Part shown: positions 1 to 64,000 of the stretch, one piece after another | How positions within the stretch are numbered: position 1 is the stretch's first letter | Layout: each line of letters starts with the position of its first letter | From: a virus | Taxonomy: Duplodnaviria; Caudoviricetes | Reading direction: 5' to 3' (one strand) | Length of the DNA stretch: 64,000 nt | Virus record (IMG/VR): IMGVR_UViG_3300032312_001422 | Location: 1-64,000 of that record | Made by a program: the position numbers and the translations under genes | The notes under the pieces: model-generated | What the model saw: only the letters and a program-made list of their open reading frames with translations | The model's database searches: none | What the model was told of the DNA's origin: nothing

Positions 1-564
1 AATCAACCCAACAGCTCAATTATATTGAACGCAACTGGTGCTAATCTAAATGCAACCACAGCCAACACATTCACTGTGGCACCTGTCAGAAATGATGTGG
101 CCAATGTGGCTCAGGTTATGTTCTACAACACCATATCAAAAGAAATCACATACGGCAACACTATCAGCATTGCTGGTAATCTTTCAGTTGCTGGCAATGT
201 GGTACAGCAAAGTGCCTACTACGAAACATATGGCAACATAAGCAACACAGGTGGTAACTTGACTTGTAACTTTAATCTTGGCACCACATTTTATGCCGCA
301 TTGACAGCCAACGTAACAGCAAACTTTACCAATGTCAACGCTATCGCAAGCACAGTCTCTGGTGCTACTATCATTGTTGACCAAGGTGCCACAGCATATC
401 GTATTGCCAACGTACAAGTCAATGGTGTTAATCAAACTGTTCGATGGGTTGGAGCTGTTGCTGGAGTAGGCACAGCAAGTAACACAGATATTGTAAGTTT
501 TAGTTTGATACACTTGGGCGGTGGTGCTTATCGTGTGTTGGGTCAACAAAGCAATTATGGGTAA
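1..564 (+). CDS. Virion fibre/structural protein, C-terminal part (5' partial)
   Basis: Frame is open from position 1 into the 25..564 ORF; Asn/Thr/Gly/Val-rich beta-repeat composition; sits upstream of LamG virion genes. Confidence 0.6.
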   Translation, partial: NQPNSSIILNATGANLNATTANTFTVAPVRNDVANVAQVMFYNTISKEITYGNTISIAGNLSVAGNVVQQSAYYETYGNISNTGGNLTCNFNLGTTFYAALTANVTANFTNVNAIASTVSGATIIVDQGATAYRIANVQVNGVNQTVRWVGAVAGVGTASNTDIVSFSLIHLGGGAYRVLGQQSNYG

Positions 565-567
565 CCT

Positions 568-1347
568 ATGAAATTAGGTCGATTTAGTGCAATACATCAA
601 CCGGCACAAAGAGTTTATAAATCTCCTGTGGCTCTAACAACTGTAAATTACACCGCCCTGGCTGGTAGCCTCCAGTTCAACGGAACTAGTCAATTTCTCA
701 GTTTGAGTCCAGGCTTTGCATTGAGCACAGGGGCTTACACCATAGAAGGTTGGTTCTACAACAATGCCAACTATACCTCTACTAGAGCGTTGGTTGCGCC
801 ACAGCACCCCAGTGGCGCCTCAGGTGCCCTAAGCCTATTCACCAATGATGCACAGTCATTCACACTAGACGCATATGGTGGTCTTGGTGTCAGAACTTAT
901 ACTTTTCCCACCAGTACTTTGCAGGTCAACAAGTGGCACTACATCATACTGAATCGCAACAGCGATCAAAGAGAAACCATGTGGATAGGCACCTTTGTCA
1001 ATACCAGTGCCGTTGTAACTTGTAGTCGTGCTACCAGTTGCACAGGCGGCTCCAGTATCAGCGGTGGCACACAGGTCAACACGCTCAATTACTCAGGCGT
1101 GTGCAACAACATAGGCAAATTTTATGGCGGCTATTGGCCTGGCTTTATTACCAACTTTAGAGCCACAGTGGGCACAGCAGTTTACAACAGCACCAGTAGC
1201 ACAGTCACAGCACCAGTAGCACCATTGACTGGCCTGGCTAATAGTAAGTATTTGATGTTGGGTGCGGCTGTGACCACAGACACCTCAGGTACGCAAACTG
1301 TCACAAACAACGGCACAGTAACACAGAGTGCCACCAAACCATTCTAA
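568..1347 (+). CDS. LamG/concanavalin A-like lectin domain virion protein
   Basis: SLQFNG..., YTIEGWFY, NKWHYIILNR, GFITNFR motifs typical of LamG-like phage proteins. Confidence 0.7.
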   Translation: MKLGRFSAIHQPAQRVYKSPVALTTVNYTALAGSLQFNGTSQFLSLSPGFALSTGAYTIEGWFYNNANYTSTRALVAPQHPSGASGALSLFTNDAQSFTLDAYGGLGVRTYTFPTSTLQVNKWHYIILNRNSDQRETMWIGTFVNTSAVVTCSRATSCTGGSSISGGTQVNTLNYSGVCNNIGKFYGGYWPGFITNFRATVGTAVYNSTSSTVTAPVAPLTGLANSKYLMLGAAVTTDTSGTQTVTNNGTVTQSATKPF

Positions 1348-1350
1348 GAT

Positions 1351-2073
1351 TTGGATATTAACATTATGGACATAGGCGGCGGAATTCAAATTGGCAACGG
1401 CATAACGATAACTCGAGAATTGTCTGTGATAACAGCAGGATTGCAATTATACTTGGATGCAGGCCGGTCCGCCAGTTATTCAGGTTCGGGAACCACATGG
1501 ACCGATTTGAGTGGCAATGGCCGTAATGGCACATTGACCAATGGACCAACTTATAGCGCCACAAATGGCGGATCTATTGTGTTTGATGGAACTGATGATT
1601 TTGTTCAATGTTCGGGTTCTGTTACGGCCACGGCAGCAACATTTGTAGCATGGATAAGACGAAACGGAAGTCAAGGTACATATGATGGCATTTTGTCTTC
1701 TAGAGGAACAAGTGTTACTGGAATGCAGTTTTATTCATCCGACCAACTTGGATATGTTTGGAACAATGCTGTCAATACCTACACTTGGAATAGTGGATTA
1801 ACTGTACCAGATTTGACATGGTGTATGATTGCTGTTTCTGTTACCAGCACAGCAGCAACAGCATATCTGTGTCAATCTAGTGGAATCACTTCTGCCACCA
1901 ATACTGTCAGTCATACCAGCACTACTATAGATGATATAAAAATTGGTCAAGAAGAATTTGGTAGTAGATTTTTCACCGGCAACATAGCAATAGCTCAACT
2001 TTACAACACGGCTTTATCAGTTGAACAAGTTTCAGAGAATTTTGCAGCAGACAGAGCAAGGTTTGGAGTATAA
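1351..2073 (+). CDS. LamG/concanavalin A-like lectin domain virion protein
   Basis: GLQLYLDAG...SY.GSGTTWTDLSGNGRNGTL.NGPTY...GGSIVFDG; FTGNIAIAQLYNTALS; real start may be ATG 1366. Confidence 0.8.
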   Translation: MDINIMDIGGGIQIGNGITITRELSVITAGLQLYLDAGRSASYSGSGTTWTDLSGNGRNGTLTNGPTYSATNGGSIVFDGTDDFVQCSGSVTATAATFVAWIRRNGSQGTYDGILSSRGTSVTGMQFYSSDQLGYVWNNAVNTYTWNSGLTVPDLTWCMIAVSVTSTAATAYLCQSSGITSATNTVSHTSTTIDDIKIGQEEFGSRFFTGNIAIAQLYNTALSVEQVSENFAADRARFGV

Positions 2074-2816
2074 TGCCAGGAATAACAATCGGATCAGGAA
2101 TTACACTAACTGGTGGTATCACCATTGTTAGCCCAGTTGAATCCACCTATGTGACCTCAGGTTTACAAATGTTCTGGGATATAGGCAACAGCTCAAGTTA
2201 TCCGGGCACAGGCACAAACATAACTGATTTGTCAGGCAATGGACGTGCAGGAACACTGAGTGGCTCTCCTGTGTATAGTTCGGGCGGCATCACAACAGCA
2301 TCAAGCAAATACATCTACGCACCCAGCAATTTCAACTTGGGCGGTGCTTGGACCATGAGCATTGTCTCTAAAACCAGTCTAACACAACCACAGTACTGGG
2401 CTGTAATGTGGGGCAACGAAGCCTGGTCCAGCACTGGATATCTTGCGTACCAACCGTCAACCTCATCATTGGTCTTTGGCAGACCGTCCAGTAGCGTTAC
2501 CTGGTCAACAACACAAGCGGCCATTCAAGGCAACAACACAGCTTGGGATTTTACCTATGATGGCACAACTGTAAAATTATACAAAAATGGTGACGCAACT
2601 CCGGTGGCCAGCGGTGCAATGGGTGTTGCCACAGCCAGCTCTGCAGGTATATTCTTTGGAGCAAGACACGTCAACGGTGGCGGACCAACACCAACAGACT
2701 TTTCGGCAACTACCTTTTACCAAGTTCGTGTGTACAACCGTGCATTAACCACAACCGAAATAGCAGATAACTATACCACAGTTAAGACACAATATTCAGC
2801 ACTGGCATTGCCGTAA
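2073..2816 (+). CDS. LamG/concanavalin A-like lectin domain virion protein
   Basis: Paralog of the previous ORF (GLQMFWDIG..SSYPGTGT..TDLSGNGR.GTL; VRVYNRALT). Confidence 0.8.
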   Translation: MPGITIGSGITLTGGITIVSPVESTYVTSGLQMFWDIGNSSSYPGTGTNITDLSGNGRAGTLSGSPVYSSGGITTASSKYIYAPSNFNLGGAWTMSIVSKTSLTQPQYWAVMWGNEAWSSTGYLAYQPSTSSLVFGRPSSSVTWSTTQAAIQGNNTAWDFTYDGTTVKLYKNGDATPVASGAMGVATASSAGIFFGARHVNGGGPTPTDFSATTFYQVRVYNRALTTTEIADNYTTVKTQYSALALP

Positions 2817-2819
2817 AAT

Positions 2820-2848
2820 TTGACCTAGCCCAAAAATTCTGCTATACT
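2820..2848 (+). promoter_or_regulatory. sigma70-type promoter for primase-helicase
   Basis: TTGACC-17 nt-TATACT. Confidence 0.7.
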
Positions 2849-2855
2849 AGCAGGA

Positions 2856-3890
2856 ATGTTGAACTCTATTCGCGACGCAGTCGTCCAAATATTACCGCAC
2901 AAACGTAAAACCAACTCCAGTTCGGGTTGGATCAGTTTCAACGGAGTATGTTGCTCACACAATGGCGAGTCAGTAGACACACGTGGTCGCGGTGGACTGG
3001 TCATGAATGCCGATGGCGGTGTCAGCTATCACTGTTTCAATTGCAACTTCAAAGCCAGTTATGTTCCCGGTCGGCACTTGACCTACAAGTTTCGTAAACT
3101 GTTATCGTGGTTGGGTGCAGACGAAGGCACAGTAAAACGCCTAGTTATAGATGCTATCCGCATACGTGAACTGGTAGCTCCAGAAACATTGATAGAAGCA
3201 GCAGAGCAAGAAGAAATCAATTTCAAAGCTCGGCCCTTGCCAGAAGAAGCACAATCATTTCACGCATTGAGTAATTTTTATACTTTAAATGATGATAAAA
3301 ATGTGCCCAAGGAATTTCACAATGCTGTACTATACTCGGCCACACGCAAGATAGATTTAAGACGGTATGAATTTTATTGGACTCCAGAAACACAGTACAA
3401 TTTGAATCGTCGTGTGATTGTGCCGTTTACTTGGCGGAATCAAATCATTGGCTACACAGCTAGAACATTTGACGAGACGGTCAAGCCCAAGTATCACAAC
3501 AGTCACGAACCCAACTATGTGTTCAATGTGGATCGACAGCCGAAGGATGCCCGTTTTGTTATAGTGGTCGAAGGGCCGTTTGATGCCATGGCCATTGATG
3601 GTGTTGCAATACTTGGTAATGAGTGTCACGAGACTCAGGCCGACATCATTGACAGTTTGGGACGTGAAGTCATTGTGGTGCCTGATGCAGATCGGGCAGG
3701 TGCTCGGTTAGTTGACACAGCGGTAGAATATGGATGGACTGTGAGTTTTCCTGTATGGCAAGAAACACACAAAGACGTTGCCAGTGCAGTAGCGGCATTT
3801 GGTAAATTGTTTGTGATTAAAACAATATTAGAAGCTAGACAATCGAACCGATTAAAAATTGAACTACGCAAAAAGAAAATATATAATTAA
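2856..3890 (+). CDS. DNA primase (T4 gp61-like)
   Basis: N-terminal Zn-binding C/H residues (VCC..YHCFNC); Toprim motifs VVEGPFDA and PDAD; adjacent to helicase. Confidence 0.9.
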   Translation: MLNSIRDAVVQILPHKRKTNSSSGWISFNGVCCSHNGESVDTRGRGGLVMNADGGVSYHCFNCNFKASYVPGRHLTYKFRKLLSWLGADEGTVKRLVIDAIRIRELVAPETLIEAAEQEEINFKARPLPEEAQSFHALSNFYTLNDDKNVPKEFHNAVLYSATRKIDLRRYEFYWTPETQYNLNRRVIVPFTWRNQIIGYTARTFDETVKPKYHNSHEPNYVFNVDRQPKDARFVIVVEGPFDAMAIDGVAILGNECHETQADIIDSLGREVIVVPDADRAGARLVDTAVEYGWTVSFPVWQETHKDVASAVAAFGKLFVIKTILEARQSNRLKIELRKKKIYN

Positions 3891-3892
3891 CT

Positions 3893-5311
3893 ATGACAGA
3901 CTATACACCTGAAATACAAAAACTATTTTTAGAAATGATGATGCAGGACGCACAGAGTTATGTGCGGGTGCAAAACATTTATAACCCAGAAAACTTTGAT
4001 AGAAGTTTACGAGATGTGGCCAAGTTTATTGCCACGCACTCGGCCGAATATAAAACACTTCCCACATACGAACAGATCAAGGCAGTAACTGGCATAGAGC
4101 TTAAACCTATTCCCACAGCCATTGATGGACATCAAGAATGGTTTATGCAGGAGTTTGAAGGCTTCAGCCGCAAGGAAGAACTGAGCAGAGCCATTCTCAA
4201 AGCCGCTGACTTATTGGAAGAAGGCGACTACGATCCTGTAGAAAAACTGATCAAAGACGCAGTACAAATATCATTGACCAAAGACTTGGGTACAGATTAC
4301 TTTGCTGATCCCAAAGCACGTATTGACCGGTATTACAACTCAGGCGGACAGGTGAGTACAGGCTGGCCAACTATGGACAAGATCTTGTACGGCGGTATGA
4401 GTCGTGGCGAACTAAACATTTTTGCTGGTGGTTCAGGATCAGGCAAGAGTTTGGTTATGATGAACATAGCACTCAGTTGGTTACAAGCGGGACTGTCGGG
4501 TGTATATGTGAGTTTAGAACTGAGTGAAGAACTTGTGGCCCTAAGAACAGATGCCATGTTGACTAGTACAGGTACAAAAGACATTCGCAAAGACATTGAA
4601 ACCACAGAACTCAAAGTCAAGATGGTGGGCAAGAAGTCTGGCAAGTATCGTATTAAAGCATTACCAGCACAAAGCAACGTAAATGACATCCGTAGCTTTA
4701 TCAAAGAATATCAAATACAAACCAACAACAAAGTAGACTTTGTCATGGTCGACTACTTGGATTTGGTAATGCCAGTCAGTGTCAAAGTCAATCCCAATGA
4801 TCAGTTTATCAAAGACAAATATGTGGCAGAAGAACTGCGTAATTTATCGCAAGAACTCAATGTGTTGTTTGTGACAGCTTCGCAGTTGAATCGTAGTGCA
4901 GTAGAAGAAATAGAATTTGACCACAGTCATATTGCTGGTGGTATCAGTAAGATCAACACAGCAGACAACGTGTTTGGTATTTTTACAAGTCGTGCTATGA
5001 AAGAACGTGGACGATATCAAATCCAGTGTATGAAAAGTCGTAGTAGTACAGGTGTTGGTATGAAGATTGACCTGGAGTACAATATTGAAACTATGCGTAT
5101 TACAGATCCGGGTGAAGAAGGGCAAGAAAGCTCGCATGGGCAATTTAGACCTGCGGCCAATATCCTAAATCAACTCAAACCCACAACCACACTTAATCCA
5201 GTGGTCAAAGAAGGATGGAACCTAGAAAAAGATACTGCACCACCTCCGGGCTCCAGTGTAGAAAGCAATAAATTAAAGCAAATGATTGCTGGCCTTAAGT
5301 CTAGGGAATAG
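3893..5311 (+). CDS. Replicative DnaB-like helicase (T4 gp41-like)
   Basis: Walker A GGSGSGKS, SLEL, VDYLD, TASQLNR, HIAGGISK motifs. Confidence 0.95.
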   Translation: MTDYTPEIQKLFLEMMMQDAQSYVRVQNIYNPENFDRSLRDVAKFIATHSAEYKTLPTYEQIKAVTGIELKPIPTAIDGHQEWFMQEFEGFSRKEELSRAILKAADLLEEGDYDPVEKLIKDAVQISLTKDLGTDYFADPKARIDRYYNSGGQVSTGWPTMDKILYGGMSRGELNIFAGGSGSGKSLVMMNIALSWLQAGLSGVYVSLELSEELVALRTDAMLTSTGTKDIRKDIETTELKVKMVGKKSGKYRIKALPAQSNVNDIRSFIKEYQIQTNNKVDFVMVDYLDLVMPVSVKVNPNDQFIKDKYVAEELRNLSQELNVLFVTASQLNRSAVEEIEFDHSHIAGGISKINTADNVFGIFTSRAMKERGRYQIQCMKSRSSTGVGMKIDLEYNIETMRITDPGEEGQESSHGQFRPAANILNQLKPTTTLNPVVKEGWNLEKDTAPPPGSSVESNKLKQMIAGLKSRE

Positions 5312-6371
5312 ATGCCAGTTGACAAAATTCAGGAAGATAATCGTGTATGCTGATGTCTTTTACAGAATCTTGTATGTGAACTATTTCTAATAGTTTTTTA
5401 AAATCTGCGTCATCTTGCTCAGTGTGTACGGTACCTAATAGAAATTCTAAATCCTTGGTAAGACCATATTTGCTAACAAGTTTATCTTTGACTGCTCGAG
5501 GTAATGCAGCTGGCCTAAAATGTCCTGGGTTAATCACTGGATTGAAATGATAATTCAAATTATTTTGATTGAACCATTCAATTGTGTCATGATGATACAT
5601 AACATTTAGATTACTAGTGGTATAGCTAACGCTGATGTTTTTGGTAATGGTTCTAAAAAAATCTAAATTCTCTAATAGCTTGTCCCATTTGAGTGGGTAC
5701 CGCATATATTCGAATACCGGACCAACTCCGTCAATACTCAAATTAAAGTTGAGATTTTTAAATTGTGCAAATATAGATTTTTGATTTGCATTTAGAGCAA
5801 CAGATCCATTGGTGGTGACAGCAATAAAACAATTGGTATTGCCATGTTCCAGTAGTTTTTCTAGTATGTAAAAATTCAGTTTTTCGTACAGGGGTTCGCC
5901 ACCAACCAAATTAAGCATTACTAAATTTTTATAATCTAAATTGTCATCAATTTGTTCTTGGGTCATTGATTCCGACACAGCAGGAACTAATCCAATTTTT
6001 TTCTCTAACGGCGCCCAGGCACTAGATGGACCAGAACCACAAGTGACACAGGTACTGTTGCAGGTATTGCTGGTACTGTTTTTGATCATAATGGGCTGAT
6101 ACTGCCCGTCACGAACTTGCTGTTCAATAAATTTGATATCTTTGTCTAGGTAAAAATCCAATGCGGAATTTTTAAGTTTGCGATCACTGATTAGCCCGGC
6201 ATCTTCTAGTTTCCAACAGGCTGAACAAAATGGAGATTTTTGTTTGGATAAAATGTCATTTCTTAGAGAATCTATGTTATAATCTTTAGGTAGCAAACAA
6301 CAATGTGTGCCTTTGCCTTTGGTTTGAAATTCGTAGCCAAAAAATGGTAATACACAGAAATAATCGTTCAT
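5301..6371 (-). CDS. Radical SAM enzyme
   Basis: CxxxCxxC (CNSTCVTC), GGEPL, TTNGS, LSIDG, extra Cys cluster at the N-terminus; own TAAATA on the minus strand near 6378-6383. Confidence 0.9.
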   Translation of the reverse strand: MNDYFCVLPFFGYEFQTKGKGTHCCLLPKDYNIDSLRNDILSKQKSPFCSACWKLEDAGLISDRKLKNSALDFYLDKDIKFIEQQVRDGQYQPIMIKNSTSNTCNSTCVTCGSGPSSAWAPLEKKIGLVPAVSESMTQEQIDDNLDYKNLVMLNLVGGEPLYEKLNFYILEKLLEHGNTNCFIAVTTNGSVALNANQKSIFAQFKNLNFNLSIDGVGPVFEYMRYPLKWDKLLENLDFFRTITKNISVSYTTSNLNVMYHHDTIEWFNQNNLNYHFNPVINPGHFRPAALPRAVKDKLVSKYGLTKDLEFLLGTVHTEQDDADFKKLLEIVHIQDSVKDISIHDYLPEFCQLASIP

Positions 6372-6445
6372 AGATAGTATTTACAAAAATTAACATATCG
6401 TTTTAAATATTTCAACACATAAATACTACATTACTGGAGCATATC

Positions 6446-6694
6446 TTGCAAAAGCGAGCACGTAGCATACTTGACGAATTAGACACCATGTTGGTACACA
6501 AAGATCGTGAGAATCTTGTGGAAAGTCGTGCCTCTAATGTGATCGCCGGTGCTATAAACTTGATCAATTACATACGTGAAAACTATGAGCCCGAATCGGC
6601 TGCAGAGCTAGAACGTAGACTGATCAACAGTATCCGCACCCAAGAGCCAGACAAATTCAAACGCGGTGTTAGGAAAATAAAACGTGAAGATTAA
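6446..6694 (+). CDS. Hypothetical protein
   Basis: TTG start after GGAG; TAAATA at about 6420. Confidence 0.7.
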   Translation: MQKRARSILDELDTMLVHKDRENLVESRASNVIAGAINLINYIRENYEPESAAELERRLINSIRTQEPDKFKRGVRKIKRED

Positions 6695-7256
6695 AGATGT
6701 AATTCAAGAAAGTGCATACGATTGGTTTACCCAGCGTTCAGCAGCTCGTACCCAGGCCAACAGCCAACAGAAAGATACAGATCTTACTATGGCCACCACT
6801 GGACTTTTAAAGAAAGCTGTTGCTTTTTTTCAAGGAGGCGGTCCTGCACTAACATCGCAAGATCAGCAAATGATCGCTCAAATTGATCAAGCCAGAAAAA
6901 CTGCCAACCAACCGGCAATTGATTGGCGAACTGGCAAAGTTGTAGAACCAACAGGGCCATCTCAAATGGTACAACAATATAAATTGTACAGTCGGGATCC
7001 GTTGATTTATAATTTTAAAAATATATATTTTACTGTAAACAATCAAGACCAGTGGGTTTTCTATAACCCTACAACCAAAACTGTACAAGCAGGAGTAGAT
7101 GCTGTTACAGCCAAGTTGTTGACACAGGCCACTGCTAGAGATGGCATTGAACTTGGGTTAAATGCTCCGCAAAAACACAATGCCCCTGTAGTACAACCTG
7201 CTACCCCTTCTGCACAAGTTTTTAGAACCAATCCTGCACGAACCGGAGCCCAGTAA
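6684..7256 (+). CDS. Hypothetical protein with MKIKDVIQES N-terminus (possible internal head protein)
   Basis: ORF in tight operon; N-terminal motif shared with neighbours. Confidence 0.6.
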   Translation: MKIKDVIQESAYDWFTQRSAARTQANSQQKDTDLTMATTGLLKKAVAFFQGGGPALTSQDQQMIAQIDQARKTANQPAIDWRTGKVVEPTGPSQMVQQYKLYSRDPLIYNFKNIYFTVNNQDQWVFYNPTTKTVQAGVDAVTAKLLTQATARDGIELGLNAPQKHNAPVVQPATPSAQVFRTNPARTGAQ

Positions 7257-8024
7257 ATGTTGTATCTTTACGAAGGTGGCAACGTATTTGACAACACAGA
7301 ACCTGTGGCCAAAGAAGATGTGCCTACAGTGGTCGGTACTGTCACAAGAGAACTTCCCAGTGGATTAAAAGCCATTGCTGATATCGGTTCGGCTGGATAC
7401 AAAGTAGAGTCCGGCGACATTGATCTATTCTTGGATGAGAAGGCTACATTAAAAAACTTTGGTGCTGAAGACGCTGTGCAAGGAAAAAAATCTCTAGCAC
7501 AGTATTTTCAAGCCAAAGGCTACGATGCAAAAATTAAAGGACGCAATGTTCACGTTGATGTTCCTTATACAGCTCAACGTGATGGCAAACAACGCTTTGG
7601 TCAGGTTGACCTAATGGTCATACCCAATGCTAAAAAGGTTGCCGACTGGCATCAGCATGGCCCACGTGGCATGTATACAGATCCCAATTTCAAAGGTGCC
7701 CATTTGTTTATGCTATTGAACAGCATTGGCAAGTTTCTAGGTTTAAAAGTGGATGCATTTGGCGGTGTGGTCATGCGACGTGATGACAACACAGTGGTTG
7801 CAGACAATCGTGAAGCGGCTGCCAAACTGTTGCTAAATCCCGGAGCTCACGCCGCAGACTTAAATTCTGTTGCCACAGTATTAGCGGCACTCAAAGGCGA
7901 TCCCGATCGTGAAGGCAAACTGGCACAGGCCAAACAAGATCAGGCCAAAGGTCAGCTGACCCTGCCCGAGGATGTCACTCCAGGAAGTGCCGCATGGTTT
8001 AGAACTATGGGACACAACCTATGA
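7257..8024 (+). CDS. Pol-beta superfamily nucleotidyltransferase
   Basis: IGSAG...SGDIDL (GS-x-DxD) plus third acidic residue in QVDLM. Confidence 0.75.
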   Translation: MLYLYEGGNVFDNTEPVAKEDVPTVVGTVTRELPSGLKAIADIGSAGYKVESGDIDLFLDEKATLKNFGAEDAVQGKKSLAQYFQAKGYDAKIKGRNVHVDVPYTAQRDGKQRFGQVDLMVIPNAKKVADWHQHGPRGMYTDPNFKGAHLFMLLNSIGKFLGLKVDAFGGVVMRRDDNTVVADNREAAAKLLLNPGAHAADLNSVATVLAALKGDPDREGKLAQAKQDQAKGQLTLPEDVTPGSAAWFRTMGHNL

Positions 8025-9097
8025 GATTAGATTTTGTTGATTTCTTATTTGAAGGTACTGCGGACAATCCCAGAATACCCCATCCTGAAAATGCTATCTT
8101 TACCAGTAGTGCCGAAGCCAAACGAGCAGTTGACACTCTCAAAGAAATTATCACCAACCCAGAACAAGTAACAATCAAGTGGGACGGCGAAGTAGCACTA
8201 TTCTTTGGCCGCGACGCTCGAGGACAGTTCTTTTGTTCAGACAAGTACATGTATCCAAAAGGCATATTGGCTCATAGTGTACAAGACTGGATTGCATACG
8301 ATACAAATAAAAAGTCTGGAACCCAACGTCCAGATTTATATAAAAAACTTGAAATCATATGGACTAGCTTAGAACAAAGTGTTGGCACACAGCCAGTGAC
8401 TTTTAAAGGCGACTATTTTACTTTGTCCAATCCCGTAAAAGGAAATTATGTTTTGAGTGGGCCCACAGCACAATATGCGATACCGGTCAACAGCAAAGCA
8501 GGTCAGGCACTGGCAGGTAAAAATGCAGTGATATTTGTACACAGCATGAATGAAAAACCCTGGAACGGTGAAGGACTGGAAGGCTCTGGCAACGTGGCCT
8601 TGTTGGGACCAAATATAGATAATCAATTTGGACTAGGCACCTATGATAGACAGCTCACGCAACTGTACAAAAATGCAGAAACAATTCTCAGTCAATACGG
8701 AAATCTAGTAGATACTTTTTTAAATCAATTGGGCACTAAATCCGCTCGGGCAAAACTAGAACAGTATTTCAATCAAAAAATAACACGCCAGACCGATCTA
8801 TCAGTAGACGAGTGGCTAAAACAAAACGATCCTGCTAACTATAAAAAACTAATAGGTGACAATCAAGGCGGTATTTTATACAGAAACACCCAGGGCTGGA
8901 ACGCTCTTAAAATGATTTATAACAGCATTTATCAACTAAAAGACTACCTAGATCGAGTATTTACACAGCAGGTTAAAAACATAGCTATGTCTACCCCAGG
9001 CGGTGCTGGAGGGGAAGGGTTTGTATTTAATAGTCCCACACAAGGCCCTTATAAGCTGGTCAGCACGGGGTTTAGACAAAGTCATTTCAACAAATAA
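8021..9097 (+). CDS. RNA-ligase-like covalent nucleotidyltransferase (ATP-grasp)
   Basis: Motif I KWDG, III FKGD, IV EGFVF, V YKLV; no OB domain follows. Confidence 0.65.
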   Translation: MRLDFVDFLFEGTADNPRIPHPENAIFTSSAEAKRAVDTLKEIITNPEQVTIKWDGEVALFFGRDARGQFFCSDKYMYPKGILAHSVQDWIAYDTNKKSGTQRPDLYKKLEIIWTSLEQSVGTQPVTFKGDYFTLSNPVKGNYVLSGPTAQYAIPVNSKAGQALAGKNAVIFVHSMNEKPWNGEGLEGSGNVALLGPNIDNQFGLGTYDRQLTQLYKNAETILSQYGNLVDTFLNQLGTKSARAKLEQYFNQKITRQTDLSVDEWLKQNDPANYKKLIGDNQGGILYRNTQGWNALKMIYNSIYQLKDYLDRVFTQQVKNIAMSTPGGAGGEGFVFNSPTQGPYKLVSTGFRQSHFNK

Positions 9098-9156
9098 CAT
9101 CAACTTGTATAAATAAATGTATGCGTGATTCGCAAATAAATTAAGGAGATTTAAAA

Positions 9157-9579
9157 ATGGCAATCCAAACAAGATTCAAAGGTACATCAGAAGCAGTTAA
9201 GAACGTTGGCGCACAAAGTATTCAAGCTAACGCTGCAATCATCAACGTTGGTCTAAACTCACCAATCGCTGCTTACAAAATTGGCACACTAGGTGCAACA
9301 AGTAACTTGGCCGCTGAACTAGGTCGTGGCACAAACGGTACAGCAGGTGCTGTTGAGACAATTCTTGCTACAATTTCTGCTAATGCAACTATTGTTGCTT
9401 ATCAAGTTGACGCAGCTGCTCAATCACAGTTGAGCGTTATTGTTGAGCGTTCAAGCTGGGTAGATGACACATCATTGCAAAACGCAATCCGTGCTCTAGG
9501 TTCTAATATTGGTGCATTTAGTACAGTTAACTGCTCTAGTGCAGCTGTTACAAGTACTGGTGGTATCAAGCTAGCCTAA
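9157..9579 (+). CDS. Small structural protein (decoration-like), paralog 1
   Basis: Strong SD AAGGAG, TAAATA upstream, Ala/Gly/Thr-rich; clear paralog of 9683..10099. Confidence 0.6.
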   Translation: MAIQTRFKGTSEAVKNVGAQSIQANAAIINVGLNSPIAAYKIGTLGATSNLAAELGRGTNGTAGAVETILATISANATIVAYQVDAAAQSQLSVIVERSSWVDDTSLQNAIRALGSNIGAFSTVNCSSAAVTSTGGIKLA

Positions 9580-9598
9580 TAGTTTAACAACTATAAAC

Positions 9599-9626
9599 AA
9601 AAAAGCGTACCCAGTACGCTTTTTTT
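9599..9626 (+). terminator. Rho-independent terminator
   Basis: AAAAAAGCGTAC-CCA-GTACGCTTTTTT. Confidence 0.85.
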
Positions 9627-9682
9627 GTGGCCGGCATAAATATTGTTATGCGTAACACGCAAATATATTAAGGAGATTTAAA

Positions 9683-10099
9683 ATGGCAATTTTTACACGT
9701 CGTGCAGGTGATGCACAACAAGTTCGCAACGTTGGTACTTATGGTACACTAAACGCAAACGCACAAATCATCAACACTGGTTTGAATGCACCGGTTACAT
9801 GTTTCAAAGTTTCATTCATTGCTGGTACAGCAAACTTAGCAGCTGAGCTAGGTACAGGCGGTGCAGTAGAAACAATTATCCGTACATTGAGTAGTAATGC
9901 TCAACCAGTTATGTATCAAATTGATGCTGGTACAAGTGGCGCACAACAAGTTAGTATTCTAGCTGAACGTAGTGCTATGACTGCAGCTGAACTACAAACA
10001 ATCCTACAAGCCAGTGGTAACATTGGTGGTGCAGGTAACGTTTATGGTGGTGCAGCTCAAGTTACTGTAACTAGTTCCGGTGGTTTCAAACTAGCCTAA
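9683..10099 (+). CDS. Small structural protein (decoration-like), paralog 2
   Basis: Shares NLAAELG..GAVE, YQ(V/I)DA, ERS and terminal GG.KLA with paralog 1. Confidence 0.6.
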   Translation: MAIFTRRAGDAQQVRNVGTYGTLNANAQIINTGLNAPVTCFKVSFIAGTANLAAELGTGGAVETIIRTLSSNAQPVMYQIDAGTSGAQQVSILAERSAMTAAELQTILQASGNIGGAGNVYGGAAQVTVTSSGGFKLA

Positions 10100-10121
10100 T
10101 AGTTTAACTACTATAAACAAA

Positions 10122-10148
10122 AGAAGCACTTTAATCGGTGCTTTTTTT
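10122..10148 (+). terminator. Rho-independent terminator
   Basis: AAGCAC...GTGCTT stem followed by a T run. Confidence 0.75.
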
Positions 10149-10605
10149 GTGGCCGATAAATATGTTTATCATGTCATCAAACATATATCTCTTCCAAGGA
10201 TTCACACTAGTAGACGTCACTGCCACCGGTGTTATCCGTAGCCAGGATCCCGACAACGCAGAACGTAATCAACAACGCAACTGGGAAACACTACTACAAT
10301 GTATTGGCCTGCGTACACAACCACAGAACATACAGGAACCTTCAACTTCAATGTTTGAAGACATTGGCATTGCCGAATTTGGAGACTTTTATACAGGCTC
10401 TCAAAAAATATGGACCTGGTCGTGGACTGTGGAACGCGAAGGAGTTTACGACTTGCCAAATGATCCACTTGGCGGTTTACTAAAAGATCTTGAACAAGTG
10501 CCCATTGTGACTGGATTGAATGAAACTGCCCGTTTTATGTTGCCGATTTTTTATCCCTACGGCACTATTAAAAATATATACATTAAACAAGTCACAATTG
10601 AATAA
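10138..10605 (+). CDS. Hypothetical late protein (true start probably 10162 or 10171)
   Basis: TLVD(V/I)T.TG...RNQQRNWETLLQCIGLR; TAAATA at 10157. Confidence 0.65.
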   Translation: MLFLWPINMFIMSSNIYLFQGFTLVDVTATGVIRSQDPDNAERNQQRNWETLLQCIGLRTQPQNIQEPSTSMFEDIGIAEFGDFYTGSQKIWTWSWTVEREGVYDLPNDPLGGLLKDLEQVPIVTGLNETARFMLPIFYPYGTIKNIYIKQVTIE

Positions 10606-10606
10606 A

Positions 10607-10696
10607 TATACTAGATGCTACGGCACCATTAAGGCTCATTATTAAGGCACATACAGGCTCAAGAAAAAGCGTCGCTACATGAAAGCGAGAAGTATA
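10607..10696 (+). ncRNA. Candidate structured 5' leader with four GGCWC repeats
   Basis: TATACT/AGTATA closing stem, ATGCT/AGCGT and CGCT/AGCG stems, located between TAAATA and ATG 10698. Confidence 0.4.
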
Positions 10697-10697
10697 G

Positions 10698-10958
10698 ATG
10701 TCCACCACTGATATTGAAAAGAAGAGTCTTGAGGCACACGTAGAACTTTGTGCAGAAAGATACTCTAACTTGGAATTTAAACTAGAAAATTTAGATAAGC
10801 GTATGGACAGTTTAGAAGGCCACATTGTGGACATCAAAGACAGTCTGGGACGAGTAGGTGGGGAAGGTAATAAAACTATCATTACCATCGGCGTCAGTGT
10901 GTTTGGTATAGTACTCACAGCCCTACTTGGATTGATCGTACATCTAATACTCAAATGA
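10698..10958 (+). CDS. Coiled-coil protein with C-terminal TM helix
   Basis: Heptad-rich N-terminal half; hydrophobic IITIGVSVFGIVLTALLGLIVHLIL. Confidence 0.7.
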   Translation: MSTTDIEKKSLEAHVELCAERYSNLEFKLENLDKRMDSLEGHIVDIKDSLGRVGGEGNKTIITIGVSVFGIVLTALLGLIVHLILK

Positions 10959-11164
10959 AAATTGTAGAATTACTGAATAATATACAAATCGGTATTACCA
11001 ACGAGCAAGCCGATTTGCTAGGCAGATTCCAGCATGAATCTAAAATAAACAAGAACACGCTGAATGAGCGTGAGCAAGAAATTGCTAATCAATTAACGAC
11101 ACAGGACATCCTGTTGCGCCGTCAAGAAAATGGCCAAATCACATACACGAAAAAAATCCGTTAA
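10955..11164 (+). CDS. Hypothetical protein (possible small winged helix)
   Basis: ATGA overlap with the upstream stop; LNEREQEIANQL. Confidence 0.65.
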   Translation: MKIVELLNNIQIGITNEQADLLGRFQHESKINKNTLNEREQEIANQLTTQDILLRRQENGQITYTKKIR

Positions 11165-11660
11165 ACCCGCAACCCACGAAATTCGCAAGTTAACCAACGC
11201 CGCTACTGACTATATTAAGCAGTGGACTGAGCGTGAACTGGGCAAAATACATGTAGAAGAAAAAACTCCTGTTTGTATACCAGTCAACAACGGGTATCGT
11301 ATAGGCTTGTATCATCTGCATGTAAATCCCAACCGAACCTGCGATGTGCTGGATCACAACAGGGAATTTGTACACAGATTTGAAAGCAAAATTTCAGCAA
11401 TCTTATACACAATTTACACTATCAAGAACAAGTACTATCAAGCAGATGAATTGCTGTTCTGGGATAGAGAAATAAATAAAAATTATACAGACATGTTGGC
11501 CCTGCGTAATACCATAGAAAAAGCAAGGCAACGTAAAGACTATGCAACAGTAGATACCAGGTTACCCAGATTAGAAGTGGCAGAAAACAGGCTAACTCTT
11601 GCCCGGGACAAAATATTAAAAATGCACAAGACGGCTAAATACTACAAGATATGGGAATAA
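11130..11660 (+). CDS. Hypothetical protein
   Basis: Long ORF in operon. Confidence 0.65.
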   Translation: MAKSHTRKKSVKPATHEIRKLTNAATDYIKQWTERELGKIHVEEKTPVCIPVNNGYRIGLYHLHVNPNRTCDVLDHNREFVHRFESKISAILYTIYTIKNKYYQADELLFWDREINKNYTDMLALRNTIEKARQRKDYATVDTRLPRLEVAENRLTLARDKILKMHKTAKYYKIWE

Positions 11661-11666
11661 TACATC

Positions 11667-12365
11667 ATGAGACTTTCTGAAATGCGAACCGAAGTAACAC
11701 CACAAAAGATTAACAAAGTCATGGAAAGCCGTTTTGGTTTTTCAGTTGATTATGATAATTTGACTTATGCTAAAGCACAGCGTTTAGCAAAAGCTCTTGG
11801 TGAAAACATCACACAAATTAAAAAATCTTTTGGTAGTCATACTGCCGAAAAGAATGCCAAATACATGGAACTTATGCTGGTCAAAGAAGGCCTAGACAAG
11901 TGGATGAATTCTGAGCAAGGACTGTTTGAAAGTGAACTAGGTCGTAGCGAAGCTGTTCTAGCCGCCAAAGACATTGTTGACTCAGTACAAGATATGTTGG
12001 AGAAAATCTCTAAGATTCAGAACGAACAAGTACCTGCCCTAATTGACACTATCCGTGATCAAATTGGTAGCGAACAAGCTGAAGCATTTAAAACAGGTGT
12101 CAGCCCAATGTTGGCAGACTTGTATCAAGCACTAAGTACAGCACGTGAAAGTTCAGACACAGCAGTTCGTACACTAAGTGGCGAGCAAGTTGCTGCTCCA
12201 ATGGACATGGGCATGGATCAAGGACTTGCTGGTGGTATGCCTCCCGAAGGTGGCATGGACAGCGATCTAGATGCTGACTTAGGTGCCGCTCCTGAAGCTG
12301 ATGGTTTTGACGCCACAGATGCAGCAGTTGGTGGCGAAGAAGAACTAGGCCGCGAGCGTCGTTAA
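11667..12365 (+). CDS. Acidic coiled-coil protein, possible prohead core/scaffold
   Basis: MRLSEM start, internal LFES, low-complexity acidic tail. Confidence 0.5.
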   Translation: MRLSEMRTEVTPQKINKVMESRFGFSVDYDNLTYAKAQRLAKALGENITQIKKSFGSHTAEKNAKYMELMLVKEGLDKWMNSEQGLFESELGRSEAVLAAKDIVDSVQDMLEKISKIQNEQVPALIDTIRDQIGSEQAEAFKTGVSPMLADLYQALSTARESSDTAVRTLSGEQVAAPMDMGMDQGLAGGMPPEGGMDSDLDADLGAAPEADGFDATDAAVGGEEELGRERR

Positions 12366-12790
12366 TGCGTATTCGGGATATTATCCTTGAGTCTATGGAA
12401 CTAGTAGACGAAGTAATTGAAGATGAAGCAGAGTCACGTGGTGATTCTGCTTTAATCACTGCCTTAGAATGGCTACGCAACGAAGCTGAACAAAGTAACG
12501 CAGTAACTCCACGTGTCAAAGTTGACACAATCATCAATCAAGTAAGAAACATTCCTGGTAACGAAGCATTTAATTTTGCAGCATTAGATGCAGCATATCA
12601 GCACAATGATTCTATCAAAGCCCTAATCAAAGATATCAAAGATGACGACCATAGTGCTGTCAAGTATGTGTACTTGGCTCCACCAGAATCTGAACTTGAT
12701 AATTCTGACCCCCTTGGTGCTGAAGTAGCCGCACCCGGCGATCCGGCCCGAGTAGTTAGCAGTATGGCCAAACGAGCCGCTAAGAAATAA
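12365..12790 (+). CDS. Acidic hypothetical protein (MRIRDIILES start)
   Basis: TAATG overlap; shared N-terminal motif. Confidence 0.65.
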   Translation: MRIRDIILESMELVDEVIEDEAESRGDSALITALEWLRNEAEQSNAVTPRVKVDTIINQVRNIPGNEAFNFAALDAAYQHNDSIKALIKDIKDDDHSAVKYVYLAPPESELDNSDPLGAEVAAPGDPARVVSSMAKRAAKK

Positions 12791-12793
12791 TAT

Positions 12794-12822
12794 TTGACAA
12801 ACCCAATTAAATACGTTATAAT
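12794..12822 (+). promoter_or_regulatory. sigma70-type promoter for iscU-iscA-exonuclease
   Basis: TTGACA-17-TATAAT, perfect consensus. Confidence 0.85.
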
Positions 12823-12840
12823 AGCGTAAGGAGTGTATCT

Positions 12841-13218
12841 ATGGCATATTCAGACAAAGTAATCGATCATTATGAAAATCCACGCAACGTGGGCAAAATG
12901 GACGTAGATGATACCGTAGGCACAGGTATGGTTGGTGCTCCGGCCTGCGGTGATGTAATGAAGCTACAAATAAAGGTCAAAGATGGGATTATTCAGGACG
13001 CTAAGTTCAAAACGTACGGATGTGGATCTGCCATTGCCAGTTCGAGTCTTGTTACGGAATGGGTCAAAGGCAAAACGCTTGATGCCGCAATGGAAATTAA
13101 AAATTCTCAGATTGCAGAAGAACTTGCCCTTCCGCCGGTCAAAATCCACTGTAGCATCTTGGCCGAAGATGCAATCAAAGCGGCTGTAAATGATTACCGT
13201 AACAAGCACAGCAAGTAA
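12841..13218 (+). CDS. iscU: Fe-S cluster scaffold IscU
   Basis: MAYSDKVIDHYENPRNVG, GAPACGDVM, FKTYGCGSAIAS, LPPVKIHCSILAEDA. Confidence 0.97.
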   Translation: MAYSDKVIDHYENPRNVGKMDVDDTVGTGMVGAPACGDVMKLQIKVKDGIIQDAKFKTYGCGSAIASSSLVTEWVKGKTLDAAMEIKNSQIAEELALPPVKIHCSILAEDAIKAAVNDYRNKHSK

Positions 13219-13510
13219 AAAGATACAAGAGAACCTGGCTAAACGTGGCTCGGGAATCGGCATTCGTGTGGGCGTAAGAACCACTGGATGTAGTGGACTT
13301 GCTTATGTGCTAGAATATGTAGATGAAACTTGGCCAGGATCTACCAGCTTTAGACACGATGGATTTAGTGTTGTGGTAGACAATCGAGATTTACCAATTG
13401 TAGACAATTTAGAAATAGACTATGTACGTCAAGGCTTGAACGAAGGCTTTGAATTCAATAACCCTTTAGAAAAGGATCGCTGTGGATGCGGCGAATCATT
13501 TAGAATATAA
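13190..13510 (+). CDS. iscA: A-type Fe-S carrier IscA
   Basis: TTGCSGLAY, GLNEGF.F.NP, CGCGESF. Confidence 0.95.
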   Translation: MITVTSTASKKIQENLAKRGSGIGIRVGVRTTGCSGLAYVLEYVDETWPGSTSFRHDGFSVVVDNRDLPIVDNLEIDYVRQGLNEGFEFNNPLEKDRCGCGESFRI

Positions 13511-14220
13511 TGTTGATAGAAAAATACAATTACACACCATGTGATAGAGAAACAATTGACGGCAAGCGACATTACTGTTTGCCTGACGGTAGCAAGGTGC
13601 CTAGTGTTACAACAATCCTAGACAAGACCAAATCTGCAGAATCCAAAGCCGCACTAGCCAATTGGCGTAAAGCTGTGGGCGAACAACGTGCTCAACAAAT
13701 TACTACAGAAGCTGCCAATCGAGGCACACGTATGCACAGTTACTTGGAACACTACGTTCTAACCGGAGAAATGAAAGACCTGCCAGGCAATCCGTTTGCA
13801 CAACCTTCGTGGTTCATGGCCGCACAGGTTATCCTTGAAGGATTTGCCAAGGTAAACGAAGTATGGGGGGTTGAAGTGCCTGTTTATTATAGTGGGTTAT
13901 ATGCCGGTACCACTGACAGCGTGGGTGTACACAACAATGCACCTGCTATCATGGATTACAAACAAACCAACAAACTTAAAAAACGTGAATACATTGGCGA
14001 CTATTTTGTGCAATTGGCAGCCTATGCACAAGCCCACAATAACATGTACGGAACCAACATCAAAAAAGGTGTAATCCTTATGTGTCAGCAACCAAAAGAG
14101 CTAGAACCTGGCGTGTTTGACACCCCTGTTTATCAAGAATTCATACTTGAAGGCTCAGAATTTGATCATTACTGCACAGAATGGAACAAACGAGTCGAGC
14201 AGTATTATCTCGCAAACTAA
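13510..14220 (+). CDS. PD-(D/E)XK exonuclease
   Basis: PSVTTIL, RGTRMH, AGTTD, IMDYK, QLAAYA. Confidence 0.85.
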   Translation: MLIEKYNYTPCDRETIDGKRHYCLPDGSKVPSVTTILDKTKSAESKAALANWRKAVGEQRAQQITTEAANRGTRMHSYLEHYVLTGEMKDLPGNPFAQPSWFMAAQVILEGFAKVNEVWGVEVPVYYSGLYAGTTDSVGVHNNAPAIMDYKQTNKLKKREYIGDYFVQLAAYAQAHNNMYGTNIKKGVILMCQQPKELEPGVFDTPVYQEFILEGSEFDHYCTEWNKRVEQYYLAN

Positions 14221-14247
14221 ATACATTATATTTCAGGATTAATGTAA

Positions 14248-15378
14248 ATGGCAATTGTTCAAATCAGCAGAATTCAGCATCGCAGAGGCTTACAACAAGA
14301 CCTACCTAATTTGGCCAGTGCCGAGTTGGGTTGGAGCCTTGACGAACGCAGATTATACATCGGTAACGGTACTTTAGAAGAAGGAGCGCCAACCGAAGGT
14401 GTAACAGAAATCTTAACTGAATACACTGACTTCATTGGACTAATTTCCAGTTACACATTCAAAGGTACAGAAGCAGGTTACACCAGTGTCACTGGTGCTT
14501 CAGCATTATCCCCCATAGTTAGAACTTTACAAAATGTTCTAGACGAATCCATAAGTGTTAGAGATTTTGGAGCTGTGGGAGATGGTACTACCAACGACAC
14601 AGCCGCAATTGATCGTGCTATCAGACAAGTTTACATCAGTTCGTTAAGTACCACATACAATTCTATTCGCAGAACAATTCGATTCCCGGCCGGTAACTAC
14701 AGAATTACCAGCAATCTGGTGATACCACCAAACTGTACTTTAGTTGGTGACGGAAAAAATAACAGCATCATTACCAGCAACGTTGGAGTTATACAGACCT
14801 GCGATAGTTTGTTTCAAGTTGCCGGTGACATAGGCGCAGGTGGAGCAACAGCCCCGGGCAATATTACAATTCGTGATTTGGGCTTGGCCACAACATCCAC
14901 TAGCGTGCCAGCTGCATTGTTAGTAAGTGCAACCAACGTGACATTTGACGGTGTAGGTTTTGTTGGTGGCACGTATAATGTAAGTGTCACAGGTTCTTCC
15001 TCAAATATTGAAGTTTCAAGTAGTACTCTTCGAGGTGCTAGTACCGGATCTATCAACATTGCTGATGCAGTTAGTGGAGTAATAACACGCAGCAATTATT
15101 TTGATACTATTCGTGTACCAATGTCCAATGGAACCAATGCCGTTACAACCCTGGCCAATGGTGCTGGCCGAATTGATTATGAAATCACCAGCGGCACAAA
15201 TTACAGAATTGGCACAATTAAGTACAACCGCAGTGGCGGTGTATGTTCGTTTGATGATGAGTACAGTGAGCCAGCTGTCAGCATTGGTGCAAACCTCTGG
15301 GCCAATACTGGTGGCGTAATGACCTGTGCTATTGGATCAACATCTACTTTGAAATACAATATTAAACAATTTATATAA
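14248..15378 (+). CDS. Tail fibre/spike with Mtd-N-like N-terminus and pectate-lyase-like beta-helix
   Basis: RIQHRRG...ELGW..D...LYIGNG; SVRDFGAVGDGTTNDTAAI; FPAGNYRI. Confidence 0.8.
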   Translation: MAIVQISRIQHRRGLQQDLPNLASAELGWSLDERRLYIGNGTLEEGAPTEGVTEILTEYTDFIGLISSYTFKGTEAGYTSVTGASALSPIVRTLQNVLDESISVRDFGAVGDGTTNDTAAIDRAIRQVYISSLSTTYNSIRRTIRFPAGNYRITSNLVIPPNCTLVGDGKNNSIITSNVGVIQTCDSLFQVAGDIGAGGATAPGNITIRDLGLATTSTSVPAALLVSATNVTFDGVGFVGGTYNVSVTGSSSNIEVSSSTLRGASTGSINIADAVSGVITRSNYFDTIRVPMSNGTNAVTTLANGAGRIDYEITSGTNYRIGTIKYNRSGGVCSFDDEYSEPAVSIGANLWANTGGVMTCAIGSTSTLKYNIKQFI

Positions 15379-15381
15379 ACA

Positions 15382-15831
15382 ATGTTTCAACTACAGCCAG
15401 AGGACCGATTGAAGGCCTGGCGTGAATTTCGAACGTCTATCGAGTCGTTACCATTAAAACACGCACTAGACCAAACTGCAGAGTTTTGGTATGGGGCACC
15501 TTTTGTTCCTTACAATCTGGACTTTGCTGAACCAGAAACTTGGCCTGATCCGTGGACATTAATTTTGGAAAATGTCTATTGCGATGTTGCAAAATGTTTA
15601 GGAATAGTCTATACTATAGCATTAACTGGCCATAGAATGCACACTGATATTGAGTTTAGAATTTATAAAGATCCAAGCACAGGGTATGAATATAATTTAG
15701 CTTGGTTTGCTCAGGGAAAATATATCCTTAATATGATTGACGGCGAGGTAGTAAATAACACACAGTTCGACAAAAATTTAAAATTAATTAAACAGTTTAG
15801 TGAAAAAGAATTACAATTAGAATCTTATTAA
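15382..15831 (+). CDS. Hypothetical protein
   Basis: ORF between the fibre gene and nrdA. Confidence 0.7.
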   Translation: MFQLQPEDRLKAWREFRTSIESLPLKHALDQTAEFWYGAPFVPYNLDFAEPETWPDPWTLILENVYCDVAKCLGIVYTIALTGHRMHTDIEFRIYKDPSTGYEYNLAWFAQGKYILNMIDGEVVNNTQFDKNLKLIKQFSEKELQLESY

Positions 15832-15840
15832 GAGGCGTCA

Positions 15841-18135
15841 ATGACATCAATTCAAGTAACAAAAAGAGAAGGACATAAAGAAGTCCTCGATTTAGAAAAG
15901 TTGCATAAAGTAGTATTTTGGGCCACCGAAGGCATTACAGGCGTTAGTGCAAGTGAAGTAGAAATAAAAAGTCACATACAGTTTTACAACGGAATCAAAA
16001 CCAGCGATATACAAGAAACATTAATTAAAAGTGCTGCTGATTTGATCAGTGAGGAAACTCCCAATTATCAATATGTAGCTGGTCGATTGATCAATTACCA
16101 CCTACGTAAACAGATTTACAACAGCTATAAACCATGGCCGTTGTACGAACAAGTTACACGCAATGTGGAAACAGGATTCTACGATCGTGGCCTGTTGGAA
16201 GCCTACACACAAAATGAATGGAACACCTTAGACACTTATATTCACCATGATCGTGATGAAAACTTTACCTATGTTGCTATGGAACAATTCCGTGGCAAAT
16301 ATCTAGTACAAAATCGCGTAACCAAAGAAATTTTTGAAACACCGCAAATGGCTTACATGCTGATTGCAGCCACATTGTTTCAATCATACCCCAAAGAAAC
16401 CCGCTTACGTTGGGTAAAGGATTATTATGATGCAATTAGCCTTGGCGATATTAGCCTTCCTACCCCTGTTATGGCTGGGGTACGTACTCCACAAAAACAA
16501 TTTTCGAGCTGTGTGCTCATTGAAACAGACGACAGTCTTGATAGTATTAATGCTACTACCAGTAGTATTGTTAAATATGTTTCACAAAAAGCAGGCATCG
16601 GTATCGGTGCAGGCCGCATCCGTGCATTGGGAAGTCCTATCCGATCGGGCGATGCATACCACACAGGTGTAGTTCCATTCTACAAACTATTTCAAAGTGC
16701 CACACGCAGTTGTAGCCAAGGTGGTGTGCGTAACGGTGCAGCCACCCTGTACTATCCATTGTGGCATTTGGAAATTGAAGACCTTATTGTGCTGAAGAAC
16801 AACAAAGGCACCGAGGATAATCGTGTACGTCACATGGATTATGGTGTCCAATTCAACAAGTTAATGTACGAAAGACTTATCACAGGTGGCGATATTACCT
16901 GTTTTAGCCCCCACGACGTGCCTGAAATGTACGAAGCTTTCTTTGCAGACCAGGACCGTTTCAAAGAGCTGTATGAACGTGCTGAACGCAATACCAAGTT
17001 GCGTAAAAAAACGTTCAAAGCCGCAGATTTGTTTGCCCGTTTTATGCAGGAACGCAAAGATACCGGTCGTATCTATTTGCAAAATGTGGACCATGCCAAC
17101 ACGCACAGTCCATTTGATGAAAAAGTAGCACCCGTTAAGATGTCAAACCTTTGTTGTGAAATTGATTTACCAACAGTTCCACTTAAGGATGTCAACGACG
17201 AGGATGGTAGGATTGCACTATGCACCCTAAGTGCAATCAATTGGGGCAATGTAAAAAGCCCACATGACTTCCAGAAGCCTTGTGAACTGGCTGTACGCGG
17301 ATTAGATGCACTATTGAGCTATCAGAATTACCCTGTCAAAGCAGCAGAGATAGCTACCAAAGAGTTTCGTCCGCTTGGAGTAGGTATTATTAACTTTGCT
17401 TATTTCTTGGCAAAGAACGATGTAAGTTATTCAGATCCACAAGCACTAACACTAGTAGACGAGTACGCTGAGGCCTGGAGTTACTATCTTTTAAAAGCCT
17501 CAGCTGATCTCGCCGTTGAACAAGGTGCCTGCACACGAACACACGATTTAAAATCTGCCAAAGGTATTCTTCCCATTGACACACGTAAAGCAGAGATTGA
17601 TGAATTGGTACCGCACCAAGAACGTATGCCTTGGACAAAACTACGTGAACAAATCAAAGCCACTGGTCAGCGTAATGCTACCCTAATGGCTCTAATGCCA
17701 GCAGAGACAAGTGCTCAAATCAGCAACGCTACAAATGGTATTGAGCCCCCACGCAGTTATGTCAGTATCAAGCAGAGTAAAGATGGTGTACTCAAACAAG
17801 TTGTTCCCGAGTATCGTCGCTTAAAAAATAAATATGAATTGCTATGGGACCAAAAGAGCCCAGAAGGATATTTGAAACTTTGTGCTGTACTGCAAAAGTA
17901 CATTGATCAGGGTATCAGTGTCAATACCAGTTACAATCCTCGCTTTTACGCAGATGAAAAGATTCCAATGAGTGAAATGCTACAACACCTAATCATGTGC
18001 TACAAGTATGGCACCAAACAGTTGTATTATTTTAATACCAATGATGGACAAGGCGAGATTGATGTAGACAAATTAAATTCACCGCTGGCTGACTCGGCCG
18101 ACGATGAAGTAGAATGTGATAGTTGCGTAATCTAA
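15841..18135 (+). CDS. nrdA: Ribonucleotide reductase class Ia alpha subunit
   Basis: ATP cone (VTKREG), QFSSCVLI, SNLCCEI, PAETSAQISN, C-terminal CDSC; no intein. Confidence 0.98.
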   Translation: MTSIQVTKREGHKEVLDLEKLHKVVFWATEGITGVSASEVEIKSHIQFYNGIKTSDIQETLIKSAADLISEETPNYQYVAGRLINYHLRKQIYNSYKPWPLYEQVTRNVETGFYDRGLLEAYTQNEWNTLDTYIHHDRDENFTYVAMEQFRGKYLVQNRVTKEIFETPQMAYMLIAATLFQSYPKETRLRWVKDYYDAISLGDISLPTPVMAGVRTPQKQFSSCVLIETDDSLDSINATTSSIVKYVSQKAGIGIGAGRIRALGSPIRSGDAYHTGVVPFYKLFQSATRSCSQGGVRNGAATLYYPLWHLEIEDLIVLKNNKGTEDNRVRHMDYGVQFNKLMYERLITGGDITCFSPHDVPEMYEAFFADQDRFKELYERAERNTKLRKKTFKAADLFARFMQERKDTGRIYLQNVDHANTHSPFDEKVAPVKMSNLCCEIDLPTVPLKDVNDEDGRIALCTLSAINWGNVKSPHDFQKPCELAVRGLDALLSYQNYPVKAAEIATKEFRPLGVGIINFAYFLAKNDVSYSDPQALTLVDEYAEAWSYYLLKASADLAVEQGACTRTHDLKSAKGILPIDTRKAEIDELVPHQERMPWTKLREQIKATGQRNATLMALMPAETSAQISNATNGIEPPRSYVSIKQSKDGVLKQVVPEYRRLKNKYELLWDQKSPEGYLKLCAVLQKYIDQGISVNTSYNPRFYADEKIPMSEMLQHLIMCYKYGTKQLYYFNTNDGQGEIDVDKLNSPLADSADDEVECDSCVI

Positions 18136-18147
18136 GGAAAAAACACA

Positions 18148-19275
18148 ATGAGCGTATTTAATATTAAAAAAACAGATCATACCAAATCATTGGCTTTTCT
18201 TGATACCAATGGTACACCAGCTGTACAGCGTTATGATGTGCTGAAGTATCGACAGTTTGACAAACTCACAGATAAACAGTTGGGATTCTTTTGGCGCCCA
18301 GAAGAGATTGATGTCATGCACGATGCAAAGGACTTTAAAGATCTAACAGACTTTGAACAACATATCTTTACAAGTAATTTAAAACGTCAAATTTTGTTAG
18401 ACTCTGTACAAGGACGCTCTCCTAATCTAGCTTTCCTTCCTCTCGCCACCATCCCTGAACTAGAAACCTGGATTGAGACTTGGGCATTTAACGAAACTAT
18501 TCATTCACGTAGCTACACGCACATCATTCGTAACATATATAGTGATCCCAGCGTGATCTTTGATGAGCTAATGGAGTTGGATGAAATTGTTTCCTGCGCC
18601 AAAGATATCAGCAAATATTACGATGATTTAATTGAAGCCAGCGGTTGGTACCGTATGCTGGGGCTAGGAACTCATACCGTTAATGGTAAAACAATTGAAG
18701 TTGACATGTATCAACTTAAAAAGAAACTATGGCTGTGCCTCAACAGCGTAAACGCCCTAGAAGGTATTCGCTTCTATGTCTCGTTTGCCTGCTCATGGGC
18801 ATTTGCTGAACTAAAGAAGATGGAAGGCAATGCCAAGATTATCAAACTTATTGCTCGCGATGAAAATATTCATTTAGGTAGTACACAAACACTTCTTAAA
18901 TTATTGCCTACAGATGATCCTGACTATGCTTTACTCAAAGTGGAAACCAAAGCCGAGTGTGAGAAAATGTTCTTGGCAGCTGCGGCGCAAGAAAAAGCCT
19001 GGGCCAAGTACTTGTTCAAAGACGGAAGTATGATTGGACTCAATGAAGTGTTATTGGCACAGTACATTGATTGGTTGACCTGCAAGCGTATGACCGCAGT
19101 GAGTCTGGATTGTGGTATGAAGCCAGGTGCAAGTAATCCCCTGCCGTGGACTATGAAATGGATTGCCGGATCAGATGTACAGGTTGCTCCACAAGAAACA
19201 GAAATTACCACTTATGTGATTGGTGGCACAAAACAAGACGTAGACCAAAATACCTTTAAAGGATTTAGCCTGTGA
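18148..19275 (+). CDS. nrdB: Ribonucleotide reductase class Ia beta subunit
   Basis: FFWRPEE, ETIHSRSY, LEGIRFYVSF, RDENIH, VAPQETE. Confidence 0.98.
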   Translation: MSVFNIKKTDHTKSLAFLDTNGTPAVQRYDVLKYRQFDKLTDKQLGFFWRPEEIDVMHDAKDFKDLTDFEQHIFTSNLKRQILLDSVQGRSPNLAFLPLATIPELETWIETWAFNETIHSRSYTHIIRNIYSDPSVIFDELMELDEIVSCAKDISKYYDDLIEASGWYRMLGLGTHTVNGKTIEVDMYQLKKKLWLCLNSVNALEGIRFYVSFACSWAFAELKKMEGNAKIIKLIARDENIHLGSTQTLLKLLPTDDPDYALLKVETKAECEKMFLAAAAQEKAWAKYLFKDGSMIGLNEVLLAQYIDWLTCKRMTAVSLDCGMKPGASNPLPWTMKWIAGSDVQVAPQETEITTYVIGGTKQDVDQNTFKGFSL

Positions 19276-19985
19276 AGGTTTTGGTTAGTGGATGTAGTTT
19301 TGCTGAAGATTTAACTCCCCTGATTAAAAAACACATACCGGGTGCCATAATCACCAACCTGGCCCAGTATGCAGTTGGCAACAAGTACATTGCCGACTCT
19401 GTTGTTGTGGCCACTGGTCGAGAAAAATTTGATGTTGTTTATGTGTCCTGGACTGGCCTGTCAAGATATGACGTATGCATAAGTGCCGACAATAAAGAGT
19501 TATTTAAAACCTGGTCTGCACAAAAATTCCTGTTTGACAAATACTATATTTGCACTGGCGGAGCAGGTGGGTGGGATCATCATGACCATAGCTTTGCCAA
19601 CATGTTGTTTAAGAACTACCACACCTTTGTGGATCATGAACAGTTGTACTACAACAGCATACTGGAAATTATAAAAACACAGGGCTATTTGAAAAGTCTT
19701 GGCATAACCTCATATCACACCTGTATGCTAAATCAGTTTGTTGCAGATCCCACAACAATGGCTCAACACACCTGCGAATATGGCACACAACGCTTTCCCA
19801 GTTTAGAAAAATTAGTTGATCAAATTGATTTCGGCAACTGGATATTGGAAGATCGGTTGGGCATGTTTGAGACCTGTTCTCGACTGAATCTAATCAGTGA
19901 TGACGGATTTCACCCCAATGGCGAAGGCTACAATTATTGGATTGATAAATTTATTGCCCAGCTAAAAAACGATAAAATACTATAA
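19272..19985 (+). CDS. SGNH/GDSL hydrolase-like protein
   Basis: SGCSF block I, GN block, DGFHP (DxxH). Confidence 0.7.
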   Translation: MKVLVSGCSFAEDLTPLIKKHIPGAIITNLAQYAVGNKYIADSVVVATGREKFDVVYVSWTGLSRYDVCISADNKELFKTWSAQKFLFDKYYICTGGAGGWDHHDHSFANMLFKNYHTFVDHEQLYYNSILEIIKTQGYLKSLGITSYHTCMLNQFVADPTTMAQHTCEYGTQRFPSLEKLVDQIDFGNWILEDRLGMFETCSRLNLISDDGFHPNGEGYNYWIDKFIAQLKNDKIL

Positions 19986-20001
19986 CAACAGGACAATAAA
20001 A

Positions 20002-20247
20002 ATGATAACAGTATATTCCAAAAACAACTGCCCGTATTGCGTTCAAGCAAAAAACTTATTACAGTTAAAAGGTGTTGCGTTTGAAGAAGTAAAAATCGAC
20101 GAAGATTCAGAAGCACGTGAATTTGTTTTGGGCGAAGGACATCGCACAGTTCCGCAAATTTATCAGGATGGTAAACTGTTGGTAGAGGGCGGATTTCAAG
20201 GTTTAAAAAAACAAAACGAAGAGTTTTTCAATCAATTAAAAGGTTAA
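20002..20247 (+). CDS. grxC: Glutaredoxin
   Basis: CPYC, TVPQI, GGF; located after nrdAB. Confidence 0.9.
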   Translation: MITVYSKNNCPYCVQAKNLLQLKGVAFEEVKIDEDSEAREFVLGEGHRTVPQIYQDGKLLVEGGFQGLKKQNEEFFNQLKG

Positions 20248-20248
20248 T

Positions 20249-20560
20249 ATGTTAATTCAAAAAGGATACGACACCGGTAGTATCGTGTGTTTCAAACTGG
20301 TCAATGGCGACGAAACCATTGCCAAATTAGTAGAAGAAACTGACACAGCATTTGTGGTCAGCAAACCCTGCACCGTGGTACCTAGTCCACAGGGTTTGGG
20401 ACTCATGCAAAGCCTGTTTTCTGCGGATATAAATACTAATATAACGCTGAACAAAACTCATGTAATTATGCATAGTCCGGTAGTAGATAAGTTAGAAGCA
20501 CACTATATCCAAACTACCACAGGTATTCAGCCAGTTACCAAAGGTGGGATTATAACTTAA
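20249..20560 (+). CDS. Small beta-barrel protein, possibly Sm-like fold
   Basis: FKLVNGDETIAKL resembles the Sm1 motif. Confidence 0.4.
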   Translation: MLIQKGYDTGSIVCFKLVNGDETIAKLVEETDTAFVVSKPCTVVPSPQGLGLMQSLFSADINTNITLNKTHVIMHSPVVDKLEAHYIQTTTGIQPVTKGGIIT

Positions 20561-20890
20561 ATGCCAGTACCAATTGCTTGTGTAGGAATTCCGGCAAGTG
20601 TCAACGGATTCCCACCACCGCCCGGGGTTATAGCCATTGGAGCCTCTACTGTAAGAGTAGGCCCAAACGGATTACCTGTGGCCACATTTGGATCACAGGT
20701 TACTTACCACGGCAATCCCGACAATCCTAAAGCACCTGGGTTTAATCCCGAATGTGCTGAAGCCTTTGTAGCAGACAGTATCCCTAATATTATAGTAGAA
20801 GGCAAACCTGTTGCCATGCTTGGCGCTGCCTGTTCGTGTGGTCAACATTTTGTCACCGAAGGTATACCTAACGTATACGTAGGTACTTAA
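20561..20890 (+). CDS. PAAR spike-tip protein (gp5.4-like)
   Basis: Three PAAR-like repeats (PIACVG, PVATFG, PVAMLG); His and CSCGQH Zn ligands. Confidence 0.85.
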   Translation: MPVPIACVGIPASVNGFPPPPGVIAIGASTVRVGPNGLPVATFGSQVTYHGNPDNPKAPGFNPECAEAFVADSIPNIIVEGKPVAMLGAACSCGQHFVTEGIPNVYVGT

Positions 20891-20893
20891 CGC

Positions 20894-22894
20894 ATGGCCA
20901 CCGCAGTCGCATTAAATGCTACCAGTAGCATTTTTAACAGTACAGGACTTGGTACCAGCCCAGCCTTGCTGGCCAACATAGCAACCTACCGTGCCAAACC
21001 AGCACTGGCATCATTTGCCAACTGTTATGTCAGCTCAGGCATATCACCCAGTCAAACTGCTAACATCATTGCAGAATTAAATACCATTGGTAATACAATC
21101 ACGTCAGGTCATTTTCTACTAGATCTATATCCTGGAAACATAACTGCTGTCAGTAGTGCCACTATCACAGCATGGACAGTCAATCTTGCAGTACCAACTG
21201 GCAGTTTTATATCACACCTAGGCAAAATTTATACCACCACTGGCAATGTGTTCAGCTCATCTTTCAATGGCAATGTGATCAACAACTGCACACTCACCGG
21301 CGTCAGTGGCATTGTTAAAAAACAAGCTGAATTGCCATTTGCTTCAGGTTATTCAGGATTTGCCAACATATATCAACGCAGTCAAGGATACCTACAACAA
21401 ACATTTGATACTGTAAGTTCTATCGCAATGTTGACAGCTAAAACTTACAACCAAACGGGTGTAGGCTTTGCTAGTCCTGTTGATTTAGTGACCAATGGAA
21501 TTGGTACCAATGCTAGACTCATTGCCAATGTTGTAGCCAATTGGGGCACTATGTATGACATCAACAACATTACACAGATTGGTGATCCTTATGTGTTTGG
21601 TCAAAACATATTGAATCAAAATTTGGGTTATCTAAATGCGTTGTCAGATCAATTGACTGCGGTGGGTTTAGATATTACCAACCTGCCCGACGTGCCGGCT
21701 GTTAAAACCACCATTGTACAAGAAGAAGTAATGACCACAATTTCCTCGTTTGCGGGTGAAATAGAATTTCCAACTCTTAAAGAAACAGTAATAACAGAAG
21801 CTGTCACTGGTAATAGTCCCACTGTAGTGTTGAATATTTATAAAACCGTGACTGGCGGTAATTTGGCCGCAGTGGTCACAGCAACCGGTATAACAACCAG
21901 CATAAGTAGTTCTGACCAATTATTAACATTGGCAGATTATCTTGATCTTAAAAAAGTCACATCAGCAGACTTGTATACCGCATTAAACAATCTGGGAATA
22001 TATACATTTGCAGAGTTTGGTCAGTACATTGGAAAAAAACTTGGTCAAGCTAGATTTAGGACTTGGGCAGAAATGAGTGCATTTTTGCTAACTTTAGAAA
22101 CTCCAACTTTATCATACTTGCCCACCGGTGCCAATACCAACATATTGTACAACAACACTATTACAACATTGACCAATACGTTTGGCACTGGATCGGGTCC
22201 ACTGGGCAATCCTGTGATGATTGATTACTTGGGAGCCTGTGCTGGAGATCCCTACACCAATAGATTTTATGCTATAAATTCTAATTATGACGCTTTGGCT
22301 GTGAACATTGTCGCACCCTTGGCCAACCTAAATCAAGCCATTGTTGATTACAGCAATGCCTACAATGCATATCTGGCCAGCGAAATACCTGACTCAGCGG
22401 TACCACCTGATCCTCCTGCGGGCGATGGTGTACCACCGGACCCCGGTTTGTTGTTACCATTTTCTATTATTACATCAAATGTGGCTGCAGTGAATTCTGC
22501 TTTGAGCTCGTTGCCCAACGTTGATTCAGTAGCAGTTTGTAATTCTGGCTGGTATCTGATGCTGAGTCGCATACCAATCGAAGTAGCCAATTTGAATCGT
22601 GCCGGCGTGGCATTTGTTGCAGGCACCACCCTGGGACTGTTGAGCTTTGCTGAAACCATTGGACAGACAGCCAGTGATAAAACTCAAGCAGAAGGATATC
22701 AGTTTTTTGCCAATATCACAACCAATGATGCTGCCGGCGACTCAATCAGGGCTGTGGTCGCTGAAACTCTTAACACTCGTGCCCTAAATGGAGTGGGTGT
22801 AAATATCTACAACAATCCCGATCCCAGACTCAAAATCTACCAAAGTCAGGCTCAAAACACACCATTAACTACATACTTATCCCAGAATAAGTAG
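20894..22894 (+). CDS. Baseplate/tail-associated protein
   Basis: Large Asn/Thr/Ala-rich ORF immediately after PAAR. Confidence 0.5.
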   Translation: MATAVALNATSSIFNSTGLGTSPALLANIATYRAKPALASFANCYVSSGISPSQTANIIAELNTIGNTITSGHFLLDLYPGNITAVSSATITAWTVNLAVPTGSFISHLGKIYTTTGNVFSSSFNGNVINNCTLTGVSGIVKKQAELPFASGYSGFANIYQRSQGYLQQTFDTVSSIAMLTAKTYNQTGVGFASPVDLVTNGIGTNARLIANVVANWGTMYDINNITQIGDPYVFGQNILNQNLGYLNALSDQLTAVGLDITNLPDVPAVKTTIVQEEVMTTISSFAGEIEFPTLKETVITEAVTGNSPTVVLNIYKTVTGGNLAAVVTATGITTSISSSDQLLTLADYLDLKKVTSADLYTALNNLGIYTFAEFGQYIGKKLGQARFRTWAEMSAFLLTLETPTLSYLPTGANTNILYNNTITTLTNTFGTGSGPLGNPVMIDYLGACAGDPYTNRFYAINSNYDALAVNIVAPLANLNQAIVDYSNAYNAYLASEIPDSAVPPDPPAGDGVPPDPGLLLPFSIITSNVAAVNSALSSLPNVDSVAVCNSGWYLMLSRIPIEVANLNRAGVAFVAGTTLGLLSFAETIGQTASDKTQAEGYQFFANITTNDAAGDSIRAVVAETLNTRALNGVGVNIYNNPDPRLKIYQSQAQNTPLTTYLSQNK

Positions 22895-22933
22895 GGTTTT
22901 AACTACGTTTTTTGCCGTTGGGCAATACTTACC

Positions 22934-22962
22934 TTGACTTTGCGTCACTTATATAGTATTAT
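22934..22962 (+). promoter_or_regulatory. sigma70-type promoter
   Basis: TTGACT-17-TATTAT; TAAATA also at about 22982. Confidence 0.65.
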
Positions 22963-23018
22963 TACTATTGTTTTCGATACTTAAATAGAACTACGAAGTC
23001 CAAAAAAGGAGGAATTTT

Positions 23019-23603
23019 ATGATCGCAATTTTGGATAAGATTAAACACCTTGATGTTGTTCAACTAGTAAAAACATCAATGCGTTTAATTTGCTTTATGG
23101 TTTTGGTTGCTGTGGTTGTTGCAGTGACTGATACTAAATTACAAACTCTCAAAGTAAACAACGAAGTTTATCGTCAGGGATTTGTAAGTGCCACCGAACG
23201 AACCAAGCAACTGGAATGCATGACTCGTAACATTTATCACGAAGCTGCAACAGAACCATTTGAAGGCAAAGTGGCCGTGGCCCAGGTCACCATGAATCGA
23301 CTGGAAGATAGTCGAGGTCGCTTTGGTCGTGATGTGTGTAGTGTAGTATATCAAAAAAATATAATCTATGAAAAAGTTGTTTGCCAATTCAGTTGGACCT
23401 GCGATGGTGTCAGTCGAGTCAAGCCCATTTATGCGGCACACTATCGTGAAAGCGAAGAAGTGGCCAAAAAAGTCCTTTTGGAAAACTTTCGTTTGCCCAG
23501 CATGAAGGATGCCATGTATTATCATGCTGATTATGTAAACCCACGTTGGGGTAAACCACAGGTGGCCAAAATTGGTCGTCATATTTTTTATAGAGAAAAC
23601 TGA
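23019..23603 (+). CDS. Cell wall hydrolase, SleB/Hydrolase_2 family, with N-terminal TM anchor
   Basis: NIYHEA..EPFEGKVAVAQV.MNR, CQFSW, YYHADYV.P.W, IG.HIFY. Confidence 0.9.
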   Translation: MIAILDKIKHLDVVQLVKTSMRLICFMVLVAVVVAVTDTKLQTLKVNNEVYRQGFVSATERTKQLECMTRNIYHEAATEPFEGKVAVAQVTMNRLEDSRGRFGRDVCSVVYQKNIIYEKVVCQFSWTCDGVSRVKPIYAAHYRESEEVAKKVLLENFRLPSMKDAMYYHADYVNPRWGKPQVAKIGRHIFYREN

Positions 23604-23917
23604 TGAAATTTGATATCAACAACTTTAAACCTGCTATAAGTAAATTTTTTAGTCAACACTTTGGTCAGCTCAGTGCTGACACTCTGGGTTGGTTAGCACC
23701 CATAGTAATTCATTGTGCTACTATTCCGACCTTGTTGGCACTCTTGACTGGATTGAGTGACCGTACTCCGCCCATTGACATAGTATTGTTTATGTGGGCT
23801 GGATTGGTATTGCTGTTTGGACGTGCTGTTATTCTCAAAGACATGTTCAATATTATTACCATTGGTGCTGGATTTATCGTGCAAGCAACCATAATGGCTT
23901 TGATCCTATTCAAATAA
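23603..23917 (+). CDS. Membrane protein with three TM helices
   Basis: Three hydrophobic segments. Confidence 0.7.
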   Translation: MKFDINNFKPAISKFFSQHFGQLSADTLGWLAPIVIHCATIPTLLALLTGLSDRTPPIDIVLFMWAGLVLLFGRAVILKDMFNIITIGAGFIVQATIMALILFK

Positions 23918-24523
23918 ATGTTTTTTCTAGCTCTTGAGCGTTTAAAGTCCTTGGCCGTTAAACATCGCGGTCGGACTTTTACGCCCAAACAATTCACACA
24001 TCTGATTCGCATGCAGTTTTGTGACCCACAATTACGATTTACCTGTGTACGTGATCCAGATCTAACCAGCAAGAATTTTACCATCCTGGGCGAATATCGC
24101 CCACACGAGGACAGTCAAGGTGAACCCTGTGTTTATATCACCCTAAACTTTAGTCCACGTTGTCGCCAAGTGACATTTAAAAACTACGACTGGGCAGCAA
24201 TGAGCTTTCATTTGGCAGATGTCATCACACATGAATACTTGCATCAGTATTATTGTCGACGTCGTGGATTTAAACACGGACATGGATACAGGGACCGACT
24301 TAATTCTAGATATGACGAAACCATGCAAGATTATCTAGGATGCGAAGATGAAATACAAGCTCATGCTTTTAATGTTGCTAGTGAAATGGTAGTTTATAAA
24401 CAGCACATGGTTCTAACAAAAGTATATCGCATGTATAACCGATACTTTAGACGAGATCGTAAAGTTATGCTAAAACTAGAAAAACAAACAAATAAGTATA
24501 TTAAACGACTGGAGCTATCATGA
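23918..24523 (+). CDS. Zincin-like metallopeptidase
   Basis: THEYLH (HExxH) plus downstream EDEIQAHA. Confidence 0.65.
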   Translation: MFFLALERLKSLAVKHRGRTFTPKQFTHLIRMQFCDPQLRFTCVRDPDLTSKNFTILGEYRPHEDSQGEPCVYITLNFSPRCRQVTFKNYDWAAMSFHLADVITHEYLHQYYCRRRGFKHGHGYRDRLNSRYDETMQDYLGCEDEIQAHAFNVASEMVVYKQHMVLTKVYRMYNRYFRRDRKVMLKLEKQTNKYIKRLELS

Positions 24524-24735
24524 CTAAGTTATCAGAAGAATTAGCAATCGAAGATGGTTTATATGACACAGAAATCGAAGACGATGACTATGGTATTATA
24601 CTTGGACCCAATGGCGAATTGAAAAGTGTGTTTTTACCCGACAATATGCCGTTTGAAGTTCCAGAAAAATTGGCCAAAATATTTGCAATATTGGGCTATA
24701 CAGATCCGGACCAACTGTCCAATACCCTGCACTAG
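24520..24735 (+). CDS. Small acidic hypothetical protein
   Basis: ATGA overlap; GGAG SD. Confidence 0.65.
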   Translation: MTKLSEELAIEDGLYDTEIEDDDYGIILGPNGELKSVFLPDNMPFEVPEKLAKIFAILGYTDPDQLSNTLH

Positions 24736-24764
24736 TTGACCTAAAATTTGTAATATTGTATAAT
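24736..24764 (+). promoter_or_regulatory. sigma70-type early promoter
   Basis: TTGACC-17-TATAAT. Confidence 0.8.
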
Positions 24765-24773
24765 TACTATATT

Positions 24774-24920
24774 ATGAAGAATCAGCAACAAACTCCAAGA
24801 AAAACACGCATTCACAATGTGTTGTTTTTTCGCGACACCCCGTTCCGCCCCCAGCGTGTGGAGCTCAAAACCCGCTATAAACGCACACAAAAACACCCCC
24901 AAAAAATGGTAGACCAATAA
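24774..24920 (+). CDS. Small basic protein (48 aa, not in ORF track)
   Basis: MKNQQQTPRKTRIHNVLFFRDTPFRPQRVELKTRYKRTQKHPQKMVDQ, directly after a promoter. Confidence 0.6.
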   Translation: MKNQQQTPRKTRIHNVLFFRDTPFRPQRVELKTRYKRTQKHPQKMVDQ

Positions 24921-24967
24921 TTCCCAAAATAGTATAATACTTGTATAGTAACTAATAAGGAGCAAAA
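24910..24967 (+). promoter_or_regulatory. Early promoter/RBS cassette
   Basis: TAGACC-17-TATAAT, then TGTATAGT and AATAAGGAGCAA before ATG. Confidence 0.75.
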
Positions 24968-25384
24968 ATGAGCAAACAAATTTATTTCGCAGGTGTTAGC
25001 CGTGTAGCAGGTGAACTAAAGTTCCGTACTGCTGCCAGTCCAGCTCGTTTCCAACAGTTGGGCAAACTGGGTGACACAGACGTGGAAATGGTCAACGTCA
25101 ATTGTGCGACCAAATCACAGGCCGCCAAAGAACTGTTGAGCCGTAATTTTGCCAATGGCCGTGCAGATATTGAAGCCTTATTGGTTTCCGTTGCAAACGA
25201 CGACAATCCGTTTAAAGCACCCAAGAAGCCAGCCAAGCCACGTACAGTCAAAGTTACCAAGCCACGTCTTATCATTGGCTCTACATCGGTTGGTGCAGAT
25301 GATGCTCCATACACTCCCAAACAGGCGGCCAAAATCCGTGCCGAGTTTATGAAGAAGCTCAAAGTGGCATACGAGGCCAACTAA
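24968..25384 (+). CDS. Early hypothetical protein, Lys/Pro/Ala-rich linker
   Basis: Strong SD and promoter. Confidence 0.75.
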   Translation: MSKQIYFAGVSRVAGELKFRTAASPARFQQLGKLGDTDVEMVNVNCATKSQAAKELLSRNFANGRADIEALLVSVANDDNPFKAPKKPAKPRTVKVTKPRLIIGSTSVGADDAPYTPKQAAKIRAEFMKKLKVAYEAN

Positions 25385-25385
25385 G

Positions 25386-25625
25386 ATGCCACACGTTCCA
25401 CAAGAACTTCGTACCCAATCGTTTATTGCCGGCTTTAATGATGTGTATATGACTGTGCAAGCAAATCCTGAAATGCGTATGATTCCGATCAGTCAGTTAG
25501 AAACAGTTCGACGTGGATTACGTCAGTTGGGATATCGTTTTCGCATAGTGTATCGCGGCCCACATCGTAGACATCGTAGCACTCTCAAATCGAATGCCCG
25601 GGCTTTTAATGTTTACTTTGATTAA
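25386..25625 (+). CDS. Small basic hypothetical protein
   Basis: Operonic ORF. Confidence 0.65.
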   Translation: MPHVPQELRTQSFIAGFNDVYMTVQANPEMRMIPISQLETVRRGLRQLGYRFRIVYRGPHRRHRSTLKSNARAFNVYFD

Positions 25626-25634
25626 GGAATAGTC

Positions 25635-25844
25635 ATGCATAGTTTATACAGCTACCTGAGTTATGAATATCGTCCCTGGGATGATGTTGAAGAAGATAAC
25701 ATCAAGACTTACCACGAATGCTACAAGCATGGTATTCGTGTCAAAATGCCAGAAGCGTTTTACTGCCACAGTCCCTACGATACCATGACGTTTGAACAAT
25801 TTGTTGGCCACGTTCAAACTGTAGAAGTGTTTGTTCAAGGTTAA
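25635..25844 (+). CDS. Hypothetical protein
   Basis: AAGGA SD. Confidence 0.6.
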   Translation: MHSLYSYLSYEYRPWDDVEEDNIKTYHECYKHGIRVKMPEAFYCHSPYDTMTFEQFVGHVQTVEVFVQG

Positions 25845-26100
25845 CGTGTATCGTAATTATATACTGGTTATTTTTGCTGTGTCCTATATTGGCCTACATG
25901 CAGTATTTGGCTATTTGCATTGCAGAGAAAATTTCTGCCCAGGTGACGCAGAACGTGATTATGTATATACAGTCAAGGACAAAGATGGCAAGATTTGGTA
26001 TATAGAAAATGGTAAACCCATTTCCGAAGCTGAGTATAAAAAAGCACATGCCAATATATTTGAATTTGTAGAAAAGGACTCTAATAATGGAAAAAAATAA
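25831..26100 (+). CDS. Membrane-anchored hypothetical protein
   Basis: N-terminal TM helix; GTG start overlapping upstream ORF. Confidence 0.55.
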   Translation: MFKVNVYRNYILVIFAVSYIGLHAVFGYLHCRENFCPGDAERDYVYTVKDKDGKIWYIENGKPISEAEYKKAHANIFEFVEKDSNNGKK

Positions 26101-26263
26101 CCCACAACCTTTGTTCAATATACGTTATACTATTGCTAAAAAAGATATTCCAGATTTTGTAAATAGTTTACATACACTACAAGAAACTTACCTGGACGCC
26201 GCAGTGGAAGCCAGCGGTTACCAAGAAGCACGGGTAGAACTGGACAGGATCATGAAACTATGA
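26087..26263 (+). CDS. Small hypothetical protein (58 aa, not in ORF track)
   Basis: MEKNNPQPLFNIRY...RIMKL; AAGGA SD; ATGA overlap with next gene. Confidence 0.6.
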   Translation: MEKNNPQPLFNIRYTIAKKDIPDFVNSLHTLQETYLDAAVEASGYQEARVELDRIMKL

Positions 26264-26544
26264 GAAATACCAAAACTATAATCAAAGGTGTGCTAGACAA
26301 TAGCATTGATGTCAAAGACCTTAGCATGGAAGAACTAGATGCTGTGGTAGACAAACTGATTGACATAGGTGAAGGTCTACTTGATACAGAAAACCACGAA
26401 GCCGGTGTTGCCATGTTGCAAGTGTTAGATCAGGTCATAGATCTGCGTAGCCATGACATGGACGAAGGATTTGAAGCGGCTATTGTGGCCGCAGAACAGC
26501 GTGGTGCAACTTACTGGGAGATTGAAAATCCAAGCGTCCACTAA
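26260..26544 (+). CDS. Acidic hypothetical protein
   Basis: Operonic ORF. Confidence 0.6.
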   Translation: MRNTKTIIKGVLDNSIDVKDLSMEELDAVVDKLIDIGEGLLDTENHEAGVAMLQVLDQVIDLRSHDMDEGFEAAIVAAEQRGATYWEIENPSVH

Positions 26545-27565
26545 ACTCAAACGCATAGGTTTCTGTTGCAAATGGCTCAATGACCCCAGCGAATGTGGCG
26601 GCATGAAGGTCAATGCAACGGATCGGGATCTTAACGGACGTAGTACCACCATGCGTTGGTTGCGTGAACATCCTGCTGAAGCTGAACAACGTCAGTGGGA
26701 CATTATGAATCACAATGCCGCAGCCGCAGTTAAATTGATAGAACGTGTGGCCACACTACCGCCCGAACGCAGAATGGTACGATTAGGTAGTGAAATGCTA
26801 CAGGGCTATACTGAAAAGGATTGGATCGACTGGTGGCAAGATAGAGCAATACAGGATCATTTGGAACGGATTTTTGCACCCATTGGTGAAACAGCACGTA
26901 GACTGGATGTACGACTCAGCTTTCACCCCGGTCAGTTTTGTGTGCTGGCAAGTGAGAATCCGGGCATTGTGGAACGAAGTATACAGGAGTTTGAATATCA
27001 TGCAGATATGGTCAGATGGATGGGATACGGTCGGACGTTTCAAGACTTCAAGATCAATGTCCACATCTCGGGTAAACGAGGTCCCGCCGGTATTCGCGAC
27101 GCACTTAAACGACTGTCGCCTGAAGCAAGAAACTGTATCACTATCGAAAACGACGAAAACTCATGGGGTGTTGACTCAAGCCTCGAGCTTGCCCAGGACT
27201 GTGCATTGGTTCTTGACATACACCACCACTGGATACGTACAGGTGAATATATACAACCCACCGATGATAGAGTTAAGGGCATAATTGATAGCTGGCGTGG
27301 TGTACGTCCGGCCATGCATTATAGTGTCAGCAGAGAAGATGTGCTGGTAGATCATCCTGCGGATTCTGCACCGGACCATGCTGTGCTGTTAGAGTCGGGC
27401 TACAAGAAACAAAAGATGCGAGCTCATAGTGACTTTTACTGGAATCAAGCAACTACAGACTGGGCTCTGACATTTTGGGACCAATTTGACATACAATGCG
27501 AATCAAAAGGCAAAAACTTAGCCAGTGCTCAGGTATATGAACGTGCAAAACAGTTGGGTTTATAA
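26453..27565 (+). CDS. uvsE: UV damage endonuclease UvsE/UvdE (true start probably near TTG 26522)
   Basis: KRIGFCCK, RLSFHPGQFCVL, INVHISG, IENDE, LDIHHHW, HYSVS, RAHSD, ESKGK. Confidence 0.92.
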   Translation: MTWTKDLKRLLWPQNSVVQLTGRLKIQASTKLKRIGFCCKWLNDPSECGGMKVNATDRDLNGRSTTMRWLREHPAEAEQRQWDIMNHNAAAAVKLIERVATLPPERRMVRLGSEMLQGYTEKDWIDWWQDRAIQDHLERIFAPIGETARRLDVRLSFHPGQFCVLASENPGIVERSIQEFEYHADMVRWMGYGRTFQDFKINVHISGKRGPAGIRDALKRLSPEARNCITIENDENSWGVDSSLELAQDCALVLDIHHHWIRTGEYIQPTDDRVKGIIDSWRGVRPAMHYSVSREDVLVDHPADSAPDHAVLLESGYKKQKMRAHSDFYWNQATTDWALTFWDQFDIQCESKGKNLASAQVYERAKQLGL

Positions 27566-27586
27566 ATACTAGTACACAGTTTAACC

Positions 27587-27611
27587 AAGCCCGCTTTATG
27601 CGGGCTTTTTT
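27587..27611 (+). terminator. Rho-independent terminator
   Basis: AAGCCCGC-TTTAT-GCGGGCTT-TTTT. Confidence 0.9.
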
Positions 27612-27647
27612 GTTTGGCCATAAATATACAATAATAAGGTTAAACTC

Positions 27648-30071
27648 ATGCCAGCTTTTGCAAACGTCTATTTAGGTGCTGCCCCAAATGATCTAACAGG
27701 TGATACGTTACGTCATGCATTCGAAATAATCAACTTAAATTTTGCTAACATTACCTCGGGTAATGCCAATATCACTGTCAACGCACCAGTAAGAACCGTG
27801 GCTGGGCGTACTGGCAACGTTACCTTGTATACCAATGATATTTTGGGTGCAGCCAGCCTGGCCAACGTTATTGCTCAAACCAATGCGGCCAATGTTTACG
27901 CCAACACTCTATACGCAACAACTACCAGCAATATCACTGCCAATGTTTATGCTCAGGTCAGTGCAAATTTATCCAGTAACATTGCCAGTATTGCCAATGC
28001 ATTAATTGTTTCTGGTAATGTGTTGGCATCAGTCAATGCCAATGTGGCTCAAACCAATGCCAACGTCACTGCTGCTAATCTACGCATACAAAATATTGAA
28101 GCAAATTTGGGCGGTGTTAATACCAGTGTAACCAGTTTGGTTTCTGCCAACATAGCTTTCAATGCCAACCTGGGCACAGCCACTACAAATATCTCAACCC
28201 TGTTGGCCAATGCGGCCACACAAGCCAGTGATATAGCAACCAACACCAACAGAGTCACAGCGGCCAATGCTAGAATAGCAACATTGGATGCCAACCTGGG
28301 CACAGCCACTACAAATATCTCAACCTTGATAGCCAATGCGGCTGTTCAATGGACCGACTTGACTTTGTTGCAGGCCAATGCGGCCACACAATCACTGTCT
28401 TTGGCAGTATTAACTGTAAATGCCGCTAGTCAAGCAGATACCTTGAATACACTTGTGGCCAATACTGTAGCACAACAAGTGACCATTGCTTCCTTGTTAA
28501 GTAATGCACAAGTTCAGGTAGCTGAATTACAATCTTTGGCAGCCAACTCGGCTACACAGGGCAGTCAGATCAATGCTATCAATGCCAACCTTGGCACAGC
28601 AACTAACAACATTGTCAGTTTGCAAAGTAATGTGGCCAGCTTGCAGGCCAATTTGGCACCAGTTGGTGCTTTACAGGCCAACGATGCTGTTCAGGCCACA
28701 CAAATACGTGCATTAGATGCCAACCTGGGATTGGCCACCACAAACATTTCTACTGGTGTAACAGAAACAAACAACCTACGTGCCAACATCACAGCATCCA
28801 ATGCGGCCATTGTTACTGCCAACACCGGTATGAAGAGCTATGTGGATTCTGTAACCACAGCGTGGACAGCCAATGCTGTGACACAGGCTGTGCAGATCAG
28901 CACTATCAATTCCAATCTTGGTGTCACTACCGCCAACATTATAACTTTGTTTGCTAATGCAGCTAGTCAAGCTGACCAATTGGATTTTTTGTTGGCCAAC
29001 ATTACACAAAATGCCATTAGTGGTAATATATATCGTGCGTTTGCCAATTCCAATGCTGTTGGACAGGCAAATTCAATACTTGGACTTCAAACCGGCCTTA
29101 GTGCATTCCAAATATACGCCAATGCCACTCTTGACAATCATACCGCTGGTATCAACACAATCAATGCTAATCTAGGTTCGTATCAAACTTATGGTAACTT
29201 AACATATTCGCCTGTGTCGAATCTTAATGCTGTTGTGGGTAATTTGATTCCGGTAACCAGCAATGCCTACAGTATTGGCAGTACCAGCAAGCAGTGGAAA
29301 GAATTATTTGTTGGCGGTAACATTCAATCTGCAAGTTTTATTCTGGCAGGAATTAGTGTACAAAGTCCGTTGATGGAAGCTGGTAACTTAACTTCCAACA
29401 CCTCATTGATTTATGCTGAAGCCATTGTGGGCAACATACGCACAGTTGACGCATTTGGTGTGGCCAACCTGGGCAATATCATAACGTCAAGTGGCGTATT
29501 CTGGGCCAATGGTACAAACTACAGCTCATCATTTACCACAGCAGGTAACCTAACATTCAGTGATACCACCATTGGTACCGCAGGCGGAACAGGATCGGGT
29601 ATTATCTTAAACTCAGCCGGTTCGGGTGAAATAGCTATACAAGATTACACAGGTATCAACAATACCAATCCAGGTTACTGGTTGCACATCGGTGATGGTA
29701 GCCCTGGCACCGGAGACAACACCGGTAACATCAGCATTGACTTTAGAAACAACACTGGCACACAGCGTGGCAGTACTATACTAGGTTATGCTTGGTGGGA
29801 CGCTGCCAGCACAGGTACAGACAATCGCGGCACAGGCGCACACACGCACTTTGGTATCTACAAAAACGATGATACCTTTGACAACAAGTTTATTGAATTT
29901 AACTACACTTCAGGCAATGCCAATGTGGGTAACATAACAGCACGTAGTTTAACAGTATTGACCAATGTGAGTTACACCATGGCCAACTATCAAAACTGGA
30001 CATCGAATGTGAGCACAGTTGGTAGTGCCCTGGATCAATTGGCTCTAAGACTCAAAGCCGCTGGCTTTTAA
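27648..30071 (+). CDS. Long tail fibre-like protein with coiled-coil repeats
   Basis: N-terminal G.APND.TGD.LR.AF..IN.NF; repeated ANLGTATTNI; C-terminal NVGSALDQLALRL type ending. Confidence 0.8.
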   Translation: MPAFANVYLGAAPNDLTGDTLRHAFEIINLNFANITSGNANITVNAPVRTVAGRTGNVTLYTNDILGAASLANVIAQTNAANVYANTLYATTTSNITANVYAQVSANLSSNIASIANALIVSGNVLASVNANVAQTNANVTAANLRIQNIEANLGGVNTSVTSLVSANIAFNANLGTATTNISTLLANAATQASDIATNTNRVTAANARIATLDANLGTATTNISTLIANAAVQWTDLTLLQANAATQSLSLAVLTVNAASQADTLNTLVANTVAQQVTIASLLSNAQVQVAELQSLAANSATQGSQINAINANLGTATNNIVSLQSNVASLQANLAPVGALQANDAVQATQIRALDANLGLATTNISTGVTETNNLRANITASNAAIVTANTGMKSYVDSVTTAWTANAVTQAVQISTINSNLGVTTANIITLFANAASQADQLDFLLANITQNAISGNIYRAFANSNAVGQANSILGLQTGLSAFQIYANATLDNHTAGINTINANLGSYQTYGNLTYSPVSNLNAVVGNLIPVTSNAYSIGSTSKQWKELFVGGNIQSASFILAGISVQSPLMEAGNLTSNTSLIYAEAIVGNIRTVDAFGVANLGNIITSSGVFWANGTNYSSSFTTAGNLTFSDTTIGTAGGTGSGIILNSAGSGEIAIQDYTGINNTNPGYWLHIGDGSPGTGDNTGNISIDFRNNTGTQRGSTILGYAWWDAASTGTDNRGTGAHTHFGIYKNDDTFDNKFIEFNYTSGNANVGNITARSLTVLTNVSYTMANYQNWTSNVSTVGSALDQLALRLKAAGF
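28165..28340 (+). repeat. Internal coding repeat (GCCAACCTGGGCACAGCCACTACAAATATCTCAACC, two copies)
   Basis: Near-identical 36-nt block at about 28165 and about 28290 encoding ANLGTATTNIST. Confidence 0.8.
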
Positions 30072-30086
30072 CCGATAAGTAAACAT

Positions 30087-30752
30087 ATGGCCGCAAACGG
30101 AATATCAACACTCGCAACCAAAGAACTACGCCAAAAAGCCAAACTAGACCTGGCTGCAACAGATAGAGCCGCACGAAGTAATGCCAGAGCAACATATGAT
30201 CTATCACAACTACCAACACAATACAACAACAATGCCATAATTAACAACCCAAACACAGGTGCACTAACCTTGGGTCGTCCGTGGATTGCTACACAATCTG
30301 CATTTACATTCTACGAAGCCTTTGGCACAACTACAGCAATATCAACCACACAGTATGTGAGTGGCAACAAGATTTACGCAGAATCATCAACCTATGATGT
30401 TCCCAGTTTTCAACCTGCTAGAGTAGTTGTCAACGATATTGAAGTACTACGTCAAGGTGATGCACCAAACCCATATGGCCGTGGCCACAACTTGGTAGTA
30501 TTAGACTCATATGGTGATGTTGTTACAGCAGCCACCCAATATGATACATACATTAGCCCTGCCAATTTAACAGCATTGTCGTCGGCACTGACCAGTGTGT
30601 CCAGTGGCCGCATTGCGGTATTGGTAACATACGATGCATCAGCATTAAACGCCGCAGTTCGCACAGCAATCAACACCGGATACGGATCTACTAATGCTAA
30701 TACTTGGGCAGCAGGTAGACAAAGTCACATCTTTATTGGCATCAAAGTTTAA
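30087..30752 (+). CDS. Virion-type protein with C-terminal ILEI/PANDER-like domain
   Basis: RGHNLVVLD..G.V.....YDTY...; LVTYDA; RQSHIFIG pattern. Confidence 0.55.
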   Translation: MAANGISTLATKELRQKAKLDLAATDRAARSNARATYDLSQLPTQYNNNAIINNPNTGALTLGRPWIATQSAFTFYEAFGTTTAISTTQYVSGNKIYAESSTYDVPSFQPARVVVNDIEVLRQGDAPNPYGRGHNLVVLDSYGDVVTAATQYDTYISPANLTALSSALTSVSSGRIAVLVTYDASALNAAVRTAINTGYGSTNANTWAAGRQSHIFIGIKV

Positions 30753-30775
30753 TAAATACACAAACAGGATATATT

Positions 30776-31138
30776 ATGAAAGCAAGCGAAATACTACGTA
30801 AATTGGCAGATATGATCGATGGTCAAGACTCTGGCCCAGCACAATCTGTAGCAGATCAAGTACCACATCAAGATCAATCAGCACAATTACATTCAGTAGA
30901 AGTTGATAACACAGACAATACCGAAGCAGGCACATTTGTTCCGCCATTGCAAGCCAAATTGGAATTGCTCAAGAAAGCAGTCAATGTAGACAGCATCTAT
31001 GATCAAGGTGGAGAAGATGGTGATCTAACTGGACACGGCGCCGACAATGAAGATCCATTGGACACAATGAAAAAATTATCGGGTATCAATATTGTAGCCA
31101 CAGCAGAAGCGGCCGACGACGAACCTTTTGAAGGTTAA
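30776..31138 (+). CDS. Acidic hypothetical protein (MKASEILR start)
   Basis: TAAATA and AGGA upstream. Confidence 0.7.
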   Translation: MKASEILRKLADMIDGQDSGPAQSVADQVPHQDQSAQLHSVEVDNTDNTEAGTFVPPLQAKLELLKKAVNVDSIYDQGGEDGDLTGHGADNEDPLDTMKKLSGINIVATAEAADDEPFEG

Positions 31139-31147
31139 GGATTAACT

Positions 31148-33397
31148 GTGGCCAAAGTACACAAAGTTTGGAGTAGTAGATTTGAAGGCAACCTCAGCAC
31201 CTACGTGGGTGAAAAAGGTCGTCTCTTTTATAACGAACTGACCGGTGCCTTGCGCCTGAGTGATGGTGTTACCGCTGGTGGACAACCCATTAGCGTTGAT
31301 GCCAATTTGGTCACAGCAGCCAGCATTGTGCCTGATGTGGACAATGTACACGGCTTGGGCACAGAACTACTACGCTGGGAACACCTGCACCTGGGCGACG
31401 GCGGCATTTACTTTGATGGCGCAGGTTATTCCACTCCACAAACAGTTCCTTATCTGCCTGGAGCACAAGTTCACAACATCATTCCAGCAGTGGACAACGG
31501 TGTTGACATTGGCACTCCCAACCGACGCCTTGGCAACGTGTACATGGGCTATCGAGGCCTTTACCTGGCAGATCAAACCACAGATCAAAACATCAACATC
31601 ACAGCCAATTCAGGCACACTCTTTCTCAACGGTGTACAAAATCTACGAGTAGGTAACTTGACCATTGTGGACACCACCCTGACCAGTGCCACCAACAATC
31701 TAGACATCTCAATTGGTGCTACCAACGACACCGGCTTTTTCTATGTCAAACGCAAAGCACAGTTTGACAACACCACGTTCGGCGCCACACAGGCCATGGT
31801 CAGTTTCAATGCATCGGGAACCATAGAACCTCTTACCATATTCCCCGATACTGTGATGCAGACAACTGGTCGTCCCAACAAGAACAGTCGCATAGTTCAA
31901 CGAAGTTATGGCAGTTCAGGCGAGGTGGGCGGAGACAATGCCTACTCAGTGTGGGCCAGTTATTCTGCCCGTGGCAACATCGCCAGTCCTGCGGCGATTA
32001 AACAGAATGATATACTGAGTCGTTTAAGTAGCAACGGTTACGGTACCACAACCTGGGGTGCCGGCGGCACACGCATAGAATCAGTTGCATTGGAAAACTT
32101 CACAGACTCGGCCAAAGGTTCAAAGATCAACTTCTGGACCACACCTGCGGGCAGTATAACATCACAGTTGGTGGCCAGCGTGAACTCGGTGGGCTTGGTT
32201 GCCAATGGTATTCAATTCAGCACAGACAGCACCATACAGACCACAGCTGGTATCCCACTCACACAAAAGGGCGTGTCACAGGGTGTAGCCACCTTGGGCG
32301 TGGATGGTCGATTGACCACTGAACAAATCCCCAGCAGTTTGAGTGGCGCTATTACTTTCCAAGGTGGCTGGAATGCGTTTACTAACACTCCTGCACTCAG
32401 CAATGGCACAGGTGTTACAGGCCAGCAGTATATTGTTATAGTAGGCGGTGACCGCAACCTAGGCGCAGGCAATGTTGTTTATGCCCCAGGTGATACTGTC
32501 ACTTACGGTGCCAATGTTTGGAACTACGTACAAGGTACCAGTCCAATCTCATCGGTGAGTGGAAACCTACACATGCAGGTTGGTCCCACAACTGGTGCTG
32601 TTGTGATCGGTATCAATGCCACTCCCAATGCCACTGCCAGTACTGTTGTGAGTCGTGATGCGTCAGGCAACTTCCAGGCCAACACTATTACCGCCACGTT
32701 GGCAGGTCAAGCAACTTCAGCCATAACAGCCGCAACTGTTACCACAGGCACACAAAGTGCAATCACCAGTGTTGGTACACTGACCAGTTTGGCAGTCACC
32801 GGCAATGTCTCAGCAGGCAACGTTACTGCTGCCACTGGAACAATCACAGCCGCAACAGGTCAGTTTACCAATATCAATTCCAGCCTACAGACTATCGGCG
32901 CCAATCTTGGTACAGCAACCACAAACATCGCAACATTGTTCAGTAATGCCGCAACACAGCAAACACAGATCACAAATATTACTACAAATGCCAATGCCAA
33001 CACAGCCGCTTACTTAACCACAGCCACTGGCAACATTTCAGCTGGTAATATAACAGCTACCAACTATACCGGAAAAGTCACTCACTCAATTCGTAATGCA
33101 GGCAACGTAACTGGCACCACGTTGACATTAGATGTTACCACAGATGACCTTGTCAAATGTACTTTTTCTGATGCATTTACAGTGGCATTCAGCAATATTG
33201 TTGCTGGTAGAGTAATCACACTTATTGCCACCAATACCTCTGCTGGCGATACTGACATTATTACCGCAGGTATTAGTAGTGTAAACATGCAGGGTGATTC
33301 CACACTCACAGTTACTCAACAAACCACAGCAATAATCACCTATTACAGTCTTGACGGTGACACCGCCAACATCTATGCTTCGGCAGTTTACGCTTGA
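31148..33397 (+). CDS. Tail fibre-like protein
   Basis: YVGEKGRLFYNE..G.LRLSDGVT.GG (Mtd-N-like), GVATLG.DG.L...Q.P, SRDASGNF.ANTITA fibre motifs. Confidence 0.8.
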   Translation: MAKVHKVWSSRFEGNLSTYVGEKGRLFYNELTGALRLSDGVTAGGQPISVDANLVTAASIVPDVDNVHGLGTELLRWEHLHLGDGGIYFDGAGYSTPQTVPYLPGAQVHNIIPAVDNGVDIGTPNRRLGNVYMGYRGLYLADQTTDQNINITANSGTLFLNGVQNLRVGNLTIVDTTLTSATNNLDISIGATNDTGFFYVKRKAQFDNTTFGATQAMVSFNASGTIEPLTIFPDTVMQTTGRPNKNSRIVQRSYGSSGEVGGDNAYSVWASYSARGNIASPAAIKQNDILSRLSSNGYGTTTWGAGGTRIESVALENFTDSAKGSKINFWTTPAGSITSQLVASVNSVGLVANGIQFSTDSTIQTTAGIPLTQKGVSQGVATLGVDGRLTTEQIPSSLSGAITFQGGWNAFTNTPALSNGTGVTGQQYIVIVGGDRNLGAGNVVYAPGDTVTYGANVWNYVQGTSPISSVSGNLHMQVGPTTGAVVIGINATPNATASTVVSRDASGNFQANTITATLAGQATSAITAATVTTGTQSAITSVGTLTSLAVTGNVSAGNVTAATGTITAATGQFTNINSSLQTIGANLGTATTNIATLFSNAATQQTQITNITTNANANTAAYLTTATGNISAGNITATNYTGKVTHSIRNAGNVTGTTLTLDVTTDDLVKCTFSDAFTVAFSNIVAGRVITLIATNTSAGDTDIITAGISSVNMQGDSTLTVTQQTTAIITYYSLDGDTANIYASAVYA

Positions 33398-33451
33398 TGA
33401 TGTATTCGCCAGCACAGTATATGTTATATAAGAGTTAAATCACCAAAATCC

Positions 33452-33480
33452 TTGACACACACCATTTATTGTAGTATTAT
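33452..33480 (+). promoter_or_regulatory. sigma70-type promoter flanked by AAGAGTT/AACTCTT inverted repeats
   Basis: TTGACA-17-TATTAT. Confidence 0.65.
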
Positions 33481-33510
33481 TACTGAGTTAGAACTCTTAA
33501 ATATTACACT

Positions 33511-35091
33511 ATGATATTTGGTTACTTCACCCTATTTGTTGCATTACTGATCGAAGTTGTAGGTGCCTACTACAGCATCACCGGCCTTGCAGCAATCTTT
33601 TCGGGTGCAGTAATTCCAATCCTGATCATGGGCGGAGTACTAGAAGTTGGCAAAGTCACTGCCGCTGTTTGGTTAAAGAACAATTGGGAAAGAGCTAGCC
33701 TTACATTTAAACTGTATCTGCTGCCTGCTGTAATATTACTAATGTTTATTACCAGCATGGGCATCTTTGGTTTCCTATCCAAAGCACACAATGATCAAAA
33801 TCTAGTGTCTGGCGATGTGCTGGGCAAGATTGCCATTTACGATGAAAAAATAAAAATCCAGCGAGACAATATCGATTCGGCTCGCCGTGCCCTACAACAA
33901 ATGGATGCCGCAGTTGATCAAACAATGTCACGTTCAACGTCTGAAACCGGTGCAGACAAAGCCACTGCCATACGTCGCAGTCAAGCACGTGAACGCACCA
34001 ACTTGCAAAATGAAATAGCCCGGGCACAGACCGAAATTGTACGACTAAATGATCTACGTGCTCCGATTGCTGCCGAAGTACGCAAAGTCGAAGCCGAAGT
34101 GGGTCCTATCAAGTATATTGCCAAACTGATCTATGGTGACAATCCTGATGCCAACCTGTTGGAGCATGCAGTGGTCTGGGTCATCATCATGATTGTGGCA
34201 GTATTTGATCCACTTGCACTTGTGCTGATCTTGGCCGCACAACAAAGTATTCGCTGGGCACGTGGCGAAGATACAGAAGAACCTGTTGTCGCCACGGATG
34301 CAAAGCCAACCGTGTTTGGTCAATTCACAGAAAAGATTCGACGTCGCTTTGTCAAAGACGACACACCGGACTTTGAAGGTGTAAAGTTACCCGATGGTAC
34401 TTGGGTGCAGACTGGTCCAGCATTCAATACTGCCGAACCCCGAGAAGAATACACCGACATCAATGACGTAAATGCCATGTTGGCCGAAGCCGCTGAGGAT
34501 AGTCGAGCAGACTATACCGAAGGCAGTCTAGTTGTAGAAAACACACCGGATGATGAAGATTACAAACCATTCAAAGGCACTGGCATTTCGCCCACTGGTT
34601 TGGTAAGCACTCCTTATATACAGCCTCAAGTTGAAGACGAAAAAGAACCAGATCCGTTTATGGAAGATCTAGTTGTGGCCAAAGAAGAGCCTGAACTTGT
34701 ATCCGAGCCAGTGGCCGTTGATACACCAAATCCTCGTGCCGCCGAAGCCGCACCCGGACAGAATCGCGGTGCTATGTATTCTGCACCCATACAAGCAGAC
34801 AACTCACTACAATTGGGCAAAGCCGCCAGCACAGGATTTGGTAATGATTTCCCTGCAAACCCACAAAAAGGTGATGTTTACTTGAGAACCGACTACTTGC
34901 CAAATCGGTTATACAAGTTCAACGAAAAGAAATGGATAGAGGTTGACAAAAACTCTACAGACGTGTATGCTTATGAAGAAGCGTACATCCGTCATTTGAT
35001 TGAAGAAATTGAAGCCAACAGATACGACGCTGATACACTGACAGACGTAGAACGTGAACAAATTGCTGAATATCTAAGGAAAAATGCATAG
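33511..35091 (+). CDS. Multi-pass membrane protein with coiled coil and acidic tail
   Basis: Three N-terminal TM helices, coiled coil, a fourth TM, C-terminal GFG..FP.NP.KGD.YLRTD..PNRLYKF domain. Confidence 0.75.
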   Translation: MIFGYFTLFVALLIEVVGAYYSITGLAAIFSGAVIPILIMGGVLEVGKVTAAVWLKNNWERASLTFKLYLLPAVILLMFITSMGIFGFLSKAHNDQNLVSGDVLGKIAIYDEKIKIQRDNIDSARRALQQMDAAVDQTMSRSTSETGADKATAIRRSQARERTNLQNEIARAQTEIVRLNDLRAPIAAEVRKVEAEVGPIKYIAKLIYGDNPDANLLEHAVVWVIIMIVAVFDPLALVLILAAQQSIRWARGEDTEEPVVATDAKPTVFGQFTEKIRRRFVKDDTPDFEGVKLPDGTWVQTGPAFNTAEPREEYTDINDVNAMLAEAAEDSRADYTEGSLVVENTPDDEDYKPFKGTGISPTGLVSTPYIQPQVEDEKEPDPFMEDLVVAKEEPELVSEPVAVDTPNPRAAEAAPGQNRGAMYSAPIQADNSLQLGKAASTGFGNDFPANPQKGDVYLRTDYLPNRLYKFNEKKWIEVDKNSTDVYAYEEAYIRHLIEEIEANRYDADTLTDVEREQIAEYLRKNA

Positions 35092-35374
35092 TAACTTTAT
35101 TACCCCGCCCGACCTAATCGAAACAGTACTGGTAGTTAACGCCACTGAAGACCAAATCAAATTGTGTGCCGATGCTTGCAGAAACAGTGATCGTGCATAT
35201 AATGTTTACTTTTATCATACAGATATGCGAGATGTGTATTGGTTAGGCCAAGCAGTACAACGTGCAGAAACCATTTTACAAGCAGTAGACTCAGAAGTAC
35301 CTGTATTATGCCCGACCATCAAGTTTGGCCCAGATCAAGAATTAACTAACCCCGAAGACTATTTCAATAAATAA
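35084..35374 (+). CDS. Hypothetical protein
   Basis: AAGGA SD; operonic. Confidence 0.6.
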   Translation: MHSNFITPPDLIETVLVVNATEDQIKLCADACRNSDRAYNVYFYHTDMRDVYWLGQAVQRAETILQAVDSEVPVLCPTIKFGPDQELTNPEDYFNK

Positions 35375-35378
35375 CACT

Positions 35379-35630
35379 ATGGCATATCAACCCAAAGGCG
35401 GTCCAATCGTTTGTAGAGGCAACACAGTCACATTGCGTGAAGGTGAACCTGTAGAAAAAGCTCTACGTAAATTCAAGAAGAAAGTGCTGGAATCCGGCCT
35501 GCTTCGTGATCTCAAAGAGCGTGAAACCTACGAAAAACCCACTACACGACGTAAAAAAGCTAAAGCAGCAGCCAAGAACCGTTGGCGCAAAAAACTAGCT
35601 AGCGAATCGCTTCCTAAGAAACTCTACTAG
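35379..35630 (+). CDS. rpsU: Ribosomal protein bS21
   Basis: VTLREGEPVEKALRKFKKK...G...LKERE.YEKPT..RK..K.AA..R.RK. Confidence 0.92.
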   Translation: MAYQPKGGPIVCRGNTVTLREGEPVEKALRKFKKKVLESGLLRDLKERETYEKPTTRRKKAKAAAKNRWRKKLASESLPKKLY

Positions 35631-36594
35631 CAATATCAGCAAACATCTGTTGTTGAAAGTCTGGGCTATACACAAGGTCCAGATTTTTTTGACGGCGGTG
35701 CAATGTGTCCAGCCAAATCTGATCTAAATCCTGTGCTAACAAATTGGTAATTGCAGTCATTAACATAGCAATCTTCGTTTCTAAATCGGGTTCTTGATCG
35801 TATGCATGATCGACGATGTCATCAAACACATCTACACCAATTGCTCTAAGATATTCAACAGTTCCCACAGATCCCAAGATTAAAAACAGTTGTCCAGAGA
35901 ATATGGGCTTCCATGTTTTTTCACTAACAAACGTATTTTCAGTACGACTTTCAGGCAAGTAATCTATGTAACAGGTTTGATAAGTGGGGCAGGCGTTGCT
36001 TTCAAATTTGTCCATGTCATCTGCTACACTTAGTCTAAGCGGATAAATTGAACGCAAATAGTCAGCGTCTTGTGCAGTAACTTTATTTAAAACGTCTGTG
36101 CTGAGATAATCATACTGTTCAGATAACTCTGGATAGATCCACCCAAAACTTTTTTGTACTTGATCAAACCATGGCTGTTTGCTCATGGCCACAAAATTTA
36201 ATGTTTTGTGAGTCCAAGGATTTTTGGTCAAACAACTTATCGGATATGGTCTAAGAGTTGTAATGTCAGGCCGTTGATTGTTTGGATCTCGCAACATGCT
36301 GGCATAGTATCTGGGCAAATGTACAATTTTAGGATGTTTATCGAAATGATAGCGATAGTTTGATGTTGCAACAATAAACTCCTGTTGTAAATTTAACTCT
36401 GCTATCCAATCCAAATATTCTAATTCGTTATCTTCTGGCCCAAGACTTTTATCAAATATGATTAATTCAGCACTGGGATTCGCGGCAATTTGTTCCACAA
36501 TTACAGGTCGTTGGTCATCACCGGGTAATCCGTAGCCATTGACAACTATGGGTAATATTTGTTTTTTTGGGTTGAATAAATTATAAGGATACAT
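35614..36594 (-). CDS. Putative glycosyltransferase-like protein (EK.WKPI family), copy 1
   Basis: FVSEKTWKPI..GQLF..LG..G.VEYLR..G.DVF.DI.DH.YD.E. Confidence 0.5.
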   Translation of the reverse strand: MYPYNLFNPKKQILPIVVNGYGLPGDDQRPVIVEQIAANPSAELIIFDKSLGPEDNELEYLDWIAELNLQQEFIVATSNYRYHFDKHPKIVHLPRYYASMLRDPNNQRPDITTLRPYPISCLTKNPWTHKTLNFVAMSKQPWFDQVQKSFGWIYPELSEQYDYLSTDVLNKVTAQDADYLRSIYPLRLSVADDMDKFESNACPTYQTCYIDYLPESRTENTFVSEKTWKPIFSGQLFLILGSVGTVEYLRAIGVDVFDDIVDHAYDQEPDLETKIAMLMTAITNLLAQDLDQIWLDTLHRRQKNLDLVYSPDFQQQMFADIASRVS

Positions 36595-36625
36595 TTGACA
36601 ATCAGTGAAAAATCCTGTATAAATA
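36595..36625 (+). promoter_or_regulatory. Overlapping sigma70 and T4-late promoters for hsp20
   Basis: TTGACA-17-TATAAA, where the -10 is part of TATAAATA. Confidence 0.75.
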
Positions 36626-36628
36626 CTT

Positions 36629-36689
36629 ATGTAGATGCCCAGGTGGGGTCTACATTAAAGTCATACTTGCTTAATTAAGGAGAAAACAA
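36629..36689 (+). ncRNA. ROSE-like RNA thermometer leader
   Basis: 5' hairpin ATGTAGA-TG-CCC/GGG-TCTACAT; 3' hairpin CUU(G)CUU pairing with AAGGAG. Confidence 0.65.
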
Positions 36690-37142
36690 ATGACAAATAT
36701 TACACTTCACACACTTGATTTACCCACATTCGTTAATCAAATTCATCGCCATACTGTTGGCTTTGACAGTTTGTTCAATGAATTAAATCGCGGCTTTGCC
36801 AACAGCAAAAGCGATAACTATCCTCCACACAATGTTATTCGCCTAGATGACCAACACCATGTGATTGAAATCGCAGTGGCTGGTTTTGCCGAAAGCGAAA
36901 TTGATGTTGAACTAAAGGACAGCGTATTAACTGTGCGTGGCGAACAAGCTGCCAAAAACGAAGAGATTGAATATCTGCACAAGGGATTATCAACTCGTAA
37001 TTTTGAACGCACATTCCGTTTGGCCGACAACACCGAAGTCAAAGGTGCCACAATCAAAAACGGTATCTTGGCCATTGCTTTAGAGCATATTGTTCCTGAA
37101 GAACAAAAGCCTAAAAAAATTGCCATTACATTTGCAAAATAA
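36690..37142 (+). CDS. ibpA: Small heat-shock protein Hsp20/IbpA
   Basis: GFD.LF, NYPPHNV, EIAVAGF, YLHKGL..R.F.R.F.L, NGIL.I.L...VPEE.KPK.I.I. Confidence 0.95.
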   Translation: MTNITLHTLDLPTFVNQIHRHTVGFDSLFNELNRGFANSKSDNYPPHNVIRLDDQHHVIEIAVAGFAESEIDVELKDSVLTVRGEQAAKNEEIEYLHKGLSTRNFERTFRLADNTEVKGATIKNGILAIALEHIVPEEQKPKKIAITFAK

Positions 37143-37197
37143 GTAATAGGTGTGTATAATAAGGGGAAGGCAACTTATTCCCCTTATTAAAATAATC

Positions 37198-37527
37198 ATG
37201 AGCGAAACAATGTCAAAAACCAAAACCCAGTCGGTAGTTCGTACCCGTATTGAACCCAAACTCAATATCAGTGAGCCACCGCAGTTCCGTGTGATCTACA
37301 TAAACGATGAACAGACCACGCAGGAATTTGTAGTAGAAACACTCAAGGTCATATTCAACTATGACGAGGGTGCTGCACAATCGTTGACCATGAAAGTGCA
37401 TGAAGAAGGTTCGGCTGTGGTGGCAGTATTGCCCTACGAAATGGCCGAACAAAAAGGCATTGAAGTTACGTTACTTGCTCGTAACAATGGATTTCCCTTA
37501 CAAGTCAAAATTGAACAAGACAGATGA
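37198..37527 (+). CDS. clpS: ClpAP adaptor ClpS
   Basis: PPQFRVIYINDEQTTQEFV, MKVHEEG.AVV, AEQK, GFPLQVKIE; own promoter TTGCAA-17-TATAAT. Confidence 0.92.
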   Translation: MSETMSKTKTQSVVRTRIEPKLNISEPPQFRVIYINDEQTTQEFVVETLKVIFNYDEGAAQSLTMKVHEEGSAVVAVLPYEMAEQKGIEVTLLARNNGFPLQVKIEQDR

Positions 37528-38003
37528 TATTCAATCACATTCGTAAACTCAAAGACGATGGCAAGAAGATTGGCATTACATTTTCAACATTTGATATGTT
37601 GCATGCCGGTCACATTGCCATGTTGGCCGAAGCCAAGAATCATTGCGATTACTTGATTGCTGGCCTGCAAACAGATCCTACCATTGACAGACCCGATACC
37701 AAAAACAAACCTGTACAAAGTATTGTGGAACGTCAAATTCAATTGGCTGCTTGCCGTTATGTGGACGAAGTGGTTGTTTATCAAACTGAGCAAGATCTAG
37801 TGGACTTGTTACTGATACTACCTTTGGATATTCGAGTGCTTGGCGTCGAATACCAAGACAAAGAGTATACTGGTAAGCACGAAGGTCAGCGTCGCAACAT
37901 ACAACCAATCTTCAATGGACGTGACCATTCATTCTCCAGTTCGGGCTTGCGTAGCCGTGTGGTAGAAGCCGAATCATTGAAATTATTGACAAAAAAATCT
38001 TAA
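37524..38003 (+). CDS. Cytidylyltransferase (TagD/RfaE-like HxGH family)
   Basis: TFDMLHAGH, GLQTD, ER, FSSS.LR. Confidence 0.9.
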   Translation: MIFNHIRKLKDDGKKIGITFSTFDMLHAGHIAMLAEAKNHCDYLIAGLQTDPTIDRPDTKNKPVQSIVERQIQLAACRYVDEVVVYQTEQDLVDLLLILPLDIRVLGVEYQDKEYTGKHEGQRRNIQPIFNGRDHSFSSSGLRSRVVEAESLKLLTKKS

Positions 38004-38014
38004 TGTAGTATAAT
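37986..38014 (+). promoter_or_regulatory. sigma70-type promoter
   Basis: TTGACA-17-TATAAT. Confidence 0.8.
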
Positions 38015-38020
38015 ACTAAC

Positions 38021-38578
38021 ATGGATATAATGTTAGATTTAGAAAGCCTAGGAACACGCCCAGATTGTGCTATTCTCACTTTGGGTGCTGTCAAGTTTGA
38101 TCCTTTTACTCCTGATGCGTTTGGTGACAGTTTATACCTACGCATAGACGTAGATGAACAGTTAGCCCTGGGTCGTGAAGTGCAGGAAGATACACTTGCA
38201 TGGTGGTCAAATCAAGCAGAAGACGTCCGCGAGGAAGCCTTGGGAGAAGGTAACCGTGTTAGCCTAGACAGCATGTACCGACAGTTAAACCGATTCACAG
38301 TCGGTGCGGAAAACATCTGGTGCCAAGGTCCTGCATTCGATATTGTTATACTAGAAAATATCTATAGACAATGTGGCTGGCCAACTCCGTGGCAGTTTTG
38401 GCAAATACGTGATAGCCGTACCCTATTTGGTGTACACGGCGATCCTAGAGAAAAAGGCAAAGCTGGCTTGCACAATGCCTTAGAAGATTGCGTTAGCCAG
38501 GCTCAAGGTGTACAAGCGATTTACCATGCACTTAAATTAGAAAAGCGTACCTACGCTAAAGCAATGGAAAAAGCATAA
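38021..38578 (+). CDS. DEDD 3'-5' exoribonuclease (Rv2179c-like)
   Basis: MLDLESLG, W..G..FD..IL, RD.RT, HNALED. Confidence 0.88.
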   Translation: MDIMLDLESLGTRPDCAILTLGAVKFDPFTPDAFGDSLYLRIDVDEQLALGREVQEDTLAWWSNQAEDVREEALGEGNRVSLDSMYRQLNRFTVGAENIWCQGPAFDIVILENIYRQCGWPTPWQFWQIRDSRTLFGVHGDPREKGKAGLHNALEDCVSQAQGVQAIYHALKLEKRTYAKAMEKA

Positions 38579-38895
38579 TGCAAATTATTTGGAATCAAGA
38601 AGCAGCAGAAAGTTTACGTACCAATCAAACTGTGTTGGAATTAGAAACATTCCCAGTTGGTGATCAAACCATTACCGCTTATTGTGTAGTTCCAGCTGAA
38701 CGAGTATTTCCAGACATTGCACGTTTAGAAAATCTTAAAGAATTGCATCAAGCCTTTATAACAGCACTCAATGAAAAGAATTATCAACTGTGTCAGGACA
38801 TAGCACCAAACCTTGTTGGGTCGTTTGCCGGCGAACTGGATAGTTTCTATCAAACCATACTGGATAAAATAACCAATGCAACAGATAATTCCTAA
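38578..38895 (+). CDS. Small protein resembling the C-terminal tail of class III cyclases
   Basis: VLELETFPV...AYCVV and HQAFI...NYQLC...FYQ.I resemble LWELDNIAV...IFAI and HKEFL...YYDAM of 47773..49791. Confidence 0.45.
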   Translation: MQIIWNQEAAESLRTNQTVLELETFPVGDQTITAYCVVPAERVFPDIARLENLKELHQAFITALNEKNYQLCQDIAPNLVGSFAGELDSFYQTILDKITNATDNS

Positions 38896-39982
38896 TTCTA
38901 GTTATGCATACGGTATTTACGAAACTGGATCAAAGCAGTATTTAAATAAAACAGATGCGTTGATAGAAGCAACACGCACTGGACAAGATGTGCATTGGAA
39001 TTTTCATGACAAAACATATGGTTCTATAGATTGGACAAAACGTCCAACCGGCACATTAAAAGAATTATATCAAAAAAGAGCACAACAAATACGTGACAAA
39101 TACGATTACATTGTTGTGCATTTCTCTGGCGGTGCAGACTCCTGGACTGTGTTAAATAGCTTTTTATCAAACGGTCTTCATGTCGATGAAGTGTTTAGCA
39201 GGTGGGCAAATTCAGCTGAACAAAAATATAAAACAGCAAATAATTTAGATCATCGAGAAAGTAATCTTTTTAGCGAGTACGACTTTGCTGCATATCCAGT
39301 ATTAAAAGAAATTGAAAAAAAATATCCAAAAACATATATTCATATTGATGATTACTCAACCGAGTATGAACACGATGTTGATGACAACAATCTTAGACAC
39401 GGCGGGCATTACCTGACCTTGGGAACCTTTTATAGATTTAGTCGTAAAAGCCCAGCAGAAGTTGCTGCCGCAGAATCCGGGAAACGTATAGCAGTTGTAT
39501 ACGGGTTTGACAAAATACAGTATTGTACAGAAAACAATAATATGTACGCATATTTTGTAGATAGATTTGGCGGAACTGATCAAGACCCTGCAAGACATGT
39601 TGAAGCATTTTACTGGAGTCCCGATCTTCCTGAGATTCCAGTTATGCAAGCCCACGATATGAAACGTTATTATGAAAAAAATCCTTTACTAACAGACGAG
39701 CTAGACAATTTTAATAGAAAAAGTTATGTTCATGTGTGTTATCCTGATTACAATCTTGATACTTTTCAAGTAGGAAAACCCATTGGTGCAGAAATATGGC
39801 AAAGCGAAATGTGGATACGACAACACAATCCTAGATACGTTGACTCTTGGCAATGGGCAATCAATCAATATATACACAACGTTGACGCAAGATTTTGTGA
39901 ATTTTTCAACAATAAACTCAGGCTCGGGTACAAAATGAACACTAGCAATATGTACTGCTTGGGTCCTATACTTCCGTTTTAA
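38876..39982 (+). CDS. PP-loop (adenine nucleotide alpha hydrolase-like) protein
   Basis: HFSGGADS motif. Confidence 0.6.
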   Translation: MQQIIPNSSYAYGIYETGSKQYLNKTDALIEATRTGQDVHWNFHDKTYGSIDWTKRPTGTLKELYQKRAQQIRDKYDYIVVHFSGGADSWTVLNSFLSNGLHVDEVFSRWANSAEQKYKTANNLDHRESNLFSEYDFAAYPVLKEIEKKYPKTYIHIDDYSTEYEHDVDDNNLRHGGHYLTLGTFYRFSRKSPAEVAAAESGKRIAVVYGFDKIQYCTENNNMYAYFVDRFGGTDQDPARHVEAFYWSPDLPEIPVMQAHDMKRYYEKNPLLTDELDNFNRKSYVHVCYPDYNLDTFQVGKPIGAEIWQSEMWIRQHNPRYVDSWQWAINQYIHNVDARFCEFFNNKLRLGYKMNTSNMYCLGPILPF

Positions 39983-40079
39983 ACCCACTTATAATTTGTT
40001 CTAGATCCTATTAAATACTAATAGGAGCTAAAGTCTAACGACTTTACTACCGATAATAATAATAAAAAGAGGTAGCATT

Positions 40080-40550
40080 ATGGGCATCAAAAAACAGGTT
40101 ATCGCATCCTATGCCAGCGTATCTGTAGCACTGATCATGGTATCTATGTCAACAGCATCCGCTGAGCTGGTACACAACTTTCAAAGTCCGGCCTTTATAC
40201 CAGGCAATGGATTTAGCCAGCACGTTCTTACTATTCATCAGTTAGAAGAAGCCAAGAAAAAAGAGATCAAAGCAGAACAACTTGCTGCCATAGCCAAAGC
40301 AGAAACTGCGGCCAAAAACACCAACTTGGCAAAATTCTTGGTCAACGTAGAAGCACGTATCTACGCACAATTATCCAAACAACTGGCAGATCAAATGTTT
40401 TCCGAAGGTGGCGGCGATAGTGGAACTATGAACTTTCAGGGTAGCACTATCAGTTGGGTTAAAACTGGCACCGATGTAACTTTAACTATTATTGAAGCCA
40501 CGGGTGGCCGAACTGAGATCACTGTACCTATAGCGAGCTTTGCATTTTAA
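40080..40550 (+). CDS. csgF: Curli assembly protein CsgF-like
   Basis: Signal peptide, then ELVHNFQSPAF.PGNG resembling mature CsgF N-terminus; G....G.I...T...V...I......T.I.VP; upstream of csgG. Confidence 0.8.
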   Translation: MGIKKQVIASYASVSVALIMVSMSTASAELVHNFQSPAFIPGNGFSQHVLTIHQLEEAKKKEIKAEQLAAIAKAETAAKNTNLAKFLVNVEARIYAQLSKQLADQMFSEGGGDSGTMNFQGSTISWVKTGTDVTLTIIEATGGRTEITVPIASFAF

Positions 40551-41686
40551 TGAAAAGAATTTTATTATCATTGATTTTATTAACATTGTCTGGCTGTGCC
40601 CATGTTCACATGGAAGCAGGCAAGGAAGACCCAGTGGCTCTACAACCTAGAGAAAGTTTAATCAGTAAAATACCAGAATTGGATGGACCAGCCATTACTA
40701 TTGCTGTCTACGGATTTACAGACAAAACAGGTCAGATGAAGGCCAATGATAGAATAGCAGTATTCAGCAAGGCAGTTACCCAGGGTGCTGAAGTGTTCCT
40801 AATCAAAAGTCTGCAGGACTCAAAGAATTGGTTCAAAGTAGTTGAGCGTGTGGGACTAGATAATCTAATTAAAGAACGTCAGCTAATACGTAACCAACGA
40901 GAAGTTTACGAAGGCAAGGATGCCAGACCACTCAAGCCCATGACAGTGGCAGGAGTGATGATAGAAGGTGGCATCATTGGCTATGACAGCAATATTAGAT
41001 CAGGTGGTAATGGTGCTAGATTTTTAGGTATTGGAGGTAGCCAACAGTATCGCGTAGACGAAATTGTAATTAGCTTAAGATTAATCAGTGTCAATTCGGG
41101 TGAAGTATTGATAACCAATGCTGTAAGCAAGACTATTTTTAGTACACAACACAACGTGGGTGTGCTACGTTTTGTAGACGCAGGCACCAAGGCCTTGGAA
41201 TTAGAAAATGGCATGGCCTTGAATGAGCCTACTACTTATGCGGTACGGGTGGCCATTGAACAGGCAGTTTACGACATGATCGTTGAAGGCGAAAAGAAAG
41301 GCATTTGGAGATATAAGAAAACAGTCCAGGTGCCAGCGAAAGAAGAAGTCAAGGTAGAACCTAAGAAAGAAGTTGTGGTTCAACCGCAACCTAAGGTTTC
41401 TGCTCCTGTGGTAGAAACAACGGTAGAAGAAAAGAAAGCAGAACCTAAAACATTGTTTGGACAAAGTAGATTGAAAGAAGCCGAATTCATTTACAAAGAA
41501 CCAAACGATAAAAGTCAAAAAACTTGGCAGTTCAAGAAAGGCACAGTAGTAAATGTTGTCCAACCTGTAAGCGAGGGTTGGATTCGAGTGGTAGATGTAG
41601 AAGGAAGAGGCGGTTGGATTAAAATGGATGCAGTACAAGAAGTACCACCAGAGAAATCGGGGCTGGGGGACAAAAATAAAAATTAA
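40550..41686 (+). CDS. csgG: Curli secretion channel CsgG fused to a C-terminal SH3-like domain
   Basis: Lipobox LSGC; AVYGFTDKTGQ, AVTQGA, WFKVVER.GLDNLIKERQLIR, EGGIIGYDSN; tail KKGTVVNVV....GWIRV....GRGGWI. Confidence 0.93.
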   Translation: MKRILLSLILLTLSGCAHVHMEAGKEDPVALQPRESLISKIPELDGPAITIAVYGFTDKTGQMKANDRIAVFSKAVTQGAEVFLIKSLQDSKNWFKVVERVGLDNLIKERQLIRNQREVYEGKDARPLKPMTVAGVMIEGGIIGYDSNIRSGGNGARFLGIGGSQQYRVDEIVISLRLISVNSGEVLITNAVSKTIFSTQHNVGVLRFVDAGTKALELENGMALNEPTTYAVRVAIEQAVYDMIVEGEKKGIWRYKKTVQVPAKEEVKVEPKKEVVVQPQPKVSAPVVETTVEEKKAEPKTLFGQSRLKEAEFIYKEPNDKSQKTWQFKKGTVVNVVQPVSEGWIRVVDVEGRGGWIKMDAVQEVPPEKSGLGDKNKN

Positions 41687-41733
41687 AGGTCACTGACCAA
41701 GGAGCAAATTAGGCTAAACCTAATTTAATAAAA

Positions 41734-42390
41734 ATGAAAACAAGTAAGCTAGGTAGAAAATTACTTGCGATACTGATGACATCAGCAATGCTGTCATCGG
41801 GAACGTGGGCTAACGATGTATACATAGAACAGATTGGTGATAACTCATCAGTTTCAATTACACAGACAGGTGCTGGTAACATGGTCAACGGTAACGTGGG
41901 CGGAACTGGCAACGACAATGACACGGCATTGATTCGTGGTGATTTCAACGATGTAACTGTTAATCAAATTGGTGCTGGTAACATTGCCAGTATCATTATT
42001 AACAATGAAAGCAATGGTACTGGCGCCACAGTGGTTGTGTCAGCAGATGGTAGTAGCAATACACAGACCATTGGATGCGGCACAGCATTGAGTTCCAGTT
42101 GTAATGCCAGCGTTATCAGATCAGAAATCACAGGCAACAATAACAACACAGTACAGATGTTGAGTGGTGGTGCTGTACAAAGTAAGATCGCTATCAACGG
42201 TAACTGGAACAATGTAACACATGCCGCAAGTGGTGCGGGTCAACATTCAGGGGAGATCACAGTTTCTGGTAGCGGAACCAACAGTATTGCCAATGCTGTA
42301 ACACTGACACAAAGCGGAGCACTGACCAAGAATGCGATTATTACCAGCAACGGTTCTAATAACAACGTTATCGTTACTCAGTCCGATTAA
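41734..42390 (+). CDS. Curlin-repeat protein (CsgA/CsgB-like)
   Basis: Signal peptide; repeated x-Q-x-G-x-x-N units (EQIGDN, TQTGAGN, NQIGAGN, TQSG). Confidence 0.85.
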   Translation: MKTSKLGRKLLAILMTSAMLSSGTWANDVYIEQIGDNSSVSITQTGAGNMVNGNVGGTGNDNDTALIRGDFNDVTVNQIGAGNIASIIINNESNGTGATVVVSADGSSNTQTIGCGTALSSSCNASVIRSEITGNNNNTVQMLSGGAVQSKIAINGNWNNVTHAASGAGQHSGEITVSGSGTNSIANAVTLTQSGALTKNAIITSNGSNNNVIVTQSD

Positions 42391-43432
42391 CAGCTTTGCT
42401 GCTGTAGGCAAAGTTACTGAACAAACAGGACCAACTGAGATTCTGCGTGACCGGAAGAGTATATCTTCAAGTGTAAACACCGGTGTGGAAATGAACGACA
42501 CAGTCAGTACTGCTCGAGCAAAAGCAGAACTGACTTTTGACGACAAGACCACAGTCAAACTCACAGAACACAGCAAACTGATCATAGATGACTTCGTATA
42601 TGACGCAAAGAAAGGCACTGGTAAATTGGCTCTAAACATGGCCATGGGTACTGCTCGCTATGCCAGCGGACAAATAGCCAAAAACAATCCACAACAGGTA
42701 GCAATAAAAACCCCCACAGCAACCATTGCGGTACGAGGCACTGACTTTTCCATGACAGTGGACGAACTGGGTCGTAGTCTAGTTATACTGTTGCCCAGTT
42801 GTGACAGCAAGGGCTGTGTAACTGGAGCAATTGAAGTTGGCAATTTGGCAGGTGTTGTGTTGCTGGATGTGCCTTATCAAGCCACCTTGGTGTCGTCCCT
42901 GAACACACCGCCAAGCCAACCTGCCATAGTCAAACTGGATCAAGCCAACATCAACAACATGTTGATCATCAGCAAGCCTCAGGAAGTACAAGACGATACT
43001 ACTGCTGGCACTACCAAAAAAGAAAAAAGTATATTGGACTTTAATGCCCTAGACGTTGACCTATTGAAATTTACAAAATTGGATGAAAACAAATTGGACA
43101 ATTTTAGAGAGCTAGATAGAAACGACCTTGATGCTGACCTATTGGCTTACAACGCATTGAATGAATTGGACAGACAGAACGCATCATTACTCGGTGATGA
43201 ATTGGACATACCAGTGTTGCCGGGATATAGTGCTAATAAAACTCTAGGGCTACTGTATTATTTCAACGACGATGCCAGCAAGGTAACCCTATACAAAGCA
43301 GGCACACACAATGCCACTGCCACATTTGACACTACTAAGAATGTTACCTTTACGCTGATACAAAATGGTCAGACCATCATACAGGACGTAAACAAAGGTA
43401 GTACCAGCACATTGACTATCACACAAAACTAA
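42332..43432 (+). CDS. FecR-domain periplasmic protein
   Basis: Signal peptide; D.V.T....A.L.F.D.T.V.L..HS.L.ID.FVYD; IKTPTATIAVRGTDF. Confidence 0.9.
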   Translation: MRLLPATVLITTLSLLSPINSFAAVGKVTEQTGPTEILRDRKSISSSVNTGVEMNDTVSTARAKAELTFDDKTTVKLTEHSKLIIDDFVYDAKKGTGKLALNMAMGTARYASGQIAKNNPQQVAIKTPTATIAVRGTDFSMTVDELGRSLVILLPSCDSKGCVTGAIEVGNLAGVVLLDVPYQATLVSSLNTPPSQPAIVKLDQANINNMLIISKPQEVQDDTTAGTTKKEKSILDFNALDVDLLKFTKLDENKLDNFRELDRNDLDADLLAYNALNELDRQNASLLGDELDIPVLPGYSANKTLGLLYYFNDDASKVTLYKAGTHNATATFDTTKNVTFTLIQNGQTIIQDVNKGSTSTLTITQN

Positions 43433-43435
43433 ATC

Positions 43436-43597
43436 ATGATTCCGTTGAATATACCGCCAATATGTATTGTACCCGAATGCAAACATGGTGCCCAAATACT
43501 TTCCAAACAAGGCGATATCATCAAGTACATGCTAACATGTCGCCACCACTGGTTCGATCTAATACCACAGAATCGACAACAAAAACCCAATAAATAA
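43436..43597 (+). CDS. Small Cys/His protein (53 aa, not in ORF track)
   Basis: CIVPEC...C RHHW pattern; may be a remnant of a Zn-finger/HNH gene. Confidence 0.35.
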   Translation: MIPLNIPPICIVPECKHGAQILSKQGDIIKYMLTCRHHWFDLIPQNRQQKPNK

Positions 43598-43689
43598 TTT
43601 TGTAAGTTTGAGATTTACTGAATACCCAGTACGGGATCAATGATGTATGAGTATCGAGATCAAGAAAAATAATAAAAAGGATCTCGACA

Positions 43690-45741
43690 ATGAAGTTTAA
43701 AAAAATAGTTGTGGCTATAGCAATAGCCTTTGCGACTTCGGCCGCTCTGGCTCAGAACTCTGTATTACAAAACGAATATATTAAAGCAGGTGTCAATGAA
43801 ACAACAGGCACATTGGGTTCTGGTGGCAACACCAGCCCTGGCCTGTTGTACAACAACGCAGGTTCCAGCACCTGGAACACAGCATACGATTACCTAACAC
43901 CTGGAAGTCCTTTTGAAGGCTTTACGGTACGTATTGAGGACTCAGCCGGTACATTAATTAATACATATACAAACAATAACACTGGTATTCGTAACCTAAC
44001 TGGAGCCTGGGTCGGATCACCATCAAGCAGTAGTGCAGTATGGGCCGGCTCTAACTCACAGTTTGCACTACAGCATACTTACAGTTTGCCAAGTGGTCAA
44101 AAGTACATTGATATTGACACACGCATTGAAGCATACATTGCCATGCCTAAGTTATGGTTTGGTCGATTCATTGACCCAGATGCAGTAGCAGCCGCAGGTG
44201 ACAGTTCGGCAACCGACAACGTGCTAGGCTACGGTGCTATCAGTCGTAACAACGTGGTGTTCTCTGAAGCCACAGTGAGTCGTTATGCATTAGGCCTGTA
44301 CTCGGCACAGTCCAACGTCAAAGCCGGTATTGCAGGATGGTCAACAGATCCCAAAGCATACTATGCCAACGGTACAGCAGGCTACGGCACCTATACTGAC
44401 AACACATACGGCAACGGTGACGATACCATTGGCTTAGGTTTTTACATGGGCGGCGTCAGCATTGGAGACATTGTAAACTTCCGTTATGCTTATATCTTTG
44501 GACCAAGTGCGTTTGGTGCAGCCGAATCGGCAGTGGCCGGCGGCGCAGGCGGCGGCACACCTGGTACAGTTCCAGGTGGCGGCACATTAGTAGACGTTGG
44601 GTCAGCAACTGATTCAGCAAGCACAGGTGGTTCAAGTGCACCTACTGTAACAGGTACGACTACAGCAACCATCACAGTTAGTGATGTAACCGCAGTAAAT
44701 ACCGTATTGCCTGTGATTACCGGCAGTATTGCACACCACGTGGCCACAGAAGCCACAGGCAAGCAAACCATTGCTCGTGAAACCACAACCAGTGTAACAA
44801 CACCAATGCGTCGTGATGTTACAACACTTGTAAGAACTACAAGTACCTGGAGTGACGGCACAACAACAACCAGTGATAGTGACGCAACAACAGCAACAAC
44901 ACTAAGCAACAATGTAGATACCAGCATTGCCAACGACAGTTTTTCAGGACGCATTGATCAACAAGCAGTATTGAACACCTTAAACAAAGGTCTTGGTCGC
45001 TCACTGGACATGAACGCTTTCCGTGCAGATGGTATTCGTACAGAAAATGGTCGTATGTACATCAATGGTGGTAGTGCTAAAACTGCTGGTCAAAACGGAT
45101 ACAATGCCACAAGTCGTTTATACGGTGTAGGTGTAGAAGTTAATGTTGATCGTGATTGGGCTGTTGGTGCACAGTTTAACAAAGTCAACACAACATTAAA
45201 TGGGGTTGACAGCACAACCGGTCAGGACAAAACACACTTTGGTTTGTTCAGCGTATTGGATATTGAAGGTGCCAAGTTGGTCAACAATATTGGTTATGCA
45301 CAAAACGATATCAAATCCAATCGTACTATTCGTGGCATTGACTTCAACAACAGTCACTCAACCACAGGCAGTGACTTGTGGACCAGTGTTAGATTGTACA
45401 GTCCAGATTATGCAGGCTTTCGTCCGTTTGTGGGTGGTGCTGTTGGTCGTCAACAAGTTGGTGGTTATACCGAAGCCGGTAGTATTCAAAGTTATCGTGT
45501 AGTAGGCAGTGAAAATACCAGTTATCGTTACGGTGAAGGTGGCCTGCGTTACGAAGCCAAACTAGACGACTTTACAGCAGCAACTGAATTGTCAGCCACA
45601 ACTGATCAGTTTAAAACAGCTGCAGTGAGTTTGGCATATGATGTAAACAAGTACAGCGTAGTTGCTGTTACTGGTCAACGTCAGATCAATCCTACTGTAT
45701 CAACTAACTTGGTTAATTTAACTTTAATGGTTAGATTCTAA
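43690..45741 (+). CDS. Autotransporter-like outer membrane beta-barrel protein
   Basis: Signal peptide, Gly/Thr-rich passenger, amphipathic strands (RPFVGG..G...V.GYTE.GS), C-terminal Phe. Confidence 0.8.
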   Translation: MKFKKIVVAIAIAFATSAALAQNSVLQNEYIKAGVNETTGTLGSGGNTSPGLLYNNAGSSTWNTAYDYLTPGSPFEGFTVRIEDSAGTLINTYTNNNTGIRNLTGAWVGSPSSSSAVWAGSNSQFALQHTYSLPSGQKYIDIDTRIEAYIAMPKLWFGRFIDPDAVAAAGDSSATDNVLGYGAISRNNVVFSEATVSRYALGLYSAQSNVKAGIAGWSTDPKAYYANGTAGYGTYTDNTYGNGDDTIGLGFYMGGVSIGDIVNFRYAYIFGPSAFGAAESAVAGGAGGGTPGTVPGGGTLVDVGSATDSASTGGSSAPTVTGTTTATITVSDVTAVNTVLPVITGSIAHHVATEATGKQTIARETTTSVTTPMRRDVTTLVRTTSTWSDGTTTTSDSDATTATTLSNNVDTSIANDSFSGRIDQQAVLNTLNKGLGRSLDMNAFRADGIRTENGRMYINGGSAKTAGQNGYNATSRLYGVGVEVNVDRDWAVGAQFNKVNTTLNGVDSTTGQDKTHFGLFSVLDIEGAKLVNNIGYAQNDIKSNRTIRGIDFNNSHSTTGSDLWTSVRLYSPDYAGFRPFVGGAVGRQQVGGYTEAGSIQSYRVVGSENTSYRYGEGGLRYEAKLDDFTAATELSATTDQFKTAAVSLAYDVNKYSVVAVTGQRQINPTVSTNLVNLTLMVRF

Positions 45742-45742
45742 G

Positions 45743-45777
45743 ATGTAATACAAATGTAATATTCTAAGACTTAAATA
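45743..45777 (+). promoter_or_regulatory. Pho-box-like site 1 plus TAAATA
   Basis: ATGTAAT-ACAA-ATGTAAT (11-bp direct repeat) matches CTGTCAT-N4-CTGTMAY; TTAAAT follows after 10 nt. Confidence 0.6.
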
Positions 45778-45786
45778 ATCTTAGCG

Positions 45787-45824
45787 GACACAAAGATGGG
45801 GTGTCACTGGAACCCGTAACCAGT
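45787..45824 (+). ncRNA. Candidate two-hairpin RNA with complementary loops
   Basis: GACAC/GTGTC and ACTGG/CCAGT stems; loops contain ATGGG and CCCGT. Confidence 0.35.
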
Positions 45825-45866
45825 AACAATTCTGTAATATCTTTGCAACACCTTGAGCGATAAATA
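45821..45866 (+). promoter_or_regulatory. Pho-box-like array 2 plus TAAATA
   Basis: CAGTAAC-AATT-CTGTAAT-ATCT-TTGCAAC, three half-sites in 11-bp register, directly upstream of the plcP-like ATG. Confidence 0.55.
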
Positions 45867-46663
45867 TGGTTATGACAGCCAAAACTTATCGCTCAATTTT
45901 TATTAGTGACATACACTTTGGCACTAGAGATTGCAAAGCCGAACAACTCAACAACTTTCTCAAACACAACACCTGTGAAACACTTTACCTAGTGGGCGAC
46001 ATCATCGACGCCTGGAAGATTCAACAAAACAAATGGCGATGGAAACAAAGCCACACCAATGCAATCAGACGAATATTAGGACACGCTAAACGTGGTACTC
46101 GAGTGATCTATGTGGCTGGCAACCACGATGAGTTCCTGAGACCACTCATACCTTACGGCATGGGATTTGGACGTGTTGAAATAACAAATCAAACAGAACA
46201 CATCGGGGTAGATGGCAAAACATATTTGGTCACCCACGGAGACCTGTTTGATGGTATTACCAGGTTAGCACCTTGGTTAAGTTTCTTAGGTGATAAACTG
46301 TACGATCTAGTATTGGATTGGAACAGCAGATTCAACTGGATCAGACACAAACTAGGCTTTGGCTACTGGTCGTTAAGCAAGTATCTTAAACATCGTGTTA
46401 AAAAAGCCGCGGACTTTATGTTTCAATTTGAAATTAATCTAGCAACCTACTGCAAGAAGCGTGGCTTTGATGGTGTGATCTGTGGACACATACATCATGC
46501 AGAGATAAAAACTATAGATGGCGTCATATATATGAATGATGGCGACTGGGTAGAATCAATGACTGCCTTGGTTGAGCATCATGACGGTAAGTGGGAAATA
46601 GTAACTTGGACAAAGACACACGACGATGTGGATACTGATACTGTTGGCAGTTCACACCAATAA
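45866..46663 (+). CDS. plcP: PlcP-like phospholipase C (calcineurin-like metallophosphoesterase, often annotated UDP-2,3-diacylglucosamine hydrolase)
   Basis: YRSIFISDIHFG, LVGDIID.W, AGNHDE, THGD.FD, CGHIHH, YMNDGDWVES.TALVE; GNHD rather than the GNRD of canonical LpxH; paired with agt-like GT. Confidence 0.75.
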   Translation: MVMTAKTYRSIFISDIHFGTRDCKAEQLNNFLKHNTCETLYLVGDIIDAWKIQQNKWRWKQSHTNAIRRILGHAKRGTRVIYVAGNHDEFLRPLIPYGMGFGRVEITNQTEHIGVDGKTYLVTHGDLFDGITRLAPWLSFLGDKLYDLVLDWNSRFNWIRHKLGFGYWSLSKYLKHRVKKAADFMFQFEINLATYCKKRGFDGVICGHIHHAEIKTIDGVIYMNDGDWVESMTALVEHHDGKWEIVTWTKTHDDVDTDTVGSSHQ

Positions 46664-46799
46664 CCCGCAAGACATACCCGGACGAGTAACAATTGAGTTT
46701 GCTACCGAATCCGAATGCTTACGAGCCCAAAGCACAGTTCAATACTGGCTCAAGTTTGATAGTTTCAAGGTAAGTACACGATGTCAAAAACAATCTTAA
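46626..46799 (+). CDS. Small exported protein (57 aa, not in ORF track)
   Basis: MWILILLAVH...ECLRA...STRCQKQS; hydrophobic start, two Cys; bridges the plcP and agt ORFs. Confidence 0.55.
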   Translation: MWILILLAVHTNNPQDIPGRVTIEFATESECLRAQSTVQYWLKFDSFKVSTRCQKQS

Positions 46800-47776
46800 T
46801 CATAACAGACAATGTCCCAGATCAAATCAACGGCGTGGTCACAACTTTCACAAACCTGGAAGATCATGCTAGGCGTGATGGGTATAGTGTTGTTTATTGT
46901 CATCCCGGGCAGTTCCCTAATTTTGCTTGCCCTGGTTATCCTGAAGTTCGCTTGTGCTGGCCGCACGGTATCAGTAAGAAAATTAAAGCGATACAGCCAG
47001 ATTATATACACATCGCTACGGAAGGGCCAGTAGGCCTGTTTGCTCGTTGGTGGTGTGAACGCAATCATATACCCTACAATACCAGTTATCACACAGACTT
47101 TCCTGAATTCCTGCGTACCATGTACTGTGTACCAAAAAGTCTAACTTACTGGTACTTGCGTTGGTTTCACAAGAACAGTCATCGTGTGTTGGTTACTACA
47201 CGAACCATTGAGCAAGAATTATCCGGCCGTGGATTTTCTAATCTAGTTGTTTGGACCCGCGGTGTGCGTAGAGATCTAACACCAAGCCAAAAACGTTGTG
47301 AACGTACACGGCCCGTGTTGCTTAATGTAGGACGTGTCAGTGCTGAAAAAGGCCTGGCAGAATTATCCAAGTTGCAAGATGACTACACATTGGTCATTGT
47401 TGGGGATGGCCCATTTATGCCGCAGGCCCGGGAGTTATTGCCCAATGCCAAGTTTGTTGGATATAAATCTGGGCAAGAATTGGTTGATTATTATCACGAT
47501 GCTGATGTGTTTGTATTTCCAAGCCGAGCAGATACTTTTGGCCTAGTCATTATTGAAGCCATGGCGCAGGGCACTCCTGTTGCGGCATTTCCTGTACAAG
47601 GACCTGTGGACATCATTGAAACTGGTGTAAACGGCCACATGGAACAAGATTTAACTGTGGCAGTCAAAAAGTGTTTGACTCTTGATCGTCAACAAGTTAA
47701 AAAATCCAGTCAACGTTGGACTTGGCAAGAGTGTTGGAGTATCTTTAAGGACAATCTAGCAGTAATAAATACTTGA
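46781..47776 (+). CDS. GT4 glycosyltransferase, Agt-like glycolipid synthase
   Basis: TD..P.QINGVVTT, CPGYPEVRL, PD.IHIATEGP.G, YHT.FPE, LRWFH, VGRVSAEK, FVFPS..DTFGLV..EAMA.GTPVAA. Confidence 0.85.
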   Translation: MSKTILIITDNVPDQINGVVTTFTNLEDHARRDGYSVVYCHPGQFPNFACPGYPEVRLCWPHGISKKIKAIQPDYIHIATEGPVGLFARWWCERNHIPYNTSYHTDFPEFLRTMYCVPKSLTYWYLRWFHKNSHRVLVTTRTIEQELSGRGFSNLVVWTRGVRRDLTPSQKRCERTRPVLLNVGRVSAEKGLAELSKLQDDYTLVIVGDGPFMPQARELLPNAKFVGYKSGQELVDYYHDADVFVFPSRADTFGLVIIEAMAQGTPVAAFPVQGPVDIIETGVNGHMEQDLTVAVKKCLTLDRQQVKKSSQRWTWQECWSIFKDNLAVINT

Positions 47777-49791
47777 TGTTCAAAAAAATCTTAACCAGTC
47801 CCTGGACTGCTCTATTAACCCTAACAATCATCGTGGGCTTGCGTGTTGCAGATCCTGTGTTTGTTGAAAGTGTAAGACTACGTTACTTTGACACTCTGGT
47901 TACCAGCAAGGCACCAGAAACAATTGGAGTTAGTGTAGTAAACATAGACGAAAAATCCCTAGAACGATATGGGCAATTTCCTTTTTCTCGCGATGTGTAC
48001 GGTGCTATTATTCGAGACCTTTATAAACGCAATGCCGGGCTTGTTGTGTTTAACGTTCTTACTCCAGACAAAGACCGTATGGGGCAAGACTCTGCGTATG
48101 TACAAGCATTAAAACAATTTCCAACAGTACTTCCCAACATTGGATCAACTGTGTCACGCAATACTCCACGGGTTCCCGGATCGGTTGTAATTGGTCCTTT
48201 TGAGAGACCGTTTATTGTGTATCCTGGTATTATTGCTAACGCACCGGCAATTGAAAATGCCGCCGTTGGTGTGGGCTTGGTAAACACACTTCCAGAAGTT
48301 GATGGTGTTGTGCGTCGTATGCCAATGGTAGCCGATAGCCAAGGTCGACTATATCCCAGTCTAGCAATGGAAGTAATGCGTGTGGCCGCAGGCGACACAA
48401 CATTCCAGGTCAAGATAAATGAGTCAGGCGTTGAGAAAATGCGTATTCCCAAATTTGGAGCCATTACCACAGACAGTCTGAGTCGTATATGGATTGACTG
48501 GAGCTTGACGCCAGAACGGTACAGTTTAATGGACTTGCCCCAAGACTTTGACGGAGAGATTGTCATAGTAGGTGTAAGTGCTCAGGGATTGAGCAATCCG
48601 GTAGCAACTAGTCTGGGTGAAATGTTACCACAAGATTTACAAGCAGCTGTGATAGGCACAGTAATTGCCAATCAAAATCGTCCTGCTATTACACGTCCTG
48701 ATTGGGCAGATGGTGCAGAAATCATGGCTATGGTCATTGCAGGTGTACTATTACTATTTTTAACGAGGTGGATATATGTTGGATTGGGTTCGGTTGTTGT
48801 TATTGCGGGTGCGGCGCTTGTTGGTGCTCATTATGGTTATCTCTATTATGCCTATCTATTTGATGTCACTGCCTTTGTTGGCGCAGTTGTTCTTGTGTCC
48901 CTCCACGCTTACGGAGTTAAGTTTGTCAGCGAATTCTTGCAAAAGCAACAGATAAAGAAACAGTTTGGAAGTTATGTCAATCCTACTATAGTAGAACGAC
49001 TACAACAACATCCTGAACTGATCAAACTAGGTGGAGAAAAGAAGATGTTGAGTGTGGTCATGACAGACATGCGTAACTTTACGGCACTGGGCGAAAGCTA
49101 TGGTGAAGCAGGCGTTGAAGATTTTACAAAAGTAATGAACAGTTATATGACTGCACTAAGTCGTCCTATCTTGAAGAATGACGGCACACTGATCAAGTTT
49201 ATTGGAGATGCCAGTTTACACATACACGGTGCTCCATTAGACGACCCAGATCATGCTTATCGTGCTGTACAAACTGCACTAGAAATGATTGAAGCAGTCA
49301 AAGTATTCAATGATGAACTTGCTGTGTTGGGCAAGCCACCTGTTGGTATGGGTGCTGGTGTCAACACTGGCGAGATTGTTGTGGGCAACATTGGTGCTGA
49401 AAGCAAGTTTGGTTACGATGTCTTGGGCGATCCAGTTAGTCTAGCCGCACGTTTAGAAAGTCAAACCAAAGGCTACGGCGTACTAATGATCATTAGTGAA
49501 AACACGGCTCGGTTAGTTGAAGGTCGCTTTTCACTGTGGGAGTTGGATAATATTGCAGTCAAAGGTAAAACAGAACCTGTGCGTATATTTGCCATACATG
49601 AACCCACAGATGAACACAAAGAATTTTTAAACAATTACTACGGTGGTAGTTGGTCAAAAGCGTTGAAGATGATTCCTGAGTGCAAAAACGCTGCACCTGA
49701 TATGGAGAAATATTATGATGCAATGGCAGACCGACTGGAACAAGGTAGACCCAAAACGTGGAATGGGTATTTTGTGGCTACCAGTAAATAA
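47773..49791 (+). CDS. CHASE2-domain class III adenylate cyclase
   Basis: N-terminal TM, CHASE2 (VNIDEKSL..YGQFPFSR; DGVVRR.P), TM bundle, TDMRNFT, KFIGDA, GNIG...YDVLGD, LAARLE; ATG at 47776. Confidence 0.93.
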   Translation: MMFKKILTSPWTALLTLTIIVGLRVADPVFVESVRLRYFDTLVTSKAPETIGVSVVNIDEKSLERYGQFPFSRDVYGAIIRDLYKRNAGLVVFNVLTPDKDRMGQDSAYVQALKQFPTVLPNIGSTVSRNTPRVPGSVVIGPFERPFIVYPGIIANAPAIENAAVGVGLVNTLPEVDGVVRRMPMVADSQGRLYPSLAMEVMRVAAGDTTFQVKINESGVEKMRIPKFGAITTDSLSRIWIDWSLTPERYSLMDLPQDFDGEIVIVGVSAQGLSNPVATSLGEMLPQDLQAAVIGTVIANQNRPAITRPDWADGAEIMAMVIAGVLLLFLTRWIYVGLGSVVVIAGAALVGAHYGYLYYAYLFDVTAFVGAVVLVSLHAYGVKFVSEFLQKQQIKKQFGSYVNPTIVERLQQHPELIKLGGEKKMLSVVMTDMRNFTALGESYGEAGVEDFTKVMNSYMTALSRPILKNDGTLIKFIGDASLHIHGAPLDDPDHAYRAVQTALEMIEAVKVFNDELAVLGKPPVGMGAGVNTGEIVVGNIGAESKFGYDVLGDPVSLAARLESQTKGYGVLMIISENTARLVEGRFSLWELDNIAVKGKTEPVRIFAIHEPTDEHKEFLNNYYGGSWSKALKMIPECKNAAPDMEKYYDAMADRLEQGRPKTWNGYFVATSK

Positions 49792-49944
49792 TTTTGTAAA
49801 CTGGTATATTGAAACTTGCATGTGGAATTTTATGCAACTATGGGCCTTGCCTTACCAACTACCTGGCAAGATGGGTGAGATTGAAAAATGGACTCAATCT
49901 GTTAGTTTAAACGGAATTAGAAACTCTAACCTTTGCAAGCCCAA

Positions 49945-49973
49945 TTGACTTTTTAATCCGTTTCTGTTATAAT
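49945..49973 (+). promoter_or_regulatory. sigma70-type promoter
   Basis: TTGACT-17-TATAAT. Confidence 0.75.
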
Positions 49974-49979
49974 TAATTT

Positions 49980-51098
49980 ATGTCTGACGTATGTTCTATA
50001 TCCTTTGCACTGGATCCCACTAATACTCCTAGTTTTTTATTAGACTGGGAAATTACCAAACGCTGTAATCTCGATTGCACGTATTGTGGTCCAACAGAAC
50101 ATGACAACACCACAGAACACCCGCCCCTAGCTGAATGTTTACAAAGCATAGACTTTATGTTTGAGTACGTTAGCGAGTATATGCAACACATCAAGCCTAA
50201 TCAACGTAAAGTTATTTTAAATGTGTATGGCGGTGAAAGCCTATTTCACCCAGACATTGTTCAAATACTAGAACAGGTTAGAATCAAATACCGACCCTAT
50301 GCCGACCAATGGTACTTAACCGTTACCTGCACAACCAATGGGGTAGTGGGGGAAAATCAATTTGGAAAGATTGTTCCCCTGGTAGATTACTTTTCAATGA
50401 GTTATCATGCAGAGGGATTACTCAAACAACAAAAATTATATTTTAACAATTTGCTCGCACTAAAACAAGCCAACAAGCCCACCAAAGCAATCATCATGAT
50501 GCATAACACACGCTGGAAAGATAGTGAACGTGCTATTGAATTTTGTAAAGAACACAGCATCAATTATCTGGCCAAAGTAGTAGACACACCTGCAGACAAA
50601 GAATGGAAGTACAACAATACACAACTTGACTACATGAAAATGTTTTGGGTAAGTAAGTCTGAGTTTGACTCTAACAAGAACATGTTGGAGCAAGGACGTG
50701 CCTGTTGCGGCGGACGAAAGTTAAGCACCAATGGAAACTTACGAGAAGCCATTACGTTTGTTCCTAGACAAGGATTTCGTGATTGGTCGTGTAGTGTAAA
50801 CTGGTACTTTTTATTTGTAGAACAGCTTACTGGACAGGTCTATACCAACAAAGATTGTAAAACAAGTACTACAGGACGAGTTGAGCCTCTTGGCACCATC
50901 AACAACTATCGAGAGATTATTGACACAGTTCGACAACAGTTTGCCGCAGGCATGCCTGTTATACGTTGTGTAAAAGATCGTTGTGCTTGCGGATATTGTG
51001 CACCAAAGGCTGAGTCGCCAGCGGAGTTTTTAAACTTGCTTGGCCGCCATGTTGTCGATTTGAGGATTTTTGACAGTGACAAGACCAAATCGATGTAA
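49980..51098 (+). CDS. Radical SAM enzyme with Cys-rich C-terminal (SPASM-like) domain
   Basis: CNLDCTYC, GGES, TTNG, SYH; C-terminal C...C...CACGYC. Confidence 0.9.
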   Translation: MSDVCSISFALDPTNTPSFLLDWEITKRCNLDCTYCGPTEHDNTTEHPPLAECLQSIDFMFEYVSEYMQHIKPNQRKVILNVYGGESLFHPDIVQILEQVRIKYRPYADQWYLTVTCTTNGVVGENQFGKIVPLVDYFSMSYHAEGLLKQQKLYFNNLLALKQANKPTKAIIMMHNTRWKDSERAIEFCKEHSINYLAKVVDTPADKEWKYNNTQLDYMKMFWVSKSEFDSNKNMLEQGRACCGGRKLSTNGNLREAITFVPRQGFRDWSCSVNWYFLFVEQLTGQVYTNKDCKTSTTGRVEPLGTINNYREIIDTVRQQFAAGMPVIRCVKDRCACGYCAPKAESPAEFLNLLGRHVVDLRIFDSDKTKSM

Positions 51099-51770
51099 CA
51101 GTTTAATATAAGTCCAGCCCAAGTCCCATTCCCACTTTTTTACACTGAGTTTTGCACTGGCTGGATCTGCGTGATGATTGTTGTGTAGTTCTTCGCCGCC
51201 GATGAAAAACGCCCAAGGCACAATGTTAGTACTGTAATCTTTGGTCTGTGTGTTGCGATATCCCCACCAATGCCCAAAGCCGTTGACAACACCAGCAGCC
51301 CATAAGGGGATCCAAATCATCTGCCATAGCCAAGGTAACCAACCCCAAGCCCAACCAAATATCATCGAGTTTATAAAGAACATTAGGATTATGCCCACAA
51401 AGTTAAATCTTGTGTAGATATTCCGTTCAACCCAGTCATTGGGTGTACCCGCCCCATAAGATTCAACCATTTGTTTATCTTTGGCAGCATCAGCATAATA
51501 AAAAGCACCACAAAGAAATACCTGCCAAATGCCAAATACGTGTGGGCTATGCGGGTCGCCCTCTGCGTCAGTGAATCTATGATGTTTGCGATGTGTAGCT
51601 ACCCATTGTTTTGTGACCATGCCCGTGGTTAACCACAACCAGAATCGCATGAAATGTTCTACACGAGAATCAAATGTGACACCGCGGTGTGCTTGACTTC
51701 TATGTAGATATAGAGTAACGCAAGCAATGGTGATGTGAGTCATCACCAGAATGTATATTAATAAGCCCAT
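51030..51770 (-). CDS. desA: Fatty acid (acyl-CoA delta-9) desaturase, DesA-like
   Basis: His boxes HRSQAH, HRKHH and HNNHH; GDPHSP. Confidence 0.92.
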   Translation of the reverse strand: MGLLIYILVMTHITIACVTLYLHRSQAHRGVTFDSRVEHFMRFWLWLTTGMVTKQWVATHRKHHRFTDAEGDPHSPHVFGIWQVFLCGAFYYADAAKDKQMVESYGAGTPNDWVERNIYTRFNFVGIILMFFINSMIFGWAWGWLPWLWQMIWIPLWAAGVVNGFGHWWGYRNTQTKDYSTNIVPWAFFIGGEELHNNHHADPASAKLSVKKWEWDLGWTYIKLLHRFGLVTVKNPQIDNMAAKQV

Positions 51771-51782
51771 CTAATACTTATG

Positions 51783-52103
51783 CTATCCGTTACCGCCAGT
51801 GGCTTCTTTGTCGTCGGATGTTTTTTCTATTTTATTGATGGCTTTTTCAGCTTCTACACGCTCGTACTCTATGGTTTTACCGCGTAGGTGTAACACAGTA
51901 TTGACCTTTTGATTCAACCGAATTAGATCGTTGTCCAGCATACGTATGCGGTCAATAAGAGCAATAAGCACAGTATTGGCGTCTGATATAACTGGTTTGA
52001 CTTCTTTTGTGGCCCATTCCCAAACATATTTGATGATGTAACCCATGCCAACTGCCATAACAATGGGAAAGCCATATTTGTTGATTAATGATACAATATC
52101 CAT
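51783..52103 (-). CDS. Small TM plus coiled-coil protein (YvrJ/BhlA-like), paralog A
   Basis: GFPIVMA.G.GY then heptads. Confidence 0.55.
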   Translation of the reverse strand: MDIVSLINKYGFPIVMAVGMGYIIKYVWEWATKEVKPVISDANTVLIALIDRIRMLDNDLIRLNQKVNTVLHLRGKTIEYERVEAEKAINKIEKTSDDKEATGGNG

Positions 52104-52249
52104 TATGCTATCACTCCCACAATAACGCCTGCTATAAATGCTATAAATGCAAATTTGGCTAAATCCATATCAGTCCAAATAGCCCGACCTTTTAAATATT
52201 CTTTTGTTGATGGAGACAAGTTGTCATACCATTGTTGCCATTTATTCAT
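52103..52249 (-). CDS. Small protein with C-terminal TM (48 aa, not in ORF track)
   Basis: MNKWQQWYDNLSPSTKEYLKG...FIAFIAGVIVGVIA; fills the gap with start/stop overlaps. Confidence 0.65.
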   Translation of the reverse strand: MNKWQQWYDNLSPSTKEYLKGRAIWTDMDLAKFAFIAFIAGVIVGVIA

Positions 52250-52430
52250 TGTCGACTCCGTCTCTTAGAAATTTTTCCAATGGATCAACTTTGACCAGCA
52301 TAGCACGACCATTGATGTTTTTGACTTGAAAATAATCGCCGTTGCGCCATCCCAACTTGTCAATGTTGAGCTCGGCATCTAATAATATTCTATTAGGTTC
52401 TAAGTCCCAATCGTAGTCGTAATATTTCAT
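52242..52430 (-). CDS. Small hypothetical protein
   Basis: Operonic. Confidence 0.65.
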   Translation of the reverse strand: MKYYDYDWDLEPNRILLDAELNIDKLGWRNGDYFQVKNINGRAMLVKVDPLEKFLRDGVDNE

Positions 52431-52711
52431 TAATCTCTCCTGGCGTCATTTTTGCCGTCGGCACGAGCAATACGATCTGTATCAGGCTTTAATCCTAATG
52501 CATTAGATACAATAGTGTCTATACGGATAACATCATGATTCATGGTTTTTACACGATTGTCTAAGGCTGTGATAATGCCGGCCATACCTTTGATAGAGGA
52601 CAATACGCCAGCTAATAACAGTTTGATTGTGAGATATACAAAGTAGCCACCAGCGAGTGCGGCAGCAATTGGAAAACCCAGATCTCCGATGATCTTAAAT
52701 GCTTCATTCAT
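52430..52711 (-). CDS. Small TM plus coiled-coil protein (YvrJ/BhlA-like), paralog B
   Basis: GFPIAAA..GGY then heptads; minus-strand TAAATA upstream. Confidence 0.55.
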   Translation of the reverse strand: MNEAFKIIGDLGFPIAAALAGGYFVYLTIKLLLAGVLSSIKGMAGIITALDNRVKTMNHDVIRIDTIVSNALGLKPDTDRIARADGKNDARRD

Positions 52712-52756
52712 ACTAGCTCCTTGAACGTCAACTTGAGTTGATCTATGTACAAGTAT

Positions 52757-53971
52757 TTATTGTTTGAGGCGAGTTTTTACTTCTGTCAAATATTTAGGAG
52801 TTAATTCAAAGCGAGTATGATATCTGCTATGATTGTTTGGGTGCCTACCATTGTTAATGCGGCATAATATATGTTCGAAGTTATCCACTAACTCATCCAC
52901 AATCAAGTCTTTGAATGTGGTATAAAAGTGCGTGAAGTTGTATTCTAATGTTTCTTGCATTTCTTGGTGCATTTGTCTAAGCAACGCCGGAGACATAGCA
53001 CACAGTTTGGCAAGCTCAAATGTAATTTTTTCTATGCGTACATAATGATCTGTTTCTTCATCGTAACTTTCGTCTATCCATCGATCAAATGTGCGAAATC
53101 CGTAACTCTTTAAATAGGCCAAGTTACCTGGCGCGGCCACCAAAAAGAATGGACGTTTTGCCACAATAGGTTTAAACACTTTTTCTGTTAAGTGTAGTTT
53201 ATCTTGGAAATAAACAGTCTCTGTAACCACATGGAACAGGGCACCAGTTAAATCCTTAAAGTTAACTTTTGCACTCATTTCTCCTGTTGGTGCATCGGTA
53301 TCTATAGTCAATGGTTCTACTACATTTTTTAATGTTTGATATATTTTTACTCTAGCACGATTATCTAACGAATTGTCTGAATCTTCAATGGTTTCTTTCC
53401 AGCCCGAATGAAATAGACTGACCTGCCCGTGTTTGATCAAATCCTGTTCTATTAGATTGCTAACGAGATGTAATCGATAGGAACGATATTTTGACGTCAA
53501 ATGATTATAACATATAAATACTTTATCAAATCGATCAAATGATTCAGGTTCAAAATATTGAAAATCTCTGTACCAATCTAATGCTGCGAAACCGTGAAAG
53601 AAATAATACCAATCGTATAAGCGATTAGCTTTAACAAAATTATTTTTTAATTCAGATTTTTCACTGTTAGCAAGTATATTAAGTCGGGCAACTCCGTGAA
53701 AACTATTTTCATTAACTAAAAATGATTTTTTAATAATTGGAAGAGTATATTCGTAATACGGTTCCTGATCAAAGAAATATGCGTGTACCCAGGTTCGGGT
53801 AAATTGACTATTCTGATAATCAAAATCTTGTGTTATTGATGCCGACGAATCGTGTAAAATAGTTCTGTGCTGATACGTTCCAAATGGGTAAAAGTATACG
53901 CTTCGACTATTCCCAAATTGGTTGATCAAGTTGTTATGAAGAATGTTGTAAAATTTGTCTAAGGAAAACAT
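52757..53971 (-). CDS. Putative glycosyltransferase-like protein (EK..KPI family), copy 2
   Basis: HLTEKVFKPIVAKRPF...G.L.YLKSYGFRTF..WIDESYD.E. Confidence 0.5.
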   Translation of the reverse strand: MFSLDKFYNILHNNLINQFGNSRSVYFYPFGTYQHRTILHDSSASITQDFDYQNSQFTRTWVHAYFFDQEPYYEYTLPIIKKSFLVNENSFHGVARLNILANSEKSELKNNFVKANRLYDWYYFFHGFAALDWYRDFQYFEPESFDRFDKVFICYNHLTSKYRSYRLHLVSNLIEQDLIKHGQVSLFHSGWKETIEDSDNSLDNRARVKIYQTLKNVVEPLTIDTDAPTGEMSAKVNFKDLTGALFHVVTETVYFQDKLHLTEKVFKPIVAKRPFFLVAAPGNLAYLKSYGFRTFDRWIDESYDEETDHYVRIEKITFELAKLCAMSPALLRQMHQEMQETLEYNFTHFYTTFKDLIVDELVDNFEHILCRINNGRHPNNHSRYHTRFELTPKYLTEVKTRLKQ

Positions 53972-53974
53972 TAA

Positions 53975-55198
53975 ATGAACGTAGGCTTTATAGGTTGTGG
54001 AAAATTAGGAATGGCTTGTGCTGAAACTATGGCAAGCAAACACGATGTCACTGGTTATGATATTTATCCGGTAAAAAGCGACAAAATAACTATTGCATCC
54101 ACTTTGCAACAGGCAGTGGAAGGCAAAGAGTTGATCTTTATTGCTGTCCAAACTCCGCATGATCCCATCTACGGTGGCGATCAACCAATTACTCATTTAA
54201 AGAACAAAGACTTTGATTATACTGTAGTCAATGATGTATTACGTCAAGTAAATGAATTTGCAACACCTGAGCAGTTAGTAGTTCTTATCTCCACAGTTCT
54301 TCCCGGCACTACACGTAGAGAACTGAAGACAAACATTACCAAGGCACGTTTCATTTATAACCCATACTTAATCGCAATGGGATCAGTAGAGTGGGACATG
54401 GTTAACCCAGAGATGGTTATCATTGGCACTGAAGATGGTAGCGAGACAGGCGATGCTCGCTTATTGACCGACTTCTATAATACATTAATGGAGAACAATC
54501 CACGTTACGTAGTGGGCACGTGGGACGAGGCTGAATGTATCAAGGTATTTTATAATACATTCATCTCGGCAAAGATTGGCCTGGTAAACATGATCCAAGA
54601 CGTAGCTGTCAAACAAGGCAACATCAATGTGGATGTAGTCACTGATGCATTGGCCAATTCAACCATGCGGATTATGGGACCCAAGTACATGACAGCAGGA
54701 ATGGGAGATGCAGGGCCATGTCATCCTAGAGATAACATTGCCTTGCGTTACCTTGCAGAAAACTTGGATCTAGGATATGATATTTTTGATACCATCATGA
54801 AAGCACGTGAGATTCAAGCCAAGAATATGGCACGTTACATTTATGATAACCGTACAGGACTTCCCGTTTACATCCACGGCAAGGCCTATAAACCCGGTGT
54901 GGCTTACCTAGAAGGCAGTTATAGTTTGTTGGTAGGTAGCTATTTGAAACAAATGGGTATAGACCCTTATTATATTGATCCGTTAACCGATCCAGCGACA
55001 GTACCGGCCAGTGTTGTGGGTTGCGTGTTGCTGGCACATAACCAACAGGTAACGTATGGCTATGCCGGTGTTACCGATAGACAACCACTGTATTCTGAAA
55101 TACTCAGTGGTAGTATTGTTATTGATCCATGGCGCAAATATACCACAGACAACAAAGAAATTTGTGTTATACACTACGGCAACACAAGACATCAATGA
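53975..55198 (+). CDS. ugd: UDP-glucose/GDP-mannose 6-dehydrogenase family
   Basis: GFIGCGKLG Rossmann, IAVQTP, STVLPGT, AE.IKV.YN.F.S.KI, GPCHPRD, KP. Confidence 0.85.
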   Translation: MNVGFIGCGKLGMACAETMASKHDVTGYDIYPVKSDKITIASTLQQAVEGKELIFIAVQTPHDPIYGGDQPITHLKNKDFDYTVVNDVLRQVNEFATPEQLVVLISTVLPGTTRRELKTNITKARFIYNPYLIAMGSVEWDMVNPEMVIIGTEDGSETGDARLLTDFYNTLMENNPRYVVGTWDEAECIKVFYNTFISAKIGLVNMIQDVAVKQGNINVDVVTDALANSTMRIMGPKYMTAGMGDAGPCHPRDNIALRYLAENLDLGYDIFDTIMKAREIQAKNMARYIYDNRTGLPVYIHGKAYKPGVAYLEGSYSLLVGSYLKQMGIDPYYIDPLTDPATVPASVVGCVLLAHNQQVTYGYAGVTDRQPLYSEILSGSIVIDPWRKYTTDNKEICVIHYGNTRHQ

Positions 55199-55701
55199 TT
55201 ATAAACTATAATATTGACGTATTTTGGGATGATGAGTATAAACATCTCAACTATCTTGACGAGCCGTATAATGATCCCGCAGCCACACCACTGTGGTTAA
55301 GTCAAGGCTACTCTCCCAAAATCAACGGCGGACTGTGCGACATGCGTCATCCCCAACCAAGCTGGAATCATAAATTTATAAAATTTTACGAAAGCATGGG
55401 ATGGAAAGATATTGGTACAGCATATTATTGTATGAGCACTGGTACAATAATGCCAGTACATCAAGACCACTATAAAAAATATATAAGCGTTTTTAATTTA
55501 CAAGGACAAGAACACACAATACATAGAGCCATTGTTTTTCTTGAAGATTGGGCCAGTGGCCATTACTTTGAAGGTAACAATATAGCCTACACCGGTTGGA
55601 AGGCAGGCGCTGTGGCAGAGTGGTGTTATAATTTACCGCACATGGCTGCAAATATGGGGTTAACTCCTAGATACACACTTCAAATAACAGGTCATAAATG
55701 A
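55195..55701 (+). CDS. 2OG-Fe(II)/cupin-type oxygenase
   Basis: PVHQD (HxD), RAIVFL, PH.AAN.G..PRYTLQITG. Confidence 0.7.
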   Translation: MIINYNIDVFWDDEYKHLNYLDEPYNDPAATPLWLSQGYSPKINGGLCDMRHPQPSWNHKFIKFYESMGWKDIGTAYYCMSTGTIMPVHQDHYKKYISVFNLQGQEHTIHRAIVFLEDWASGHYFEGNNIAYTGWKAGAVAEWCYNLPHMAANMGLTPRYTLQITGHK

Positions 55702-56618
55702 TATCAAGCTACAATGAATGGGATCCAATTCGTTCAGTAGTAGTGGGTAGTGCAAAGTACGCAAACTGGCCCAGTCAAGATCCAGTGTTTTCTAGAGAAG
55801 CAGAAAAAACAACCTGGAAAGAAACACCGGTTCCCAGCGGACCAGTGCCAGACCATATTGTCAACGAAGCCAACGAAGATCTTAACGAACTAGCCCTTAC
55901 ACTACATCGTCTTGGTATACACGTTATTAGACCTAGTCCACGCAACTATCCTGTAACAGGAGGCATGTATAACTATTGTCCCAGAGATAGATTGTTAATC
56001 TATGGTAGCACCATTGTTGATCCTGCTATGATGTATCCGTGCCGTGATCAAGAGATTATTTGTTTAGAAGAAGTAACACACAAAAGCCACGACATTAGAG
56101 TAATGCCTAGAGATGCGGGCATGGTGTTTGATGCAGCCAATGTGTGTAGACTAAATGATACCTGGTTATACCTTGAAAGCGACAGTGGAAATAGACGAGC
56201 ATATGAATGGTTGTGTGATCAATTTCCTGCGGTTACTATAGAACTAGTTAACTTCTACTCTGGTGTGCATATTGACAGTACTATTGTTCCCCTGCGTGAA
56301 GGACTTGTTATGCTAAATGCCAGTCGTGTCTCAGAAGCCACAGTTCCCAAATGTTTGCAAAGTTGGGAAAAGATCTGGGTACACGATGTGGTAGCACAAG
56401 ACTTTTACAAGTACCCGTATGCCAGCAAATGGATTGCAATGAACATGTTGGTTGTAGATCCCAGCACAGTCATAGTAGATCGACACCAAGTAGAACTTAT
56501 TAAAACATTAGAAAGTCATCGATTCACAGTTATTCCCTTAGAACTGCGTCATAGTCGCACTTTGGGTGGAGGATTTCATTGTGTGACATTAGATTTATTG
56601 CGTTCTAGCAATAAATAG
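55698..56618 (+). CDS. Amidinotransferase (glycine/inosamine-phosphate type)
   Basis: SYNEWDP, CPRD, FDAAN (Asp), HIDST (His), GGGFHCVTLD (Cys) pentein triad. Confidence 0.9.
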   Translation: MISSYNEWDPIRSVVVGSAKYANWPSQDPVFSREAEKTTWKETPVPSGPVPDHIVNEANEDLNELALTLHRLGIHVIRPSPRNYPVTGGMYNYCPRDRLLIYGSTIVDPAMMYPCRDQEIICLEEVTHKSHDIRVMPRDAGMVFDAANVCRLNDTWLYLESDSGNRRAYEWLCDQFPAVTIELVNFYSGVHIDSTIVPLREGLVMLNASRVSEATVPKCLQSWEKIWVHDVVAQDFYKYPYASKWIAMNMLVVDPSTVIVDRHQVELIKTLESHRFTVIPLELRHSRTLGGGFHCVTLDLLRSSNK

Positions 56619-56622
56619 TAGT

Positions 56623-57351
56623 ATGACTTTTTCAGACTACACAGACGCGGTTCTTTCCGCTTTGATTTTTAATCCCCGCTTTGACGATGTGGTTGCACGT
56701 AAGCAGGAGATTCTTGACGGGGTTTATCGTACTGAAAATCTTGAACCGACCACGATTTTGTTTGTTGGATTCAATCCTGCTATTTTAAGTTGTCGAGCCA
56801 AAACTATTGCAGTTACAGAAATTAGTGACACAGCACAGGCGTTTCTTAAAACACACAATGTAAAATTTAATTACATTGATTCTGCAGATTTATCAAAATA
56901 TCAAAAACAATTTCAATGTGTTGTAGCAATGGATGAGTATTTCACCTTTGCTGACAGCGATCAAGCCCAGCAAGATAAAATAGCTAAAATTTGTAATTTG
57001 GCCACAGCATTTGTGGTAAGTACTATACGTGATTATAAAAACCAAGACTACAAAGATCGTGAATTTAGTCAACCAGTGGCAGTTAGAAATGGCAAAGACA
57101 CTAGAATTTTTTTAGAAAATCACAACTGGGATCTGAAAGATCGTACAAGATGGGACACCATGATTTACGAAATCGAAGAAAGCAGTTTAAAAACATACGG
57201 TATATTTGATCGTCGCACTATGTTTTTTAAACAGTTAGCAAAGTTTAGTATGGACGCAGGAGCCGTGAATTTCCTCGTGCATAAAAACCTGATGTACAAG
57301 AGTCTAATCAAAAAGAACTACGAGCATGTAGTTAGCATACAATTCGAGTAA
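56623..57351 (+). CDS. Possible degenerate SAM-methyltransferase-fold protein
   Basis: ILFVG, FQCVVAMDE pattern only; no clear GxGxG. Confidence 0.35.
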   Translation: MTFSDYTDAVLSALIFNPRFDDVVARKQEILDGVYRTENLEPTTILFVGFNPAILSCRAKTIAVTEISDTAQAFLKTHNVKFNYIDSADLSKYQKQFQCVVAMDEYFTFADSDQAQQDKIAKICNLATAFVVSTIRDYKNQDYKDREFSQPVAVRNGKDTRIFLENHNWDLKDRTRWDTMIYEIEESSLKTYGIFDRRTMFFKQLAKFSMDAGAVNFLVHKNLMYKSLIKKNYEHVVSIQFE

Positions 57352-57353
57352 AA

Positions 57354-58619
57354 ATGGATATTGACCAACACGTAAATCAAATAGTACAAAATCTAGTAAC
57401 AGAAATAACAACAAAAGTCCAACAGCAAGCTGCGGCCGCTGTTGAATCTAAAATTGCTGAAGTACTAGCGGCCATTGACACCAACACCATGTTGGCTGAA
57501 CGTCTCAGTCAAAAAATTGATGAGCGTCTGAGTCGTTTGCCAATCGATGCAAAAACTATACAATCAGAACTGACTGTCAGAGTCAATGATCTGGCTACAA
57601 ATTTGGCCACACAAGTTCAAAATAAATCCATACAAATAGTCAACGACACAATTCAACAACAAGTCAATGCTATTAATTTTCAAGAGTTGTGCCAAGCTTC
57701 GTTGATAACTGCTATACAATCCAATAGATTTTCTTTTCCCGACGCTAGTGTTCCGGGCATTGCAGTTGATGTCAGCACATTACGTGTGTCTGGGGAAAAT
57801 ATCACCGGCGGCATTATTAAAAGTTTTGGCAGTACTGGTATTGACGACAAAGCCACTGCTTGCCAATTGAGCATATTTGATGATGTAACTGTGATAGAAA
57901 ACAATTTGTTAACCCAAGACCTAACAGTCAAGGGCACCACAACAATTGAAGGAGATTTAGTTGTGACCGGTACGGTACCGAGAGATTCTGCTATGTTTGT
58001 CAGTCTAGTAGATTCTGTGTCCCTAGAAGTCAAAAACGGACTCAATCATGATGTGTTTAGTGGTTTCAGTGATTTGGTATTCAAACAGATACGTGACAAC
58101 GGTCTGGACCTTAACAAGATCACACTAAACGGCACCGAAATTGTCAACGGCGGCAATCTTTCCAACAACATCACGTTCAGTAATCTACAACGTGTGGGTA
58201 CTCTAGCAGAACTTCGTGTAGGCGGCGAAAGTTTGTTAAGTCAAACCTTATATACCACCAACAAACGTGTGGGTATTAACACAGTTGAACCGGCACATGC
58301 ACTCAGCATCTGGGATCAAGAAATTGAATTTGGATTCAGTAAACGTGAAACCAATGTGGCAATATTTGAAACTCCAAGAAATCAAAAACTAATTATCGGT
58401 ACCAACGGCAAAAACAACCTGACACTATTACCCGACGGAAGTGCCGCAGTTGATCGTATTAGCGTAGGTGCCGTGGTATTGTCCAGTGCCAGTGTGCCAC
58501 CAAACTATGATGCACCGCACGGTGCTATTGTGTTTAATTCAAGCCCCACCATTGGCGGACCATTGGGTTGGGTAAGTCTAGGCGGCGCCCGCTGGGCTAA
58601 TTTTGGATTTATTGATTAG
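57354..58619 (+). CDS. Coiled-coil virion fibre-like protein
   Basis: N-terminal coiled coil; RVGINT.EP..AL; terminal G.IVFNS.P..GG..GWV..G...W..FG.I. Confidence 0.65.
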   Translation: MDIDQHVNQIVQNLVTEITTKVQQQAAAAVESKIAEVLAAIDTNTMLAERLSQKIDERLSRLPIDAKTIQSELTVRVNDLATNLATQVQNKSIQIVNDTIQQQVNAINFQELCQASLITAIQSNRFSFPDASVPGIAVDVSTLRVSGENITGGIIKSFGSTGIDDKATACQLSIFDDVTVIENNLLTQDLTVKGTTTIEGDLVVTGTVPRDSAMFVSLVDSVSLEVKNGLNHDVFSGFSDLVFKQIRDNGLDLNKITLNGTEIVNGGNLSNNITFSNLQRVGTLAELRVGGESLLSQTLYTTNKRVGINTVEPAHALSIWDQEIEFGFSKRETNVAIFETPRNQKLIIGTNGKNNLTLLPDGSAAVDRISVGAVVLSSASVPPNYDAPHGAIVFNSSPTIGGPLGWVSLGGARWANFGFID

Positions 58620-59728
58620 TCAAACAACACGTGGGCCAGTGTGCCACTGAATTCTCGATACCAGTCACGTCCCATCATTACATTATAATTATGATCTACA
58701 ATGTCTCTACATTGGGCCAGGATCTGTTCTTGTGGCTGTTTGCATAACCACTTTAGTTGTTCTAATGCTGCATATTGACGTGTGGGATAGTGTTCTATTT
58801 CGTCATAACTTTCGTCAATGATGGTATCAAATGTTTGAAATCCTAGATCACGCAACATGGCCAAGCTGTATCTATTAGCAACCATGACAAATAATCTACG
58901 TGCCAAGATTGGTTTAACTGTTTTTTCTGTAAAGAACACACAGTCATTGTCACAGTTGGTTTCGCATACTAGACTGTATGCTGTTTGATTATAGATATTC
59001 AATGGCATGACCTGACTCAAACTCATAGTGTGCCCATAATACTTGACAGGCTCCACAGTCCATTGAACAGTCTCTTGTTCGGCTAATCCTTTGTCTTCCC
59101 ATATCCACTCTTTATCAGTTGTTTTTTGAAAGTCAATGTCATGAGTGTTTATATAAGTTACTATGCCCTTGTCTGCCAGACCTTGTTCGTGTATGAAATC
59201 ATACGCACGACTGCGATGCCGCTTTAAGCGACCAAGCAAGGCATCAAACATCAGGGGTTTAGGTTCGTAGGGATTCAATTGATATAAGGTTGTGGGACGC
59301 ACATGTTTATAAAAATGTACTGTGGTTGTAAACCAGTCTAGGAATGTGTATGTACGGCCGTTGTTCAATGGAGGAGTCAATCGCCCACACAGGAACCAAC
59401 GCATCTTAGGTAAGTCATGACGACGTATAAAGTCCACTGTGGATGCGTGTAACTCACTGCCAAGGAGAATTATCATATCTACATGATTGTAGATATCGGC
59501 TATTTCTTGGTCAATAATATTGTTTTTTGGATAGTTCGGATCACCGTAGGGGTACGGGACCTGAAAACAAGCAACTCGCCTGCTGTGCTTGGACTCAATA
59601 AAACGATCTACATCGTTATAGTAACTCCAATCATCAGCTGGGCGACCGCCTAGTTCTTTAAAATGAAACCTAAAAATAGGATTAGAACGCTCTGGGAAAT
59701 AAATCCCAACATCCTGAGTTGCTACCAA
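58616..59728 (-). CDS. Putative glycosyltransferase-like protein (EK..KPI family), copy 3
   Basis: FFTEKTVKPILARRLF.......L..LRDLGFQTF..IIDESYD. Confidence 0.5.
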   Translation of the reverse strand: MVATQDVGIYFPERSNPIFRFHFKELGGRPADDWSYYNDVDRFIESKHSRRVACFQVPYPYGDPNYPKNNIIDQEIADIYNHVDMIILLGSELHASTVDFIRRHDLPKMRWFLCGRLTPPLNNGRTYTFLDWFTTTVHFYKHVRPTTLYQLNPYEPKPLMFDALLGRLKRHRSRAYDFIHEQGLADKGIVTYINTHDIDFQKTTDKEWIWEDKGLAEQETVQWTVEPVKYYGHTMSLSQVMPLNIYNQTAYSLVCETNCDNDCVFFTEKTVKPILARRLFVMVANRYSLAMLRDLGFQTFDTIIDESYDEIEHYPTRQYAALEQLKWLCKQPQEQILAQCRDIVDHNYNVMMGRDWYREFSGTLAHVLFD

Positions 59729-59971
59729 TTATTTTTTAGCAGTTGTAGTTGCTTTTTTAACAGCAGTCTTGGCTCGGGTTGCTGTAGTTTTAGCTTTGGT
59801 TGCAACTTTTTTAACTTCGGCTTTTACTTCGGCTTTTACTTCTTCAACAACAGCCTGTGCTTCAGCTTGACTAACATGTCCGTCTTTGTTGACGTCGGCT
59901 TTTTTGGCGAATGAGGCAAAAGCAATGTATATGATTCCTAATGCCAATACTAAAACGATGATTAATTCCAT
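59729..59971 (-). CDS. Membrane-anchored EF-hand protein with Lys/Ala/Thr tail
   Basis: N-terminal TM; DVNKDGHVSQAE loop. Confidence 0.6.
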   Translation of the reverse strand: MELIIVLVLALGIIYIAFASFAKKADVNKDGHVSQAEAQAVVEEVKAEVKAEVKKVATKAKTTATRAKTAVKKATTTAKK

Positions 59972-60046
59972 TTTTAGATCTCCTTAATTGATGGATAGTA
60001 TTATTTAGTAGGTGTTTTATGACAACAATATTTTTGCCCAAAAAGG

Positions 60047-60084
60047 TTGCATTTTGTTGCAATGCAATATATAATTGCTAAATA
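60047..60084 (+). promoter_or_regulatory. sigma70 promoter with TGC-N3-GCA (PhaR-like) palindrome in the spacer, plus TAAATA
   Basis: TTGCAT-17-TATAAT; TTGC-AAT-GCAA at 60057-60067. Confidence 0.55.
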
Positions 60085-60096
60085 AAGTAGTAGCAC

Positions 60097-60153
60097 ACAA
60101 GATGCCGAACGGTTTGGGTCTTGTAATAACATTTCGCTTAAAAGGAAAATAAA
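60097..60153 (+). ncRNA. ROSE-like leader, second copy
   Basis: ACAAGA-TG-CC...GGG-TCTTGT hairpin; UUUC(G)CU pairing with AGGAAA. Confidence 0.55.
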
Positions 60154-60384
60154 ATGTTTAATTTCAAATCAGTAGTAGACCAAGTAGTAACAGCAAGTAA
60201 GCAACCTTTGACATTGGTTGAAGACAAAGCCATTCGTGCAAACCTAGAAACTCTAGTGGATTCTTATGCCGATTTTACCAAGACTGTTTACGACACCAAT
60301 TTAGAGTTGGCCAAGCAAGTAGTAGAAAGCACAAAATCTGTTGATTTTACCAAGGCTTTTGAAAAGTTTACAGCCACCAAGTAA
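60154..60384 (+). CDS. Phasin-like small helical protein
   Basis: Amphipathic Ala/Thr/Lys/Glu helices (QAEFTK-like YADFTKTVYDTNLELAKQ). Confidence 0.45.
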   Translation: MFNFKSVVDQVVTASKQPLTLVEDKAIRANLETLVDSYADFTKTVYDTNLELAKQVVESTKSVDFTKAFEKFTATK

Positions 60385-60408
60385 TCTGTTGTAGTAATAC
60401 AACACCCT

Positions 60409-60435
60409 AAAACCCCTGAAAAATGGGGTTTTTTT
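60409..60435 (+). terminator. Rho-independent terminator
   Basis: AAAACCCC-TGAAAAAT-GGGGTTTTTTT. Confidence 0.85.
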
Positions 60436-60451
60436 ACGGCCAAAATTTTGG

Positions 60452-60510
60452 TTGATCCATAAATCCATTAAATGTATAATGTATGTATAGTGATTAATAA
60501 GGAGCAAGCA
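60452..60510 (+). promoter_or_regulatory. Early promoter/RBS cassette
   Basis: TTGATC-17-TATAAT, TGTATAGT, AATAAGGAGCAA. Confidence 0.75.
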
Positions 60511-60783
60511 ATGAGCAAACTCACAGCATACACAGTAGAAATTTATAAAGCTGATCGCCGTGTTAAAGCGGGTCGTCGTTTGGTTGAAAAACGTGACTTT
60601 GATCCAGTAACCCAAGATTATATCAACAGCGTGGTTGGAGGATTTAAAGCTCGCGGCTTTATTGCAGAAGTCCACGAAACCTTTGTGACCAAGAAAAATC
60701 TTATGGGTGGTCGGGAATTCACCGAGCGTTATGATACTCCGCATTATTGCAGTCCTGCTTCCGAATCATACTGGAGCATGTAA
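60511..60783 (+). CDS. Early hypothetical protein
   Basis: SD-supported start 60511 (MSKLTAYTVEIYK). Confidence 0.75.
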   Translation: MSKLTAYTVEIYKADRRVKAGRRLVEKRDFDPVTQDYINSVVGGFKARGFIAEVHETFVTKKNLMGGREFTERYDTPHYCSPASESYWSM

Positions 60784-60807
60784 GTCAGCGGGCACTAACC
60801 TGCCCGG

Positions 60808-60865
60808 TTGACCCAAAAATACCATTAATGTATAATAGTTGTATAGTTAATAAAAAGGAGTAACA
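60808..60865 (+). promoter_or_regulatory. Early promoter/RBS cassette
   Basis: TTGACC-17-TATAAT, TGTATAGT, AAGGAG; CGGGCA/TGCCCG hairpin just upstream. Confidence 0.8.
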
Positions 60866-61165
60866 ATGAGCCAGAACCATTTAGATACGTTGACAGTTGA
60901 TGATTTACAAAGTTACTTCAGTGACTTTCATAAAGACTATTATGGTTTCCGTCCTCGTTTTGCTACTCCCGAAGAATGGCGTGATGCAGAGTGGCTGAAA
61001 CAGCAGATCACCTACATACATGATGAAATGGATCATATGAAAACCACACCTGAGGGTCGTGCTGAATTGCGTAGACAAGGTTGGGTAGTAGAAGAATCAG
61101 ACATTGATATGTTGGAACAGGCTGAACAGTCTGCCGATCAAGACGCTATCTATTACGGAGCATAA
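60866..61165 (+). CDS. Early hypothetical protein
   Basis: SDFHKDYYGFRPR motif. Confidence 0.75.
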   Translation: MSQNHLDTLTVDDLQSYFSDFHKDYYGFRPRFATPEEWRDAEWLKQQITYIHDEMDHMKTTPEGRAELRRQGWVVEESDIDMLEQAEQSADQDAIYYGA

Positions 61166-61166
61166 C

Positions 61167-61322
61167 ATGGGATTTTTCAAAGATATCCATATCGAAATCA
61201 TTGAATGGTTGGCCCGAGGCCGTTCAGTAGAAGAAACTTATATCTACTTCAAAGACTATGTGACCATGGAGCAGGTACAGGCCATTGCCAACCAAGAATA
61301 TGACTTGGACCCAATTGACTAA
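61167..61322 (+). CDS. Small hypothetical protein
   Basis: GGAG SD before ATG 61167. Confidence 0.6.
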   Translation: MGFFKDIHIEIIEWLARGRSVEETYIYFKDYVTMEQVQAIANQEYDLDPID

Positions 61323-61352
61323 CAATTTAAATTATCATATAATAATAATATT

Positions 61353-61586
61353 ATGAAACTAGATCGAAACAATTTTAAACTCAGCCATCATGCATGGCAC
61401 AAACGAACATTTGATCCTGCCAGTGCCGAAGACCTGCGTGTGTACCAAGATTTTTTGTTAAACAGCCGTTGGAAAAACGGATGTCCGTTTATCATTGAGT
61501 GGCCGTTTTTAACTGTGGCAGATCTAATCAAGCACAAAATTGTAAGGCATCATATTTCTGGGTTGATCAAACAGGCCCGGGTGTGA
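61353..61586 (+). CDS. Hypothetical protein
   Basis: Promoter TTGACT-17-TATAAT at 61315-61343. Confidence 0.7.
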   Translation: MKLDRNNFKLSHHAWHKRTFDPASAEDLRVYQDFLLNSRWKNGCPFIIEWPFLTVADLIKHKIVRHHISGLIKQARV

Positions 61587-61882
61587 AACTAGCGGCTGTC
61601 CTGTTGGTTGCGGTATCGTTGATTGGTTGTGCAACTGGCCATAGGTCCAGCCAGGCACTTACTTATGCCCAATTGGATTCCTTGCGTTACACCAATGCAG
61701 ATTGCCCACAGTTGGATCGCAATATTCAGTTTATTGAAACACAATTACGCCTTAAAGGTTTGCTTAATGCGGATCCAACCAAATTAAATGAGCCAGATAG
61801 AGTGTACAATGCCACAGCTCGCATACTGATATGGAATTTGCGTATTGGTTGCCATAACCCCACAAGGTTCAGTAACAAATGA
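61583..61882 (+). CDS. Lipoprotein
   Basis: GTG start overlapping the upstream stop; lipobox LIGC; two further Cys. Confidence 0.65.
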   Translation: MKLAAVLLVAVSLIGCATGHRSSQALTYAQLDSLRYTNADCPQLDRNIQFIETQLRLKGLLNADPTKLNEPDRVYNATARILIWNLRIGCHNPTRFSNK

Positions 61883-62448
61883 AACTGGCAATAACTTTGA
61901 CCTTGTGTTTGGCCGCATCAACCGCTATGGCTGATTGCTACCAACGCAGTAACATCAAGATAACGCAACAAAAAATCAATGGTGTACCCACTGACATACA
62001 GACGTTGACGACACCAGATGCCAAAGGACAAAAATGTGTGGCTAGATATAGACTACACATTGGCGATGCCTGGACCACGGTAGAAGGTACGGCTGTGGCA
62101 CGAACTGAAACAGAAGCCTGTGGCCAAGCCTTGGATATCAAACGTGGTGTGGCCCTGGAAGAAGTTGCTCCAGCCACAGTTGGTGCAGATCATCAATTGG
62201 TTTGCAGTGATTTACCAGACATTCGAGTGCGTCCAGTGCGTAAGGGAGAATTAATTTGGGAAAGCGAAGCAGACTTACACAGCCATCCTTTGGAAAGAAA
62301 ACAACCGTATTTTGTTTGGAAACAGGCTCGGTGTCGTAAATTTATTGAACGCACCAGCCTGGACCAAAACCTAATCATTTATCAAGGCGTCATGTGCCAA
62401 GCAACCACAGCCAAGAATTCAAAGTGGTTGGTACTTGACAAATATTAA
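61879..62448 (+). CDS. Exported Cys-rich protein
   Basis: Signal peptide ending AMA; six Cys in the mature part. Confidence 0.7.
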   Translation: MKLAITLTLCLAASTAMADCYQRSNIKITQQKINGVPTDIQTLTTPDAKGQKCVARYRLHIGDAWTTVEGTAVARTETEACGQALDIKRGVALEEVAPATVGADHQLVCSDLPDIRVRPVRKGELIWESEADLHSHPLERKQPYFVWKQARCRKFIERTSLDQNLIIYQGVMCQATTAKNSKWLVLDKY

Positions 62449-62495
62449 CCGTAATTGTATAATGTTGTTATAGTAACCAAACCGAAAGGTATAAA

Positions 62496-63209
62496 ATGAA
62501 GAAGCTTTTAATTGTTGTAGCAGTAACAGGTTTGCTTAGTGCCTGCGGATCTACCAAGCACCAGACTCGTGCAGACTTGTACCCTACAGGTCCAACCGCA
62601 GGTCAACAATCCAATGCAATCAGCCAAGCACCTGAGTGGATGACCAAATTGCCCAAAAGTGCCAATGCTGTGTACGAAAGTGCAACAGCAACGTCGGGCG
62701 ACTTTGCTATGGCAGATATGAAAGCCAAGGCCATCGCCTATGCCAAGATTTGTACCAGTGCCGGCGGCAAGGTGCGTAGCCAGACCAAGGTGTTTACACA
62801 AGACAATGGTACCACTACTACCGAAATGAGTGAAATGGCCATCCGTAGTATTTGCCCGGACATTGACATCACAGGTGTAGAAACTGTGGAAATGAAACAC
62901 GTGGCTGACGGCAATCGTATCCGTACCTATGTTCTAGTAGCTCTCCCAATTGGTGCGGCCAATACCATGAAAACTGCCAAAGAATCGGCTCGTGGCGCCA
63001 AAGAAGCTTTTCGAGAACTAGACGAAATTACTGGTAATTCCAAGGCTGAACCTGCAACACAAAAAGGCCAAGAAGTTAGTGTGGTCCGACCTGACGGTAG
63101 TACCAGTACCTTAAACTTGTTGCCAGTGGAAAACGAAGAGTATAAAGCTCGTCGTGCAGAAGCTATCAAAAAGCCTGGTGCTGTAGTAGGACAAGTTACC
63201 ATTAACTAA
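62496..63209 (+). CDS. Lipoprotein, LPP20-like
   Basis: Lipobox LSAC, APEW; promoter TTGACA-17-TATAAT at 62435-62463. Confidence 0.7.
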   Translation: MKKLLIVVAVTGLLSACGSTKHQTRADLYPTGPTAGQQSNAISQAPEWMTKLPKSANAVYESATATSGDFAMADMKAKAIAYAKICTSAGGKVRSQTKVFTQDNGTTTTEMSEMAIRSICPDIDITGVETVEMKHVADGNRIRTYVLVALPIGAANTMKTAKESARGAKEAFRELDEITGNSKAEPATQKGQEVSVVRPDGSTSTLNLLPVENEEYKARRAEAIKKPGAVVGQVTIN

Positions 63210-63285
63210 GCCGTTAATGATGTAATAAAGTGGTAGTTAATGCTCTCGTGAGGTACGTTATAAATACCTTAGCGAGGGCATTTTC

Positions 63286-63771
63286 ATGGCTAGACCCAAT
63301 CCCATCAGAGCAATTATGGAAGCTGAGCTTCCCAGCATTACGTATCAACGACGTATGCAGTTCCGTCCTAGCTATACGGATATTAACTACGTATATAATA
63401 TCTGTAATCGTTATCTTTTTGACAACCGACTAAGACGTCCAATGATCACACAAGGTAGCCGCAGGCAAACCTGGGGTTTCTGTGAGTGGGAAAACGATCT
63501 ACAAGATACAGGTAGTTATACCACAATCAAATTGATGGATAAATGGTTTTGTCCAGCCTGGTTTGTACAAACTCTAGCACATGAAATGGTGCATCAATAT
63601 CAGTGGGACATCACACGTTGGGAAGAATATGATGGCAAAATGCCAGAGTCTGGGGCTCACGGACCCAGCTTCTTTGCACACCGCGAACGTTTTGACTACT
63701 ATGGCCTTCGATTAAAAACATCATATGGTATGAAGCGTTGGTTCAAACACCAAAACTGGTACAAGTGCTAG
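63286..63771 (+). CDS. SprT-like metalloprotease domain protein
   Basis: TLAHEMVHQYQW ... HGPSF; TATAAATA at about 63260. Confidence 0.8.
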   Translation: MARPNPIRAIMEAELPSITYQRRMQFRPSYTDINYVYNICNRYLFDNRLRRPMITQGSRRQTWGFCEWENDLQDTGSYTTIKLMDKWFCPAWFVQTLAHEMVHQYQWDITRWEEYDGKMPESGAHGPSFFAHRERFDYYGLRLKTSYGMKRWFKHQNWYKC

Positions 63772-63803
63772 ACTAATCTGTAGTTTTCTGTTATAATAAT
63801 CCT

Positions 63804-64000
63804 ATGTTTACCAAGTTGCATATTGAATATGCTGACCCTACTGACCTGCATGACTCCGTTGTAGTGTTATACTGCATACGACCTACCGCTGTAGCACAAC
63901 GCTGGGTTCAAAAAGTATTACTAGCCAAACAACAATACTCAATAGATGATCCCCAACGCTTTTATGGTTTTGGTAGTTATGAATATCAGGTCGAGGATGC
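63804..64000 (+). CDS. Hypothetical protein, 3' partial
   Basis: Open frame from ATG 63804 to window end; promoter TAGACT-17-TATAAT at 63769-63797. Confidence 0.6.
   Translation, partial: MFTKLHIEYADPTDLHDSVVVLYCIRPTAVAQRWVQKVLLAKQQYSIDDPQRFYGFGSYEYQVED

Follow-up and report, generated by a model that had tools for sequence, protein, structure and literature searches.

Candidate Pho-box promoters built on a TAAATA core in front of plcP in an uncultured T4-like jumbo lake phage

The plcP locus and its two arrays

The DNA analysed here, a 64-kb stretch that we call the window, is the first part of one 288,815-bp virus record with 42% G+C, classed as linear and about 80% complete by CheckV. Its source is an uncultured T4-like jumbo lake phage. 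Its genes bear out the T4-like assignment: among them are one for a late sigma factor resembling gp55 (T4 gp55 query, E 1e-5; phrog_12791, E 5.8e-81), which is adjoined by SbcD-/SbcC-like nuclease genes, and genes for baseplate and virion. A reading of the DNA as bacterial chromosome, suggested by its CsgG, FecR and cyclase genes, was dropped, as this is a virus record in which gp55, virion and baseplate genes are present.

Within the window, a 124-nt spacer between a gene at 43690..45741 and a PlcP-like gene holds two Pho-box-like arrays and two TAAATA hexamers. The upstream gene encodes 683 aa without a family match, and its product, which ends in ...MVRF, is outer-membrane-barrel-like. The downstream gene had been called plcP, and Pfam places its product among the metallophosphoesterases; behind it comes a GT4 Agt-like glycosyltransferase, and the plcP-agt pair is also found in relatives. 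The features of the locus are as follows.

45743..45760, + strand: distal Pho-box-like dimer ATGTAAT-ACAA-ATGTAAT (E. coli PhoB matrix score 8.42)
45772..45777, + strand: distal TAAATA core, 11 nt after the distal box (predicted start about 45783)
45782..45825, + strand: two-hairpin RNA motif with a covarying loop-loop pair (alignment of 41 sequences)
45821..45838, + strand: proximal strong Pho-box-like dimer CAGTAAC-AATT-CTGTAAT (E. coli-matrix rank 2 of 577,630)
45843..45849, + strand: third, weaker half-site TTGCAAC, ending 11 nt before TAAATA (the array of three has rank 1)
45853..45896, + strand: long hairpin with arms 45853-45863/45886-45896 and inner stem 45867-45871/45877-45881 (dG -18.3 kcal/mol, z -4.5)
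45861..45866, + strand: proximal TAAATA core in the context GATAAATA, with A at -1
45872..46663, + strand: PlcP-like metallophosphoesterase, calcineurin-type (Pfam Metallophos 3.5e-11)
46781..47776, + strand: GT4 glycosyltransferase, Agt-like, second gene of the unit (Pfam Glycos_transf_1 2.2e-23, Glyco_transf_4 7.4e-16)

Both arrays and both hexamers were found again as first described, with 11 nt between each array and its TAAATA; the distal hexamer reads CTTAAATA in context. We scored the arrays with a PhoB matrix made from 14 half-sites read from E. coli phoA, phoB, phoE, pstS and phnC (NC_000913), summing scores across two or three phased half-sites. By this matrix, which rests on E. coli promoters only, the proximal array ranks second as a dimer and first as a trimer among 577,630 positions, and the distal array ranks 144. 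The distal score is reached at 9 of 20,816 intergenic positions, three of which lie in this spacer, all on the gene strand. A second matrix, drawn from 23 bacterial pstS promoters, gives ranks of 10, 27 and 90, such that matrices of both origins rank the arrays high.

Counting both strands, the 288,815-bp genome has four copies of the repeat pair GTAAY-N6-GTAAY, of which only the two in these arrays are intergenic, for which reason we rejected a general phage promoter element. Searching for the box together with its core (box-N11-TAAATA, at most two mismatches) returned three matches in the genome versus none in a reversed control; the two best are the sites described here, the distal one with zero mismatches. 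Another high-scoring intergenic site, at 90011, has no promoter geometry. Given these ranks, intergenic counts and reversed control, similar scores are not common in AT-rich spacers, as they would be if base composition were the cause. AT-rich background does not account for the arrays, and the observation is far above chance. The likeness extends to an individual box: repeats 2-3 of the proximal array resemble the E. coli phoE box CTGTAAT-ATAT-CTTTAAC.

The hexamer itself had been described as late-type, a label that its distribution supports. Within co-directional spacers, TAAATA occurs 39 times in the sense and twice in the antisense orientation, where shuffles give 12.4; its position peaks 21-30 nt before start codons, and the base preceding it is A in 44 of 66 genomic sites. 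A separate sigma-70 class is marked by TTGACw-N16-18-TAyAmT promoters (8 sense, 0 antisense). Published T4-type late motifs are TATAAATA in T4 and KVP40 and NATAAATA in cyanomyoviruses (PMC2984593), and the phage motif matches the latter. TAAATA thus has the properties of a T4-type late-promoter core, being TATAAATA-like, oriented and placed shortly before starts. Further, as with T4-type late promoters, an ATAAATA-like core precedes many genes, a gp55 homologue is present and MotA-type middle promoters are unneeded.

The plcP start, its hairpin and a small structured RNA

A second, sharp class of sites has TAAATA exactly 5 nt before an ATG without a Shine-Dalgarno sequence; it comprises seven genes plus plcP when plcP is read from 45872. 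The last A of the proximal TAAATA is also the A of a first ATG (45866), but only the second ATG (45872) is conserved in relatives, as TAAATA-N4/5-ATG. Judged by this alignment, the ATG at 45866 is an accident of TAAATATGG, and plcP probably starts at the second ATG, 5 nt after TAAATA and without a Shine-Dalgarno sequence. A start at that position implies a leaderless plcP mRNA. As a -10 for an mRNA whose 5' end lies before the 45866 ATG, the proximal TAAATA is impossible: its position agrees only with leaderless transcription and use of the second ATG. T4 late promoters start transcription about 6 nt after the core, a rule by which the mRNAs of the whole N5 class would be leaderless, and the small-RNA motif described below, which begins about 5 nt after its own TAAATA, supports the same rule.

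The plcP start is also embedded in a long hairpin that encloses TAAATA, the 5-nt spacer and the AUG, which sits in the apical loop, and that is followed by the U-rich UUUUUAUU (45897-45904). Among 37 distinct relatives, 28 preserve this pairing: the 14 nt up to and including the TAA of TAAATA pair without a break, over 10-14 positions, with Thr-Tyr-Arg-Ser-Ile codons. The arms track synonymous codon changes, with a relative's own arms averaging 10.1 contiguous pairs and swapped arms 6.4. Pairing with codons explains the conserved GCGA before TAAATA, and it also explains the ATACT-type sigma-70 -10 that appears between box and TAAATA in some relatives, which pairs with the Ser-Ile codons in the hairpin, is absent from the window and was rejected as a promoter element. 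The hairpin is not a general trait of the leaderless N5 class, as only two of ten others fold well. Because the hairpin covaries, transcripts from upstream of 45853 appear to matter, whereas a purely leaderless model needs none. The hairpin and its U-rich run might terminate such upstream transcripts, while those that start inside the loop would escape.

Both boxes had been assigned to plcP, which held for the proximal box only; the distal box and its TAAATA look instead like the promoter of a separate small RNA that has its own terminator in relatives. There, a conserved element of 44 nt with two hairpins comes after box and TAAATA, and an intrinsic terminator closes the unit (5625-5730 in L081; also L006 and L026), and in many relatives a 52-aa gene lies between this RNA unit and plcP. 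In the window no terminator follows the RNA element, the small gene is lacking, and the element abuts the proximal box. Alignment A1, with 41 instances of the element, has 14 invariant columns. Its paired positions are filled by pairing bases in 93.5% of cells, compared with 79% after shuffling and 29-46% with slid partners; double changes occur in 75 cells versus 16 when shuffled and affect 7 of the 12 pairs. The covarying loop-loop pair is GC in 17 sequences, AU in 14, GU in 4 and CG in 3. RNA model R1 gives the copy in the window 60.2 bits, by construction. Searches of Rfam gave no match to the motif, nor was it found in 44 bacterial pstS and plcP loci. Of the 56 unique copies, some follow Pho-box promoters, some come right after the stop codon of pstS, and others are elsewhere in the neighbourhood of plcP; the association is partly built in, as the copies come from loci selected for P genes.

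Conservation among relatives and the genes behind the motif

In IMG/VR, a PlcP with 81-96% identity to that of the phage is found on at least 596 contigs, and the best 120 PlcP database proteins lie on phage-like contigs of up to 355 kb. Matches at 81-82% in Haliscomenobacter, 'Gammaproteobacteria' and Chitinophagia MAGs seem to stem from phage contigs that were mis-binned. The best true bacterial matches are 57-60% identical, come from mixed classes and point to no one host, betaproteobacterial or other; at that distance from the nearest bacterial PlcP, the capture of plcP would be old.

TAAATA stands shortly before the plcP start in about 50 of 80 fetched loci, and a box accompanies it in all but four of 40 distinct forms; in the remaining loci plcP overlaps the preceding gene and has no promoter. 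The order before plcP in relatives begins with the stop codon of a varying upstream gene, continues with two TGTAAY half-sites 11 bp apart and, after 21-22 nt, TAAATA, and ends 4-5 nt later at the ATG. The 34 distinct plcP promoters give the consensus nTGTAAC-AaAa-CTGTAAT, 21-22 nt, TAAATA, N4-5, ATG, with half-site cores at 2.0 bits per column and varying flanks. TAAATA is present in all 34 of these box-bearing promoters and no locus has the box without it, although the alignment is anchored on TAAATA itself. In 31 of 40 unique relatives a dimer scoring at least 8 lies 21-22 nt before TAAATA.

The spacing of repeats 1 and 2 is conserved across the 34 promoters, whereas the third repeat is degenerate: its frame holds 0.2-0.7 bits per column and is weakly conserved. 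By this comparison, the three-repeat proximal array amounts to a strong dimer, which is conserved, and a weak site nearer the core. In one relative, L029, the dimer lies 11 nt from TAAATA, like that of the distal module. Homologues of the distal box precede the small RNA as GTGTAAC-GCAA-CTGTCAT (L009/L144) and ATGTAAC-TAAA-CAGTCAC (L081), and the half-site variants seen in relatives include GTAAC, GTAAT, GTCAT and GTCAC.

We also scanned IMG/VR (2.9 million viral contigs) for TGTAAY-N5-TGTMAY-N10/11-TAAATA without regard to genes. It gave 85 unique sites, and an ORF lies behind 78 of these: 34 encode PlcP, 22 PstS (PF12849, E 1.6e-36) and one a Na/Pi cotransporter (PF02690). Further metallophosphoesterases lie behind other sites, several sites precede the small RNA, and those with a 10-nt gap are mostly before unrelated ORFs. 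Approached from the other side, phage pstS loci picked by protein similarity alone have a box, 10 nt and TTAAATA in 20 of 55 unique promoters; a second group of phage pstS promoters has a different arrangement. The motif thus stands before pstS, a canonical Pho regulon gene, and this is the strongest argument for PhoB as the factor involved. pstS itself was not found in this phage genome or in five large relatives. The genome does encode PhoH (111906-112526), near which there is neither a repeat-pair match nor a high-scoring match to the PhoB matrix.

The proposal that the repeats are Pho boxes has good computational support in their sequence, 11-bp phasing, orientation, rarity and conservation, and in their association with pstS, plcP and a Na/Pi cotransporter gene. 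The identity of the motif, how rare and how conserved it is, its fixed geometry and the genes it accompanies are direct observations. From these we infer PhoB binding, the start sites and the form of polymerase used.

Host regulator, phage core and the phosphate status of the host

E. coli Pho boxes are followed after exactly 10 nt by a -10 hexamer (TATAGT, CATAAT, TAAAAA, TATTTT). We compared the phage with bacterial pstS promoters chosen because their PstS is closest to phage PstS; among the 23 with a strong box, TAnnnT lies at exactly 10 nt in 13 and at 9 or 11 nt in none, and TAAATA occurs in none. The phage promoters resemble those of proteobacterial PhoB in their 7-bp CTGTMAY half-sites, 11-bp period, orientation towards the gene and, apparently, a box in place of the -35 about one turn before the hexamer. 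They differ in having an invariant TAAATA at 11 nt, in half-sites with TGTAA more often than TGTCA and, in the plcP promoters, in a strong dimer 21-22 nt from the core, one helical turn further upstream, with a degenerate third repeat. TAAATA also lacks the final T of TAnnnT, and a hexamer taken at 10 nt reads NTAAAT, without A at position 2; E. coli phoE, with TAAAAA, is a partial precedent for a -10 without a final T. As TAnnnT, where these bacterial promoters have it, lies at exactly 10 nt and TAAATA never occurs in them, the phage hexamer at 11 nt is no standard -10 for sigma-70 with PhoB. We read the retention of a host-type box together with an invariant phage-type core one base further on as a sign of selection on both parts.

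The explanation that we prefer, at a probability of roughly one half, is that the spacer contains two composite promoters, served by PhoB and sigma-70 polymerase in a starved host and also used late through TAAATA by gp55 polymerase. On this account one design is present twice: a proteobacterial-type Pho box (direct TGTMAY repeats, 11-bp period), 11 nt and TAAATA. When the host is starved of phosphate, PhoB~P would occupy the boxes and bring in RNA polymerase. From the distal promoter, transcription would begin at about 45783 and yield the small structured RNA; from the proximal one, it would begin at the A of the 45872 ATG or beside it and yield a leaderless plcP-agt mRNA, whose products would remove phosphate from host phospholipids and convert these into glycolipids. 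TAAATA would have two users: sigma-70 polymerase with PhoB, for which it would be a weak -10 that depends on the activator, and gp55 late polymerase, for which it would be the recognition core. PhoB makes its activating contact with sigma-70 region 4, which the gp55 holoenzyme lacks, and T4-type late promoters need no upstream element; for these two reasons we favour such dual use, by analogy with the overlapping early/late promoters proposed for RB49 and S-PM2. Overlapping promoters of that kind are an accepted device in T4-like phages without MotA (PMC2984593). There, an ordinary -35/-10 early promoter is involved, unlike here, where a host response-regulator box precedes the core at fixed phase. 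Host phosphate status probably controls these phage genes.

A more radical possibility, at which the first-pass annotation hinted, is direct activation by host PhoB~P of the late holoenzyme with gp55 at TAAATA, gating late transcription by phosphate status. The hexamer is, after all, present in 34 of 34 box-bearing plcP promoters, is the same core as the oriented late-type motif of a genome that encodes a gp55 homologue, is absent from all 23 bacterial PhoB promoters, where the hexamer at 10 nt varies within TAnnnT, and at plcP keeps the TAAATA-N5-ATG spacing common to seven other genes. We nevertheless think direct activation unlikely, as PhoB works through a sigma-70 region that gp55 does not have, a box would add little to a late promoter unless basal late activity were low, and a gp45 clamp homologue was not found with two queries (T4 gp45 protein, PF02916) in a contig about 80% complete. 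Distinctly doubtful, too, is its combination with the hairpin: PhoB~P would act with gp55 polymerase, the plcP start would lie in the loop of a terminator-like hairpin from which only PhoB-gated transcripts escape, and the same switch would fire a new structured-RNA class of the phage phosphate island. If true, this would be a response regulator activating a holoenzyme without sigma-70 region 4.

Alternatively, these may be ordinary host-type PhoB/sigma-70 promoters in which TAAATA is the -10, resembles the late motif by coincidence or AT-richness and has no late function. The TAAAAA that lies 10 nt past the phoE box in E. coli indicates that a -10 without a final T can work with PhoB, and the T that precedes TAAATA in 18 of 20 phage pstS promoters, where generic sites have A in 44 of 66, hints at TTAAAT in a 10-nt frame. 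Yet the hexamer is invariant across diverged promoters when bacterial -10s vary at three positions; the 11-nt frame was never seen in the bacterial promoters that we read, the 10-nt frame puts T at the critical second position, and at the proximal site both the late context ATAAATA and the N5 spacing to the start are the generic ones. Taken together, these points make a purely host-type promoter improbable. That the repeats bind some other factor, either a CpxR- or OmpR-like regulator of the OmpR family or a phage DNA-binding protein unrelated to phosphate, strikes us as very doubtful. Direct repeats about one helical turn apart are typical of the whole OmpR/PhoB family, and GTAA half-sites also occur in CpxR and OmpR sites; against this stand a period of 11 bp rather than 10, half-sites in relatives that include GTCAT and GTCAC, as in the PhoB consensus, the pstS, plcP and Na/Pi cotransporter genes behind the motif across phages, and a search of the phage genome with PF00486 that found no OmpR/PhoB-type winged-helix DNA-binding domain. 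Least credible is that the boxes are a non-functional relic of the captured gene or a chance match. The intergenic site at 90011 scores high without promoter geometry, and for some phage Pho boxes that had been predicted, published work found neither PhoB binding nor a phosphate response (PMC10976474), but half-site cores at 2.0 bits with fixed spacing and varying flanks in 34 diverged promoters, their recurrence before unrelated P genes and before an RNA, and the old date of capture suggested by bacterial PlcP identities of 57-60% all argue against decay or chance.

The composite promoters that we favour have counterparts in known systems. Bacterial plcP clusters are reported with Pho boxes, and bacterial plcP-agt lipid-renovation operons share with the phage the gene pair and the predicted regulator (PMC4796936); the phage locus differs from them in a PlcP at most 60% identical, a phage-type -10, the lack of a Shine-Dalgarno sequence and a start codon inside a covarying hairpin. 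In cyanophages, host PhoBR control of phage genes and binding of PhoB to phage promoters have been published, including gel shifts for S-PM2d, with the caution that predicted phage Pho boxes can fail gel shifts and are unreliable without EMSA (PMC10976474). As there, the host phosphate two-component system would regulate captured phosphate-stress genes of a T4-like phage; pstS of P-SSM2 is cited in the same paper as under host PhoBR control, and promoters around cyanophage pstS are treated in PMC3037559. Cyanophage boxes follow PyTTAAPyPy(T/A), in the consensus quoted in PMC10976474, whereas those described here are of the proteobacterial TGTMAY type: the half-sites are TGTAAY/TGTCAY and not the 8-bp CTTAA-type repeats with a 3-bp spacer of cyanobacterial Pho boxes. 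Additionally, the cargo here is plcP-agt and a small RNA, and neither the rigid fusion to TAAATA nor the leaderless start is described for the cyanophage systems. Our literature search found no paper on phage-encoded plcP, on plcP-agt in phages or on a hybrid box-TAAATA promoter.

Phosphate limits microbes in lakes and oceans. To our knowledge, cyanophages, with boxes of the cyanobacterial type, are as yet the only phages in which genes have been shown to be under host PhoB control. A very large and abundant family of freshwater T4-like phages appears to have rebuilt the host Pho promoter around its own core, and the rebuilt promoters appear to be used for lipid remodelling genes, pstS and a new structured RNA. 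If confirmed, this would be a compact case of a virus reading the nutrient status of its host through a hybrid host/phage promoter, would raise the question of how a response regulator cooperates with a phage-modified polymerase, and would mean that genes annotated as 'LpxH' in virus surveys are phosphate-stress genes.

RNA structures at plcP and pstS

Two structured elements lie beside or across the start of plcP, the PlcP-like metallophosphoesterase gene:
45782-45825, conserved two-hairpin RNA of 44 nt
45853-45904, long hairpin that spans TAAATA, the plcP AUG and the spacer between them, with a U-rich run

Copies of the two-hairpin RNA recur in relatives (for example at L081:5658-5701, L026:2700-2745 and L196:5870-5913, loci fetched for plcP or pstS), with 56 unique copies counted within phage P-gene loci. 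Its loop-loop pair covaries, the loop segments CGUAA and ACAA are invariant, and it has no match in Rfam. Some copies form an independent small RNA that ends in a terminator of its own, and others follow pstS stop codons immediately; in a third arrangement, the one seen in the window, the element is joined to the plcP promoter. It may act as a small RNA, a 3' UTR element or a sensor of a ligand or protein.

In 28 of 37 relatives, the arms of the hairpin across the plcP start covary with synonymous Tyr-Arg-Ser codons. A U-rich run lies directly 3' of this hairpin, which may be a terminator for transcripts arriving from upstream, with the plcP start site within its loop.

Pho-box-like sites and P genes elsewhere

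In L081:5740-5800, a Pho-box-like pair lies in inverted orientation (GTTACAGTTATATTAC on the gene strand), an arrangement shared by L002, L003, L004, L006, L010, L011 and L051. A TTGACy-N17 promoter precedes a conserved 52-aa gene, which sits between the small RNA and plcP and is absent from the window, and the pair overlaps that promoter's -10 (TACAGT). As judged from sequence, this placement is that of a putative repressor site.

A second promoter group was seen upstream of pstS in L323, L331-L335, L338, L354 and L364: TTGTGAC-GGTT-CCGTTAC followed by TTTTAGTA in place of TAAATA. It may reflect another variant of box and core, or another group of hosts.

In the phage's whole record (G000), the second-best intergenic match to the E. 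coli PhoB matrix is:
G000:C1:90011-90028, CCGTAAC-AAAA-CTGTCAA

A stop codon lies directly 5' of this match, and an intrinsic terminator, rather than a -10, comes after it. The match precedes a gene for 124 aa, which is of unknown function and has a TAAATA of its own.

Several contigs binned in Haliscomenobacter, Gammaproteobacteria, Chitinophagia and Competibacteraceae MAGs (L085, L086, L119 and L087/L254) encode a PlcP of phage type (81-82% identical) or have pstS together with plcP on one 2.7-kb contig. They appear to be phage DNA wrongly assigned to bacterial bins.

TAAATA in other promoter settings

TAAATA also lies within the spacers of several sigma-70-like promoters (TTGACw-N17-TATAAT), 4 nt 5' of the -10:
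window 12800-12840
G000 150450-150490 and 151410-151460

From their sequences, such sites may combine an early and a late promoter that overlap.

In a further class of genes, TAAATA lies 4-6 nt (mostly exactly 5) 5' of the ATG:
window 5301-6371 (minus strand), 35379 and 56623
G000 90076, 109431, 120055, 228066 (minus strand), 246257, 283871 and 286118

Because this close spacing is coupled with the lack of a Shine-Dalgarno sequence, the class suggests that this phage produces leaderless late mRNAs.

Follow-up and report, generated by a model that had tools for sequence, protein, structure and literature searches.

The window, meaning the whole 64,000-nucleotide stretch of DNA that was analysed, comprised bases 1-64000 of a 288,815-bp IMG/VR virus record that is 80% complete. 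It carries two adjacent genes, plcP and agt, with repeat arrays and a promoter-like box upstream and a desaturase and a dehydrogenase gene further downstream:

45743-45760, plus strand: distal Pho-box-like array, ATGTAAT-ACAA-ATGTAAT
45821-45849, plus strand: proximal Pho-box-like array, CAGTAAC-AATT-CTGTAAT-ATCT-TTGCAAC
45861-45866, plus strand: TAAATA box 11 nt past the proximal array, a T4-type late or -10-like promoter element
45866-46663, plus strand: plcP, predicted phospholipase C, a Mn-type metallophosphoesterase of the PlcP (LpxH2) family; release of diacylglycerol as product is a prediction
46781-47776, plus strand: agt, GT4 of the Agt/GTcp clade, predicted UDP-sugar:diacylglycerol glycosyltransferase (MGDG and/or GADG)
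51030-51770, minus strand: DesA-family fatty acid desaturase, short (NF049918, 370 bits vs a cut-off of 400, model positions 10-242 of 385)
53975-55198, plus strand: nucleotide-sugar dehydrogenase, Ugd-like (TIGR03026, 141 bits vs a cut-off of 189.8)

Primase, DnaB and RNR genes were found inside the 64-kb window, and genes for a T4-like MCP, portal, sheath, prohead protease, gp25, DNA polymerase and gp55 lay outside it in the same record. The plcP-agt pair is flanked on both sides by T4-like core genes of this 289-kb record, and its GC content is similar to that of the neighbouring DNA. The genome is that of an uncultured giant T4-like (jumbo) phage, and the phage setting proposed by the first-pass annotation, which had been made from the sequence alone, was borne out by the T4-like capsid, portal, sheath and polymerase genes.

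The plcP open reading frame (45866-46663, plus strand) encodes 265 aa, and alignment with relatives indicated that the second ATG, at 45872, is the likely true start. The protein matched Pfam Metallophos (3.5e-11), and the motifs quoted for it earlier (SDIHFG, GDIID, GNHDE, HGD, GHIHH and NDGDWVES) were all present in the translation. The calcineurin-like metal-binding motifs DxH, GD, GNH[D/E], H, GH and GHxH were complete, and residues D15, H17, D45, N86, H87, H124, H208 and H210 were invariant in 24 phage and bacterial homologues. Full-length identity to P. aeruginosa PA3219 was 54% (E 6e-89), and identity to S. meliloti PlcP was 45% (E 2e-80). The two bacterial proteins were 47% identical to each other, in agreement with the published value of 46%. 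By pairwise identity, the phage protein is as close to the characterised PlcPs as these are to one another. The plcP dN/dS was 0.06, indicating purifying selection.

JGI and GenBank call homologues of this protein LpxH, and it showed weak NCBIfam matches to LpxH models. An AlphaFold2 model had a confident LpxH-like core and a helical insert, parts of which (130-142 and 165-177) had pLDDT <50. The closest solved folds were all LpxH, which is expected because the PDB holds no PlcP structure. The protein failed both NCBIfam LpxH equivalogs, scoring 43.8 bits vs a cut-off of 134 for NF003743 and 33.8 bits vs 190.35 for TIGR01854. In contrast to its full-length similarity to PA3219, it matched E. 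coli LpxH only in part (22% over 123 aa, E 3e-5). Alignments with the P. aeruginosa and E. coli LpxH confirmed that these have GNRD; the window protein has GNHD, and all PlcPs have GNHD or GNHE. Two motifs found only in PlcPs, YWSLS and GDWVES..TAL.EH, were present in the phage protein. In a maximum-likelihood (ML) tree, the phosphoesterase grouped with the PlcPs, and LpxH stood apart as a distant outgroup whose branch measured about 10 substitutions per site. The cut-offs, the pairwise identities, the motifs and the tree ruled out the LpxH label. On sequence grounds the window phosphoesterase is PlcP and not LpxH, an identity that withstood comparison with characterised references, with LpxH and with bacterial synteny.

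The agt open reading frame (46781-47776, plus strand) encodes 331 aa with Pfam domains Glycos_transf_1 (2.2e-23) and Glyco_transf_4 (7.4e-16), which fits a GT-B GT4 layout of about 330 aa; GTcp, the SAR11 Agt, is coded by 1,005 bp. All of the GT4 motifs quoted earlier (QINGVV, CPGYPEVRL, HIATEGP, YHTDFPE and LRWFH) were found in the translation. Identity to P. aeruginosa Agt1 (PA3218) was 38% over the full length (332 columns, E 1e-75), and identity to the glycosyltransferases that directly follow plcP in bacterial loci was 35-41%; published identities between characterised Agts are 35-43%. The agt dN/dS of 0.07-0.19 also indicated purifying selection.

Residues were compared with those of GTcp by motif position, as were those of the phage PlcP with HTCC7211 PlcP. 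GTcp has a catalytic dyad, His104-Asp256, in which Asp takes the place of the Glu found in other GT4 enzymes (PMC8231724). H104 (YHTDFPE) and D251 (FPSRADTFG) of the phage Agt match this dyad by motif and constant offset. Among the phage Agts in the tree, the position of D251 is Glu in 27 and Asp in 14, the window's Agt included. The UDP-sugar motifs of GTcp are GRVAXEKN and FPSXTDTFG together with a Gly-rich motif (PMC8231724); their phage counterparts are GRVSAEKG (R185, K190), FPSRADTFG followed by E259, and G18, G82 and G85. GTcp mutants in the diacylglycerol-contact residues Thr162, Arg163 and Trp320 are inactive (PMC8231724), and the phage protein has WTRGV (T159, R160) and W315 at the offsets expected, their equivalence being positional. 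The window GT4 is, judged by these residues, an Agt that retains those which mutagenesis identified as essential in the SAR11 enzyme, including the clade-typical Asp. This identity, too, held against characterised references and bacterial synteny.

The agt gene starts 117 nt 3' of plcP. The same adjacency was found in 18 bacterial loci (Proteobacterial and Holophagaceae) and corresponds to the 'type 2' operon of PMC4796936, in which bacterial plcP operons are typed as containing agt, a processive glycosyltransferase or btaBA. The pair also recurs in viral data. At least 596 IMG/VR contigs code for close PlcP relatives, and neighbourhoods were counted 6 kb to each side of plcP in the best 80 of these. 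A glycosyltransferase directly followed plcP in 79 of the 79 informative loci; it was a GT4 Agt at 54 of them and GT2/GT21-like at the other 25. These phage alternatives mirror the bacterial operon types with Agt or a processive glycosyltransferase. PlcP was very conserved among relatives (83-96%) and Agt was divergent (45-84%); in trees, phage PlcPs and phage Agts each formed a monophyletic clade.

Thousands of metagenomic proteins were >80% identical. Matches of 81-82% in MAGs labelled Haliscomenobacter, Gammaproteobacteria and Chitinophagia were on short contigs, and two of them fell inside or matched the phage clade; we therefore took these matches to be mis-binned phage DNA and rejected the MAGs as gene donors. 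The earlier statement that no phage example was known has to be corrected, since public records hold PlcP homologues from Pelagibacter phage Mosig EXVC030M and Synechococcus phage S-SRM01, mislabelled LpxH.

Upstream of plcP, the proximal array consists of three direct repeats with an 11-bp period. A TAAATA sequence also follows the distal array after 11 nt (45772-45777). On both strands of the 288,815-bp genome the tandem pattern, which was defined after the site had been seen, matched twice, both times 5' of plcP, with about 1 match expected by chance. Across 40 distinct upstream regions from related phages, the proximal array and TAAATA were a fixed distance apart, and the context GCGATAAATAT(T)GGTATG at the TAAATA box was kept in relatives. 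The E. coli consensus CTGTCAT-N4-CTGTCAT was matched at 10/14 or better in 19% of phage plcP upstream regions vs 3.2% of background windows, an enrichment that is inflated because the loci tested are kin. The window repeats matched only 10-11/14 positions of the E. coli Pho box, a consensus that may not be that of the phage's host. In a Parvibaculales MAG, plcP is preceded by a bona fide Pho box that shares the CTGTAAT half-site, and S. meliloti SMc00171 belongs to the Pho regulon.

Of the 277 open reading frames in the genome, 60 had TAAATA in the 60 nt before them, vs about 2% expected. This frequency, far above expectation, marks TAAATA as a general promoter box of the window's phage, so that plcP-agt expression could be constitutive and late. 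The upstream repeat was rejected as a general phage promoter: its tandem pattern is confined to the two positions preceding plcP, and it is TAAATA that is general. We infer that a host PhoB regulator may raise plcP-agt expression under phosphate starvation.

The pair sits in an island with genes for CsgG, a FecR-like protein, an outer-membrane (OM)-barrel-like protein, a CHASE2 cyclase and DesA, and the stop of agt overlaps the start of the cyclase gene. This setting fits a broader envelope-remodelling role. The DesA-family desaturase is a possible further modifier of membrane lipids, and 18 of the 80 related loci had a desaturase homologue no more than 6 kb from plcP. The desaturase and Ugd-family genes mentioned in the first-pass annotation are both present in the window, and its suggestion that Ugd supplies UDP-glucuronate was not upheld. 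The Ugd-like protein scored far under the cut-offs of UDP-glucose dehydrogenase equivalogs and, with its sub-threshold TIGR03026 match, is a generic nucleotide-sugar dehydrogenase. Its gene lies 6.2 kb downstream of agt amid genes without a family match. Since the family is generic and the distance is 6 kb, nothing ties this gene to Agt, and we rejected it as UDP-glucuronate supplier.

No member of the PstS, PhoA, PhoD or PhoX families was found in the 80%-complete record, and free phosphate from cleaved head groups would thus need host enzymes. A PhoH gene was present at 111906-112526 on the minus strand. In Mosig, the plcP homologue is back to back (divergent) with a pstS-like gene; across the 80 relatives, the 6 kb on either side of plcP contained no homologue of the Mosig PstS.

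Taken with their bacterial counterparts, the two genes are likely a phage-carried copy of the PlcP-Agt lipid renovation pathway that frees membrane phosphorus. In the infected cell, transcription would probably start at the TAAATA box behind the Pho-box-like repeats, and PhoB may boost it. PlcP, soluble or peripheral, would cut the phosphorylated head group from host phospholipids to leave diacylglycerol, and Agt would move glucose or glucuronate from a host UDP-sugar to this diacylglycerol. The bilayer would be preserved while phospholipid phosphorus is freed, and phage nucleotide synthesis would draw on phosphate that host phosphatases make from the released phospho-head groups. By our own arithmetic, each genome copy (about 290-360 kb) needs about 0.6-0.7 million phosphorus atoms. 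With its own lipid-remodelling genes, the window's phage can probably mine the host membrane for phosphorus. The phosphorus-sparing role proposed earlier gains from the Pho-box-like arrays and from the position of the Mosig plcP beside a pstS-like gene; the role itself, with its benefit to the phage, we infer.

The lipid conversion may be real and the selected benefit an envelope change rather than phosphorus supply, a reading that we consider rather unlikely. The change could block superinfection, alter a receptor or porin, harden the membrane against antimicrobials or aid the phage's own envelope machinery (CsgG/curli-like, FecR-like, OM barrel, CHASE2 cyclase and desaturase). The location of the pair in an island of genes for envelope and signalling functions, the overlap of agt with the cyclase gene, the desaturase near plcP in relatives and the lack of PstS, PhoA, PhoD and PhoX in the 80%-complete record all favour this reading. 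So does P. aeruginosa, in which PlcP-Agt glycolipids alter polymyxin resistance and membrane protein content (PMC8528852, PMC9804370). However, CsgG, FecR and cyclase neighbours occurred in no more than 9-13 of the 80 related loci, whereas the plcP-glycosyltransferase pair was constant, and both the arrays and the pstS-like gene beside Mosig's plcP point to phosphate stress.

It is very unlikely that PlcP is a membrane-degrading takeover or lysis factor and that the glycosyltransferase acts separately, for example on phage or host proteins or glycans. The PlcP genes of Mosig and S-SRM01, which have no adjacent glycosyltransferase, would suit such a factor. The constant pairing in the 79 informative loci, with a GT2/GT21-like enzyme replacing GT4 in the same slot, argues against it, as do the sharing of this pairing with bacteria, where the function is proven, and the diacylglycerol-binding residues of Agt. 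A UDP-2,3-diacylglucosamine hydrolase of LpxH type, acting with an LPS or polysaccharide GT4 to modify lipid A or surface glycans, is extremely improbable and by sequence largely refuted, given the Agt-clade Asp and diacylglycerol-contact residues of the partner in addition to the evidence against the LpxH label above.

We propose tentatively, and with slightly less than even confidence, that widespread freshwater T4-like jumbo phages have wired a lipid renovation operon to the host phosphate-starvation regulator, so that the hosts' phospholipids feed phage DNA. If this is true, infected cells in phosphorus-poor lakes would break down their own phospholipids for phage DNA synthesis. Virocells would then account for some of the 'bacterial' PlcP gene signal, and perhaps for some of the signal of phosphorus-stress glycolipid markers. 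With either a GT4 or a GT2/GT21-like partner, different phages would impose different glycolipids on their hosts.

To our knowledge, phage phosphorus auxiliary genes have so far been ones for uptake (pstS, phoA) or of unclear function (phoH). Phage PlcP-Agt would add another strategy, in which host membrane phosphorus is recycled and the membrane is kept intact. Our literature search found no paper on PlcP-Agt lipid remodelling in phages and none treating the Mosig or S-SRM01 proteins as lipid remodelling genes. Phage plcP is systematically mislabelled lpxH in databases and virus surveys; AMG surveys list viral 'lpxH' and count it under 'LPS biosynthesis' (PMC10653327, PMC9611531). Re-annotation would alter the reading of viral AMG inventories, metagenomic PlcP abundances and phosphorus-stress glycolipid markers.

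The closest known bacterial counterparts are the PlcP-Agt lipid renovation genes P. aeruginosa PA3219/PA3218 (Agt1), SAR11 HTCC7211 PB7211_983/PB7211_960 (GTcp), S. meliloti SMc00171 and A. tumefaciens atu2297. The phage pair is like these in enzyme families, gene order, adjacency and catalytic and substrate-binding residues, and the tandem 11-bp-period repeats upstream of phage plcP are like the Pho boxes of bacterial operons. It differs in its T4-like jumbo phage carrier, its own monophyletic clades, the TAAATA promoter box in front, repeats that read YTGTAAY and not CTGTCAT, and the GT2/GT21-like enzyme that replaces Agt in many phage relatives. With LpxH, the phage PlcP shares a calcineurin-like two-metal core and a helical insert between core strands; it differs from LpxH in its identity of 15-22%, its failure of the equivalogs, the His for Arg in GNxD and another C-terminal motif.

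Among isolated T4-like phages, the PlcP family is represented by Mosig_00120 of Pelagibacter phage Mosig EXVC030M, 51% identical to the window PlcP, and by the 'LpxH' of S-SRM01, which is 34% identical. Mosig has the start context ATAAATATTG.TATG in common with the window plcP. Unlike in the window, no glycosyltransferase adjoins the PlcP gene in either phage, and both proteins are annotated LpxH. The PlcP-only case has a cultured system, phage Mosig on Pelagibacter HTCC1062.

Zeng and Chisholm reportedly described, in 2012, cyanophage phosphate-stress genes of which some had Pho boxes under host PhoBR control. Similar to the pstS, phoA and phoH genes of cyanophages and pelagiphages, plcP-agt would be a set of host-derived phosphate-stress genes in a T4-like phage, and its upstream repeats resemble the site of a host regulator, with PhoB control as a candidate mechanism. 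Unlike genes of the pstS and phoA type, which serve uptake from outside the cell, the pair would recycle phosphorus held in the host's own membrane.

Two adjacent open reading frames in the window, at the coordinates named by the first-pass annotation, encode the proposed phosphoesterase and glycosyltransferase, and all motifs it had quoted were found in their translations:

45866-46663, plus strand, plcP, 265 aa, Pfam Metallophos
46781-47776, plus strand, agt, 331 aa, Pfam Glyco_transf_4 and Glycos_transf_1

Neither protein showed a signal peptide or hydrophobic segment. The source record is a 288,815-bp IMG/VR virus with an estimated completeness of ~80%, and the window covers its initial 64 kb. 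Primase, DnaB-like helicase, both RNR subunits and tail-like proteins are encoded within the window; outside it, the record carries homologues of the Pelagibacter phage Mosig T4-type major capsid protein, portal, sheath, prohead protease, gp25, DNA polymerase, gp55 and gp47. The GC content of plcP-agt approximates that of flanking DNA. The T4-type genes across the record and the similar GC therefore place the pair deep within the genome of a T4-like jumbo phage.

We compared PlcP with characterised references taken from public records: PA3219 (PlcP) and PA3218 (Agt1) of P. aeruginosa, whose functions are established (PMC8528852), the S. meliloti PlcP gene adjoining sinR/sinI, and E. coli LpxH. 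SMc00171 is a Pho-regulon phospholipase C (PMC3596328). The P. aeruginosa sequences derive from a piece of chromosome listed as a plasmid. By BLASTP, PlcP was 54% identical to PA3219 (E 6e-89) and 45% to S. meliloti PlcP (E 2e-80), versus 22% to LpxH across 123 residues only (E 3e-5); the two characterised PlcPs are themselves 47% identical. Scores against the NCBIfam LpxH equivalogs were 43.8 and 33.8 bits (cut-offs 134 and 190). The metal-ligand set is complete, and GNHD, YWSLS and GDWVES..TAL.EH are common to the phage protein and characterised PlcPs; LpxH instead carries GNRD and differs from them at the C-terminus. In a maximum-likelihood tree, phage PlcPs branched among the bacterial ones as a single clade (support 96/88), with LpxH remote on a branch of ~10 substitutions per site. 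Scores, identities, motifs and tree thus agree with the assignment to PlcP rather than LpxH.

An AlphaFold2 model of PlcP had a mean pLDDT of 78, with a confident core and parts of the helical insert (125-198) poorly predicted. Its best 25 PDB matches were all LpxH (15-21% identity), as expected because, to our knowledge, no PlcP structure has been solved; these matches fit a lipid substrate.

Agt was 38% identical to P. aeruginosa Agt1 over its full length (E 1e-75) and 35-41% identical to the GT4 directly after plcP in Sphingomonadales, other Alphaproteobacteria and one Holophagaceae genome; a short Competibacteraceae contig gave a partial 48% match. Such plcP-agt adjacency defines the 'type 2' operon (PMC4796936). 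The clade of Agt and the SAR11 enzyme GTcp is marked by a His104-Asp256 dyad (Glu replaces Asp in other GT4 enzymes), the motifs GRVAXEKN and FPSXTDTFG, and diacylglycerol contacts Thr162, Arg163 and Trp320, each inactive when mutated (PMC8231724). By motif identity and constant offset, the window's Agt has the equivalent H104, GRVSAEKG, FPSRADTFG with D251, E259, T159, R160, W315 and glycines G18/G82/G85. Identity to Agt1, clade motifs and bacterial adjacency all uphold an Agt-type GT4, and both enzyme identities are well supported. Phage Agts were monophyletic and split at one motif:

47526-47552, plus strand, FPSRADTFG motif of agt, site of the Asp/Glu split among phage Agts

The catalytic position was Asp in 14, including the window's, and Glu in 27. 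Because D256E cost the SAR11 enzyme >90% of its activity, Glu-type phage Agts may not share the activity or sugar preference of the Asp type.

PlcP relatives were encoded on at least 596 IMG/VR contigs, the best 80 being 81-96% identical to the window's protein. The protein database held thousands of proteins >80% identical, several on 293-355 kb contigs; the named ones all carry the label LpxH. Among the best 80 loci, a GT4 Agt homologue (45-84% identical) directly followed plcP in 54, and in 25 the slot held a GT2/GT21-like glycosyltransferase of ~240 aa (22 complete, three broken by the contig end):

L101:6916-7638, GT2/GT21-like gene after plcP
L090:6743-7456, GT2/GT21-like gene after plcP
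L049:2005-2730, GT2/GT21-like gene after plcP
22 more IMG/VR loci, GT2/GT21-like gene after plcP

The two were mutually exclusive in this slot, and the window's genome carries no homologue of this GT2/GT21-like gene. One contig, uninformative, stops 186 nt after plcP, so plcP was paired with a glycosyltransferase in 79/79 informative loci. In our analysis the swap is the strongest comparative argument for a functional unit that would make diacylglycerol and then glycosylate it. Conservation of plcP was far above that of neighbouring genes, with dN/dS of 0.06 (agt, 0.07-0.19).

Two isolates, Mosig (51%) and Synechococcus phage S-SRM01 (34%), encode PlcP homologues annotated LpxH without an adjoining glycosyltransferase. 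Short contigs in Haliscomenobacter, Gammaproteobacteria and Chitinophagia MAGs (L004, L005, L036) encode PlcPs 81-82% identical to the phage protein, L004 additionally a phage-type Agt; they look like mis-binned phage DNA. Two records filed as plasmids are actually chromosomal: NZ_CP042268.1 (L122), a 3.7-Mb S. meliloti 'pSymB' with sinI/sinR and plcP, and the P. aeruginosa 'plasmid' CP090106.1 (L123), with the chromosomal order plcP-agt1-cyaB (PA3219-PA3217) and azoR3 a few genes upstream. Both records annotate PlcP as UDP-2,3-diacylglucosamine diphosphatase.

Direct repeats of 7 bp, with an 11-bp period, form two arrays in the 124-nt spacer 5' of plcP, each array followed exactly 11 nt later by TAAATA:

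45743-45760, first Pho-box-like array, ATGTAAT-ACAA-ATGTAAT
45821-45849, second Pho-box-like array, CAGTAAC-AATT-CTGTAAT-ATCT-TTGCAAC

The 288,815-bp genome, read on both strands, had no further match to a tandem pattern built from the arrays after the site was seen; chance predicts about one. In related phages, 40 distinct upstream regions, GT2-partner loci and loci with other upstream genes among them, kept the spacing between the repeats and a conserved GCGATAAATAT(T)GGTATG, giving independent support for the arrays. Matches at ≥10/14 positions to the E. coli consensus CTGTCAT-N4-CTGTCAT, a pattern set a priori, occurred in 19% of plcP upstream regions versus 3.2% of background windows (Mann-Whitney p 1e-7, inflated by kinship of the loci). 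True Pho boxes with this architecture are found ahead of plcP in both P. aeruginosa and a Parvibaculales MAG (CTGTCAC-AAAA-CTGTAAT in the latter).

TAAATA lies 5' of 60/277 ORFs in the genome and is a general promoter box of the phage, as expected of a T4-type late promoter. It occurs in two position classes, 23-31 nt and 10-12 nt before the start codon, the latter of which would yield leaderless or near-leaderless mRNAs. Alignment suggests that plcP truly starts at the ATG at 45872. In Mosig, plcP is divergent from a pstS-like gene; the spacer (L002:5842-5994) has TTAACA-N5-TTAACA direct repeats and ends in ATAAATATTGATATG, a start context shared with the jumbo-phage family (GATAAATATTGGTATG). 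These sequences suggest a common promoter architecture, possibly near-leaderless.

For the physiological purpose of the pair, we infer that PlcP would cut host PE, PG or PC to diacylglycerol and a phospho-head group, from which host phosphatases would free phosphate for nucleotide synthesis, and that Agt would use host UDP-glucose or UDP-glucuronate to form MGDG or GADG. The proposed link of Ugd to Agt was not supported. The record (~80% complete) encodes PhoH and none of PstS, PhoA, PhoD or PhoX. The main alternative is that the pair remodels the envelope for non-phosphorus reasons, consistent with its position amid CsgG, a FecR-like protein, an OM-barrel-like protein, a CHASE2 cyclase and DesA. 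These neighbours occur in only 9-18/80 relatives, whereas the plcP-glycosyltransferase pair is constant. Parts of this region are:

40550-45741, directly 5' of plcP, envelope set: CsgG with SH3 domain, 218-aa protein, FecR-like protein (phrog_37870, 1.6e-85), 683-aa Thr/Ser-rich protein with no family match
47773-49791, CHASE2-class III nucleotide cyclase gene, TTG start, 4-nt overlap with agt stop
51030-51770, minus strand, DesA-family desaturase, 370 bits (cut-off 400), model positions 10-242 of 385 only

An LPS role through LpxH was rejected. In viral surveys, 'lpxH' is filed under LPS biosynthesis.

The overlap of the TTG start with the agt stop suggests translational coupling of agt and cyclase. 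Pelagibacter phage HTVC008M and Methylophilales phage Melnitz encode homologues of the cyclase (33-36% identity). The desaturase gene overlaps the 3' end of a radical SAM gene by 69 nt, and has a homologue ≤6 kb from plcP in 18/80 of the related loci. A short desaturase is present in Mosig as well.

A full-text literature search on phage PlcP, viral lipid remodelling, lpxH AMGs and Mosig did not turn up any account of a PlcP-Agt pathway in phages. We place the pair, as a phage-borne addition, in a known pathway and among the phosphate-stress AMGs, a class already known. The P. aeruginosa cyclase gene cyaB also adjoins agt1, but is convergent. The bacterial 'type 2' operon has plcP followed by a GT4, the same adjacency as in the window, and the phage exchange of one glycosyltransferase family for another at this position has a bacterial parallel, in that operon types there carry either Agt or processive glycosyltransferases.
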